Shown here: positions 1 to 64,000 of the stretch, piece by piece
Numbering within the stretch: position 1 is the stretch's first letter
Layout: each line of letters begins with the position of its first letter
Origin: Raillietiella orientalis
Taxonomy: Eukaryota
NCBI GenBank assembly: GCA_036172245.1
Contig: JAYWIR010000016.1
Span: forward strand, 1,364,001 to 1,428,000
DNA length: 64,000 nucleotides
Direction of reading: 5' to 3'
Notes under the pieces: model-generated
What the model was told of the DNA's origin: nothing
Database searches by the model: none
What the model saw: only the letters and a program-made list of their open reading frames with translations
Translations under genes and position numbers: made by a program

Positions 1-1078
1 CCGAGTTTGGCAAAACGCCCCGCGAGGGTGTTTATGCCCCTCTTCTGAACAGCGGCGCGGCGGGAAGACCGGCGTCAGGGAGGCGCGACTTACACGGGTG
101 GGACAGGCGCTCCGATCACGCACGGGCTCTGCAGGACGTCATCGTGCAGTCCACCACGTGTGCGTGGGAGCAAAGAACCTCCCTAGCCACGACACTGACC
201 TCTCTCACGGAGCACCTGGGCAGTAACCAGCCGGCCAAATGGGAGGTCCGATGTAAGATCGGTGCAAGAGCGAAGGAATTAGGTGGTTGGACCACGGACC
301 AGCTCACGGACGCTGCGGCCCCAAGTGCCCCATCGAAAGGACTATTGCGCTGGGGTGAACTTCTGGGAATCCTACAAGAAGACCTTGAGTGGCTCCCAGC
401 GCTGAAGCACAACCGGGCCCTCCCCTTGAAGTGACACGAATCAGCACTTTTGCTGCTGCATTGGGACCTCCCGTGCTACGCCCGCCGGTCTCACTTGAAC
501 CGGGGGCTCTGGACCCCAACTGCTGCAAGTGCAGGCAACGGAAATCCTCCCGCATGTGCTTGTACACTGTGTTGCCCTCCGGCCCCTGTGGTTGCGTTAC
601 GCAACGGCCCTTGGTGCACTAACAGACAATCCCAGATACGTGATGATGCGCCTCTTCGTGCGCGCGATGTCCTTTCGCCTGTCGCTTCTCTAGAAGCTGT
701 TTGCTACCTACACGGGATTCTGGCAGCGGCCTACGCGAGAGGAGGATGGCGCGATAGGGACTCCATCTTCTCCCTGCACTTCATGAGGACGGCAGCAAGA
801 TGGCTCCACCTGGGACATACTTGGATGGAACTTGCCGGCATTCTGGAAAGGATGCAGAGGACACCTTCCAGCTCCCGGTGATCCCATCCCTAACCCTCCC
901 AATTTTTTTGTATACATTTTTTTATTTTATTTTTGCTTGCTCCCTCCCCTCCGCTGTCGAGGCGAATCTCGCCGGCCTGCCTGCCGGTTACTCGAGCATT
1001 TTCTGATAGTGTGGGACCGATGGTCCTACACATGTGTGTTTATTTTTTATGATAAGCGTCCCGGAGTGACTGGGTGAT
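1..1078 (+). mobile_element. L1/Tx1-like LINE, family A, 3' fragment (degenerate ORF2 C-terminus and 3' UTR)
   Basis: A frameshifted CCHC finger reads DPNCCKCRQR(fs)EILPHVLVHCVALRPLW at about 512-595. The ORF ends WLHLG..ELAGILERMQR with a stop at 879-881. A T-rich tract, stem-loop and terminal hairpin follow. Homologous to copies at 10.5, 15.4, 56.4, 58 and 62-63 kb. Confidence 0.8.
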
Positions 1079-3014
1079 AAACCACGCGCGGATGAAGCAA
1101 GTCTCACAAGCATCCATTGAACCGAGGAGGAGCAGCCCCGCGTTGCCGTCCCAGGTTCTTCGGGCGGCGGCAACCAAGGTCGCACGTACCAAGGCCAACC
1201 AAGGTCGGCGCAGTCTTCTCGCTGCAATCCTGAAGATGGCCAAATGACCAGTAAGGCTCAGCGGCTCCAGACTCCTTCCGAACCCGCAGTCTCCGGCTGC
1301 AGCGAGTGCATCACGTGTGGACCACCCGGCCGCATCCCTGCTGTGACATCCAGTTGCATCGATGTAACAATCAGCAGTAATCATTAGTTCTATTATTACC
1401 ATTTTCTATTTCGCTCGACATAGGTGGCGCACGCTAGCGTGCAAAGGGATGCACCGGATTGGGTTGTCAAAACATAACAGCCTCGTTGATGACGCCAAGA
1501 GTTCATCTTAAATGCAGTAGGAGCGGTGGCTGTAGTAATAATGATAAATTATTCGTGAACGCTCCCTTTGCGAAGGCGGAACTTCTCCCACACCCATGGG
1601 ACGTGTCGAAAAGGAGCTGACTGGCACACCGTCCGACGGCTCCACTCCAGTGAAACCGTCCATGGCAACGCTCGATCCGTCCCGCGAAACAGGAGGTGCC
1701 GTGGCGCGTGCGCCGTGGCAACCGCACGCCGTTTCGTCTCGTTACGGAGGTTCGCAAGAGCAGTCGCTCCGTAACCCCCCGGCAAGCTCCCGTGACCGGA
1801 GCTGTCCGTCGACGAGGGAAGCTGCCGCAGCTCGGCTCCCGTCCGAAGTGCCGAGCTGGCAGAGCGGAAAGCTTTCGTAAGAGAAGGGAAACGGGGCTTG
1901 GATCGAGACTCGCTTCGGTACGGGAGAAGCTTTTCCACCCCTTCCCTCCTCCCCGATGGCGGCATGGGATCCCATGGGCAGAGGAGCGCCTTTGGCCGTC
2001 ATGCCAGCATCCTTGCCGGTGACCCCGTCTGGATCTCCCACTGCCGGGTGAGACCTCCCCAGGGAGACCCCCTTCCGTCTGAGAGTCCTCTGTGGAGAAT
2101 TCCCGTCTTCATGAATTTTTGCTGCCCGCAGTGGGCCGCTGCGTTCCATTTCGCCCCTACGCAAGAGCGGCAGACACTCCAGAGAGCTGCAGTTGCCGTG
2201 GTAGCCTGACTGAAGGGTAGCACTTGTCCGCTCGCCGCGCGTCCGGCCGCGCCATGCGCAGATGCGCAGCCCCGGGACGAAATCCTAGCAAGCTGGCCAC
2301 GCAGGACTTGTGGGAGTGGCGGTTGCTGCACGTCTTCGGCGCCATCGGCCCGTTTTCCGTCCTCTCACGCTAGTGAGTGGGGGAGGGAAGCAGGGGCATC
2401 CCATCTGGAGGAGGCCTTGCGACGCCAAGAAGACGTCGAGAGGTCAGATCGATCGTTGAGCTCTCCAGACCTTCTCAGGGAGCGACCAGTCGAGGAAGGG
2501 GGGCAGAAAGGACGAGCGCTCGGTGAGCAGACGTCCCGGGGTGCCCCGCACCTTCACACTCTCTGGGGGCGACGGAGCTGTTGCCCTGCCGCGCTCCCCT
2601 GCTTCCTCCCCTTCCCGAGTCCCCCGAAAGGGGAGGAGATGCTGACGGCTGAAAGGGGAAGAAAGCCGGCGGCTCATCTGCGACCCTCTGTGGCCGTTCC
2701 CTCGGAAACGCAAGCGCGTGCCGCGGAGAACGAGACTCTCCATGAATAGAAGGGAAGGGATGGGGGCGCGTTCCTCACCGGAACGGTAGGATTTCCTCCC
2801 CACCCACATGTCCGCATTTCCTTGAGGCTGCCGTCGGGACCGAGGGACCCCCTGCCGCTGGGTAAGCGACGTCCCCCTTGCCTCTCCCCGATCCTTCGCA
2901 TTTTCGGCCTTCCCCTCGTCGCGTCTGCTTTTCTTCTTGCCCCCTTTGTTGCGCGCGGCAGGTGGCGAGCTCGCTGCGAGGGACGTCCTCCCCCTCGCTG
3001 CCTCGTCGAGCAAG

Positions 3015-3135
3015 GGGGGGAGGGAAGAACTCGATGGTCTCCAGAAATACCCAGAGGAGCATCTATGGCGGCGGCATCGAGAAGCTCGAAAGGGTCCTCC
3101 TCCTTCCCCTCCTGCTCCCTTTTCCCTCCCTTTTC
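3015..3135 (+). repeat. Dispersed repeat; inverted copy at about 6130-6255
   Basis: aactcgatggtctccagaaatacccagaggag...ggcatcgagaagctcgaaaggg matches the reverse complement of 6170-6242 almost exactly. Probably a LINE fragment (ORF end followed by a pyrimidine tract). Confidence 0.75.
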
Positions 3136-4424
3136 TTCTCCCCTCCCCCTCCCTACCCGCTCTGCTCGCTTTTTTCTTGGGAAGGAGCGTCCGGAAGGAC
3201 TGGCGCGCTGGCGGCGCCGCTCCTTCAGGAAGAGAGCGGGCGCCGAAGCTGGCGTGGGAGGAGCAGGCGTCCCTGGTCCATGCCGCGGTACTGCAGGCGG
3301 ATTGCCGGGGCTCACGGAAGTGTGGACATGACCCGCAGGAACTGCTGCATTCCCGGAACGCCTCCGAGAGTCCTCCAGGAAGACGAGACAAAGGGGACTG
3401 CCCGCGGCCTTACTGTCTGCCGAAATGAGGAGGGAACAGCAAGGGGACCGTTCCTCCAGCGGTCGGGGAAGAACGCTCCGGAAGTCTGCGGGATGCTCTC
3501 CTCGCGCTCTCCTGTGCCTGCGCAGGAGGCGAGAAGCTCAGAGGGAGCAAAGGGAGGTGAGGCGCCGCGAGGGAGACCGCTGCCTTGGCCTCCTCGCGGA
3601 GGAGGCGGAGGCACACCCTCAGACCCGCCACCCCTGTTCCGCACGACTGTGAAGCCCCGAACCGCAGGGGGCTCGCGGCTTCCGCAGCGGAAGTGGCTTC
3701 GCCGAAACGCGGTACCTTGTCCTTCCGTGACCTTCTCCCGGGAGCATCCGCAACCCGGCGGGCTCCCTCCTTCCTCGAACCCCCACTGTGCGCCGAGTCC
3801 GGCGCTCTTGTGGGACAGAGAGCCACCGATATCCGGGGAGAGGCGGAGTCACGATCCTGGTCCGTTGTCATCTTCCCCCCCCCCCTTCCCCCTGTGACCA
3901 CCACGCTCGCGCGCGCCGAACTCTCTCCCTTCCGGCGCCCTCCTTCAAGGAGACCTCTTCCTCCCTAAGTTCCCGTCTCTGCCCCTCGGAACCTGAGGCG
4001 GGTCCAGGAACCTCCTACAGAGAAGCCCACCGGGAGGAAGGAAACCCGCGGGAGGGCGGGCAGGTCCTCTTCGGGCCCGTCGGAGGGAAATGTCAGGTCC
4101 CGGAGGAGCCTCCCTCAGGCAACGGGATGTCACCTCTGCTTCCTCCTTGGTTCCCGCAAAGTCCAGGAGGAAGGAGAACGGAGAGCGGCCGGGGTTTCCG
4201 TCGTGGGGCTGCCCACACGTCGCCCTGAGTCAGTCAATCGGGTAGGAGAAATTCCGGGAAGAAAGGACACTCGTGCCCTTCGAGTCGTTAGGGGAGGGAC
4301 TGGGTCGCTTCCGAGGCCGCGCAGAGGAGGAAGGACCTCGAGTGACATCTCAGAAGGGTAGGGATGGAGTGGTCGTGCCCTCCTCCCGAAGCGATGGCCA
4401 CGGGGTGCAAGCAGAGAGATGGCG

Positions 4425-4530
4425 CGCCCCAGGCCCTCTTCCCGGGTTCGACAGGAGGAAACATCCGACGCACATCCCTGGACAGCCCGCTGGAGCACAG
4501 AGTGTGCTCTTCCTGTTTTTTTTTTTTCCC
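4425..4530 (+). repeat. Dispersed repeat; inverted homologue at about 7330-7430
   Basis: Aligns by eye with the reverse complement of 7335-7425 (cgca[c/t]atccct...gctgga.ca...gtgctctt followed by a T tract). Confidence 0.5.
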
Positions 4531-4674
4531 CAAGGAGCGTGTGAAGCTGCCCGCTCCGAGGAGAGACAGTGAGAGGAGAAGGGGGTAGTGTGGATGCTGG
4601 ATGCAGGCAAGAGGGCCAGGGCCGCGGCCCCGGGGAAGAGGGACGAGGTCGCTAGCAGTGGTAGGGCCAAGGCG

Positions 4675-4835
4675 CGACCGCACCGGAGGAACCTGGCAAC
4701 CGTGCAGCGAGCCACTCCTCCTCCCTCCCTTTCCTTTCTCCCAGACAGGATGCTTTAGCCCCAATATCCAGAGTTGGGAGCACCTTGGAAGAGGGTGCGA
4801 GCCCCGCGGGAGGAACTCACCCGTCACCTCTGTCT
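4675..4835. repeat. Dispersed repeat; direct homologue at about 8570-8660
   Basis: Shared gcaccggaggaacctgg[c/t]aacc[g/c]tgcagc core and downstream tcacc...tttcccc-like segment. Confidence 0.6.
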
Positions 4836-6119
4836 CGCCCCAAGGAGGATGGCCGGGTGCCCTAGGACGGATGGGAGGGACGCCCTGGGCATTGCCCACC
4901 AACTGTCTCCAGGGGGCCTAGCAGAGCACCAGTCCGAAGCGCCCACCTCCATCCCTGCCTCTGCTCCTGGAAGGAATGGCAGCTCCCGCCACTGCCACCA
5001 TTGATCGAGGGCCGGGGGATAGGCAGATCGCACTCTAAGCACAGAAGAGGAAAGAGACGGGAGACTTCCAAGGGAAGGAGGAGGGAGTTGGGGGTCTCCC
5101 CCTCCACGACTGCCCTGATTGATCTGGGCTTTCCAGGCGCGAAAAGGGAAACCCAGTAGGCTCAGTCTACGTCCGGGAGAAGGGAGGTCAACTTCTTCCA
5201 GAATTCTTCCCCTCCCCTCCTTCATTATCTTCCGTCCCGCCCTCCAACTGTATTTTTTTTCCCCTGTCCTAACGCCCTCCTTTCGTCCTTCGGAGAAGCT
5301 CCCTCCGTCTCCCCAGGCAACGGGACTCTTCAGAATGGATGACCTTCGAACGGTTCCCGCCGAGCTCTCCGTGAAGGGAAAAAAGGCTCTCCTTCCGCGA
5401 CCTCGCCCTCTCATCCTCCCTCCATTTCCTTCGCCGTCCTTCCGGGACCGCCTCTGGCGATGATTGGGGGATCCACACCCGGGTTTTTGAGGGAGGAGAA
5501 GGGCGAGTCTCTCGGTTGCCACCCCACCCAGGATAGGGTATTGGTTAGGGGCAAGCCACCGCGTCCAGGCGCGCACCCATGAAATGCCTTTCCGACTCCT
5601 ACCCCTCCCCCCCCCCTCTTCATCCCTTATATGCCCTTCTCCGCCTTCTCTTCCGAGCAGAAACAGCACTACGATGCTCCAGTCAGTTCCACCCCTCCCC
5701 TGCCAGCTGACCGCTGCTGGCGTTCCTGTTGCCTGGATACCCCGTCGTGCTTGCGTGCTCCGACCAGAGCGCCCGCGTCCGCGAGGGCATCGGCCCTCGC
5801 CGGATCGCTCGCTTGGGGGCGTGGCGGTCGCTTCCGGAACGCTCGCCTCCATCTCCCGGGATCCTTGCTCTGCAAGGGTTCGAGGAATCCCCGACCGATC
5901 GGGAGGAGGACAGCAGGAGCTCGACGGGCATCCGAGGGGAGGTTGCCCTGCAGGCTCCGGAAGCGATGACTCTCCCGCGCGAGGAACCCGTTCCTGGAAG
6001 GGGAGGGGAACTCGACGTGTCCACCCAGGAATCAGCTCGAAGGGAAGGGCAATTAGGACGAGGGGGGGCAAGGGTCCAAGGAGAAGGGGGTCTCCGGAAC
6101 CCAACAGGATCCGCAGGCC

Positions 6120-6260
6120 ACAGGGAGGGGGACAAAAAAAGGGAGGGAAAAGGGAGCAGGAGGGAAGGCAGAGGGCCCTTTCGAGCTTCTCGATGCCGCT
6201 GCCATTGATACTCCTCTGGGTATTTCTGGAGACCATCGAGTTCCCCTCCTCCTCCCGACA
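6120..6260 (-). repeat. Inverted copy of the 3015-3135 repeat
   Basis: Both copies translate NSMVSRNTQRSI.G.GIEKLER in the supplied ORF track. Confidence 0.75.
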
Positions 6261-6436
6261 AGGCGGCACAAGAGGCGGACGCCCCTCGAGGCAGGAGACT
6301 CCAGGCCACGGTCTCCAGCTTGGCGCGGGCCCTCGCGTACTCTCTCTCTTTGGTTTGGCGCATGTGTCCGCGCCTTCCTCGTGTGAAAGGGAGAGCAGAG
6401 CGCGTCGTACGGGTGCTCCTGAGTTGCCCCGCCCAC

Positions 6437-6990
6437 CTCCACCTGCCTCTCCAGGGCACTGATTTACAAATAAACTGACAGGATGAGAACTCCGTTCCCG
6501 AGAGGAACAAAAGTAGCTTCTTCGGGAATGACCACCAGCAAGCGGGCCGGCTTCCAGGGAAGTCCGGAGCGGGAGGAAGGAGACAATAAATAAATGAAAA
6601 AGAAAGATAGAGAAAGGAGGTTGGGGACGGGGATGGGAGGGATCCTTTGGTTTAAGCCACTGTTTTCCTTCCCAAAACCGGCGCTGAACGACGGCAACCT
6701 CCCTGGAGAATTCTCGCTCCGGGCGAAGCCACCTGCAGCCATGCGGGTGGGCGGCGGGGATGGGCGCGCGGACGTGGCATCCACGGCGCCTCCCGGGAGA
6801 GGAGTCAGCCGCGCGCGAAGAATCGCCGCCGCAGCAGTGAGTACACTGAGGCGTCCTCTGGGCTCAGGAGTGACCGTAAACGTCCTCTGCCGCATGTCCT
6901 CGAGGGTGCTGCATTCCAAGAGCTGGGGGACGCCCCTCCCCCGGAAACCAGGCACCTGCACTGTTTGCACTGGAAACCCTAGCGCGGAAA
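6437..6990 (-). mobile_element. L1/Tx1-like LINE, divergent family B, 3' fragment
   Basis: The minus strand reads CKQC...(fs)QLLEC, which is CCHC-like. It is followed by a T-rich tract, the inner hairpin ccggc-ccgctt-gctgg and the terminal motif gtgccctggagaggcaggtg, matching the family A 3' architecture. Confidence 0.55.
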
Positions 6991-9900
6991 GGAGCAGAAC
7001 ACCTCAAGGGGAACATTTAAGAACACCGTTAGTGTCCGGACACAAAGGGGGGGACCGCTATTCTTCAGGGAAAAAATCACGGCGTCCACCAGGGCTGCAT
7101 CCTTCCTACATCCGACTGCTGCATCCACCGCCTGCAGCCTCCATCGGCCGCAGCTCATCCTGCGTCGGTGGCTTCGTTCTTCCCTTGTCGCTCTTCTCGC
7201 CCTCTTCCTTCCCCCTCTCCTTCCCCTCCCTCCCTTCAGCAGGAGAAGAAAAGTCTCAGGGGATGAGTCCTCCTTCCGAGTCGCCTTGCTGCCTATCTCC
7301 AGAGCGAGCAGCTCCAGACGATTCCCGGAGAAAGGAAAAAATTACAAGAGCACCCTCCATGTTCCAGCACATTGCAGAGGGATATGCGCCAATGCTTCTT
7401 GCGGACCCGGAAGGAGGACCTGCGACCTCAGGGCATTATGAAGGCATCGCACAACCATCAGACATTTTTCCTTCGGAAGAACGTCTCGTCTTCTTCCAGC
7501 AGTCCCGGACAACGGGACAGAAGGCCACCCAAACAGAGGACCATCTCCAGAAGGTCACCTGCACGCGAGCCGCCCCGGCGCAGGAAGGCCTCGGATGCTG
7601 GGAACCAGGAGCATCCGATCTGCCAACCTCGGCGCCCCATTTTGATGACGCAACCACTGCCACAGATGCACGCGGGTCCTGACCGATGTTTTCCTGAACC
7701 AGCAGCGGGAATTCATCCCTCAGGGCGCATCTCAGCTCCAGCCTTTCGGCTCCTAGCCTGATCCGTCAGAACGGCCGATCGCGGCGCAGCAAGCGGCACG
7801 GGAAGCGAGCGGGCGAAGTGGGTGGACGTGAAGGATGAGGCGTGGTGCATCAAAGGTGAGGAGGAAGAAGGGAGGGGAGAAGGAGTTGCGCCGCGCCCCT
7901 CCTCTGCCCGTGGAAGTCTCACTCTGCTCTCACCCGGCAGTGGCAACATTGGCTCCTGTGGACCCTCCATGGGCCTTCAGCTCCCGCCAAGCGCTGACCG
8001 CTCCGCGGCTTCCCCGCAGTCGTCTCCGGGCCGAGGCGCGTCACGCTCGTGGTTTGCGGCTTGCGCGAGCTTCGCTTCTCCGTGGGGGAGAGAGGGGGGA
8101 GGGGCTCTCCATTGTTCTCGCTCTTCTTGAGACAAAAGAACTCGGTTTCTCCCGAGCAAACCAGGCGCCTCCGAGCTGCCGACGACGAAAACAAGACCCG
8201 AAGACAAAAGGCGCCAGGCACCCATGTCGGCGAGAGGAGCAGGAGAGGTGAGAGGGCGAACGTCACTCATTCCGCGGGCACACCGAGATGACCAGAACGT
8301 CGTCGTTCTGGTCAACTCCTGCGCACAAGCAGCAGCTCGGGGCGCAGGTGGCTGCCGCTCTTCCGTCCACGAGGTCTCCCTGGGACTAGCGGTGTCCCAG
8401 CCAGATGTGCCGGACCCCGAGATCCGCCCGCGCATCCGGAAGTTCTCATTCCTTTTCCCCCGGAATGCAACTCTCCCTGCTCTTTTTTGTGAGGATCCCG
8501 CCGATGGGGACGGCGCTCTGCTGCGAGCGAAAGGCTCCGATCGGTTCCTTGCGGGCGTCCGGAGCGGGTGCGGCACCGGAGGAACCTGGTAACCCTGCAG
8601 CAACTCTCCTCCCCTTCCCCATTTCACCGTCCCTGTTGCTTCGGTTTCCCCTTCGGGACGGGGACTCCCTTGAGAGGCGGTAGGGCATAATCCGGAGTGC
8701 TGCGGTAAGTTTCCAGGAAGAAACTTCCCGAAGGTCCTGAGGGTCGACCGTCGACGGCCACTTCGAGCAGCTTCGAGCCGCCTCCGAGTTCCGGAACTCC
8801 GCTGGGGAGGAACTCTCCGCGTTCCTCCGGGAAGCAGCGACCGGCTCGGTCGCTCGGAGGGAGAGGAAGAAGAAAAACGAGAGCTCCCGTTCGCGCGGAG
8901 AGAAGTCGGGAGCGAAACGACCAAGCAGCCCTCTCAATCCTCCAGGATGAGGCGCGTCTGTCCCTCTGCCCCCCTCCCCATTCCTTTCCGTGCTCCCAGG
9001 CAGCATCGGACCCGGCGTCCCTCGTTGAGTGGGGAGAGGTCTCCGCGAAGAGGACGGCGCCGATCCTGGTGCGTCTGCCTCCACATCGGCCCTCTGGCGC
9101 CCCGGCTGGGCCGATGCCGGTAGCCCAGTGGAAGGATGTGCGAGACCCTCGTTCCTCCCTCTCTCGACCTGGTACGGCACAGGGTTGCCCACCTTCTCTC
9201 CCCTGCGAGGCTCCTGGATCCTCCTCTCTCGTCTTTGAACGTCCCTCAGCGGTTTCCCGGGCCCAGTTCTTGGGACCCCTGACGGTGCTAGTGACCAGGA
9301 TCGCTTCTGCCCTCCGTGACCTCTGCGTGAGGGTGCCGGGGCTGCCAAACCATGCCTGGCATGGACCCAGCCTCCCTCCTCAACCTACTCCTTCGAGAAA
9401 ACAATCGATTGAGTCCAGAGATGCGGCGCAGCAGCTTTCTGGACCTCCCGGGGAGGAAGGCAAGCCGAACGCCGAGACACCTCCCTTCCGGAGTCAGCTA
9501 CGGCCGGAAGGGGTCAGCGGGAGGGAGGCTGCAGTGGAGATTCCCGGGGTGCGGGAACCTCGAGGGAGGGGTCCCTTCCCCTCCCCTTGTCCCAGGCATG
9601 GGGTCCGTGGGTTCCGACTGGTCAGGGAAAGTAGCCTTCCCACTTCATCCCCCACAGAGCTTCCGCTGGCTGAGCTCTTGTCGACACCCGCCGACCAAAT
9701 CAGGAGTGCCAGATCGCTTCCCTTTTTTCCGGTGGCTGGCGGAGGGGCGGGGTAGGTGGGAGGGTAGGACCGCGGACGGAAAGAGCATCCACGCATCTCA
9801 TTGCGCGCGCGCGCGTGCGAACGGCCGTGGCAGTTGCGCTGCTGCCCAGTGAGGGCTCGAGGCGGAAGAGCAGAGTGCGCGCAAAGGCATGCCCTCGGGG

Positions 9901-10454
9901 CTCTCAACCAGCGACGCGCCGGACCTCTCACTCGCTGGTTCTTCCTACTTGCCACTTCGATCTCCCTAGAGTCTTTGGGACCTGTCGGCGAATCCTCTCT
10001 TCCCGATCAGTCATTTATCAGATCACAGCAAACGAGCGATTCGTCACCGTCGCCGTTTCCCCCGGCGATCCGTGTTCCCCTTGTTGCCCCCCCCCCCTCT
10101 CCCTCAAAAATTGATGACAGTTTGGAGAGCGGTTTCCTGGATCTAAAGAGACGTGTGCTACCGAGTCCCGCTCTCAGTGAGGGGGAAGAAGCAGGAGGGA
10201 GGAGAGGAAGAACTTCCCGTCTCGGGATGTTCGCCTCGTCGGCATCCACCCTCGTATTCCAGGATGCTTGCCTTGCCGGCATCCCGGGGTGCTCCCCGAG
10301 GAAGAAGTTCGCCAAGGGGACGCGCCCCGCGGTGCCACCAAAAAGTCTCCGGAAGGATTCGCACTGTGCGTAGCGCCGCCCGCGTTCCGCTCCGGCGGCC
10401 CCCGGAAGAGGGAGGGGGTGGGTTGATAGATCGTGGGATGCTCCCGCCGCCGTT

Positions 10455-11800
10455 GTCACCCGGGGCGTTTATTATAAACAGGACAACAGATGCAGTACAA
10501 GGCCCCACTACGGTCAACACAACAACGGACCTGCCGGGTCGTCGGTGCGCAGACCGACTTGACTCTCCACGGCAGCGGAGGGGATGAGGGAAAAACAAAA
10601 ACAAAAATAAAACAAAATTAAAAAGAATAATTCTCTGGAGGGTTGGGAAGGGATCACTGTCCGCTTGGTGGAGGGTCCATCCTTTGCAGGATGCCGTCGA
10701 GGTCCTTCCGCATGTTTCCCAGGTGGGACCATCGGGTTGCTATTCGCAGGAAGCGAGCCGCATACTCGATGACGTCCCTATCGTTTGCATCTTCTACTTC
10801 GTCGGATCCACTCCAAGTCGCCACAATACCGCGCTGCTACGGCTGCGGATGGCTGCAGGGCGTCCCGCACGAAGAGGAGCCGAAAAACGTCTCTGGGAGG
10901 GTTGCCAACCGGGATCCCGACGGTCGACCTAAAACGTTCCCAAAGGGGCCGGAGGACAACACAGTCAAGAATCAGATGCAGGAGGGATTCTCTTTCCCTC
11001 GGGGTCGTCCCCGCGTTGCAGGGGAGACCCCAGTGCAACAACAGGAGCGCCGACTCCGGCCACTTTAGGGGGAGGATCCTTGATCTGCATAAAACTGGGG
11101 GCCACTTCAGCTCATCCGTCGGGATGCCGAGCAGCTCGCCCCGTCTCTTTATTCCACGCGGGAGGACACTTCGGGTCGTGGCGTCCGCCAGCTGTCCCAT
11201 GGTCCAAACGCTTAACATCTTCCTTCTGCCTGCAATCTCGCAAGTGACCTGCCACCTCGGCGTCTGGCTAGTGCCAAGTGCCCTCCTCAGGAAAGGCATC
11301 GCCGCAGCTAGGGGGGTCATCTCCATCCGCGTGCTCCTGGCTGGACACTCCAGGACCTTCTGCAGCGAGCAGCGGGATAGGTTGCTCAAAAGCAGGCAGT
11401 TCCCTGCTTCACTTGGCAGTTCACATGCCAACTGTTTCTTCTAGCCATGCGCTAGAGTTGGCGGGGCAACACGTCATCCAGCTGTTCTCCATCTCCAGGG
11501 TGGCTATGCGTCCGAGAAGGAGGCCGCATCTTCTTTTCTTCTTGCCGCGGCACAGAAGATGAGACGCGAGTCCATCCGTTCCGGAGACACAGCGGGCGGG
11601 CCGGCACGCACTAAGGAGTGCTCCAAAACTTTGCTGCGATGACCAGGGTTCGCCATCGCAGCTGAATTTCCATCCGCTCCAGAGTCAGGAGGCCAAGACC
11701 GCCATCCCGGCGCGGAGCGCACAAGTCCATCAAAGGGACTCGGGGCCTCCCTTTGCCCCAAAGGGCGATACGCAGGAGAAAAAAGGCCAGTAGCGACCCC
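10455..11800 (-). mobile_element. L1/Tx1-like LINE, family A, thumb-to-3'-end fragment
   Basis: LWGKGRPRVPLMDLCAPRRDGGLG matches the L1-clade post-RT motif W-x-G-K-x-x-R-V...P-x-x-x-GGLG. Then LLHWGLPC, HLILDCVVLRPLW, RLLFVRDAL, WSHLG and the conserved UTR stem-loop at 10531-10575. Confidence 0.82.
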
Positions 11801-11829
11801 ACGAGGAGATCGTTACTATTGGCCTAGGG

Positions 11830-13830
11830 ATGATGGAAATCCTTTGGGGTTCTTTTCTGTCTACGCTGTTTTTTCCCTTCCAGCATTTTTTTTTTCCTCA
11901 GATTTTTTAGGGTTTTTTTTTTTTGGATCGCTAAGTACCTCAAGAGCCGGTCGCGCGCCTCGCGGCGCACGTGACTTTTTAAGACTGTTCCTTTTTAACA
12001 CTTTCTAACACGCCACCCGCGGAGGGTGCGTGCTACTCTTTAAGATAGGGGGGCATCCCGGAAGGGGTTCGCCCTATGAATCCAGAAAGGCTCGGAGTCT
12101 GTTCCTCTCACGTTTGGGGAGGGGGGATCGCACCTCCCACCCTGGTTGCCTCCGAAGGGAAACCCAGAAGGGAATCTCCTTCCTCATTCTCTCCGGAGGG
12201 ACACCTCCGGAAAGGGGGTGGTCCTCTCCATTTCATCTTCTCCGAAGGGAACTCGGAAAGGATCCCCTCCTGTTCACTACTCTGAAGAGAACCCCGAAGG
12301 GACGCTTCCGAAATTCAGAAGGGGCGCTGCAGCTTCCCGCAGGGGAATCGCTCTCGCTTGCGTCCTTGCACTCTGTGAAGAGGCGACGACTCGGAGGGAC
12401 CCCTGTTGCGGGGGTCCGCTCCTTTGAACAACTGGAGAGGTGCCTGTGAGGGCTCCTGCTCCATCTTGAAACCGGAGGGTCCCCCGATGTGGGGGGTCCG
12501 CTCTCCGTTGTACGACCGGAGAGGGAACTCCCCACTCCTTGGATGCCTGGAAGGACCCGAAGGTCGACTCCCATTATTCCGGCCTTCATCGGGGGCCTCC
12601 GTGCTTAATCCTCCGCCGGTGCCACGCCCGAATATCTCGGCCAACCAGCGTCATTGCAGGAGAAACCCGGAACCCAACGACGCAGTGGCATCAGTTTCTG
12701 CTGGAGTACTCGAACCCGCGACGCACGGTGCCACACGCGGAAGCCTTAACCACAAAGCCCCAGACGCGGGCCGCGGAAGACCGATGCTCCCGCCGCCGTG
12801 GCAGCCGCGGAAGACCTGCCTCCGAGAAGAGGTTCCCCTTTCCCCTCCCCCTCCCGCCTCTCATGAGGGAGGTGAGGAAAACCCCTGCACTTTACCAGGA
12901 GACCCCTCAGGGCAGGCCAAGTGCCGTTCCCGAGAGCTGTCCTCCACCCTCCCTTCCCCCCCCTCTCCCGTAGCACCCGCCACGGCACATCATTTCTCCA
13001 TCCCTGTTACCATGTAAACAAGGTGTGACGACAACAACAGGCGTTCGGACAGCGATAAGGCTCCGGGAGCACGCAGAGAGCAAAGGGAGCGGTAGAGCAG
13101 AGGATGAAGGATGTGGGAACGAGATTACGGGATTACATCCGCAATCGCCCTCGTGATGGATGACGGAAGTTCCCGGGAGCCATGGATACTGAGAGGCGGA
13201 GCTTGTATCACCCAGGAGGAAGCCACAGGAAAAGAAAGGCACGCGGGCGACGCGCAGGCTAGGCGCGATCGCGGGCTGCTCGTTCGGGCAGTTGTAGGGT
13301 CGGGAGTCGACGGACCGCGGGCGGGAGGGATGACGACCCTCCGTGACGCTCGCCCCAAGATGGGAAGAAACGCCGCCGCATCTTAAAACACAGCGTGCTG
13401 CAGGATTTCCAGCCCTGGACCTCGACGGGCACCAAGAAGGCGTCTTGCCGGATGTGGGGCCAAAGGGCGTCTGCTCCTGGCTTGCAATCGCCGACGAGAC
13501 CTGACCTCATCTCCAGGAAAGTAGGGACCACTGCGAGAACGCGTCTCCCGTTCCGAGAAAGCACGCCGACAGTGCCCAAGAAGCACCGGAGGCCGATGCC
13601 CGGGGAGTTGGCTTCCCTCCTCGTCACTCGAGACTGCGGTCTCTCGAGGGTGTTCCTCTGTCCCGGACGGTAGTCCGACCGATGCCCCCAGTGGTATACC
13701 CGCGAGCGGTGGCGGCAGACCTTGGAGGACGCGCTGTCTGCTTGATCAGGGATCTTCCGATGACTTCTCTGCGTGACGGAACCGGCGGCCCCAGTGGTCC
13801 TACGACGACGGCCCTGGGTGTGTTCCGGCA
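11830..13830 (-). mobile_element. LINE 5' half: degenerate ORF1-like region and A-rich spacer
   Basis: PHIRQDAFLVPVEVQGWKSCSTLCFK at about 13380-13460 resembles the V-x-x-x-G-x-x-x-C-x-x-C start of L1/Tx1 ORF1 zinc knuckles. The segment 11830-12780 is homologous to 54560-55170 and 57030-57760 (shared PF[G/N]VLFR peptide). The ORF1 identity is an inference; the repeat status is directly seen. Confidence 0.55.
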
Positions 13831-14149
13831 CTCCTCGGTGTCCTCTGCTCCTGCCCTCCTTCCCTCCCCTTGCCTCCTCTGCTGTGCCAGCAGAGGATTC
13901 GCAGGGATGGAGACGACGTCCGCCTTTTTCCGCCTCCCTCGAACCCCAGACCCTGTCGGGGTCTTGGAACGCCTTCCGGGAAGAGGCTGATCAGAGACCG
14001 CATCCCACACTTTTCCAGCTCCTCTCCCTTGCTTCAGTCTGCCAGTCCGGTAGTCATCTCCCCGTTCCGTGGATGAGGACGTGATCAAGGGACTTCTTCC
14101 ACTCCTCACCCCACCCTCCCTACGCGCGCTTCCCGTTAGGGAGCTCCCT

Positions 14150-15000
14150 GGTCATGGGCTGCGCTTCCCGGCACGTCGTCTGCAAGCGCAGAAACGGACA
14201 GATCCAACAAGATGAGTTGGACTGGTGAGCGCTCGTCAGAAGCTGGGAGGCGGTGTTCCGGCAGGTGCGCGAAGGAAAGGATCACGGGCTCCATCCCTTC
14301 TGCTCTCAGGAACCCGCGTCCGCTGGCAACTGGATATCCTGGGACCTCGCCAATCGATGCTTCTCTGCAGAAGCAGCGGCTGCAGGAGCTGGGAGGTCCA
14401 GGAGTGCCCTCCGGCTAACCTTGTTTGAGAGGTCAACGGAGTCAGGAGAGCGCAGTCTTCAGCACAAGGTGACGGCGACAAGATTAAGGAAGGCAGCAGT
14501 ATCGTCCAGCATCCATTGGATCTGTCCACTTCGAGAAGTCGCCAAGGTGAGGTTGCATATTCCAGGAGCTTCCAGCATAGCAAAGGTCGCCTTCAGCAAA
14601 ACCGTGTCCTTGAAAACGACCGTTTCGCAGCACTGGCAGCGAGATCAAGACGCCGGTAGCTTTCAAATCCTGCGCAATGCTGAAATCGAGCGGACTCGGT
14701 CTCAGGGGAGAGGTTATTCGGCGCCGGGTGCAAGGCCGCTGGTTCAAACCCTCCCAAGAAGGCCCTCAGAGTACTGTGCAGGATTATCCGAAAAGAGCCC
14801 CGTACCACGTCCAGCAAGCATCGAACCAGCGTTTACTTTGCCTTTCCGTTTCCAAAGAGAACTCGGAAGCTGGAGGAGACGCAGGACGCCGCAGCACGCG
14901 GGGAGGCCAAGTTGAAAAACACCTCTGTTCGGGAGGAGAACGTTCTTCACCTCTCTCTTCTCCTCCTCCGTTCCAAACACGTCGGCTCGGAACGGTCCAG
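14150..15000 (-). pseudogene. Degenerate non-LTR reverse transcriptase core
   Basis: Frameshifted motifs occur in the correct order: DLK.YR..ISL (about 14640-14670, domain 2), ALL.SVDLSN..KVSRRALL (about 14400-14455, domain 3 lacking AFD) and SVSALADDV (14172-14198, compare SA[Y/F]ADDV). Confidence 0.6.
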
Positions 15001-15434
15001 CTTCTGTAGACTCTCGGCTCCTGGGAGCCAGGAGCTGCTAGGCGCAGAGAGACTCTCTGAAGACTGGCTGCTTGCTGCAACGTATCGCAGATGTCCCTGG
15101 GTGCGCGCAACCCCCCTCAAGAGCTCCTTTCAGGGGACTTTCGGGTATTCGGGCCAGTCAGCGATTTGCCTGAGTAGAAACACGGAAGCACCCGTTTCCC
15201 CCGCAACCAGGAGTTGGGGGAAAAGAAGAGTCACCTCTGTTCCTCACCCTTGTCCCTGCAAGGGGTCTCGAGCGACCGGTAACGGAGCGCCTGTGACACC
15301 CCGTCGGCATCCCGGGCGTTTGCTGCGTTTTGCAGCTACGAGCGCACGCAGCAAGGACACGAAATTCGTAGAACACTTGCTGCTGCCAAAACGGGAAGGG
15401 AGCTGGACGCTCCCGGGATTTCACCGTCGATTTT

Positions 15435-16950
15435 CACCGGGGATCTCCAGGGCGTTTATTGAAATCAATAAACATTACAATAGGATGGAGCCATTAGCCC
15501 TATCAAGTCCTGTCATTCGCACAGCTTGCCGGGCGTCCGGTGTGCAGACTGGAGAGGATGGCATCGACAGCAGAGGGGATGGGAAAAAGAAAAACAATAA
15601 ATAAATAAATATGTATATGTATATAAATATGTCTAAATCTGGGGGGCATGGGAAAGGGTCACTGCCTGCTGGAGACTGCATCCTCTCCAGGATGCTGGCA
15701 AGTTCTTCTCTGGTTTTCTCCAGGTGGGACCATCCCATCCCGTTGCCCTCCATAAAAAAACATAGGGTGAAGTGGATGGCGTCCCAGCCGCTCCCTCCTT
15801 CACTGGAGTCGTTCCACGCTTTTACAATCTCGCGTAGGCAGCAAAGCGCTACTAGAGATGCTCCCGGAGGCAATGCGTCGCGCACGAAGAGGGGTCCCTG
15901 GGGCTGCCACATGGGATCCGAAGGTCGTCGCTGCAAAGCATCCGGACAACGGCCCCAAGGCAACCCAGTCCACGAGCAAGTTTTTCACCCGGGCAAGCCG
16001 GGGCTTTTATTATTAAAATGGTACAAAGAAAAATTCCATAATAAAGTCTTGTCTTCTCAAAGTCCACGAGCAGGTGCGCGACGGTTTTCCACGTTTTCCT
16101 CCGCACCTGCTGCAATTTGGGTCCACACACGCCCCGTGTCCAGCAATGTCGGCAGGTGTTGCATGGGAGGCTCCGGTGCAACAGCAGAAGCGCCGACTCC
16201 CGCCATTTGAGAGGGAAGTTGTGGTTGTTCAGGAGAGACGGGGTCCACTCGATATCCTAACGGAGAATGCTCAGCAGCTCACCCCAAGACGCAAGTCCTT
16301 TCGGCTGGAGACTTGGAGTCGCAACATCGGTTAGCTGGCTCGTGGTCCAACTAGTGAGCGTCCTGCTTCTGGATGAAATCTCAAAGAAGGCTTCCCATTT
16401 CGCCGGTAGGTTGCTGCTGCCAAGATGCTTCCTCAGGGTAGGCAGCGCCGCGGCAAGGGAAGTCCGTCCTGCCCGCGTACACTTGGTTGGTGGGATGCAC
16501 GATGATCTCCTGGAGCGAGCAGTTGTTGCAGAAGGAGCACAGCAGTCAATGCCGTAACTCCGGTCTCGGCACGTCGATCTTCACCCGCGAGCGCACGGTT
16601 TCCTGCAGATAGGCACTGCCGTTCTCGGGGCGGCAGGAGATCCAGGTGTTCTCCCTGGTCTGTGCATCCACGCGCTGCAGTTGCAGCCCGCAATGACACG
16701 TTGCAGAAGCGCCGTGCAAGGAAAGAAAAGAGTTCCTCGCAGCCGACAACTCGCCTGACCAGGAGGTGTGCCGATTCGTACCAGTGGGTGCTCCAGAGCT
16801 ACACCACTAGCGCCAAAGTTCTCCATTGAAGCTGCCGCTCCAAGCGTTCCAGAGCCATAAGGCCGAGGTCACTATTGCGCCGCGGAGCACACAAGTTCTT
16901 GAGACGGACTCGGGACCTCCCTTTGTGCCACATGCCGTCGAGGAGCCTAC
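15435..16950 (-). mobile_element. L1/Tx1-like LINE, family A, thumb-to-3'-end fragment
   Basis: MWHKGRSRVRLKNLCAPRRNSDLGL, PLFVRDALPP and WSHLEKTREELASILERMQ, followed by the 3' UTR and the terminal motif at about 15435-15455. Confidence 0.82.
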
Positions 16951-16954
16951 TGAA

Positions 16955-18210
16955 TTGACAGTGAGGACCGCCTCGGGGAAAGAGGGGAAGGGGTCCCGAA
17001 AAAATAAATCGAAAAGTTTTCATGTAAGTTTTTACGTGAAGGGAAGGAGGGAAGGATGAGAGGGTCACTGACAATCCTCTGGACCCCTGGCAAGTTCCTC
17101 CCCCATGCACAGGAGGGGTCACTTCGTTGTCCTTCTCAAGAAGGAGCTTGCTATGTAGGTGGCGTTCCCTACTTGGGGAAACGCCTGTCTCCCTGGCCAT
17201 GTCACGGAGGCAGCAGGAAGCTACGATCGCTCGGGCAGGCGGCAATGCGCTGAGCAGGAAGAACGCAGCTTCCTCCGGAGCGAAGCAGGAGAGGCATCTG
17301 TGAGTACTACTTCTCCTCGAGGAATGCTCAGAGGCTCGTCGGAAGGGGTCAGGAGGAAGAAGACTCCGTTTTGCGAGTTCATCCCGACGGAGACCCTCAG
17401 TGAGGATGCCAGATGGTGCACGGACACCCTCGCTCCGAGCGGGCCTGAAAGCCCGGAATGCGATTTCCGTGGTCTGGAAACGAACTGGACACTTCTGGGC
17501 AGCGGGTCGCAAACCCAAAGGGTCCCTCAGATCGATTCCAGGGATGACCGGGAACGCCCTGCGTCCTTCCCGACCGCTCCGAACGAAGAACTGGAGTACC
17601 CATCGGTGCGCTTCTGCCCGCCTCCTCCTCACTTTGCCCTGGGCTCCCTCGGGGCGTCCCAGTCGGCACCGCCACCTTTCCTGCGGTCCAACGGGACCTC
17701 CACTTTCTCCTCCTGAGACGTGTGTAGCCGGCTGGTGATGAAGGACTTCCTCCCTTCCTTCTGCCCATCCAAGTCAACGTGTCCGATCGCGTACCCCAGC
17801 TTCGACGGTTGGCTACCCCGGCGGACAGCTGAATGTCCTGCAGCCCCGCGAACTGTGGTGCCTGATTACAGGAAGCAGCTCGCACGTGGGCGGAGACGGA
17901 CGAGGAGAGCTCAGGAAGAAGGATCTGCCCGCGATTCCCGCAGTGCTTTCTCTGCTCGCCGTGGAAGGTCGTCGGAGACCCCACATGCACACATGACCAT
18001 GAGCACGTGGATAGAGCGCGCCGCCCTTCCCGCGGAGCTGCCCTCCCTTAAAGGGCAAAATAGCAGTGGCCTGCTGGCGAGTTGGAAAGTCTCCTGCGGG
18101 ACCGGCGGCGGGGAGAAACAACCGAACGGTTGGACCTGCTGTGGCTCGAGGTGCCCGACGCTGAGACCAGCTCCTAAGTTCTGAGACCAGTTCACTCGCA
18201 TGGAAATCCC
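16955..18210 (-). mobile_element. L1/Tx1-like LINE, family C, thumb-to-UTR fragment
   Basis: Starts at MRVNW (ccagttcactcgcatgg, identical at 20236-20252). RIPGFQAR...PCTI lies at about 17410-17470. It ends in a T-rich tract and partial UTR (ccccgaggcggtcctc) abutting the next copy. Confidence 0.6.
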
Positions 18211-18224
18211 TCCAGGAGAGCTGG

Positions 18225-18340
18225 TGCGGACCACGGTGTTCCTGAACACCCACATCCTCCCGGTTGAGTAGCGGGAGTCGGCCGGTTTGCCGCTGCACTG
18301 GAGATTGCAATGATGCCCTCCGACCCTCGGCCGGAGGGCG
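18225..18340 (+). mobile_element. Short family A ORF2 fragment in opposite orientation
   Basis: NTHILPVE*RESAGLPLHW aligns with HNRALPLK*HESALLLLHW at about 410-465. Confidence 0.55.
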
Positions 18341-18389
18341 TCTTGCGACGAACCATTGACCCAGGGCAAGAGCCTCTTCGTGGGGTATG

Positions 18390-20280
18390 CACTGCCAACG
18401 GCTTCACCGATCCACGTGCCGGTGGATCGGCGAGGTTCACCTCGGCAACGGGGGGAAGGGGGACAAACAAAAAGCGGAACAAAAAGGAAAGGAAAATACG
18501 TAAGGAAACCTTCAGGCAGGGGATCCCCTGGTGGTGGACTCTCCCTGATCACCTTCCGTCTGACGGTGGTCATCTCCAAGATGGGAGGGTGTGACCCCCG
18601 TGCGGACTTCTGGGACGCACTCTCTGAGGACCACAGGGCAGCCGCGGGCGGACCTGCGACGGTGCCCTAGTTCTTCCGTCCCTTCTCGGCGCAGGCCCTC
18701 GGGAATGACAACCGCTACTTCCATTCATCAACCTGATGAATGGCCAGATCCTCCATCCTCCCTTTCTTCCTCTTTAGTCGCGCCCCTGGAGAGGTTCAGG
18801 TCCCTCGGACCCGGGGGCCGGAAGATCACTGGGGACCTTTCAGTCATCCGGGATGCGCTCCTACCAAGGATCGGCACTCACGCCGGTCTCCGTGGAGACG
18901 CGGACTGCTCCTCCTCCTGCCCTCTTTCTCCGCCTTGAGTCCCGCTAGCAAAGCATGTAGGGTCAAGGCGTCGAGGACGACGACGCCCCTGGAAACGAGG
19001 AATCTTCAATACGAGAAGAGTGAGTGTTGGGGCAGGGTTGCTGCTCTGCCGGCGTTCCAAGCAGGCGGGCCCCAAGGGCGACACTCCGCCCCGCCCTCAG
19101 GCGCGTGGATGGAGGTGCAGGGAGGGAAGGGAAGTCTTCGGAGGTGTTGAGTACAGTGTCCTTGGGGACGCGGGAGCGGGGAGCAAGGGAGCGGGGCGAG
19201 GTGCCGCTGCTCCCATTCGTGCGCGTGCATTCGTGCCGGCGGACGCCGCAGACCTTCCTGCCCTGCTCTTCCCCGAAATGGTCTTGAAGAGGCCTGCAGA
19301 GGTGCCTCCCACACCCTCGCCGACGGCGGAGCATCAGTGCATGTCCTCTTGCCCAGGCGCTCTCCCTAGCTCGGGATCCGGCGTGAAGACGGGCAGCCTC
19401 CCCATGGCTCGATGGACGGGAACGAAAGGGAGCTCGGGGGAAGAAGAACCCGGAGCAGACAGGGCCGATTCTCCCCCTCGGGGTGGAACGCGTTGGCTGC
19501 CCCCTGAGATTTCCCATCGGACAGTCGGTCGGGAGAAGATGTGTCCGGGACTCCTGGAGAGTCCCCTTGAGGGTGGGCGAACGGCTGAGAAAGGACCCCC
19601 TCAAGACAGCTCCTAAGCCTGGGCGAAGTGCCGCGTCCCACAGGTGGAGGGGGTGAGGCAAGGAGGGAAGAAACCGAAGGGACTGTTCCTCCGTTTCTCG
19701 TTTCCAAGGGAGACGTTCCTTTCTTTCATCGGGAGAATGAAGGGGTGGGGAGCAGAGGAGGCGACCAACCCCAGCCGCAGACTCTCCACACGGGATCGGA
19801 AGGATGTGGAGGAGGCGCGCCCTTTCACACCCCAAGACGAGAACACCCAACCCTCCCACCCACCCCCACGGACCCGAAGAAGTCCCCCGGGAGAACGAGG
19901 AGACCTCGCAGGGAGGGGAAGGAACGACCGGAAAGGAGGGAGAGGGGGAACGTGCTGCCCCGCAAGGGACCGCAGCGGTGTCCGATCTAAAGGAGAGTCG
20001 ATTCTCCCGTGGTCACCAAGCTGCCAGCTCGTCTCCCTCCCCTAAGACGAGGGCAGTGTTCCGCCCCAGGGAGCCGGTCCCTCGGATCGGCTGCCGGAGG
20101 AGCACATGGAAATGGGAGCGCCCCCTCCCGAACGCCCGAGGTTCCTCACGGGGGGCTACCCTCCTCCGACCAGCGGGAAGGCGGTAGCCCCGCAGGCCGC
20201 CGTCGACCCCAGAGCGGCGGTTCCTAAGGGTCTTCCAGTTCACTCGCATGGCGGGATCGGCAGGGGACTTCCCCATGCCT
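18390..20280 (-). mobile_element. L1/Tx1-like LINE, family C, thumb-to-3'-UTR fragment
   Basis: MRVNWKTL...DGGL (thumb), LKIPRFQGRR..LDPTCF (finger region) and SHLG near the ORF end, with the UTR stem-loop at 18392-18448. The segment 18530-18730 is homologous to the reverse complement of 52100-52310. Confidence 0.68.
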
Positions 20281-22816
20281 TGGACCCAGTAAAGCGCAAG
20301 GAGGGGAGGAGGAAGGCGACTGCTACTGACAGGGGAGTTCGCGGCCGCCGACCACGGGGGTCATCGACCCGGGGAGGAGGACCCCAAGGAACCCCCTTCC
20401 GTTCTTTTCTTCTGGCCTTCTCCCCTTCTCACGGGACGGAACGGCCGAAGAGGAAGGGCGTCTTGGGCAGACATCCTCCGGTTACTGACGCCCCGCGGCC
20501 TCATCAGGAAGGAGAGACTCCCGGTGGCCAGATGTGGGGGCGTCTCCGTAATGGGAGTGAACCTCCTTGCTGCCTCTTCCCCATGAGCACCCCTCCACGC
20601 GCTCATGTGGACCAGCGCGCGCTCTCCCGGACATACTCTCAAGATGTGACGTCACATTGCTGCTTTCGCTTCTCCAAAGAGCCGGCCCTTCCTCTTCGGA
20701 CGGCCCGTTCAAGGGATAATGTGGGGGGGGGGCAAAGGCATCACGCGGCGGGGAGCCGCATTGCTGCCTCCGCCATTGTCTTCATCGAACGATACAACGC
20801 AGACGCTATCCTCCCGGGGAAGACAACGGGACCGCGGGGCGCCATTCCCGCCGGGATCGCATCCTCCACTCCTCCACAACCGGCCCACATCCCTCATCCG
20901 GTCGATTCCCTCCCTCCCGGTTCAGTCGAGGCGACAGCTCCACGCAGGAGGGCAGCCCCTCGCTGAGCCGCTGCAGCTGCTGGGCGTGCAGCAGCGCCTG
21001 GAATTCCTCCGACCCCTCCCCGGCACCCTTGTACTCCCCCATTCCCCGCCTCACCCCTTTCCTCCTGCACTTTCACGCGCATTCTCGCCTCAGTTTCCTG
21101 CTAGTCCGGTCGTGCGAGCGCCTCCTACGGAGCCACGGGAAGAATCGATAGAGTCGCGGGTATCCCTCTGACTAGGCACCGTCTTTGAGCATCATCCCCC
21201 ATCCGTTTTTCCCCCGAAACGCTTCCCTCCGCCTTGTGCCGGCAAATGAACGAATAAATAAAAAGGCAGCGAAGGGGAAAAAGCAGAAAAAGGCGCGAGT
21301 TCCCCGCCGCTGCCTGCAGACTCTCGAATTGACGCCCCCCCACCCACGTGCACCGAGGTTTCACGGCCGGACATCCGCCCAGCAGGCGACGGTTGGGAAG
21401 TCGCACAACTGGAATTCCTGGTTCGGGAACACCGAGGAACGCGACCCGCGCGATCGCGATGTGCGGCGCCAACGCGGCTGCCCCGATGGCGACGGCGTGG
21501 GATGACCTCACTCTCACTGTTGACCCGCAGACGGGTGGCGCGACACCGGGCAGCCCCGCGAAGACAGCGAGCGCCTTCGCGGGGCCCGACTGCCTACCCG
21601 CCGTCCATTGTCCGCGAGCCCCACACACGGATGCTGTGTCTTCATTGCCCAGCTGAACGCGTGGCGTCCCTCCCGAATCGCTCTCGCTTCCTCCCAACCC
21701 CACAATTCACTCCCTCCGGGAGGTGACGGAACAGCGTCTCGTACGAAATTGCCAAGTCCTCCCTGTACACGTATAATTGCTAATAAATCTGCAAAAAAAA
21801 AAAAAAAAAAACTCGCTCTGCCCCTGCCCCCCCCCCTTTGAGGAATGATAACGTGGAGGCGCTGCCACTCTCGCGACCTTCCCCCCCCCTTCCCCGTCCA
21901 GGAACGCAGGACAAACATGCACGTGAAGAGGAGCTGAAAACAAGGGGGGGGGGAGGGATGCTGCTCTCCCAAAGAGACAATGCGCTCTGCCGCGTTTCGT
22001 GCACGGCACTCGTAAAATAACAAGCAGAAATTTGCAAAGTGTGTTTGGGCACGGGGAGAACCTTGAGCAGTAAAAGGACAAAAAAAAAAAAAGGCACAAA
22101 ACAAAACAAAAAAGAAAGAGTAGGGAAGGGAGGGAAACAGCGAAGCATATGAGGGAAACTTTGAACCCCAACAGGGGAAAAGCGTGGGATGCAATTAAAT
22201 CGCGTTTCATTAAAAGGATGATTACTCGAATGCGCTTCCTAACAGAAAGGAGGAGCAATTCGGATCACATCCTGAAAACAAAAAAAAAAAAAAAAATAGG
22301 GATACGCCGAAGGGAGTCGCACAAAATTGGAAAACGGTCAGAAACCTCGTTGTGCCCCCTTGCAGTGCTTGTGGGACAAAAGGAAGAACAAGAAATGTTC
22401 CGCTATGCAGCCCCAGCATTTTGATTCCATGGAATCCATTCCGGCAGGGGTGGGCGGAGAATGATACTCGCCAGAAGTGACCGGATGAGGAGGAGCAGAA
22501 TCTCGAAGGAGCCGATCCACTGGTCGCAATCGAAGGAGTGGTTCGGTGTGCCTTTCGCAGCGAGGGAGGGGGGAGGTTCGTGCCCTTTCCCACCTAAAGA
22601 CTCTGCGTTTGCTGACGTCGCCGACGTTCTGGGGATCTCCAAAACCATCCCTTGATCTCCAGGATGTCGGAATGCGGGGATATCGTTCGAGAGCGCATCC
22701 CAGGACAAGAGCACGCGAGAGGCCGTACCTGCGTCCTGGATTTTCAGCAAGACGACTTATCTGCTTCTTCCTTATCGCCCTCCGAAATTCGCAGATTGAA
22801 TGTCGCAGGCGGCGTT

Positions 22817-22838
22817 ACACACACACACACATACACAC
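22817..22838. repeat. (AC)n microsatellite, imperfect
   Basis: Direct reading. Confidence 0.85.
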
Positions 22839-25800
22839 AAAAAAAGAAGAAAAAAAAAAAAACAATGGCAGCTGCCGAATGCAACCAGGATGGAGCACAT
22901 TCAGATGCAGGGATATACAGGGAAGAGGGGAGGGGGGAGTAGACTTCCGAAATTCTGGAGATGCATCCAGTTTTCCTCCCTCGGAGATTTACTTCCATTC
23001 CTGTGCTGCAAAAGCTGCATTCGCGACTGGGCCGCTTCGTTGTCTCCTAATGGCAGCGAGCCGAGCTTGGGATAGGGGGGGGGGGGGAGGGGTCCTCTCG
23101 ACCGAAAAAAAATTATTTTTTCAATCAAATGCCGTAAACGTCATTCGAAAATCCGTCCTATTTATAGAAAGGTTACTATTGCTATTTATAGTAACCGTCA
23201 ACAATGAGTTGTTGTTGTTGCAGAAGAAAACAACTCATTGTTGTTTTCTTCTGTAACAATGCCTTCCCCGAAGTTCGGCCTCCACCTGGCGCTCTTGCAT
23301 CAGGGAAAACGTGTGCTTCGTCGGTGCCCCCCCACTCCCCGCGACGATGCGAGGGGAGCGTTGCAGTGTGACGGCGAGCCGCGTGGTGGCAAACGTGGTT
23401 TCCCTCGGGCAAACGAAGCGTGCAGCACTTCGGAAGGGGTTCTCTTCGCAGTGGGCAAGGCGTACCGAATGGGTAGGAGCTAACAGAAGCCACCCATTCA
23501 CGGTGGGACTTTGATCTCGTCACTGCACTTCCCTGCGCCTTCCTCTCCTGCATCCTGCCTGCTCGGATCTCGGATGCAAACGAAGCCGGCGATCCACTTT
23601 CCAGATTCCGTGTGTTCGTGTGTTACCACGTAAAGTCCGTATCAGGGATGTGGTGGCTGTGGTGTTCATCAAGGCAGAAAAGTTGCTGCTGGGGGAGACG
23701 GGAAGGTTGCTGCTCCCTTCCGCCAGATAAACAAAGGAAAAAAAAAAAAAAGGTAATTGGGATCATGATGCTCGCAACACGAAATGGCGGAAATCTGATT
23801 TCGAAACCCGATCCTCGGATCGAGGAGGCAGCGCCATCACCCCCACGAAAGTTTTGTGCTCGGAGTTCCTCATAACTCCAGCCGTTCCGTGCGCACTCGG
23901 GGACGACGCGAGCTGCATCTCGAGATGCAGGTTTTCTTCGGCGACGGAAGAGAATTCGAGAAAGAAACGAAACGCTGCCATCACGAAGTGATATTTCCTC
24001 TCCCTGGAAAGAAGTGGAAGTTAAGCTTGAAATTATGAAGCAGGAAAAGAAAAGGGAAAAAAAAAAAACGACGACTGAAATGGCCGTCGTCAAGTGGCTG
24101 CAGTTTCCCAGCCTCTGGTGGAAACCATCGAACGCAATTTGTGTTCCGAAACGAGTTTGAGATGAAGGCGGGATATTTTTGATCAGTAATGATCGATGAT
24201 GAACAGCTGCGTAAGAAGATCTCGCATCACCACTGTAAACACATGTCATCCTTGGTTGATTCACAACCATGATTCCATTTAATGGTTTATCATTAATTGA
24301 AGCCAAATGACAATCGGTGCGAACGGCCGATCCCCTACCTGCGTGGCTTGAGCTCGGACGGCATTGATTTCCTCCACCTGAAAGGTCATCATCACGCTCG
24401 AAGCGGCGAGTCGTTCCGTGACGCCGCCATCCCTTCTTCTTCCCCTTCTTCGCCGTGAGGCGCGCTGTCTGACACATCTCTTTTCGATGCGTTAGGTTTC
24501 CCAGGCCGCTCGGTACCGACCAAAGAGAAAACAGAAGAATTCCAATTAGCGCGAGAGTTCCCATTAACACATCGGAACGCTCCCTCCATTCCTTCACCCC
24601 AAAGCAACACGCAACAGAGTTGACTCGGTGGGTGCAGCGGAAGCTCCGTCGGTGGAAGGTCTCGGGGATGGTTCCTTCGAGATGGGCACGTCGCCTCTTC
24701 GGGATTAATCGACTGCGCGCTCCGCGGATGCAACACCTGACCGGGCAGCCACGTCTCCGATATGGAACCTTCGGAGCGCTCCGTTCGCAGCCTCCTGCCC
24801 GGATGGGGATGCGGAGAAGAAATGAAGACGGAATTTATTTCCCGAGGCGGAAGTGAAAAGCGCCATCGGAAGGCGGTCGGTCGCTCCTCCGCCCGTCCTT
24901 CACGCAAGTCACTTCCGCTCCCGAAGATTTGTCAGCGTCAGCGAGGATGCGAGAGGATCTCTCTTCTCCAGCGCGACAGATGATTCGAGCTCCCCCGTGC
25001 AATCATCATGGGATAGCAGCGGACGGAAAAGAATCTCGCAGCAAAGAAAACACACGTCATTACGATCCAGGCTGTCCCTTTCCGCCCCACCCTCTCCACA
25101 GAGCAAAACTTGATTTTTCCATTCCGAGCGAGTGGGTTGATGTGTGCTCATCCGATCCCTTAAGAGTTTGCCGAGATGTGATGATGCTCACTCTTCGGCT
25201 CGGAATCTACAGCAAGCGGAAGTAATACATACATATATATACATATGTGAAGCAGGGTGTGTATGTATATATAAATGATCCAATGCTCCAAGTGATCATA
25301 ATATATTATGACCGCTGAAAGCTTTGGATCATTTTTCAGGAGCAGCTTCCTGTCTGACTTTCTTTTAGGCGCAAAAAGGAAGGAAAAAAAAAGAAAAAAA
25401 AAAAAAAAACGTATAAAACGAGCTGACTCTGAGTAAAGTGTGCTAAGGGAGCTCCTGTAATTGCAGCGAGATGAAATCCAATTAATGCACTCCCGGAGAA
25501 GAGAAAAAAGGGAAGGAGAAGAAAGGAAAAAAAATAAGGAAACCCACGGCAAGCGGAGAAGGAAAGCAAAAGATTAATTTCGAAAGGTAATCATCGATAA
25601 AATTGGCATATACCACCATGTCGTTCGAACGGCAAATGCCCGTGGCATCGCACGGACGCTCCCCCCCACGGCCTACTCCGAAATTCCTGCCGCTCATTTT
25701 CACTCTGTTTTATTTTCTCCCCGTCTCGCCCGGGAGAAAAGCCGCTTCCATCCTCTGTACTTTCCAAAGGAGCTGACGGTGGTCTGCGCCCCGACGGTTG

Positions 25801-27329
25801 CGCGCTTAAACGGGGAAGATGTCGGTTCGGAGGGGGGGGGGGGGATGGACAGCATCAGGATGGATGTTTGCAGGCCCGAGTGAAGTCTATCGAAAAGAAA
25901 AGAGTGCCATGGCTGGCGCGGCGGCTGGGGAAGCCGAGCGAGGCGTCTGTCTAGGTGCGTTGGGATGGTCACCAGATGCGAAAGCAGCACACACGGGTTG
26001 CCGGGAAACGCTTCGAGCCGAGAGCTCCCTCTCCTATCGGAATTCCCGTCGGCAGAGGATTGGAAAATGGATGTTCGATATCGCAGGCTTCCTCGGCAGC
26101 AGAGATGATACGCGAGGGGGGGGGGGGGGGGAGGAGGCATTCCCGAAAAGCGTGCGTCGCATCTGCCTATTCCGGCAGCGGCACCGAATGCGCTCAGATG
26201 GTGCCAGATGACGAGCGATCCCCTCTGCTCCGGATTCGGCTTCCCTCCGCTCTTCCTGCTCGAATCGCGCGCGTCTGACGGCAGCCAACAGGCAGTGCCA
26301 GGAAGGGGAGCCGAAGAGCGCGGGGAAACCGAGGAAACTGAGGATTTTCAGGATATCCCTCGGCTCCGGGAGGTCCCTGCCGCTTACTATGCGGTTCCTC
26401 CGCTCTGAGTCTTCTGGTAGTCGAACCCACCACCGATTTGTCCCACGGAGCTTTGCACGCGGGCCTAATTATAGACAAAGCAAATTTTGGATGTTTCCAG
26501 CGAGAACAGAGCAGCTCCAAAACTGAAGGAGTAGGGGAGGGGGAGAGAGAGGGAGAGAGAGAAGTGCAGAACGCGCGTCCTTTTTACTTTTCTTTCTCTT
26601 TCAAACCGCAAGTTTTGAAACCGGAGATAAGGAGCAAACGCAGCAGCATTCCGCCACGAAGACCAGGAGCAGTGCAAGGTACACGACAAGTGCACGTTCG
26701 TGCACGCGAGAACATTAGCTTACGGAAATGCATACACATGTGTCATCTGCCGCTGTCTACATAAGAGGAGGAGCATCGCTCGCGGCGAAGCCCGCTGAGG
26801 TCTTCCCAGCACCAGGTGGAAAAAAAAAAAAAACAAAAAAGAACGATCCCATTCCGGCCCTTCCGAGGAAGAGCCGTACGATGCAAGGAAGACGAATGTA
26901 AGAGGTGAGTTCGCGTTACAATGCGTGGAAGAATGTGCGGGAGAGAGAGCCTGGGCGAGAGATCCGAGCAAGAGATCTGTGCACGACTCGCGCAGTGTGC
27001 ATTTGTAGCAGAAAAAAGAAAAAAAAAGGGGGCATTCCGTATCCAGATAGGGATTGGACTAAAAAAGAACAGTAGTCAGGTCAGTGGCCTTGCCCGCCTC
27101 CTTTTTCTGCTGGCCGCCTTGAGAGGAAGGAAGAGAGAGGAAGAGCGAGCGTACTTGGATGGCGTAACAGCTGTTCGAGTGATGATTCTCGACGACGTAG
27201 CTAGATGGTGCTGAGTGCAACCGCACGGTGGTTGCGCCATCACGCTGGAGGTCAGCACCCACTCAGGCGAGCATCGATTCGTTTGACGTCGGAAAGGAGG
27301 AAAGGAGAGACGCCTTTTCCTGGAAAGAA

Positions 27330-27540
27330 GGACCCGGAGGATGCCCGGAAGACGTTGCGAAGGAAGGGAGTCAGAGGCCTGGGGGGCAGAGAACCTCCAG
27401 AACAGCACGAAACCTCCTTCGGAACGATCCCCTCTTCTGGCGAGCCAAAACTGCGAGGCGAAAAGGGACTGTCGGATGTGCTCCCATCCTCTCGAGAGCT
27501 CCGCCGGTGAAGTGGGGACCCGGATCCTCTGGCAACCTGA
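27330..27540 (+). mobile_element. Possible old family A-like ORF2 fragment
   Basis: aagggact...gtgaagtgg...ctctgg resembles the GLL..GELL...VKWPP.LW segment of family A. Weak match. Confidence 0.3.
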
Positions 27541-30500
27541 AGAAGGAGGGAGAGCAAGGGTGCGTGGGTGATCCCGAAAGACAATCCCGAGCTTTGGAAT
27601 CCCGAAAGATTGAAGTCCCGAAAATGGGATTCATCACTTGTGAAGGAGGTTCCCCATTCATCCCGTGCTGGAGAGGATGCGAAAGTGAAGCACACAGCAT
27701 GGCGGATCATAAAAAAATAATGCTGACAGTTGAAAATAGTGGAAAAATTAAAATAAAAAAAGGAAGAATTGAAAAATCGGGCAGCCCTCATGGATCACCT
27801 CCGTGCAACTGCTCCGTAATCTGTCCGCTTCGCGCTTTTTCACAAGTCGAATTTTCTTTCTGTCTTTCTTTTTTTTTATTGTTTCAATTTTTTTGCTTAT
27901 TTATTTATTTCACCTTCGCATTATCTCCGGCACGCGATAAATGGAACTTCCTCGACGAATGATGAATTCCAATTTCGGGATCTCGGCATTCGGGACTGTG
28001 TCTTTCAGCCATGCGATCGGCAGCAGTGGGCGAGTTGCAGCGCGTGAGCCGGGCGTGCAGATCCATGGGACCAGCGTCTCTATCGCCTTGGATCCTGAGG
28101 AAAGGAATTTGCTCCAGAGGGATGGAAGGAAGGAGAGAGGGAAGGAAGGGCTGAGGGTAAGGACGGGACAGGGGGAACCGCAGAGGGGCTGTTCGTCCCA
28201 AAGCAAGTCGCCTAACCGCCAAGGACGATTCTTCTTTGAAGAGAGCCGGCTCTGTTTGCAGGCACGAGGTCGTCGTTTCCCAAAAAGGACAAGGCAGAGC
28301 TCCCGGGTCCTTCAGAGCCACCTTTGCTTCCCGGAATCGTTCCCTCGACCTTCTCCCCGAAGGAAAACGAACAAAGAGACGACGAGCAGCGCCATCTTCC
28401 AAGGATCTGTGGAAGCTCCCTCCCTCGTTGCCTTGGCCGCTTCAGGCAGCGCGCTCGCTCGCTTCTGCCCGCCTGAGCTTCGCTCCTCGTCCCGCCGTGG
28501 CCGGGAAGGAAAGAGCGTGAGCTTCCTCCGCAAAAGGAGCCCCCGAGGCGACTGGCCGTCCCTCCCCGCGGGACGATGGAGGCCCGAAGGAATCCTCGCC
28601 TTTCCCCGCTCCTTCGCCCCACCTTCGTCCTCGAAGCCGCCGGGGTGCGCATCCCCGCTCTCCTGGGTGGGGCGAAGGGCGGAGCCGGCGCATGCAGGAG
28701 TGCCTCCTGGAGGGGGAGGAGGCTCTCCGCAGCCAGCAAGGCGGTTCTGGAGGAAGGCCGGACGGGCTCCAGCGGAAGACGTTGCGACACCGAGGGGACT
28801 TCCGGGGGATGCTGGCGACGGACAAAGAAAGAAGGGGGGAGGGGGAGAGGGGAGGAGGAAACGGAGGACGTGCGTACGGGGGCGTTCCGCGCTGCGCCCG
28901 AGCCAGGAGGAAGTGGAAACCTCGCTGGCGGGCGGGTGGGCGGCCGCCTCCCCGGTTCGGCGGAAACAGAGCCCGAAGGAGGAGTTGCCGGAGGTGGGGA
29001 GGGGGGCCCGCTGCTCCCATCGCACTCGCCGAAGATTGCCAAGGCCGCCGCCGTTGCTGCGAGAGTCGTCGTCGCGACGGCGGCACCACCTGGCGCGAGA
29101 GGCGATCATCTCCTGCTGTTCCCTGTTCCCTCCACCTCCGCTTCGGGCTGGCCCTCTCACCGCGGGAGAAGACCCAGCAGGGAGGAGAGGGGAGGGGATT
29201 CTCCCCTTCCCGGAGCCAGGGCTGTGCCGCTTCTGGATCCGGGCCGCTCCCCCGACCGGAAGGGAGGGGCCACCTTCCTGGACGCCGGAGTGGAGGGTGG
29301 GCATCCTGCGAGGAAGAAAGGAAAGGGCCGATGGGAACTGTCCTCCTGGGCTAGAAGGAACGAATAAAGGGCGAGGGTTGGATGGCCGCCTCCTAGCGGG
29401 TCGCCCAGATCGAAATGTCCTTCTCCCCCCCCCCGTCCCCGTCGCCACCCCAGAAACGAGCGATCTCGCCAGGCGCTTGTGGTGGTGATGGTTGATGCCT
29501 CAGGCACCCCGATCCTCCGGATACGTTGGCGACGGCACCCCCTGGTTTCCGTATGCGGACGGGACAGCAACGCATGGGGGGACCGTGGAGTGTCCTCCCG
29601 CGTCGCGTGGGAAACGCCTCGGGTCCACCTCTGCCCGCTCTCTTCCGACCGAACCGCGCGCGCGCCCTCAGGCTCTGGAGCCCCGCCCCCCTCCCTTTGA
29701 AAAGGCACCGCCTCCGCATCGCGGAGCGGAGCGCCGAACCCGGGAGAACCCCGTTGCCGGGGCAACCCAGCTGCGGCTCATCCCGATCCACGGCCGCACC
29801 GCACGTGCGGAGTGAAGGGACGACCGGAAACGCGCCGCAGGAGCGTGCAGCGGCGACTCCCCCCCTCCCTCCCTACGGGCGATGCGCGGAGGAGGAGGAG
29901 GAAGAAGGCAGCCAGCGGGTCTCTCTCTTCCCTCCCTCTTTCCCCCTTCCTGTTCTCCCGTTTTCATGGTGCCGCGCATGATGCCTCCCCACGAGGACCG
30001 GGGAGGCCGTTCCTCTCCCCCTTCCCGACGGTGGTGGTCCGCCTCGGAAGGCGGTGGCGGCTGCGGCCGTGACATCACGCAGAGCGTCTGCAGCCTCCTC
30101 CGTTCGGCTCGCCGGCGGTCATGACGCGTCAGCGGCGAGCACCCATCTCGAGAGGGAGAGGTAGATGTCCGGCTGCCTCCCGAGGCTGCTGCTGCCGCAG
30201 AGGTCAACGCGGAGGTGGCGGCGGATTCCTCCCCCGGAGAGAAAAGGGCGAGCTTCTCGGGCACAGCCCGTAGGGGGGGAGGAGAAGGGACGGGGTCAGT
30301 AGGGAGCTCCCCGCCCCCTCCGGGGCGTCCGGCAACGCGCTGCCATGGTATAACCAAGGGCGACGGAGAGCATTCGCTGCTCCCCAGACTTTGGGGCACC
30401 TTCCTCACCCTCACCCCACCTCATCCGCACGTCCTCCGTTCTTCCCAACTCCCCTCGGACCCCGAGGGAGGATGCTGCATCCGAGGGCTACCAGCCAGAC

Positions 30501-31880
30501 GCCCCCGTGCTCCTTTCAGCTATCTCCTGAGGGCCTCTGTCCTGCCGCCGACGCGCGCGAGAGAGAGACTTCAGATCCCGGGATCCCCCGAGTGGCTCCC
30601 GCCGGGCCTCGCAGAGGTCAGGGTGAGGCGAGACGGGAGCGGTGCACGCAAGGAGGGCTCAGCGAGAGCTTCTCTGGACCGACGCAGCTCATCGGCGCCT
30701 CTCGCTCACACCCTTCGGCTCCCTGCTACTCCGATGAGCGGACGGAACCCCCCTTGAGGACGTCCCCCCGGCTCCTCATAGCAGGAGCGCGCGCGTCCCC
30801 CTCCCCCCACACTTTTCCTGCTCGAGGGGATTTCCCCCTTCCCTCCCCTCCCCCCCTTCTTCCTCCCTAGAACGTCCCGAAGACAGACGGGTGTTCCTCG
30901 CCGCAGGCTTTCTTTTCGAAAGTTCCAGGGGGCCCCGGGGCGAGCTCCTCGAGAGAAGTCCCGGGATCAGAAGCGTCAGGATGATCTCTCTGTTCCTGGG
31001 ATCAGATTTCAGCCCGCTCCGGGGAGGTCCTTCTCGCCCGCAGCTCCTCGTTCCAAATGCGGGAGAACGAGGGAGGCGGGGAGAGCGACACGCCTTCTCC
31101 CAGCGACTCGGAAGTCCCCATCGTTTTTCCTTCTCTTTCTAGAGCGACTCCCCGCTCGAGGCGCAAGGGGAAGGGAACGCGATGACGATCCTTCCCTTCC
31201 CCCTCCTTTCCCTCCCTCCCGTTCAGCCTTACGGGATGAACCCGGAAAGAAATCCGAACCCACCGCAGGAAGTTTCGCAACGCGCGAGTTCCCCCGTGTG
31301 ACCGAGTGCAGACCGCGCGACGATGTAACCAACGAAACGAACATGCCCCACGCGAGCGTCGTCGGAGCAACAATGGACCATCCATTGTTGAGCCGCAGAC
31401 TATCGATTGTTGAGCCGCGCTTCCGTAAGCCGTTGGAACGCGAGTCGAGCGTCCATCCCACCTCCTGCTGAAAGTGGAAGCGAAGAGAACCGCGGGCGGT
31501 TCCAGGGAGCAACCCGAGCCCATCTGGGGGGGGTCATCCAGCGCTCTGCCTTCATGTGAGCCCCACGTGCCTCCACGAGCGGCGCAATCTGAAGGTTTGC
31601 GTGACTGTTTTCAAGAAGCCGGAACGGCCGGTCCTGCGAAATTGCTGTGAAACTGGGATAAGGTGAGACCTCGGTGGCATTCCACTCGAATTCCGTGCGC
31701 ACGTTGCCCCCCCTTTTGTTTCCGAAAAATCTTCTTTGCCTTCATTCTTTCCCTCCTTATTCCTCCAGGAAAAAAAAAAAAAAAGGAAAAGAGCAGCTGG
31801 CATCCCGAACATACCATGCTCGCCACAGAATGCAAAGGGAAAGCAAAACGAAAGAAATGCATGGGCTGAGTGTGCGAAGG

Positions 31881-31926
31881 ATGCGTCCCTGTGGGATGCG
31901 TCCCGGTGGGGTGCGTCTCCGGTGGG
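31881..31926. repeat. Tandem repeat, 3 x about 15 nt (atgcgtccctgtggg)
   Basis: Direct reading; imperfect units. Confidence 0.8.
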
Positions 31927-32074
31927 TGCAGGACGCAGCGGCAGCGACGTCGCAGAACGGTTCCGCAGGCACACACTTAAACGGTTCCTTTGAAAAATAC
32001 GACCGTGTGGAAAATCGCGGCTCCTAATCTGTTGGACTCTGCCTGTCCTCAACGGATTTCCTTTCTCCGTTGTT

Positions 32075-32078
<4 letters not shown>

Positions 32079-32108
<30 letters not shown>
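32079..32108. repeat. (TC)n microsatellite
   Basis: Direct reading. Confidence 0.9.
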
Positions 32109-32114
<6 letters not shown>

Positions 32115-35100
32115 CGGATCCAACCTTCTGGAAACACAATAAGAAATTCGATCCGTGGTGCTTTAAATGCTTTCCGTTTAAAGAATTCCGTACAGCTCGT
32201 GCCCTCGGTGTTTTTCACGCTTTTTTTTATTTGCACTCTCATACAGGTGACTTCCGCTGCGAGACCTCTCAACAGGATGTGAAGGGGTGACTCTGCTGGG
32301 TCTCCAGGAAAGAGAGAAGAGGAAGAACCGGCAATGAATCACTGCGTGGGCCATTTCGTGGAAGCGCGGTAGTTGGAAAGGCCGTTCTGGAGGGAGGGAA
32401 GGAGGGAGACGGGGGGGGGGGAGGGAGAGAGACGTTGGTGAAAGCGGATGAACTCGTTGTTTCATGTCCTCGACACTTTTCGTTCTTTTCAAGCCGAACC
32501 ATCTCCTCCCCCTGTCCATGGTTTCTCCGGGTCGTTATCATTTCATTTGCGAAACTGATCGGAATCTCTCTCCTGACAGGAGAGGAAGGAAAGGGGGGGG
32601 GGGCCGGAGGAGGGAAGAGCTCTGTTGCTTCGTTATCGTTGTTTCCATATATCGGAGAGACCCGAAGTTTGCGTGAACTCTCGCGAGCTGAAGATCTGCT
32701 AATGAGCGAAAAACGGCAGAATTGGATTCGTTTGGAAGATGAGGAGCTCCGATTAAAGGAAGACGTCTAAGGATGCACGCGATCGAACTGCTTCTCCCAG
32801 ACGTCTCCGCAGTCTATTTATAGAATCCGCCGCTGCCGCCATTGTTGTTTGACTTTTAATTGTCCTTTGCTTGTTACGGCGTGCTGTCCCTGCGACCTGC
32901 CTGCGGCGGGGAAGATGGATGACCGAAAGAAATGGATGAATTTCGTCTGCATGCATGACCGGATAATGGAAATTCGCTCGTCCCTTCCATCCGCGAAGGG
33001 TTATCGATTTCTGATTACCCCGTCACCATGGTGAGAACACGGAGAACACCTTCCTCTCATTACGGCTACCGCGTGTGATATGTGTGTGGGTGGATGTGAT
33101 GATTTTTTTTTTTTTCTTTTCTTTTCTTTTTTTTCGCGTCCCCCCTCCCCTCTCCCTCCCTCCCCCCTCCCCATGTTCGATGGGCGTCCATTCCGCTCAC
33201 GTTCAGAGTGACTTTTTCCGTCTGCGCTGGGTTTTTTCGATTTTTCTTCAGGGGTCGAAAAGCGAGACTCGGGAACGTCCCCCGCTGCCAGAGCGAGATG
33301 CTGGATGGTGTTTCGACCCGGCGTCTCCCGAACACCACCCGTGCACGCTCCATGGCGAGGTGTTGCGAACTCGCAGACTCGGTCGGCCCGATGAGCAGGG
33401 AGCCAGAGAGGGAGACTTCGTCGTTCGAGGCGCACTCCGGGAAATCGGGGCTGCTCTTCCCCGCTGCTTCGGAAGAGAAGGAGTAGGGCGAGACGGGGAT
33501 GAGGTGAGGGTGAGACAGCGGGCGGGAACACGTCCTGCCACGCAGGGCGCTGGTTCTGTGGAGCCCACAGCGGTGCTGCTGCTGGGAGAGGTGGAAGGAA
33601 GAAGAAATGAGGGGGCTCCCCCTTGCCTTCCTATGCCCGTCCGCAGCAGGCATCGAAAGGTCATTCAAGGAGACTCCCCATAGGGAGGCTGGAGAAGGGG
33701 AGGGAGGGAAGCAGGTAGCCAATCTCCTATCCCCCTCTCACCCTCTGGCAAACCCCGCAGCGAAGAGATGCGTCATCTACGCGCTCCTCCTCTTCTGGGG
33801 ATCCCTTTTTTTCCCCCACAGGTAGATCGAATATGCCGCGGGTCAGCGCCAGGTGCGCGCGCGCGAGGCTGCCGTCTCCTCGGCGCCTGGCGCACAGCCG
33901 CGCGCGCGCGCGACGCGGCGCCGAGGAGAAGGCGCGAAGGCGATGGTGCCAGCCGCGGTGGGGTGGCGAAAGACGATCTTTGCGAGCGGACCCCGGGACG
34001 AGGGGAAGGGGGGAGAGAGACTCGGGGTGTCTTCGGCGCGTAAGGGAAGGGAAGGGGGCCGAAGAGCGCTCTCGGAGGGCGCAGCGCCGAAGGGCTCGTC
34101 TCGCGCTCACGACTGGCCGCCGCGGAAGGTGGCTCTGCCCTCGGGAGGAGCGGAGGAGGGGGAGGAACGTCTCTCTGCAGGGCGGGGCGCCGGCCGCGCG
34201 GCAGTCGTTCGACCGGAGGTGCCCTGCCGGCAGCTCAGACTCTCGAGTAGGAACACTCCCAAGCTGAGGCGGGACCGCAGCCCCCAAGCCCGCGCGCCCG
34301 ACGGGTGCGGAGAGCTCCGGGGCAGTGAGCGCCATGGCTGCCGCCCGTCCTCCTTGCCCGGCGTGCCTTCGAAGCCAAGGCGCCGGCGTCGTGGCGAACC
34401 CGCCGGAGCTTCTTTGCCGCGCGGCTGGGCCGTGGCGCCACCTCACAGAACCTTCCTCCTCATAGGAAGAACCGGGCTGCGCTATCTCCCCCCCCCCCTC
34501 CTCCCGTCTCATGCTGCTTCGGGTGCAGGAAACACCAGACGTGAGCGCAGTTGGCATAGCAAGGTCTTCTCTTTCAGCAGGGCGGATGTGGGCCGGTTGC
34601 CTAGAAGCGAGCTTGTCCGCCTGATCCGTCGCTACCCCTGGGGAGCGGCTCGGGGTCGCCTCCGGTGGGCCTACCCGCCACCCTTCCTACTCAGCGGCGG
34701 AAAGGAGGATGAACCTGTCCAGTCTCGGTCGCAGTCGCGGAGGACGCACCTCCTGGACCCCAGCGAAGGGGTGTCGAAGCGCCACCCCCGCGCAGCAGCG
34801 GAACCCCCCGGCGAGGTCTCTCCCAGAGATCGACCGGGACCTTCCCGGAGGAAGCGCCTCCCACGGATCCGACCTCTACTCGTAAGGCTCTGGTGGCGAC
34901 CTCAGGACGGCCTGCTGCCCCGTCGGCCGTTCACGCGGACTCCCGGAAGGACCGTGCGATCCTGGCGGAGGCGGAGCAGAGTGGACGCCGCGGTGCGGTC
35001 ACGCGGTCCCCCCTCGCGCAATCGTGAATCTGCCTCCCGGCCCGCCGGTTTCCCGCAGACCCCGGCGCTCTCCCCTCCTCCCCTCCCAGCGGGCTACGCC

Positions 35101-35821
35101 TGCTGGAATTCCCGGGCACGTGGTGCGGGCTGTAGGGGAGCAGGGGGCTAGGAAGGAGGGGGTAGTTCGGCAGCCGGCTCGCAAAAGCGAAAGCGGGGAG
35201 GGGGAGGAGGCGTCCGGGGAATTTCGCTACCTCCTCCCCCCTCTCATCGCGATCGCCTTCTGCCCTGAGCGGGAGAGGCGGGAGAGCAGCGACACTCCTG
35301 CAAAAGGACCGGACTCCCGTGGAGACCCTCGGCAAGCGCAGGGCCAGTTGCCGGGCAGTCGGCTGGGTGGATGGCGGGGGGCCAACCGCCTACGCCCAGC
35401 CACCCCCCCCCCCTTTCCGCGGATCACGAGCGCGCGCCACCTCCTCCTGGTTCCCTGCTTGAGCGAGCGGAAATTGCGAGGGTTTGTCTCAGCAGGCAGG
35501 GAAGTAGCGCGCGCGCCCTTCTCCGCAGGGCGTGCAAGGCCCGCCGGCACCCCAGTCCTCTGTCTCTCCAGCACCCCTGGTCCCGTGTCCACCACAGTCT
35601 CCCGCTCACCTCATCATTGTGAAAGGATGGAATGAGGCGCCACATACACTCCGATACTATATATAATACAGCACAGTATTCTGTACATATACAATATAAT
35701 AATCCACATGTACATACAGTCTAGCACCTACGAGCAAACGCGAGATCGTACGGATGCGTACACGGCATTGTATCCATGCGTACGCACTTGCGGCCTCCAC
35801 ACAGACAAGCATGGTGCGCTA

Positions 35822-36154
35822 GTGGTACACGGCGGCTTTCCTTCTTCGGCGCAGCCGTCCCATGGAAGGGAAGCCACTGCTACTCCCTCTCGAAATTCTC
35901 GAAGGTCTGTCTTCGGCTGCTTGTTTGCAGGCGTGGATGCTCTGTGGTGTGGGCGCACCCCGAACGTGTGGATGCTGCACTTCGTACCCTTCGTAGTCAC
36001 GCATGTGGGTTATGTGTGGTTGCGTGGCAGCGGAGCACCCGTGTGCTCAAGCAAACAGCCGAAGAGGCACAGACCTTCGAGATTGGAGTGGCAGCGGCTT
36101 CCCTTCTATGGGGCGGCTGCACCGCTGAAGAGGAATGGCAACACGCTGTGCCAC
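35822..36154. repeat. Long imperfect inverted repeat (foldback/MITE-like), arms about 110 nt
   Basis: The left arm 35822-35930 (cagccgtcccatggaagggaagccactgc...tcgaaggtctgt..cttcggctg) is the reverse complement of 36045-36154, with scattered mismatches and indels. Confidence 0.8.
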
Positions 36155-38362
36155 ACACACGCCACCCGGCCACGCCGAACCGCCCGCTACTCCTTTCCTT
36201 CCTTGCCGTGGACCGCATCGCGGCCCTGCTCGGGTGTACGTGCCGTTTCGGTCCACCACGGAACGTCGGGGCATGTCGAAGACGGCTGCTGCTTTCCCAC
36301 GTTCGCACCTGCTCTCGGAAGGACGCTTCGGGCGCGCCATCTTGCTCTGCTTTGTTTCCAGTATGGCCACTCGCAAGCCTTCTAAAAAGAGAGAGAGAGA
36401 GGAGAAGAAACACATCGTTTCAAATTCCAACACGCCCCGCAGGTTCCACGTGGAGAAGCAGCGGTCCACTCCTGTGAGACACCCCAGATGGGAAGCCCCT
36501 CCGTGCAGCCCTGCAGCAGGAACTGCCCGGAACAGAGACGACGCGCATTCACGCTGCTGGTCGCCGGGGAGAGAGCGTCTGATGCCCTCTCCGAGCAGAG
36601 ACGCCAGAGCGGTCTTGCTGCTGCCATCTAGCGCCGGAATTCGGAAGGTGACAGAGTCCTCTCTTCCTAGAAGGAGCCTTCCCGTTGGAAAGGTAGTGCC
36701 TTCCCCGAATCGAGTGCTCTTCAGAAAGGAAGTGTTCGGATCCTGCGAGCGGTCTCCTCCCCTCACTTCTCAGGACGCGCAGGTGGTCCAGCAGAGTCGC
36801 ACAAAGAGCACGCACAATAGAAGAGGGCGGGGTCCACGAGACGTCCTCCCTCGTGGGGAAGCTGCCCTTGGCGCGTCCAAGGAGGAGAGGATTTCAGACC
36901 CTCTGGAAAAGTAGGAGGAGAGGTCGCGACCCTCGGCTCCTGGCCGATGGCTCGACGTCCGGCGCTCGAAGTCTCCAGGTGAACAGCAAAAAGGGGGACC
37001 AGGAAATTCTCCCACCTTCCCCTAGCAGGAAGATGGTCTGAGCTACATGAGGACCGCAGCGCGCGGTGGGGAGGGCATCAAGTCTTGGTAGCAACTCACG
37101 GAGTTCCCCTCGCTCTGACGCCCGGGTCGGGTCGGTGCGTGGGCGGTTTCCCCGGACCGCCCTCCTCCACCGTGTCCTCAGATGAAGAAGGGGAAGAGGT
37201 CGGCGGCAAGCGAGCTCCTCACGCCTTCACGTTCCTTCTCATCGTCATCTGGGGTGCCACTCGACACCGCTTCCTTGACCTCTCCCTCCGGGAGCAATCC
37301 CGAGGGTCGGTTTCGCCGAAAGGGATCCCTCCAGCGTGCTCCCTACCACCACTTGGTCTTCCAGCCGTCCATCCCTCTAGCTTCCCGGCACGGACTCTTT
37401 ACCCTTCCCTTCCGCTTCCCACCCGTCCTCCCAGAAAATGCTGTCGTCCTGAGAAAGACTCCGGACTCCTCCTCCGCCGCCTCCTGCTCTTCCTGATCCT
37501 TGTTCCCTTATCCTCCTTCTGCTCCTCCACCCCCTCCTACCCTCGCAGGCAGCAGGATGAAAGGCAGGGAAGGAGACGACCTGAATGGCAGTCGGGAAAA
37601 TTCCTGACTAATAGAAGGGAACGCCTCCCCCTGTGGGAAAAGCACGGAAGATGGCGAAGCAACTCTGAGGAGGAACCGATTTGGAGGAGACGTGGGCCAC
37701 GCGCGGTTCCCTCGTCCCTTCTCCTCCTCTCCCATGGCCACTCGGCAACCTGTCTCACGGGGAAGATCGGAAGAAGAGGAGGAGGAAGGAAGAGAGGAAG
37801 GAAGGGAGGAGGTGAAGGAGGAAAAGGGAGTCCTGTCCGCAGGATGCTCACCCCAAACTGGGATGCACCCCCTTCCACTAGGGAGAACCTCCCTGGAGGT
37901 CGCCGGCGAGACACCCGTGCTGCAGCAGGGCATAGCCCGAGTCCAGAGCACTCCCAGTCTGCAGGTACCGAGCCGCGCTGCTTTCCCTGAAACGAGGGAA
38001 AGGAGGGTCAGGAGCAGCTGGGAGGCTCTCCTTCCGCCACGCAGTTCTCTCCCGGATCGTTTGCCTGAAGGAGAGCGCAGGCGACCATCCAGACCAAGGT
38101 CAGGGCGGAGCTGTCCTTGCCGAGGGCACCTGCACGCGTCCAGAGGGGAAGGAACAAGGGGCGAAAGGACCGTCCCTCTCCTCCCCGAACAGGGAAAGGC
38201 CTCTCCCGAATGGGTGTGGATTTTTGTTTTCTTTCTTGTTTGCTTGCTGCCCCCTTCCTCTCCGACCGTCCAGGGAGTTGCGGGAGCGGAGGAACGGTTC
38301 CGTTTGAGGAAGGACCGCCGTGGGATGCGGCTCTGCCCCCGGAGGGCGCTCGTCCTGGCCGC

Positions 38363-40033
38363 CTATTCCTCTAGAGAGCAGCCCCCAAGGTCGTCCACTC
38401 CGAATGAGGGCAGGATTCCTGGAAGAGCGGGTTTTTCTCCTCTACTTCTCCTCAGGGAGGGAGGGACCGCTCCCACCTTGGACGTCCGTGTACACCGCGG
38501 GGTGTTTGCCGCACCCGAAGCCGTAGGACGTGATGCCCACCAGCACGTAGCGCTTGTTGGTCTTGAGCAGGATGGGGCCACCGCTGTCCCCCTTCGGGAG
38601 AGAGTGTAGAACGAGATGAGGTGGCGTGTCCTTACCTGGCAGGTGTCCTTGTTCTTCCCGGACACGCACAGGTAGTTATTTTGGGGGACTTGCCCCATGA
38701 GCTCCCTCTCGCACTCGGCCTTGTCAAGCACCTGCAGATCGACCTCCTGGAGGGTGGAAGGGGCCACGGAGAAACCTGAGTGGCGGGAGGGAGGGCGAGC
38801 TGAGAACCGCGGGGCATCTCAGAGCTGTCCGGCCGATCCGGAAAGGTGAGCGGAAGAAGCGTCGGAGGAAAGGGAAAGGGACCCGAGGGCTCACCTGAGG
38901 TCAGCACTCCCCAGCCAATGGCGGTGACCTGTCTGCCCACCAGAGCATCCCCAGGCAGCCGGGGCAGGCAGGCGGCGCGCACATTGTCAAGGCTGTCGAA
39001 CGGGATGCGATCCCGGAGTTCCAGGAGGGCGGCGTCGTAGTTCCAGGATCCGCTTCCGGTGTACAGCGGGTGCACCACCACGCGGCGGACAGCGACGAAG
39101 ACGCTGGGTAGCTCGCCGAAGTCGGACAGGTCGTGGTCTCCCAGGTCCACCAGCAGCGACCGCGCCCTCTTCCTGCGGGAGGGACCGAGAAATCCTTCCC
39201 ATCCCTCTTCGTTTCCCCCACCCCCCTTTATCCCGGAAGAGAGACCTTTCCACGCAGTGGGCAGCGGTCATGACGTAGGCGGAGCTGACGACGGTGCCCC
39301 CGCACGTGAACACCAGATTGTTCTTCTTGGAGACGCGGTACAGGGCCGCCATCCACGGGTGACTCCCCTGGCGTGAGGCAGATCCTCCGACGATGCGGCC
39401 TGCCTTGGGCCTCCCACAGTCTGGAAGACCGGGATGACCTCCCTCAGCGAGCGCCTCCCGCCCATCCGGAGCGAAAATCCGGACCGCAGCTTCAGCGGCG
39501 GCGGTCCGCGCTTTCCTTCCGGTCCCCGGATCGAATGGAGGCCGCAGGAGACACCGCCACCCTTCCACCCTGTCGAGGTGGGGGGGGGGCGGCGGAGGCG
39601 GGGAGCCACGCGAGCCCCTGACCCCGATCTCTCTGTTCCCCCGGGTGACCTGTCTCCCGGCACTGACCGCACTTCTCCGGGATGGGCTTTGTTGCGTTCC
39701 CCTCCTGCGGGAGGGCGGTGCTCGATTCGCCGGACCACTGCTGCGCATCCGTGCTGGCGTGGGGGGGCACCTCTGGGCTTCCCGGACTGCACGACATCAG
39801 CCTGGCCGTGGATGCGGAGGCGGCCAGCCACCCGATCTGCAAGACGGAAAGTCCCTGAGGGACGCTCCCTGAGGGAGGAGCGGCACGTGCGCGCGGGGAG
39901 CTTCCGAGTCCCGCTGCCCTTCCCGGAGATGGGAGTGGAGGACAGCAGGACTCGGAGGCTCCACCATCCCCTCCGGCAGGGTCCCGGAGCCGCTTACCAG
40001 GATCACGAGGGTGCCCACGGCGCGGGCGCTCAT
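38363..40033 (-). CDS. Secreted trypsin-like serine protease (peptidase S1A), 7 exons, 322 aa
   Basis: Splice model complement(join(38363..38418,38477..38591,38636..38775,38895..39172,39246..39420,39668..39836,39998..40033)) gives 969 nt, open frame, all introns GT-AG with consistent phases. It has a hydrophobic signal-like N-terminus (MSARAVGTLVIL+IGWLAASASTA), CDCG before the activation site R|IVGG, TAAHC (His), YDAALL (Asp), AACLP, GWG, DTCQ|GDSGGP (Ser, with S1 Asp), GITSYGFGCG and PAVYT. The first and last exons are less certain than the catalytic exons. Confidence 0.93.
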
Positions 40034-40664
40034 CTCTCAGGCGTCCCTGCTGGGCGATGCTTCTCCGGAACTTTCCAGGAAGGGACTTCCGTGTCTTGGC
40101 GTCTCGACTGCTTGGGATGGGGAGGGCGGATCCTTTGAAGGAGCAGCTTCCCGAGCGGCCCCGGCCCTCCGTCAGCTCCCTTTTATCCCGCGCCTCCCCC
40201 TCCCAGGTGTTCTCTGCTACAGGCTCCCCCGAGCGGGCGACCCGCTTTCCGGAGCTTCACCTCTCCTGGCGGCGGTCGATCCCAGAGGCTGCAGCCTGCG
40301 CGCCGGGAGCTCCCGGCTGCCTTCCCGGGACGTCCGTCCTGGGTACGCCCTGGAGAGCCGCTTCCTGCCGCCTCCCTGGCGGTCCCGACCCGCAGGCGAC
40401 CAGGGGAAGAGCAGAGGCGCCTTCTGCGAGCGAGTCTTCCTTCCCTCCCGGGATCGGGGGAGGTCCCGACCTTTATCCCCCTCCATGGCAACCGTTCAGA
40501 GAGTCATCGACTCGCGCTGCGTCCGCCCCTGACGAATCCCCCCTGTCCCAGCGCGCGCTCTCTTCACTACCCCCTTTTTTTCCCTTCCCCCCCCCCCCGG
40601 GAGCTTCCCCTGAGGTCACCTGCTGAACGAGGAATGGTCAGACCCTGCGCTCCCCCTTCCCCAG

Positions 40665-42125
40665 GGACCCGGAGCCACGCCCCCCGTTCCAGGCGTGCCG
40701 CGCCCGTCGCGGGTGTCCAAGCGAGGGAAGGACGACGCTCCCCGTGCGTATCCCGGATGGTGGAAACATCCGGGATACGCACGTGCCATCATCCGCCGTC
40801 CCTCCTCCTCTCTTGGACACACCCACACGCATGTCCATAGGGACGCCCCGAGGGAACCGAACCGCTTGGTCGCCTCTCCTTCCGAGCGCGCCAGCTCGCG
40901 CAGGCGCTTCGGGAGCCTGCAACCCTGTCGCTCCTTCCGCGCGTACTACGGGAGCGACGGCGGCCCGGAGTTTCGATGCCCCGCCGGCGAACGACCAGCG
41001 GGGCGGAGGGGTGGGGGTGGGGGGGAAACGGCGGTTCGGATGACTACGCGAGTCGAGAAGCATCGGCGCCCCGCAGCAGCCCCCGGTGCCCGCGCCCGCG
41101 CGCGCTCAGCCGACGGACTCTGTGGGCGCCCTCCGTTAGACGTGAGCAGGTGTGGCGGCCGGGATGTGCGGACAAGACAGGTCTCCTTCTGCGAGTCCGT
41201 CTGCCGCTCGCCCGAAGACCCGGGAAGACCACCTCGAGGTAGCAACGACGGCGACCCGACCGTCCTGGTGTGCGGTCGTCTGCAAGGTCCCGCGCGTGGG
41301 GGAGGGGGGGACTCACGTCAGCGTGGCCACCACTGCGGTCGCCGCGAGGCGGGCCGGGTCGGGGGGGTGATGCAGGAAGGGCGGCAGTCATCGCCGGAGG
41401 ATCAGCGGAGTGCGCCGTGTCACGATCTGGTCCTACCAGGAAGAGGTCGGGACCAAGACCTAACCTCCGTGCCCCAATGGGGCTCTCGCTCGGACACGCA
41501 CTTCACGAGCGGCGCTGCTGAGGGAAGAGGAGGCCAGCGTCCTCCTCCACCTCCACTTCGTTCCCATGGGCCCCGAGGCGTTGGATCGCCCGCTATCTGT
41601 CAGCAGTCAGGTGGGGCGTTCTGGACGGCGCCCAAGCCCGCGCCGAGGGTCTGCGAGGTCCGCGTAAAGCTTAGGGGCTCCCTCGAGGAGGGCCGGAGGA
41701 GAAGGGGCTGTCTCTCTCTTCGCCGGAGATCCGGCTAGGTACGCCCCGGGGAGCCCTGCAGCCGTCGTCGCCACGGCAACGGCAGGCCGGAAACCGCCTG
41801 CGTCCACTCACTCATTCTCCCTTACACCTTTCCCGTTGATTCCCGAATTCCGATTCTCCCTCTGCGTCCTTTCGCCCTCGATCCGGCGCGAGTTCGTCTC
41901 CGGTGGCTACCTAGAGACCGGGAAGTCCAACTCCCTCGGGGCGTCCCTATGGACACGCGTGTGGATGTGTCCAGGGGAGGAGGAGGGGCGACGGATGATG
42001 GCGCGTTCGCGTGCGCGTCCCGGATGTTCCCCCCGCGGGGAACAGCATCCTTCCTCCGCTTGGATGCTCGTGACGGGCGCGGCATGCCTGGAACGAGAGG
42101 AGCGGCTCCGGATCCCTTGGATGCC
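40665..42125. repeat. Inverted repeat pair, arms about 200 nt (40665-40870 and 41915-42125), spacer about 1 kb
   Basis: For example gtccatagggacgccccgaggga (about 40833-40855) versus tccctcggggcgtccctatggac (about 41932-41954), and cgttccaggc.tgccgcgcccgtc versus its reverse complement at about 42072-42095. Confidence 0.85.
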
Positions 42126-42817
42126 CGGGGACGCTCACGAACGCAGCACGGCGCCGGGTCTCCCAGAGGGATCCTCATCCTCCGGTCCTTTCCTTCCCTC
42201 GTTTCCCTTTCGCCTCCCGGAACTCCCTGATCCCCGCGGAGCGCTCAGGGGGATCGCGCTCGTTTGTTACCGCCTGCGCGTGGCGCTCTCGTCGCCCCCG
42301 CCCTGTCCCTCCTGGGTCAGCGGGCGTGCTCCTCCCGCGGTTTCATACCACCCCTCGGTCTTCTGCAGCCTTCTCCCAGAAGCGCCTCGCGGGGCGGTGG
42401 TCTCTGGCGGCGAAGGCAGCTCCTGGACTGGAGGAAAGGGGTGTAGGAGAAGGGGAGGAAGGACAACTCAGATGAGAGGGGGGGAGAGAGTGAGAACCTT
42501 CCCCTCCTCTCTTTCCAACGGGCAGGTAGTCCTTCCTCCCTCTCCTTCATCCCATCCTACCGCCTTACACGAGCGCCTCGGGACACCGCGCATACATGGA
42601 AAGGAAAGCTCCCGCTTCTCCTGAGCCGCTCCGCTATTCTCCCTCGGTCGCCAGGTAACGGCGCGTAGATGCTCGCAGGTGGTCTTTTGTATTCCCGGGG
42701 CGAACCGCCTCTCGTAAACAAAAAGGCAAAACAAAGCGGGCAAGATGTGTTTGTTTCCAACATCCGACGGGAGGAGCAGGGGCAGAGTGCAGCATCCGCC
42801 CAGAAGCAGCATCCGCC

Positions 42818-42859
42818 CCTCCTCCTCCTCCTCCTCCTCCTCCTCCTCCTCCTCCTCCT
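42818..42859. repeat. (CCT)n microsatellite, about 14 units
   Basis: Direct reading. Confidence 0.92.
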
Positions 42860-45800
42860 TCTCTCGCCGTCGTCACCATCTTCCGCTGCCACGCCCGGCC
42901 TCCCCCGGCGGCAGCGGTCCTCCGCCCACACTGGCTCGGACGTAGCGAGGGCAAGGAGGGGGAGAGCCGCTTCTGCGCCGTACCCCAATGACGCCTCGCC
43001 CTCTGGGAACACTCGTCCGGGAACGACCACTCCTTATCTCTCTGCGGGGTCGGCCGCGGGATTTCCCCCCATCCCTCCGAAGGGCCATTCTCCAGGAGCG
43101 ACGGGCAGAGGACGGACTCGAACGAGTCCCAGATCGAGGACTTCCGCCCTCAGGGAGAGCGCGCCCATCCTAAGGGACCAGGAACACCAGACTGCTCATC
43201 CCCCCTTTTTTATTGAAGGAGGGAGGGGGGAGGGGAGTTGAACGCGCGACCACAGGGTCGGATGGTGATCCCCGGGTCGGCTGCGTTCCCAGCATCTTCT
43301 CTGCCCCCGCTGGCGTATTCCACTCCGCTCGTCCCGTGTGCCCTCGCATTCCCGGAGAAAACGGGGACCTGCCGTTGCCCCATGGACCCTCGGGTGGTCT
43401 CGGGGGCAGTCGCCACCTCGGCATGCGCAGAATGCTGGCTGGAATCCCTTCCGGGAGCAAAAAAAAAAAAAAACCTTTCCCTCCTTCCTTTCCAGGAGCG
43501 CATGCAGAGGGGAGATCAATCCCTGGGGAAAGCTTTGCCGGTTGGACGCGGCGAGGACGTGCTCACTGCCGTAGTCCCAAGGGTGGTGGCCTTCACCCCA
43601 CTGGCATCCGGACCAGATGGTCTCCTCCTCGTCCAGGAGGCTGTAGAGATTCTCCCTGAGGGTATGCCCTCCCGGAATACTCTCTGCTTGCGAGAGGATA
43701 AGGCGGAGCAAGGAGTCTCTGCCCTCTTCTTCCCCTCCCCCCTCCCTCTTCTCCCGAAAGGGCAGGGGGGGAGCGTCCGTGGTAGTGGAATGGTTCAGGA
43801 ACGCGGGGGGCGTGAAAGCCTGTTCAGGAGACGCCCGCCGACCGGCACTGCGGGCAGAGGAGGCCGTGGTGGCGTTACGCGGGGGAGAAGGGGGGCTGAT
43901 GGCAGCAGGAGCCCCGGCAACCTCGTTCCCGGAGCGTTGCCGAAGAGGAACGAGGCCTTCAAGGAGCACGAGCGCCTCGAGGTCGAAGAGGCGGAATACC
44001 GCCGCAGAGAGCCCGGGAAACTCCTTCCCTTCCCTCTCCCCCCCCCCCCCCACCTTTCCCTTTCGGGAAGCGGCAGCAGCATGTGCGCGTCCCCTCGTCT
44101 GCACTGCTGACGCCCGGGAGACTGACGGCGTCTCTGTCGCGAAGGGGGAAAGGCACCATCCCGCTGGTCCTGCGATCTCTCCCCCCCCTTTTCTACCCAG
44201 AGGTGGGGGGAGTCGAGAACGCCCCTCCTCCCCGACGAAACGGAGAAAACAGGCGACTCTCCTAGAGCGAAGGGTTCCAGGGGGGTCTGGAGGTCCCTCT
44301 CGAGGCGCTGCGCGCCGGAGGAGGCACTGGCAGCGCTCTGGAGCGCTACTCAGCTGCCCCCGGGGCGCCCACCAGCCGGCAGCTCCACCCTGCACGGATG
44401 GATCCTTCTCTTTGCTGTGGACCCCTTCCTCTCTGCAGACACCACCATGACCCCCTCCACCCCTTTCGGGGCTGGGGGCATTTTTTGCTACCGCGACACC
44501 CCATCCCGATCGGGATCCGAGCTGGTCTCCCGGCCGGCGAGCGACGTTCCAGAACGGTCTGGACAGCTGCTTAGGCAGAAGCAGGCCACGTGATTTCCTG
44601 GTCTCCGAGGGCAGAGTCCGGACCCATGGAGGAGATGCCTTGGCAGACGTAATGGGCGGCCTCAGTCCATCGGGGTAAGGCGCTCGCTTCCCGATCATTG
44701 GGGCGGGCGAGGCTGGATGGGGTTTTTTTTCTGTTCCCAGCCCGTTCCCTGCGGCAGGGGCGAATCCTCTTGGCCCTGATCTCGTCCTCCCCTCTGACCC
44801 TAGTCGAGACTCTCCTTCCTCCGCAGGGCTGGGGATGGCGGCTCCTCCTCCTCGTGGCTCTCCCGGAGCTCATCAAGGATTCCCGGGGAATCCAGGAGGC
44901 GGCTGACCCCTCTGAGATGGGGGGCTCCCGGCCACTTTTGTGTCTTTCCAGCATCCACAGCTGAAAAGGCAGACTCCATGAGGTGAGGGGTTTGCAGGAC
45001 GGGAAAACAGACCGCGGTGCAGGCCGAGGCTGCTGGGACAGCCGCAGCTCCCGATCCCGGCTAAGGTCTTCTCCCCTCCCGCCGACCCCGGAGGGGGAGT
45101 CGCGGCTGCTTAAAAATCCGGTCTTGGTGCTGCTGAACGACCGCCGAGTCTGCTCCTCCCCCCCGACCAGGCCGTGGCCATTGGGCGAGAAGACGCCAAA
45201 CGACGACCTTGGAGGCGAAGACTCCTCTAACCGGGTTGGTCGCTGTCCCTCGGGGAGTTCATGACGAAGCGACGCCGACAAGGAAAAAATGCTGTTGGGC
45301 GGACCCTACGGAGGAATTCCAGCCGGACCACAGAAGAACGCCGCATTTATGCTGACCGGGAACGGTCGTGGAGGTCTGCCCTCGAGAGATGCTCCTCCTT
45401 TGCTCCCCGGGGGTTCAGCGTTCCACCACCACCTGGCCTCCTGGAACGGCTCAGAGCCATCGAGGCGAATAGGCACTCCGGCCGGAACCCCGGTCGTGCC
45501 AAGAAGCCGGCGAAGGAGTATCCGCGTCCCTGCGGCGCCTCCGAAGATGCGGATGCGCGCCCCGAAGGACAAGCACCCATTGCGACCGCGGCGAGTGCCC
45601 GAGGAAAAACTGAAGCGGGAAAGCACGCCGCCTCCTGCTCGACCTTTCCCAAAGGACATCCCCGCGACGTTCCCTAGCGACGGTGCATTCATAACCGAGA
45701 AGGAAGCCAAAGTACGGGAAAGGCGCAGTTGGGAGAGGGACGACCTGAGTGCCATCTCCCCCGCACCGTCATTTCCAGACGAATCCCTCTCTCCCCCTTC

Positions 45801-46939
45801 TGGGATGAAGCTGATTTCGCTGACCTCACCCGCCGCCTGTCGGGGGAGAGGGGAGAGACCGCCTTGGGATTCCCTCCGACTTCCCCACACCGTGAGAGAG
45901 GGCTGCAGAACTCTCGCCCGGGAGACCCTCCCTTCCGAACCCTCCCAGGGGTCTGGGATAGCGGGATAGCAGGCAGAAGGGGACGTCCCAATGCTCGTAG
46001 GAAGGGGGCGAATCGCGTGCTCTCCGGAGGGAGAGAGGAGCGCTTTCGGTTCGTCACGTGGCCGCAGCTTTCCCCGTCCGGCGGGATCACGCGACCGGAC
46101 CCTCCGGAGGTCGAATTGGCACCGGCGACAAGCTCGGGGAAGTCGGCAGCGGGAGATCCTGCTCGCCCTCTGGCAGTTGGAGGCGGGCGGCATCCCGCCT
46201 GCCTCACGGGGGGCGGCATCATCGCCGGGGCAACCGCGGGAGGATTCATTCTCACCGGAAGGATCGAAGCGACCCCCGGTCCTCGGAACGCCGTCGTCGT
46301 CGTCACGGGGGAGGTTTCTTCGAAGCGTTGGTCCAACATCCGCGCCAAGGAGTCGTGGGAGCTCCGTTTACCCCTTCCTCCCCAAAGACAGCTGCACGTC
46401 CGAGTGGGCGCCGGAACGCGCCGCGAGGGAGTTCTTCCCAACTCCCTCGTCCCTCACTCCTGCGCAGCATCCCTAGCCCGGAGGGCTCTCTCCCTCCTCC
46501 GCATCCTGGAACACGCGAGCATGGTGCACGCGCGTACGGACGCGGGAAGCAGCTCTCCTTAAAGAGCGGGCGCGGTGGGATGAGTCCGACGTTGGGTCAC
46601 GGAGCGCAAAGGCGCCCATCGCATCCCGCGGGATGTGCCGGTCGCTGCGACAACCACGGAAGCGCAGCGACTTGCCTCGCGAGGCAACTGATGGTCCCAG
46701 AGCTGGGTAGTGGGCCTGCCTTCGCCCTCCAGGACACCGCCCTTCCTGCCCGCAAAAGTTTCCTCGCCGTAGAACAGCGGGGTCCTGAGGTCCCGGCGAG
46801 CAGGAGGAATGGCTGCCGGCGCACATCCTGGCGGTGGAGGCAAGGGAAGTCCCTGGAGTTCCTGGAGGTTACCCTCCCGTGAGAGGAGCCTCCGAGTGTG
46901 GTCCAGTCGATCCCAGGGTTCCCGGAGAAATGACGATGG

Positions 46940-47190
46940 CCTCAAGGAATCCTGGTGTGGGGATTCTGCGGCGATCCGGGTGCGCAGGCGGGTCGCGGGA
47001 GGCCAGGCATAAGGCGGGGCCGCATCGCCTGGTGGCTGTCGACCTCCTCCGACGTCTTCCACGGTGGGAGGAGGAGAAGGGCATCCAGAGCACCCCGTTG
47101 GAGTAGAGGGAAGAAGCAGAGCCCTCCATCCAGAGAATGGAGCGGTCCAGGAATAACCTCGGCATGTCCTCAACTTCGGATGGAGCGGAG
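46940..47190 (-). mobile_element. LINE ORF2-like fragment; inverted homologue at 49240-49450
   Basis: Both share E.ED..R..LDRSIL and cagccaccagg.g.tgcggccc.gcct. Confidence 0.6.
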
Positions 47191-47499
47191 GCTGGGAGGA
47201 GACTGGCCTGTCGGATCTGCGTCCGCTCGGAAGGATTTCCCGGAGTTCTTCCTGCTGCGCCCCTCCGCTCGAGCGCTCCAAGACGGGAGGAACTCATTCC
47301 TCGCCAGGACTCCACTGTTCGCCGGAAACGATGGAGCCACCGCCGGGGATCGTCTGGGATACGACGGGAGCATTTCGGAGTCCCTGGGAGAGTCCTGACG
47401 ACTTTGCAGCCCGGTATCCGGTCCCATCAGAAGCGTCTCCCGTTTTCTTCCTTTTCCTTTTGAAAGGCTCCATCTCCTTCCTGCCGTTCCGTTCTGCTT

Positions 47500-47850
47500 C
47501 GTTTCTCATTTTCGCGTCATTGCGGAGACCCTTCCCTCCAATGCCATCAGGACAGCGCTCTACCTGGAGCCGAGCAAACAATTCTTGTTGTTCTCTTCGG
47601 GTGGTTGGATCTTTGACCCCCGAGAGAGGTCTCATCCGCGACGCGGCACGCTCTGCTGGCGCGGTTCTGCCGGGATAGCAACTGGAGGTGGACGACAGAG
47701 TGGCTGAGTGCGAAGGAGGTCCTTTGCCCGGAGAGCCTGCTGACATCAGGGGCCGACGGAACCACAGCATCCTGTCCAGCCGCAGGGTGTCCCGGGATCG
47801 CAGGGAACTGTCCGGAGTGAAATTGAACAAACTGAAGGGAAGGGCGGGCG
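47500..47850 (-). pseudogene. Possible APE-type endonuclease C-terminal remnant of LINE ORF2
   Basis: FT...LRLDRML followed (after a frameshift) by FALSHSVVHLQL, resembling the FT...SRLDR...SDH-x-x-V end of L1 endonuclease. Degenerate. Confidence 0.35.
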
Positions 47851-49239
47851 GGAGAGAGGAGAGGATGGGGAGGGCGGAAATTAAAATGGAGCCGAGTCGG
47901 GAGAGGTTGGCGCACGAATGGGCCTCAACGTATGGGGAAGGTTTTGGCTGATGCGAGGCGAATCCCTCCGTTCCCGGGAGCGGCGGCACCCTCTGCAGGT
48001 GGCGCTCCCGTCCCCGGGAGGACGCGGCAAACTCCCGTCTCGCAGGGTTCGTAGCAGCGGACGCGGCAGAGTGCCCCGAACGGCGCCTGCGCGCCCTGCA
48101 AGGGAAGCGCCGCACCCGGGCGAAGCAGATCCTGGAGTTCGCCGGCTGCGAGCGTGCCGCAGTCGGGAGTCGCAGACGCAGGGCGAGACAAGCAAGAGGC
48201 GGGTCATTGCCGTCTCTCCTCCTCCTCCTTCTTCTCCTCCCCCTCGGAGGCATGCACGCCAGGCCGCGAGCCGCCTCCTCCTCCCAGCATCCTCCCTGCG
48301 ACGAGCGGGAGGGAGGTCGAGAAACAAATCGATTCCGGCTCATCCGTCTTGCGCCTCTGACTGCAGCGGGTGGGCGCCGAGCCGCTCCGCCCGCTCACCG
48401 CCCGCAGTCTTCTGGGCCGCCGCAGTCGCCGGCGAGTGGACGGGCGTGCTGCCGCTGCTCTTCGACGTGATGGATGGAGGATCCAAGCGCGTTTTCCGGG
48501 AGTCGCGAGCAGGTGGCGCGGACGCAGAAGGGGGCATCCCGCGAGCAGCTCTAGGCGCGAGAAAGGGGACGAGCAAGGAGAGAGGTGGAGCTTTTTCCAG
48601 ACAGCGCCGGGGTGGACAGGTGAGAGTTCGGCAGGTCGGAGACAGAGCGGACTTCCATCTGCCCTCCTGTTTCCGAGCGCAACACATGGAATCTAGAACC
48701 AACTCCTCCCTCCCCCCTCTTCCTCCCTTCCTCCTTCTCTCTCCTCCTTCCTCTTCCTTCTCCTCCTCCTGCTCCTCTTCCCAGCCTGAGAGCGATACCA
48801 CGCGCGTAAGTGGGGCTTTTTCCATTCCTTCGGATTCCCCCTGGAACCCGGGATCGACAGGATCTCATTCGAAGGCTGCCCGCAAGGAGGGCCTCCTAGG
48901 GACGCCAGACCTTTAAGAATCCCCCCTTGCCGCTGCCGCCGGGATCAGTGCTGGTGGCCGCTTCTCCTGCTCGCCGAGACCCGAGGATCCCGCCGTCTTC
49001 TGACGAGGGGCGCCGCCGGCGGGCAGGAAGCGCTCAGCGGGCGAGTCGCCAGCGGCACTCCCGAGAGTCTGACGCGGCCTCCCTCATGCTGCCTACGGCA
49101 ACCCCAGCGCCTTTCGCCCAATCCGCCGGAGAGGATAGCTCCGGCACTCCTCCCGCAGTATCGAGTCCGCTCACCAAAAGTGGCCCACCGGTGGCGCTCG
49201 TGGATCTGCTTTTCAGCGATCGAGCAAGGCGGACAGCTG

Positions 49240-49450
49240 ACCCTTACGGAGTTTGAGGACGAGCAGAGGTCATCTCTGGACCGCTCCATTCTCCATCTTC
49301 TCGCCGAGGGAGAAGTGGGAGGTGGTCGGCAGCCACCAGGTGGTGCGGCCCGCCTTCCTCCCGGTCTCCCACGACCCACCTGCGCGCTTGGATCACTGCA
49401 GACCCCCCACCCTAGAATTACCTGCGGCTTTTCCCTGGCCAGGCACAGAT
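49240..49450 (+). mobile_element. LINE ORF2-like fragment
   Basis: Reverse-complement homologue of 46940-47190. PREKWEV resembles PAKWEV of family A. Confidence 0.55.
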
Positions 49451-52099
49451 CATCTTTACTCCCCTCAGACCGTGAGCCGGCAGAGAGAGGAAGCTGCCAC
49501 TTCCGTCCCGCCCCAGTTCCTCCTCTTCGGGACGGCGGAGGGATGCTCTCGGTCCTCAGTCGTGCATCCGCAGCTTCCCAGTCGGGGAGCATCCGATCAG
49601 GAAAGGGAGGCGGGGGGGGACCCCGCTCGGCGCGACGATAGAGGAGCCGCTCCTACACGAGACCGTCAAGTCCAAAATAGACCGGACTGGAGGCAGCCGT
49701 TATCCCGAATCCCCGAATCCGGTCCCAGCGTCCGATCTAAGAGGGGAACAGGAAAGGAAAAATAAAGGAAAAAAAATGGTGGGGCAGAATTCGGGAGCGA
49801 TCCCGAGACGCTCTGCTCCGCGCCAAGGGCTGATGGGTGCTATTTTGGCTCCAGCTGCAGTCGCGGATGTGGACAGAGACGCCGCACCTCTCGCCGCCGG
49901 CGTCCTGCGCCTGCCAATTCTTGGGATGCCGAGGGCGGGGCTACCTGGCCGGGATCCTCACCGCTGGAATAAGGGGAGGGGGATCTGGGGATCCAGGGGA
50001 TGTGATTCTTCCCGCTCCTGAGACCGAGCCGCGCGTTCCGGTGGTTGCCATGACTTCTTCCTCCCCTCCCTCCCCCTCCCTTCCGCGCGGTGGCGGAACA
50101 GGGGGAATTCTTCCTGCTCCCGCTCGCGCCTCGCAGCGGTCCCGGGATTGCCGCTGGGGAGGGCGGCCTTCCTTGCTTCCTCGGAAGGCACCTGCGGTCC
50201 CCTATGTGGGCGTTCTTTGGCAAGGTCACGCCCCAAGGGGTGAAGTGCGCAGCTGCTTACCCGGCTTCCCGACTGCTTTCCCATGTCACCCCGAAGGAAA
50301 CCATAGGGGACCTCGATCCGAGGTCCGCCAGCGGTTCGCAGAAGAGCTGGAGATCCTCCGCAAAGATTTTCTCTTTTTTATCCCAGTATGCTGCAGCATT
50401 CGCTCCGCTCTTCGGAACGGTCACCTCTCCTGCCTTTGACACCCGCCGCTTCCACGCCGGCCTCAAGCAGAGGTTCCCACCCCTTGGTCATTCAGTCCGA
50501 AGGCGTGACCGGGTTGCAGCGACATGACCTCACGTGCGCCCTCCGGACATGCATATGATCGCCTTCTCCGCGATGGCAGGGAAGACGGGCGCTCTCAAAA
50601 CCGCAACGCGCGGAGAGGCGTGACGTCGCCACGCGAACGGCGCCCGCTGACTAGGATGGAGGTCGTCCCCCCGTTCCGGCCAGCGCGGCAGTGCCTCCAT
50701 TGACACGACCCTGCGCGCGAGTCGATACGAAGTGACTCCTCCTCCGCATCCCACGTCCCCCCCGGGGACCGAGAATCGCTTCTCCCGGAGAAGGCACAGA
50801 TCTCTAGCGTGGGAGATGAGCAGTCCGGGAAGGCCGGCACGCGCTCGGCCACCGCACGACCAGCACGGCGCAGTCATCGAACGCCCACAATGTGTTACGC
50901 GAGAGGGGGGGAGGAGGGCACAACAAAGGAGCGCGCCGAGAGACGCCAGGTGACCTCCGGAACAGACTCCAGACTCCCGCCTGATCTGACCTGGCGCTGT
51001 AGAGCGAGGAGAGGACATTCGGCTGACTTCCTCTCGTCCGAAAGCAAGCCGGCAGCAAGAAGCCAGGAAGAGAAGGCGGCGAAGCTTTGGTTCCGCGCTT
51101 CGCCTCCAGGACCGTGGCTTAAGCCACGCGCGCGCGCCCTCGCGGAGACCCCCTTGGGCCACGGTATCAGGAAAGCGGGAAGATCATCGAAGAGCTCGGA
51201 ATGTGACAGGCCGAGCCAGAAGTCCGAGGAATGGTGGAAAGCAGCGACCCCCCCGCCCGCGGGATATCCGTGGAAGCGACAGGGTGACGTCGGGGTCCAG
51301 AAGGCGCGCGTCCCCTACATCGTGTCCCGGACGCGCTGCGCGGCGGTACGAAGATGGATTTTCCAGGTGGACGACGCGCTTCTGAACACCTCGTCTTTCC
51401 GGGACGGGTTCCGGCCTCCCAGAGACCCGACCGGGGACCCAGCCACCAACACCGTCGCCATCGAAACTGGCACTGCCCTAGCGGCGAAAAGGAGGGACGG
51501 TTCCAGGAACCGGATCTCCTTTCAGCGCCGTCAACGAGCTCTCCTACGCTCCGGGAAGCATCGAGCCCGATGACTCCATCTGAGAAAACCAGGTCGCGAC
51601 ACTCAGCTGACCCTCCGGCACCACCGCCGGGGGCCGCGACGCCGGCGCGGAACATCCGCGGCACCACCTGCCTCGCTGCTCGCAGGTCCCAGCCTCTGCT
51701 CCCCCTCGCACCCAACGGGGGGCTCCCGTTGAGTCCTCCGACCCAGCACGGGCGCGGGCACCCCACCCCTCCGCTCCGGCGACCGTTCGCTAGCGGGACG
51801 ACGGATCGCCGTCGCTTCCGTAGCACGCGCGGAGGGAGCGATGGCTTCCAGGACGGGTCCTCCGGAAGCGCCTGCTCGAGCTGCCGATCAAACAACCCCA
51901 GTCGGGATTTCAGAGATCATTCCAGCATCCCGGTCCATTTATTTAAATCGAATCAGCAAAATGAATGAAAAAAGAATGCCATCGGGAAGGGTCAGACCGC
52001 TGTCGACCCGAGAATGGAAAAGCTCGAACCTTTGCAGAGGGCGCGACTAGGGAGCGACAGGAAGAAAATGGCAGGATTGGGCGGGACAGACAGCTAGTT

Positions 52100-52310
52100 G
52101 ATGAATGGGGGTGGTGTGATGGGACGAACCCACGGTGGCGGTTGTGATTCCTGAGGACCTGAACCGAGAAGGGGCAGAAGAACTGATGCGCCGTCGCCGG
52201 TCCACCCGCGGCTGCCCTGAAGTCCTCAGAGATATCCAGCAGCCAGCACACGGGCGATACCCTCCCATCTTCTAGATGACTACTGTCAGGAGGAAGTGAG
52301 CCCACCACGG
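52100..52310 (+). mobile_element. Family C ORF2 3' fragment
   Basis: Clear reverse-complement homology to 18530-18730 (ccgagaagggg..gaagaact, cccgcggctgccctg, ccctcccatctt). A related piece lies at about 51370-51430. Confidence 0.7.
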
Positions 52311-53899
52311 GGGGGTCCGAATAGGGTCGGCAAGGAGATCAGACGGTCTACAGGGACAGGGACATCCGCTGCGGTGCGCTCCAGGAGCGGGCATGCGAGG
52401 TTTCCTCCCTCCACCTCCGGAGGGAGCGACGCAACGGAGAAGGAGAAAGGGGAGGAGGAGCGGGTCCCTATGGACCGCAGGAAAGGTGGCTCCCGGGATC
52501 AAGTGAACAGCTCTGAAGAAAAAAAGTCCAGGAATCCCCTCTCTCCTCTTCCTCCCTCCTCCTCACCGACTGCTCTTCGCTACTGCGCAGGGCCTTGAGG
52601 AGGCTCCCGCGACAGACCATCCGGGAGGAACGCGTCCGCTCACCCGGAGAGCGAGGTCCGGGGGGGGAGGAGAGAAGCTAACGCCCCGGAGCTGCGGGGA
52701 AATCTCGGGACATCTGACTGATTTCGAGTCGGCCGACTGCCGGTGGTCACTGCCATCTTCGAAGCCCTGCTTTTGATAACCTTCAGGAGGCCTGCGAGGG
52801 ACCCTGATGTCCTTGCGAGGAGCGTCCCAAGGCGGATCGCGTGGCGAATTTCGGGATCCCCAATCCACGGAGTCCTGGAAGCGCTACCTGCCTTAGTCCG
52901 AAGATTTCTGGAGGCAACACCCCAAATCCTCCCAGTGCCCTTCGGGACACCTCGTTCTCGAAGCGCATCGCTCGGGGAATCCGTCATCGAACGAGACAGC
53001 AGTCCTCCCGCGCACCCAGGGAGTCCCCTCTGTTCCCATTCTGGGATCGTGCCCCGGGCGACGAGGGGCACGAGCGAGCTCTCAGCGCACAGCAGCGCAG
53101 GCGGGAGAGCGTCCGATTCGGAGAGCGGTGGACCCCTCCTTTTGGAACTGCGCAGGCACGCGGCCAGAACAGGGGCAGGGGAGAAAGTGAGGATAGAACG
53201 GGGGGAAGGGAAGAGGGAGACCGGGGCGAGGGGGGGAAGGGACGGTGGCTGCTTTCGGAGATTCATCAAAACGACCATGCGTCCTCGCGACACGAACCAC
53301 CCACCACCCCTGGGGTGACCCACACCCCACCCCTCCCCGACGCGTCCCTGCGCAGTCTCCACTAGGAGGACCATTGCGTGGAACTCCGCCGTTTCGACGC
53401 CGCGCGCCGCTCCCGCTCAGATGGCTTAGACGCGTTTATCCGGCGCTTCGGAGAGAGAAGATCGGAAGGGAGGGGGAGAGAGAAGAGGGGGTCAAGTGAT
53501 GGGGCCACGGCTGCGTGCCAAGAGCAAATGTGCAGTCCCGGTCCAGAGGCTCACTCTCCTCCCTCCTGCCAGGACAGAGCGCGGCTCCGAGTTCGTGCCT
53601 TCTGCTCCCCCATGGGACGTCCCCTCCCCCAGGCCCGCTTCCCACGGCTTCCTGGGCAGGCCCAGCCACCCTGCATCCCCAGGGCACTCCCCTGCGAGGT
53701 GGCACTCATTGGCCGAGCTTTCGCCGTCCGCCGGCTACCCGTGCCACTCTCACTCGAGGTGCCCGCAGGAGCCCTGGCAACTTGGACGCACTCCGCTAGG
53801 GACGCCCCGTACGAAGAGCCTCTTCGCCTCATTCGGGTTCACCCATCGAGCACTCCGGCGGCGGCATGGGGCTGCATGTTGCGCTTCCCCTTTCCGTAG

Positions 53900-54200
53900 T
53901 GTCCGCTCTTCCTCCCCGACCTCCCTTGAACTCCCCCCTCCCCCTCCCTGAAGAGCGGGATGCAGCTATCCCGAGTGGTGCCTCCTTCGCACTTCCAGGA
54001 CCCCCTGAGGGAACCTGAGATGTCCCTTTCTGCCCGTCCTACTAGCGGCCATCCTGCCAGCCTATTAGATAATCCCTGGTCAACTCTCCCATCTGTGGCC
54101 TCCGCTTCCGATGCCCGAGCGTGGGAGAGCGTGACGTCTACTCTGAGGACCAGGGGATGACCTAAGCAACCAGCGGAGCGCTTCTTGTCCACAGGCGAGC
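53900..54200 (-). pseudogene. Possible LINE RT domain 7/8 remnant
   Basis: GCLGHPL...LSNRLAGW resembles the L1-clade KYLG.PL...RL..W. RLFVR at about 53810-53830 resembles the family A C-terminus. Confidence 0.35.
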
Positions 54201-54559
54201 TCTCGGGGTCTCTTGTGCTTCACGACCGGCCCCGTTCCGACTCGCATTTCGGGAACAGGAAAGGGGGAGGGGGATCGCGTTCGCGCGCCAGCACCCTGGT
54301 CCCAGCCCCCTCCTTCTGCATGGAAGAACAGCAATCGAGTAGGCCTCGGGGAGCCTTCGTGAGAGACCGGCGGCTTATCGCTCGGAGGGGAGGGTGGACA
54401 CGGCTACATGCCCCGCCAGACCGAGACGCGTACCCTAATCCCAAGGAAATCCCTAGGGAACGTGAATGGGGTCTTTCTTCCCCCACCCCCTCGGAGCAAT
54501 CGCAAGGAGATCTGTGCACCCCAGCAGCGACAGGGACGTGGTCGAGCGAGGCTGGGCAA

Positions 54560-55170
54560 AGTTGGAGGCACCCCCTGGCTCGCCGAGCTGCGCGTCGCAA
54601 CCTTCCAAAGGTCCCCGCGCTGGCGGCTGTGTGGCTGCGTCCTTCGAGCACCGCCTCCAGGCGTCTCGGGTTCTAATCCTGCCCGGGAAAAGGTCGACTG
54701 CGAGAACGGGGGTGGCGCGTCGTGGGTTTCGAGTCGACATCCCCCCACCCCTCGCGGGGTGGCCTCTCCAGAGTGTTAGAAGTGTGCTGCTCCCTTCGAG
54801 GAATGCCCCTCAGAGAAAGTGGGAAGAGTCCCTTCGGGGTTCTCTTCAGAGGAATAACAAGGGGAGAGGCCCCACCGGAGGATCTCTCCGGAGAGGACAA
54901 GGACGAGATGGCTCCCTTCAGGGTTCCTCTTAAGCGCGAGAGGAACAGACTCCTTCCTCCGGAACCTTGCCTGGATTCATAGGAGGGTCACCCCCCAACT
55001 TAAAGAGTCATATGCACCCTCGGGTGGCGTGGGCAGCGTCAAGGAGCTTCGTGACCCTCCTATAAGGAGGCAGACAGCTCTTCGGCACTCCTTGAGAACC
55101 AAAAAAAGAAACATCTGGAAGGAGAGCAGCGAAAGCAAAAGAACCCGGAAGGACTCTCATCATCGAGTCC
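54560..55170 (+). mobile_element. LINE ORF1-end and spacer fragment
   Basis: Homologous to 57030-57760 and to the reverse complement of 11830-12780 (PFGVLFRG; gca[c/t]cctcgggtggcgtgg; cactccttgagaacca). Confidence 0.72.
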
Positions 55171-56370
55171 GCTGTCCCCGTGGTCAGCGAGGTGACTCCT
55201 CCCCTGGAAGCGCAGGGGCGGGATGCGGGAGGACTGCCTCTCGCAGGAAACAAGTAAAGATGCCGTTCCCCTCCCTCCTTCCCCCTCCTACGGGGGTAGG
55301 AGCGGAGGGCAACCGGACTTCGGGAACGCCTGTCCTCTGCGCCGCCGGCGGAAGGCCCGCAGCTGGCTGAGCGAGAGGTTCCCTCCGTCGGAGATGTCGC
55401 CTCTGTCTGTTGCCGAGCGGCTCCTCGAGGTTTTCCTGCCAGGAAGGGACGAGGAGCGGGCGAGGAAAAGGCCACGTCGGCGTCCGGGGAGGAAAGGGAG
55501 GGTGGCGGCGCGGGAAAGGCTTGCCGGCGTGCCGAAGAAGGGGAGGGGGGTGAAGGGGGCGGTTCGCCCGCGATTCCAGCTGCCAGCGGCGCTGTGCGAG
55601 CTCGGTGCCACGGGGTGAGCCACCGGGTCTCGTCGGTTCCCAGCCCCTCGCGCGGCGCGAGCCGCCGCTGGCGGCGACGGCAGCTCGGCGCTCTCCGGCG
55701 CGAGGTGAGGCGGTCGTGCAGTGCGCGCAGGCGCGGCGCGGTCCGCGCGAACTGCGGAGCCGGGGGCAACTCCGGATGGCTTTCAGAGGGCGTTCTCGAT
55801 CCGTGAACCGTGCGCATCTGGGTGTTCTCGCGAAGGACGCCTGCCCTTGGGGGGAGGAGGGGGAGGAGGTTTTCCTGCCTCTCCTCCTCGCGATCTCTTC
55901 CAGCGCCCAGCACGACGGCGGCGGCGACGCGTTTCGAGTCGCCGAACCGCCGCGCTGTTCGTTGAACTTTCGATTGCCGCCCGGCGGCGCACGGGCGGAG
56001 CAGCACAGATCTGCCTCCCGAAGCGTCCCCTCGCGGGAGGCACTTGAATGACTGCGAAGATGGAAAGCAGGAAGAAAAAGTCGGTTCCCTTCTCTCTCTC
56101 CCTCTCACTCCCTTCCTCTTCCCATTCCGTCTCCTATTTTCCGCCTCCGTTTTTCCCGGTGGTCTTCGAGCATCGCAGCCAATGTGACGTCCACGTGATG
56201 GCTGACGAAAATCCGGCCGGGCGCGCATCCATCACTCTCCGGAACGCCCCCGCGCGCTCGCGGGGCGTCCCTGCAGCGCCTTTCTGCCGCGGGAAATGTC
56301 AGATGCCCAGGTGGAGCCCGGCGTCTTGGGTTCCCCACGAAATTCTCCATCCCGAAAGGTTGTCAGGTCT

Positions 56371-56760
56371 CCCGACTTTGCCGGGGCATTCACTGCTGAA
56401 AAAACAATAAGAAAAGTACACTGAAATGTTCAAAGTGTGGCGAAACACTCGGCTGCACGTGCTCGAAACCGGCACGCAGACAGGAGAGTTCCGTTTGCAC
56501 AGCGACGGGGAAGGGGAACCCGGGAAGAAAGGGAGGCAGACGACAAAAGAGGAAAAGCGGGAGGAAAAGGGGTCGCACTTGTCTGGGAGACGTCCTCAGC
56601 ACCCTGTTCAGGATGACGACAACTCCTGTCCGCGTCTCGCCCAGGTGGGGCCATCCCGAGAGGGTCTGTCAAAAAGATGGCCACCCAGTGGATGGCGTCC
56701 CTTCCAGGGTCTCGGAAAGTCGGGCGCCGCAACCGTGACCTGAGCTCCTGAGCATCTGGA
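56371..56760 (-). mobile_element. Family A LINE extreme 3' fragment
   Basis: GRDAIHW, atggccccacctgggcg and catcctgaacagg as in the 57.8-58.8 kb copies. Terminal motif tgccccggcaaagtcggga. Confidence 0.75.
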
Positions 56761-57029
56761 AATGCGCCCGTGACCGATTCATAAATCTCTGCCGCTAAAC
56801 AGATGACCTCTGAGGAACACAAAAGGCTACGGTCTTGCAAAGGAAAATGCTGGATGGGCACCAGGAGAAAAAAGGAAAGATGGAAGAATTCCCGTTCATC
56901 TGTCTCCGGGTAAACGGCAGCCCTTCGATCGTATTGCTGAGATTTCTAGATCTTACACAGAGGCGGTGGCTCCTAGGACATCCTAGGCTCCTTGATACTC
57001 CTTCCTGACCTTGTCGCGGTCACCCGGGT

Positions 57030-58150
57030 CCAGGGGAATTCTGCATTGGCGGCCGCGTGGCTGCGTGCGGTCCCCACGCATGGCAGCACCTGGTGTCGCG
57101 GGTTCGAACCCCCCTCACCCGGGGAAAGACGCCAACAAATGGGAGGATGCGTCGTGGCTTTTGAGTCTCCGCTGATGACGCTGATTGGCCTGTGGGCTTC
57201 GGGTGCAGCACTGGTGAAAGCAGCCGGAAACCGAATGCCCCCGTTGGCCGGCCGGGATTGGGAGTTGACCTTCCGAGGTCCTTCCAGGACAGCAAGGAGC
57301 CCTTCAGAGTTCCCCTCCAGTCGTGAAAATGGAGCCGTTGACACCCCTCGAAGGGTCGTCTTTCCAGAGCTCAAGAAGCGTGCCTCTCCCTTCAGAGAAA
57401 TTTGGAAGTTCCCCTTCAATGTTCTCTTCAGAGGAGTAACGAGTACTCTGGAGACCCCTCCCGGGGAGCACAAGGAAAGATTCCCTTCGAGGCTCCCTGC
57501 CGAGCGTAAGAGGAGCGGACTCCTTCCTCGAGAGCCTACCTGGCTTTGTAGGGCGGTCCCTCCGGAGTTGTCCCCTATAACTTGAGGAGTTACACGCATC
57601 CTCGGGTGGCGTGGTCAGTGCCAAACAGCTTCGTGATCCCCCTCTCCCCCCTAAGGAAGCGAACGGTTCTTCAGCACTCCTTGAGAACCATACACACAAA
57701 AAAAAAATAAACCTGGAAAGAAAGCAGCGAAACAGAAGAATCCGAAAGGGTTTCCATTATCCGCGTCTGGAACAAGAGGAATCCGCTCGAGGAGGAGGCC
57801 AGAATGGCAGGAACGCCATCCACTGAGCGCGGATCTTCCTGAGGACCACCTCGAGATGGCCCCACCTGGGCGCTATCCGGACGGAACTTGCGGCATCCTG
57901 AACAGGATGCAGAGGACGCCCGGCAGCGTACCGCGATCTCTTCCTCGACTCCCTGGGCATAAATTCTCCTCCCCGTTTTTTCTTATTTTTTTACTTCTTT
58001 TTGTTTTCCCTTCCCCCCCGCTGCCGAAGCGGACCTCGCTGGTCTGCGCACCGGTCCTCGGCAGGTTCATTGAGCGGACACAAAAATGTATTACCACAAA
58101 AATTACTCTAAGTCATAAATGCCCCGGCATAACCGGGTGACCATCATCTG
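57030..58150 (+). mobile_element. Internally deleted family A LINE (ORF1 end and spacer fused to last ~140 nt of ORF2 and 3' UTR)
   Basis: 57030-57760 matches the ORF1-end/spacer repeat. 57790-58140 matches the 3' end of the 58680-59050 copy. Confidence 0.75.
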
Positions 58151-58199
58151 CGTCTGGACAGCGTGATTCCGGCAAGGTGGGAAGTGACTTGCTGCATAG

Positions 58200-59060
58200 C
58201 AGCAAGGAAGAAACTTCTGGAGGCGTGGAGACTACTAGGGAAGTGACGGACGCTGCGACCCCGAGTGTCTCACTTCAGGGACTTCTACTCTGGGAAGAGC
58301 TGCTCGCAATCCCTTCTGAGGAAGTGAAGTGGCCCCCAGCGTGCTGGAACAGAGGCACCGTCCCCCTCGAGTGGCAGGAGTTGGCGTTGGCAGGAAATCC
58401 CGTACAAGGAGCGCCTTCACCATTGGACACGGAGGAGCGTGAACGCTCAGTGCAACAGCTGCGGGAAAAAGGAAGCCCTCCCGCAACTGCTGTCAGAGAC
58501 TGTGCCGCCCTGCGACCCCTTTGGGATCGCCTAGAGACTACCCTTGTAATCCCGACGGGCGGACCCAGGGGCATTTTCAGACGCCTCTTCGTGAGCGGTG
58601 CCGCACTGCTTCCAGCTGCATCCCTCGCAGTTTCCTCCTCCTATCTTCGCGGGATGATGGCGTCCTGGGACGCCAGAAGAAGAGGCCGAGATGGCAGGGA
58701 CGCCGTTCTCTGGGCGCAGATCTTCCAGAGGACCACCTCGAGATGGTCCCACCTGGGCGAGATACGAGCATAACTTGCCAGCATCCTGAACAGGATGCAG
58801 AGGAGGTCTGGAAACGTACTGTGATCCCTTCTTCGGTCCACTCCCTCCCCGCGTATAATCCCCCCTCCCCCCCCGTTTTGTGTGTTTCTGTTTTTTGGTT
58901 TTCCCTTTCCCTCACTCTGCCGAAGAGGACCTCACCGGTCTGCGCACCGCCCTTCGGCAGGTTCACTGCACGTGGTAGAACCCAGGGTTCGACCACACCA
59001 ATGTATTTTTATTACCTTACGTAAGAAATGCCCCGGCATAACCGGGTGATCATCATCTGC
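58200..59060 (+). mobile_element. Family A LINE 3' fragment, tandem to the previous copy
   Basis: EEVKWPPA, DCAALRPLW, RRLFV and RTTSRWSHLG. UTR stem-loop at 58917-58960 and terminal hairpin at 59029-59049. Confidence 0.82.
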
Positions 59061-59649
59061 GCTGCTGTCGTTTCTCTGCTAGCGTTGGTCACGAATGACC
59101 CGCCAGAGGTTGCAGCTGCTTTACTCGTGGCATCGGGTCTAGCGCACGCCTTTTCCTGCATCTCCATTTCCAAAACAGTTCTTCCCTAGAACGCATAAGC
59201 TGGCGTGGAGATGTGGAGGAAAGGTGGACCACTGCATCGAAAGAGTCATGACCCAACTCTTCCTCCAAGCTGTCAAGTACAGTTTCTGAACCTAGGAAAA
59301 CCAAATACGAATGAGGATATGCGGACTGTGATCTCGGGGGTCGGCAGAAGACAGAAGACCGTGATGGATCTGAAACCAGAGTAAGAGAAGGACGACCTGG
59401 AGACAACGGGATCTTTTGCAGGAAGGATGCGAGAGTCTTGGTTGCGGAAACTTCGAGACTTCCATGGTCCTACCGTCAGTTGCTGGAACCCCGTATTTCA
59501 TGGCACCTGGACCATCGATGAATGGCTTGCTGAGAGGAGCTGCATCCCACTGAAGGAAGTGCAACGCTCCCCAAGGTGACCACTTTGGCAGGGTCGTGTT
59601 CCGTGGACCCGATGTCACACAAATTCGAGAGCATACCGTCGTGAAAGTC

Positions 59650-61430
59650 GATCCCTCCTTCGTCGTGCTCGTCCGGCAACTCGGCGAGTAAAGAAGCTGA
59701 AGTTACGCGAAGGACATCTTCGGCGAGTCTCGAAAGGAATTGCAACTCAGACTGACGGAGCACTACGGAGGCGAGTGAAGGTGAGCCCTTGGCGACTGAT
59801 GTCGAGCAGTAAACGAAGGAGTGGATGCGTCGATAAAAGGAAAAGAAAAGCTCCAAATGCAAAAGAACTGCCTTGAAGGATTCCAGGAAGCGGACCATGC
59901 AGGACTCGTGAAGCGAGTCCTGCATGGAACGACTCTGCGGCCAGCAAGCATCCGTGAACGCATTTCAAAGAGCGCTATGTGAATGCACTGCACGGGGTAC
60001 GCATGCACCTATTCTTCCGTGGAAAATGCCGTGAGTCGGGAGCAGCATCTCTTCCAGGAAAACGATTCCTTCTTTCATTTCGTGCAAACGGGACCTTAAA
60101 GTCGACTCTTTCCTTCAGCAACTCGAAGTGCCAAACAGCAGAGTACGAAGCTGAGGCGCTTTCCTGTGATCCTGGTTCGTCACGCGGTGAAGAAATTCCC
60201 GCGTTCCAATCCAGGGAATCCGGGGACATGTGCATTTCTCACGATGATGATCTGGAAACTGACGAATGTTCCCATGGACCCGTGAAATGGCTGTAACCGC
60301 GAAACTCGTTCACTCGTGCCATTTTGTTCCTCCGGGTTTCAACTGCTTTCTCGAAGGGAACCGGGTTGCCGCGCAAAGTGGATTTCCCTTACTCGAAGAG
60401 CAGGACGGTGAAACGATGGATCGCGGAAGTGGACCGTAGACGCGCGGAATCTGAGGTCACGGATCGAAGGCCATGTCCCACGGCGTGCAAGCGAAACGAT
60501 TGCATGCACAGAACCCCTTTCTCTATTACAGTGTACCATCTGTTTGGAGATGTGGTGGGCTCACACAATTCGAATCCATCAAGAAGCGCATCCGAGGAGC
60601 AGACCCCGCTGCCCTTCGGCTTCCAAGAAGCTGATAGGAAACCCTTCGCTCCAGGAGGAAAGGCAGGGAGGGAGGTTATCCACGATCAAGCACGAGAAAC
60701 ACTTCGTCATTCTCCCGTTGGTCTTGTGGCCGTGATTTGCATGATCGGTTGCCAAAGTTGAAGTTGAATTACAAACAGCCAGCCAGACGCGGAAGAACTG
60801 TTCGAAGCAAAGGCCCTTTCGAGTCATTAAAAAAATGCTGAAAACTCGAATTGTTAATCAGAACCAGCCTTGTGATTCCAGGATGATGATGGTTTTTCCG
60901 ATCATCACGTTGTCTTCACTATGATGTACAAAATAAGAAGAACCGATTCCTGGATTTTCCACACTTCGCCTCTTTCTCCCTTTCCCTTTTTTCCAAATCA
61001 TCTCTGGAACTTTTCTTGAGGTTCTTCACCCAAGTTAGTCTGTCTCTGCTTCGAGAAAAACGATTTGGAAAAAAAACACAAAATGCATTCTTTTTCTGTG
61101 AAAGCATTCCTAAAGCTCTTCCGCTAGAGAAAGAGCACATTTCCGGATTTTGCTCGTGCATTCGTTACCAACACTAGGAGACGGCTGCAGAGAACTGGCT
61201 ATCTGGTAATAACTGCTTATATAATCCATTTTCTAAATGATGCAATAGTGTCTGCTCATTTCTGATCACAAACACGTTCACGAAACGTTGAGTGTCCTTG
61301 ACGATACTTGACGTAGAAGTGAGGACATTCGAGGAGTTTTGGCGGTACTTCTGGGTGGTTCCTGAGGAACGATCAAAACCGGTCTTCTTAAGATCATGAT
61401 AAATGATGCCGCTTCCTGACAATTTGTAAT
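59650..61430 (-). pseudogene. Probable degenerate DDE transposase, ISL2EU/IS4EU-like with C-terminal SWIM-like region
   Basis: Ordered remnants: DEVFLVLDRG (60679-60708), PAF..G.K, LEAEGQR, CACNRF..P, LRTLLFGT (60127-60150), QSR (about 59930), IHSFVYC....LASVVL (about 59760-59825) and an acidic tail. These were matched from memory to the D-x-x-x-x-DRG / L-x-x-G-x-YQ / SRH / YC-x-C...H-x-ASV pattern. Many stops and frameshifts; no TIRs identified. Confidence 0.5.
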
Positions 61431-62229
61431 CTCTGAAGAAAAAAGAAAAAGCAGGCTGTTCAAAACGCTTGTTTTGTACAACTCGGTAGATTTCCAACAC
61501 TGTCGATGTGCGACTACAAAAAAGGTCCACGTGTAAGGAGGAGGTTAAACACGATAAATGTAGGGAACATGAACTAGAAATGAAACCTGCGAGATTAAAC
61601 CCGAATTTGAAATCTGCTTGAAGGACTGTCACCATCACATCGTCTTGAGGGTTGAAACACGAGATTTGTGGGCAGGGTAGGTATCTTGCAGTAGGGTATA
61701 TTGGATTCATTCAACTTACCAGCTACAGCATCCAAACAGTAATGAAACGCTGGGTTGCTCACGGACCCCATAATTAACTTTGCAAATGCATCAAAAAATG
61801 GAAAACGTTAGACGCGTTAACGGTCGATTGTACTTTCCGTTTATTTTCACCGAAAGAACTTGATCGCCAAAGAACTTTGATGGCACTCCTTAGTGGGGGC
61901 CGCTTTGAATTCAAAACAGCCAAACTCGAAATTCTCCCTGATTAAAGTTACTGGTTGCTCGTTTCCTCCCTGCCTAACCGATCCAGTGACAAGACTGGGA
62001 GCAGAACGTACGCATTAATAGAGAGATAAGCTTCAAAAGCAGAAGGTACATACGCACAACGTCAAGGTATACATGTGTACGATTTTTCACTTTATGTTTA
62101 TGGGGGGGAAAAGTACATCGGTGAAAGCACTCGAGAAAGTTAAAAGTCGAAGCTGCCCTGCCATTCGTACGAGCATTTATCACACGCATCTTTGTAGTGC
62201 TGGTCAGATTGCATTACATTACCATTGGT

Positions 62230-63372
62230 TGCCCTGGTGAGGGAGGGCACGTGGATCTCCTGCCTCCCAGGGAACTGCACTGCCTGGCTTCAGGAGTCAG
62301 TTTCCGCATGGGCTAAGATCAACGGCTCCTGCGATACAGACTACTCCTACCTCCGTAGAGGCAGGTACGCTGGACAGCCTCTGCAGGAGATCGTTTCCAA
62401 CCCGCGGAAACTGCTGTGGGCTTCATTTCTCCCCCTTGCCCCCGTGCTGCCCTCCCTCAGGAACGCTAGGGACAGCCAGGAAGAGGCATCGTGGGAAGCA
62501 AGATTAAAAACTCTTGAAGGCGTGGACGACTCGGAAGCTACCAGACGCTGCAACCCCGAGTGTCCCGCCTAACGGATTGTGCGCTGCGGCGAGCTGCTCG
62601 GCATATCTCCGGAGGAGGTGAAGTGGCCCCCAGCGCTATGGGACAATGGCACCCTCCTCTTGGATTGGCAAGAGACGGCGCTGCTTGCGTCGCATTGGGG
62701 ACTCCTTTGCAGAGCACGCCTCTCCCACGGGGCACTCGGAAGTGTGGATGCCCGTTGTGCAGACTGCGAGGAACGGGAAAGGACCTGATCATCGAGTGTG
62801 TCGCCCTCCGCCCAATGTGGAATCGACCGTCGTCGATCCTGAACATTCCCGTGGGCGACCCGAAGAACATTTTCCGTCGCCTCCTGATGCGGGACGCCCT
62901 GCCAGCAGCCGCGTGTGTAGCAGTTCTCTGCAGCATCCTGGAAGCGGAATCCTGGACAAATGGACCGAGTCGAGGAGAGGCCGCAACAGCCGGAATGCCA
63001 TTCACTGGGCAGCCGTCTCCATGGAGAAGGCTTCCCGATGGCGCCGGCTACGGGCTGTTCGACCGGCACTTGTCCGCATCCAAACCCGGATGCAGAGGAC
63101 CACTCGCGCGGCGAACGGTAATCCCTTCCCTGCCCTCCCCTTCCCGGAAAACATTGCGCTCCCCTTTTGACTTTGTTTATTTATTGATTTTTTTGTGGTT
63201 TTCCTTCACCCATCGCCGACAGAGAGGACCTCACCGGCCCGCGGGCCGGTAACGACCAGTGCTCTGAGACAGGCGGAACCACGTGTCCTGCCTTGAAGAA
63301 CTTCAAAGACTTTGTTATGAGATTTTATTTTGTTCAAATTTTAATAATAAGTGCCCCGGCATTTCCGGGTGA
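62230..63372 (+). mobile_element. Family A LINE 3' fragment
   Basis: GELLGISPEEVKWPPALW, DARCADCEERE(fs)LIIECVALRPMW (CCHC region) and FRRLLMRDAL. UTR hairpin at 63233-63250 and terminal gtgccccggcatttccgggtga. Confidence 0.82.
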
Positions 63373-64000
63373 TAAGCATTACCGATGAGTGCTTTATGAT
63401 TCCACGAGATTTACGACCAATTGTGGATACATGGGAGCACTTTGCGCGCTCCACGAAGTCATCCTGTTTTATCCTGCTGTGCCTCTCGTTTGAACGAACG
63501 AATTCTTGGAGCGATCCTTCATTCTTGGTCCTTGATGATCAACCGCAGCACACACGGAACATGGCTCCAGACGTGAAACAGCGAGATTTTGTGCCGGTGG
63601 CAGAAAGAAGGACTGCTTCCTTTCTCAACAAACGAAGCCAATGGATCGTGATGCTGGATTCAGAGATTACTGCAACCGAACGAATAGGAGGACCCGATAT
63701 TTTCGAAACTCTGAGAACAGACTTTTTTCAGGGATTCGCTCGAGTGATCCCGCCGAGAACCATAAGACCTCGGAGGTTCTGAAACATCCTGATGAAGTGC
63801 AGTTTTGCAGAGTATTTAAGGAATCCACGTCCTGAAATCCCAACCTGTCCTTCCACCTCCGCAATCTTTCCGACACGACGATGGCACAAGCAGAATTGGT
63901 CTGCAACAGAAACTCGGATGTTCACGTATGCTCTGAGCGATTGGGGCTCAACCTTATCCGTTAATGATTCTTCATCACGACCTCGGGATTAACATCAAAC

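Follow-up and report, generated by a model that had tools for sequence, protein, structure and literature searches.

This analysis indicated that a small hairpin, named H1 here, of the form CCGGY-CUGCGN-RCCGG and located in the 3' UTR of both old and young L1-group LINEs, is a real RNA structure that selection has maintained in an L1-group lineage, as judged by comparison among families. H1 is the first of four hairpins in a tail of ~150 nt. The structure is conserved, inserted copies decay neutrally, no poly(A) is present, the ORF2 is of the L1 type, and young lineages display a target preference. The original prediction, drawn from a window of 64,000 nt (the whole stretch of DNA that was analysed), included a selected RNA structure conserved across subfamilies with diverged coding parts, and this held: H1 is kept between lineage representatives with ~16-80% identity in the ORF2 C-terminus, values which decayed copies and short overlaps depress. 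The proposal of a cis RNA element in an L1-clade-like lineage was likewise borne out as regards the selected structure and the L1-group assignment, while the role of H1 in recognition by the reverse transcriptase (RT) is likely by analogy. The principle of 3' structural recognition is already known, and what is added here comprises genome-wide counts, a lineage-level test, a hairpin involving AAUAAA and a joint change of loop and foot in subfamily E2. The finding bears on how proteins of the L1 group picked out their own RNA at a time when mammalian L1 did not yet depend on poly(A). The monocot L1 case was built from sequence alone, and the genome studied here offers an intact ORF2, a defined target, a ~150-nt tail and naturally occurring compensatory variants, namely the three forms of the closing pair and the loop and foot of E2, which makes the recognition question directly testable. 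A portable RNA tail together with a sequence-specific L1-type enzyme would also be of interest for retrotransposon-based gene insertion.

The element and its copies in the window

The focal copy belongs to family D (family letters are labels of this analysis) and lies on the plus strand. A 5'-truncated remnant of the 3' part of a LINE ORF2 (57794-57936; tblastn against amino acids 1150-1184 of locus L166, 54% identity, E 7e-5) ends in a decayed stop at ~57934-57936, recognised from the sequence and from family comparison. The 3' UTR starts with a pyrimidine tract, successively C-rich, U-rich and C-rich (57937-58019), a layout which is the same in all families, and continues with H1 and its outer stem (58021-58064; CTGCCGA at 58021-58027, TCGGCAG at 58058-58064), delimited by sequence and lineage comparison. 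The inner stem-loop, CTGGT-CTGCGC-ACCGG (58039-58054), departs from the family form CCGGT by a C>T change at a CpG. Comparison with other family D copies indicated that H2 is a remnant (58065-58095), most of this hairpin being deleted, including the foot complementary to the H1 loop. It is followed by a decayed H4 (58100-58119), where a U-rich arm pairs with the AATAAA hexamer (CATAAA here, 58114-58119), and by the terminal hairpin H3, CCCGG-CATAA-CCGGG, with the element end ACCATCATC (58121-58148) and no poly(A). A second family D copy with an ORF2 remnant lies directly 3' on the same strand (58154-59057), with H1 at 58917-58960 (inner part 58935-58950), the foot CGTGG at 58971-58975, H2 at 58972-58996 and H3 at 59030-59048. 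A weak Rfam match to the Histone3 stem-loop just upstream of the focal copy (57660-57714; 25 bits, against a gathering threshold of 34) is probably due to chance.

All seven stem-loops cited in the original prediction were found where it had placed them. Besides the two family D copies, inner hairpins lie at 972-987 (plus strand; family A, C-G closing pair), 6536-6551 (minus; a decayed family G copy without outer stem), 10541-10558 (minus; family B1, with T-A for C-G at the fifth pair from the loop) and 63233-63250 (plus; family C, without outer stem). Two copies which had been said to pair less well, near 15540 and 56475, were located at 15537-15552 and 56469-56484, both decayed and on the minus strand. 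Other examples did not keep the meaning given to them. Indeed, ctggt at 58039 and gctgg at 6536, presented as covariation, are each a single C>T change at a CpG that leaves a G-U pair, and the outer stem tcgag/ctcga at 972 is the product of a 10-nt deletion and a CpG change with respect to its family. The copy at 18407, listed as a conserved member, is an isolated variant (18392-18456, minus strand) with family-A-like flanks and an enlarged stem; it has no relatives, its stem being unmatched among 28 genome matches, and neither AATAAA nor the terminal hairpin H3 lies downstream.

Taken alone, the hairpin pattern carries little weight in the window. CnGC loops on a 5-bp stem number 43, against 30±5 in 40 shuffles, which is not significant; CCGGNCTGCGNNCCGG with two mismatches occurs 10 times, against 7.3 expected; and in single-sequence folding seven of nine window copies reached z values of -1.1 to +0.6, no better than shuffles. 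The case therefore rests on position and lineage comparison. By frequency in shuffled sequence, proposed originally as a means of refutation, the bare pattern is near chance in the window. Genome-wide, CCGGNCTGCGNNCCGG has 1476 exact matches against 4 for the reversed control (210-Mb genome). Run on the window, covariance model R1 retrieved seven copies at E<1e-4 and ranked those at 6536 and 56475 amid noise. A Pfam search of 40 window ORFs returned a trypsin-family exon only (PF00089, E 1.3e-11; 38987-39796, minus strand, amid repeats), the LINE copies of the window being too broken.

The copies consist of 3' remnants of a LINE ORF2 plus the UTR, with variable 5' truncation and a fixed 3' end, as in the L1 group, and relatives are mostly 72-89% identical. 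Short non-autonomous elements, suggested by shared 5' ends of blast matches, were considered and rejected: homology extends variably upstream, and the boundary was the query's own truncation. An RT-containing frame gave 87 scored genome matches at 79-100% identity, and 39 of 40 fetched younger relatives have a matching 3' UTR. Locus L166 carries an open ORF2 of 1215 amino acids with Exo_endo_phos, RVT_1 and a weak zf-RVT match (E 0.0013, below the cut-off), and upstream of it an ORF1 with a weak zf-CCHC zinc knuckle match; endonuclease, RT, Cys-rich C-terminus and separate ORF1, the domain set of the L1 group, are all represented. In the PDB, the best match of this ORF2 is human L1 ORF2p (E 5e-45, with R2 at 2e-13), and its top database homologs, ~30% identical, are mostly RVT_1 proteins with zf-RVT, one of them named Transposon TX1. 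These domains and L1-type best matches indicate that the element is an L1-group LINE, an assignment based on similarity ranking rather than on a tree with named clades. The lineage is most likely an L1-group radiation, partly target-specific and without poly(A), provisionally labelled Tx1-like.

Most of the top RVT_1 matches in the genome come from another young L1-like family, in which no H1 hairpin was seen by eye. This second family (L031-L050) forms head-to-tail arrays which end in AATAAA plus CCCCAC-CC-N5-GG-ACT-TGGGG, without poly(A); in L037 and L049, a C-G pair of this terminal motif is replaced by G-C. One or more R2-like RT elements were observed at L043:1190-8054 (minus strand), with a C-terminal zinc knuckle and restriction-like endonuclease recognised by eye. 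Their 3' end adjoins antisense sequence that we take to be 28S rDNA, beside what is presumably the usual R2 site.

Conservation and compensatory change in H1

Tail copies were collected with the pyrimidine tract and the terminal motif as anchors, neither of which depends on the hairpin, giving 187 distinct copies, from which nine of low score were dropped and 178 kept. These were drawn from similarity, protein and pattern searches and from copies in their flanks, and are LINE-biased. A tree of ORF2 3' ends took in 157 of the 178, and modal bases were taken from 149 copies in 13 families. At this level all modal inner-stem pairs are paired (65/65 in 13 lineages; 63 Watson-Crick, 2 G-U). The closing pair is C-G, T-A or G-C depending on the lineage, the fifth pair from the loop changed from C-G to T-A in B1, and the fourth made the same change in I, H and J. 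This amounts to ~5 double changes between lineages: the closing pair accounts for at least two C-G/T-A changes and one to G-C, B1 for one more, and I/H/J for one or two. The covariation originally claimed is thus real at ~5 lineage-level events, but was overstated by the examples cited. In a hand-picked alignment of 51 rows, which leans to good copies and ignores relatedness, 94% of cells were paired, against 18-53% in slid controls, and none of 500 shuffles scored as high in pairing or covariation.

Within families, by contrast, the copies decay without regard to structure. In families of at least four copies (144 copies), decay was 7.1% in the stem, 8.2% in the loop and 7.8% in the flank, and in dead copies 54 single changes break a pair, against 6 double changes which keep one. 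It was thus the master elements that came under selection, whereas inserted copies decay neutrally.

These counts also bear on the idea that H1 is not selected as RNA but is an inherited GC-rich palindrome, whose covariation would come from two-strand CpG decay and quasi-palindrome repair. We consider this very unlikely, even though CCGG is self-complementary and contains a CpG, several of the examples cited earlier are CpG decay or deletion, and the bare pattern often arises by chance. The closing pair contains no CpG; in a hand tally of the first 100 matches listed, it was T-A in 56, C-G in 25, G-C in 11, T-G in 4 and mismatched in 4, that is, three paired states with few mismatches, where independent sides would give ~44% Watson-Crick pairs. 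At the CpG-containing pair, double changes far outnumber single ones (28 unchanged, 28 double, 3 and 6 single; hand tally of the first 100 of 924 matches listed). The 12 CTGGC/GCCAG double-change loci that were checked all belong to families I or J, which argues for a lineage state and not for CpG decay. The excess of pair-breaking singles in dead copies likewise argues that repair does not act on copies, and the H1 16-mer persists among lineages whose ORF2s are ~30% identical.

The outer stem behaves differently from the inner one. Its sequence is conserved and never compensatory, it is absent from lineages C, G, H and J, and it has a fixed mismatch in part of B1. Nor is a CnGC loop present in every UTR. 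In the young subfamily E2, whose copies carry long open frames, three loop bases differ, the loop reading CUAGAA in four of five copies and UUAGAA in the fifth. The inner hairpin is therefore conserved, whereas neither its loop (given E2 and the second family, where H1 was not seen by eye) nor the outer stem is universal. A genome search with altered loops returned 2138 matches, against 1423 for the control, and was mostly noise, one of 12 places fetched being a real copy. Another candidate pseudoknot, considered by eye in families A and D, would join GAACCU, on the 5' side of the internal loop, to AGGUUC, which follows the outer stem; it was rejected, since this pairing overlaps with the outer stem and B, E, C and G do not keep it.

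The tail, its end and its targets

From the stop codon onwards, the tail comprises ~80 nt of pyrimidines, H1, H2, a U-rich arm plus AATAAA (H4), H3 (CCCGG-N5-7-CCGGG) and a few bases. H2 is wholly replaced in sequence between families while retaining a stem of ~9-11 bp, weaker in family B; its arms read GTAGGGCC/GGCCCTAC in A, CAGGCAGAAC/GTTCTGCCTG in C, GTGGTAGAACC/GGTTCTACCAC in D, GTGGCTGGA/TCCAGCCAC in E and GAGCTGGAAAC/GTTTCCAGCTC in H. H3 has a fixed stem and a family-specific loop. An extra 100-nt segment was seen between stop codon and pyrimidine tract in L187 and L191 (family H) and in L135 and L206-L207 (family J).

A conserved 3' stem-loop with compensatory changes, as found in stringent tails, is thus present, but H1 does not occupy their terminal position: it lies 70-110 nt before the element end or AATAAA in most copies. 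The positional analogue of the UnaL2/ZfL2 terminal stem-loop is H3, which was missing from the original list, and not H1. The poly(A) junction of the relaxed type (mammalian L1) was not found either: no A-run of at least 7 occurs within 30 nt after H3 in any of the 178 copies, and 8 A in 10 nt occur in two. No SINE sharing the tail was seen among these copies, all found via LINE queries. Of 21 unclustered copies inspected, 16 have ORF2 matches and five do not, three of the latter being cut off at the locus end. The terminal motif had nine matches in metagenome contigs, none with H1 or ORF2.

AATAAA lies ~25-30 nt upstream of the element end. Among 137 copies whose hexamer is intact, 83 form an H4 stem of at least 5 bp including the TAAA of the hexamer, where 36.7 would be expected, a significance overstated by the relatedness of copies, and its extensions vary by lineage yet stay paired (C-G in E3, G-C in P, ACT/AGT in D). 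It is, however, not above chance in C, B2 and J. Such a stem invites the reading that the tail governs 3'-end formation or RNA stability via host factors. H1 would then serve, like the pyrimidine tract, as an upstream element, and H4 would hide AAUAAA and thereby keep cleavage and polyadenylation weak or under regulation. A loop common to very distant lineages would also fit a conserved host protein. This reading is unlikely in our view: besides the inflated count and the three families at chance level, it leaves the absence of poly(A) from inserted copies unexplained.

The flanks of young lineages point to preferred targets. In E1, 13 of 23 copies are followed by an antisense sibling ORF2 at amino acids 573-577 (KAFD codons), and four of 23 are tandem, followed by the 5' end of the next copy; two of five E2 copies share the 573-577 site, and in E3 five of 10 lie at ORF2 amino acids 274-275, with four more in tandem. 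E1 and E3 thus exceed the share of flanks in one sequence (>20%) given for the Tx1 clade in PMC4494074. No target preference was evident for A, C and D when their flanks were compared with the L166 ORF2 reference. Insertion sites were seen in the 3' flanks of L166, L171-L174, L186-L190 and others, tandem copies being separated by a duplication. L166 itself splits DLHKA|FDCV, with a target duplication of 8 exact bases (11 with one mismatch), and E1 and E2 copies end in AAAATCG, which resembles the target, even at other sites.

Further flanking sequences were observed. Possible antisense sites exist for B1 (4/16, amino acids 86-98) and B2 (2/6, amino acid 301). The 3' flanks of family I (L208-L217) and family A (L096, L109, L121, L128) contain shared downstream sequences unlike L166 proteins, which suggest further targets. 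An inverted repeat, TAGTAACGATCT...GAGGTCGCTACTGG, followed by a T/A run, lies 3' of ~7 family D copies (L002, L009, L012, L014, L023, L030, L053); in the window (11781-11821) it precedes the truncated 5' end of the 10541 copy and may be a target or a small repeat.

Proposed recognition of the tail

From a mechanistic point of view, the structured tail is probably a cis signal for ORF2p, that is, "stringent" recognition, with H1 as the conserved recognition element and H3 positioning the priming end, by analogy with other LINEs. Selection on master RNAs would maintain the tail, which ORF2p would bind in cis; the CUGCG loop of H1 on its 5-bp stem would be the element recognised, H3 would place the last few bases at the nicked target, and their annealing there would prime reverse transcription by microhomology, without a poly(A) tract. 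In line with this, ZfL2 ORF2p recognises the loop of a 3' stem-loop (PMC4176376), and here E1 copy ends resemble the target and L166 has a duplication of 8-11 nt. Other observations are less favourable. H1 is far from the end, unlike the terminal stem-loop of L2 elements; a loop common to lineages with ~30% ORF2 identity could equally indicate a host factor; E2 changed three loop bases although it is young and has long open frames; compensatory events are few and the inner stem is mostly conserved in sequence; the second young L1-like family lacks H1 by eye; and the 178 LINE-query-derived copies include no tail-sharing SINE.

Several known systems resemble this tail in part. In the L2 clade, ZfL2-1, ZfL2-2 and UnaL2 have an exchangeable stem within a required structure, a loop recognised by ORF2p and no poly(A) (PMC4176376, PMC3747384). 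The tail described here is likewise structured and without poly(A), but recognition of the loop is demonstrated for those elements and proposed here; they are of another clade, and their terminal stem-loop, with an element-specific loop, is followed by a short tandem repeat as these reports describe it. Here, the terminal H3 varies in its loop but not in its stem, the loop that is conserved belongs to a hairpin further upstream, and no repeat tail was seen. In the L1 clade, the monocot 1a lineage (LINE1-1_ZM, ZmSINE2/3) has a 3' hairpin with compensatory stem changes, from which stringent recognition was inferred (PMC3472496; PMC3747384). Both cases share L1-clade membership, a compensatory stem, conserved loop bases and a stringency read without direct assay. 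The monocot hairpin, however, is single, lies in the last ~45-50 nt and is shared with SINEs, whereas four hairpins are present here, with H1 70-110 nt from the end; and nearly all plant families end in poly(A) according to PMC3472496, whereas here neither poly(A) nor a SINE partner was seen. The contrast with poly(A)-reliant mammalian L1 drawn originally is accordingly less new, stringent hairpins being known in the L1 clade (PMC3472496). Human L1 ORF2p is thought to rely on poly(A) (PMC10830420), and a predicted stem-loop in the 3' UTR of human L1 and in Alu, conserved in position, was proposed as an RT signal (PMC5135761); it is comparable to H1 by position and proposed role, but human L1, unlike the element here, belongs to the relaxed type and has a poly(A) end.

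Two other systems compare by architecture or by target. The 3' end of avian and turtle R2 is a pseudoknot-hinge-stem-loop read by protein, with demonstrated compensatory rescue (PMC11601368). The tail studied here is also made of several structured parts with a pseudoknot, in this case a candidate, upstream of a terminal stem; R2, which has a restriction-like endonuclease, is unrelated at clade level to this L1-group element. Tx1-group LINEs target other transposons, such as Tx1D for Xenopus Tx1, and include crocodilian Tx1-Mar (PMC4494074). The present elements share with them an L1-type ORF2, >20% of flanks in one transposon target and tandem copies separated by a duplication, but their target is an antisense sibling LINE ORF2 (the KAFD codons for E1/E2), unlike those described in PMC4494074. 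No description of the H1 motif or of a structured Tx1 tail was found in literature mostly outside subscription journals and supplements.

As a refinement of recognition by ORF2p rather than an exclusive alternative to it, we tentatively advance that the H1 loop may pair with the 5' foot of H2 (YGYRG), as a pseudoknot or as a switch competing with the H2 base, the protein reading the resulting fold. With the foot anchored on distal H2 sequence, modal loop and modal foot pair at 5/5 positions in all but one of the 13 outer-stem lineages, of which five are represented by a single copy, and a loop partner is present in 93 of 159 copies, against 54.8 expected. In E2, loop (CUGCG>CUAGA) and foot (CGUGG>UCUGG) changed together, including a C-G>G-C transversion pair, and the two pair in all five copies; the E2 forms are CUAGAA/UUCUGG, while E1 and E3 keep the foot CGUGG. 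An E1/E2/E3 alignment of 3636 columns was scanned for sites that are complementary to the loop in every lineage yet not the same in E1 as in E2. The H2 foot alone qualified, and among 27 possible three-change loops only the actual E2 loop fits a UTR site. Cognate duplexes reach -3.8 to -6.6 kcal/mol, against +0.6 and +0.7 for swapped E1/E2 combinations.

This is nevertheless one concerted event, found post hoc, and the remaining foot variation consists entirely of transitions. C has no loop partner (0/18 at the foot), G, H, J and M have none at a fixed place despite a retained CUGCG, and B2 is out of register (1/6). The sixth loop base is paired in 5/13 lineages only, and in L220, a further altered-loop copy, the foot does not match. 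Minimum-energy folds also place the foot in a pairing within H2, hence competing pairings. In one E2 copy the 3' arm of H2 matches, and template-switch copying could therefore link the loop and foot changes. The E2 change is thus suggestive only of a pseudoknot or switch, which might possibly constitute a new form of a known 3' recognition signal. The fuller proposition is more doubtful, namely that an L1-group LINE recognises its RNA via a loop/foot fold in a four-hairpin, poly(A)-independent, AAUAAA-hiding tail, convergent with the R2 pseudoknot-hinge-stem, in an AP-endonuclease element which inserts sequence-specifically into the RT codons of its siblings.

Young elements lie inside other transcribed elements and their ends may need trimming, which raises the question of a self-cleaving ribozyme, or of a dimerisation (kissing) signal, that would trim or pair read-through transcripts. 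UGCG (via wobble pairs) and the CUAG of E2 are self-complementary, but a 4-nt palindrome within a 6-nt loop is common by chance, and none of the Rfam covariance models matched the hairpin, either in the window or in seven loci. Compared by eye, the helix order of the tail is also unlike HDV or hammerhead cores. We regard this explanation as extremely improbable, and recognition of the tail by ORF2p remains the preferred reading.

As a separate observation, a single copy at L204:837-894 has an inner stem which is fully changed (GGGAGC/GCTGCCC), whereas its outer stem is retained, as are its loop (CTGCGT) and its foot (TGTAG).
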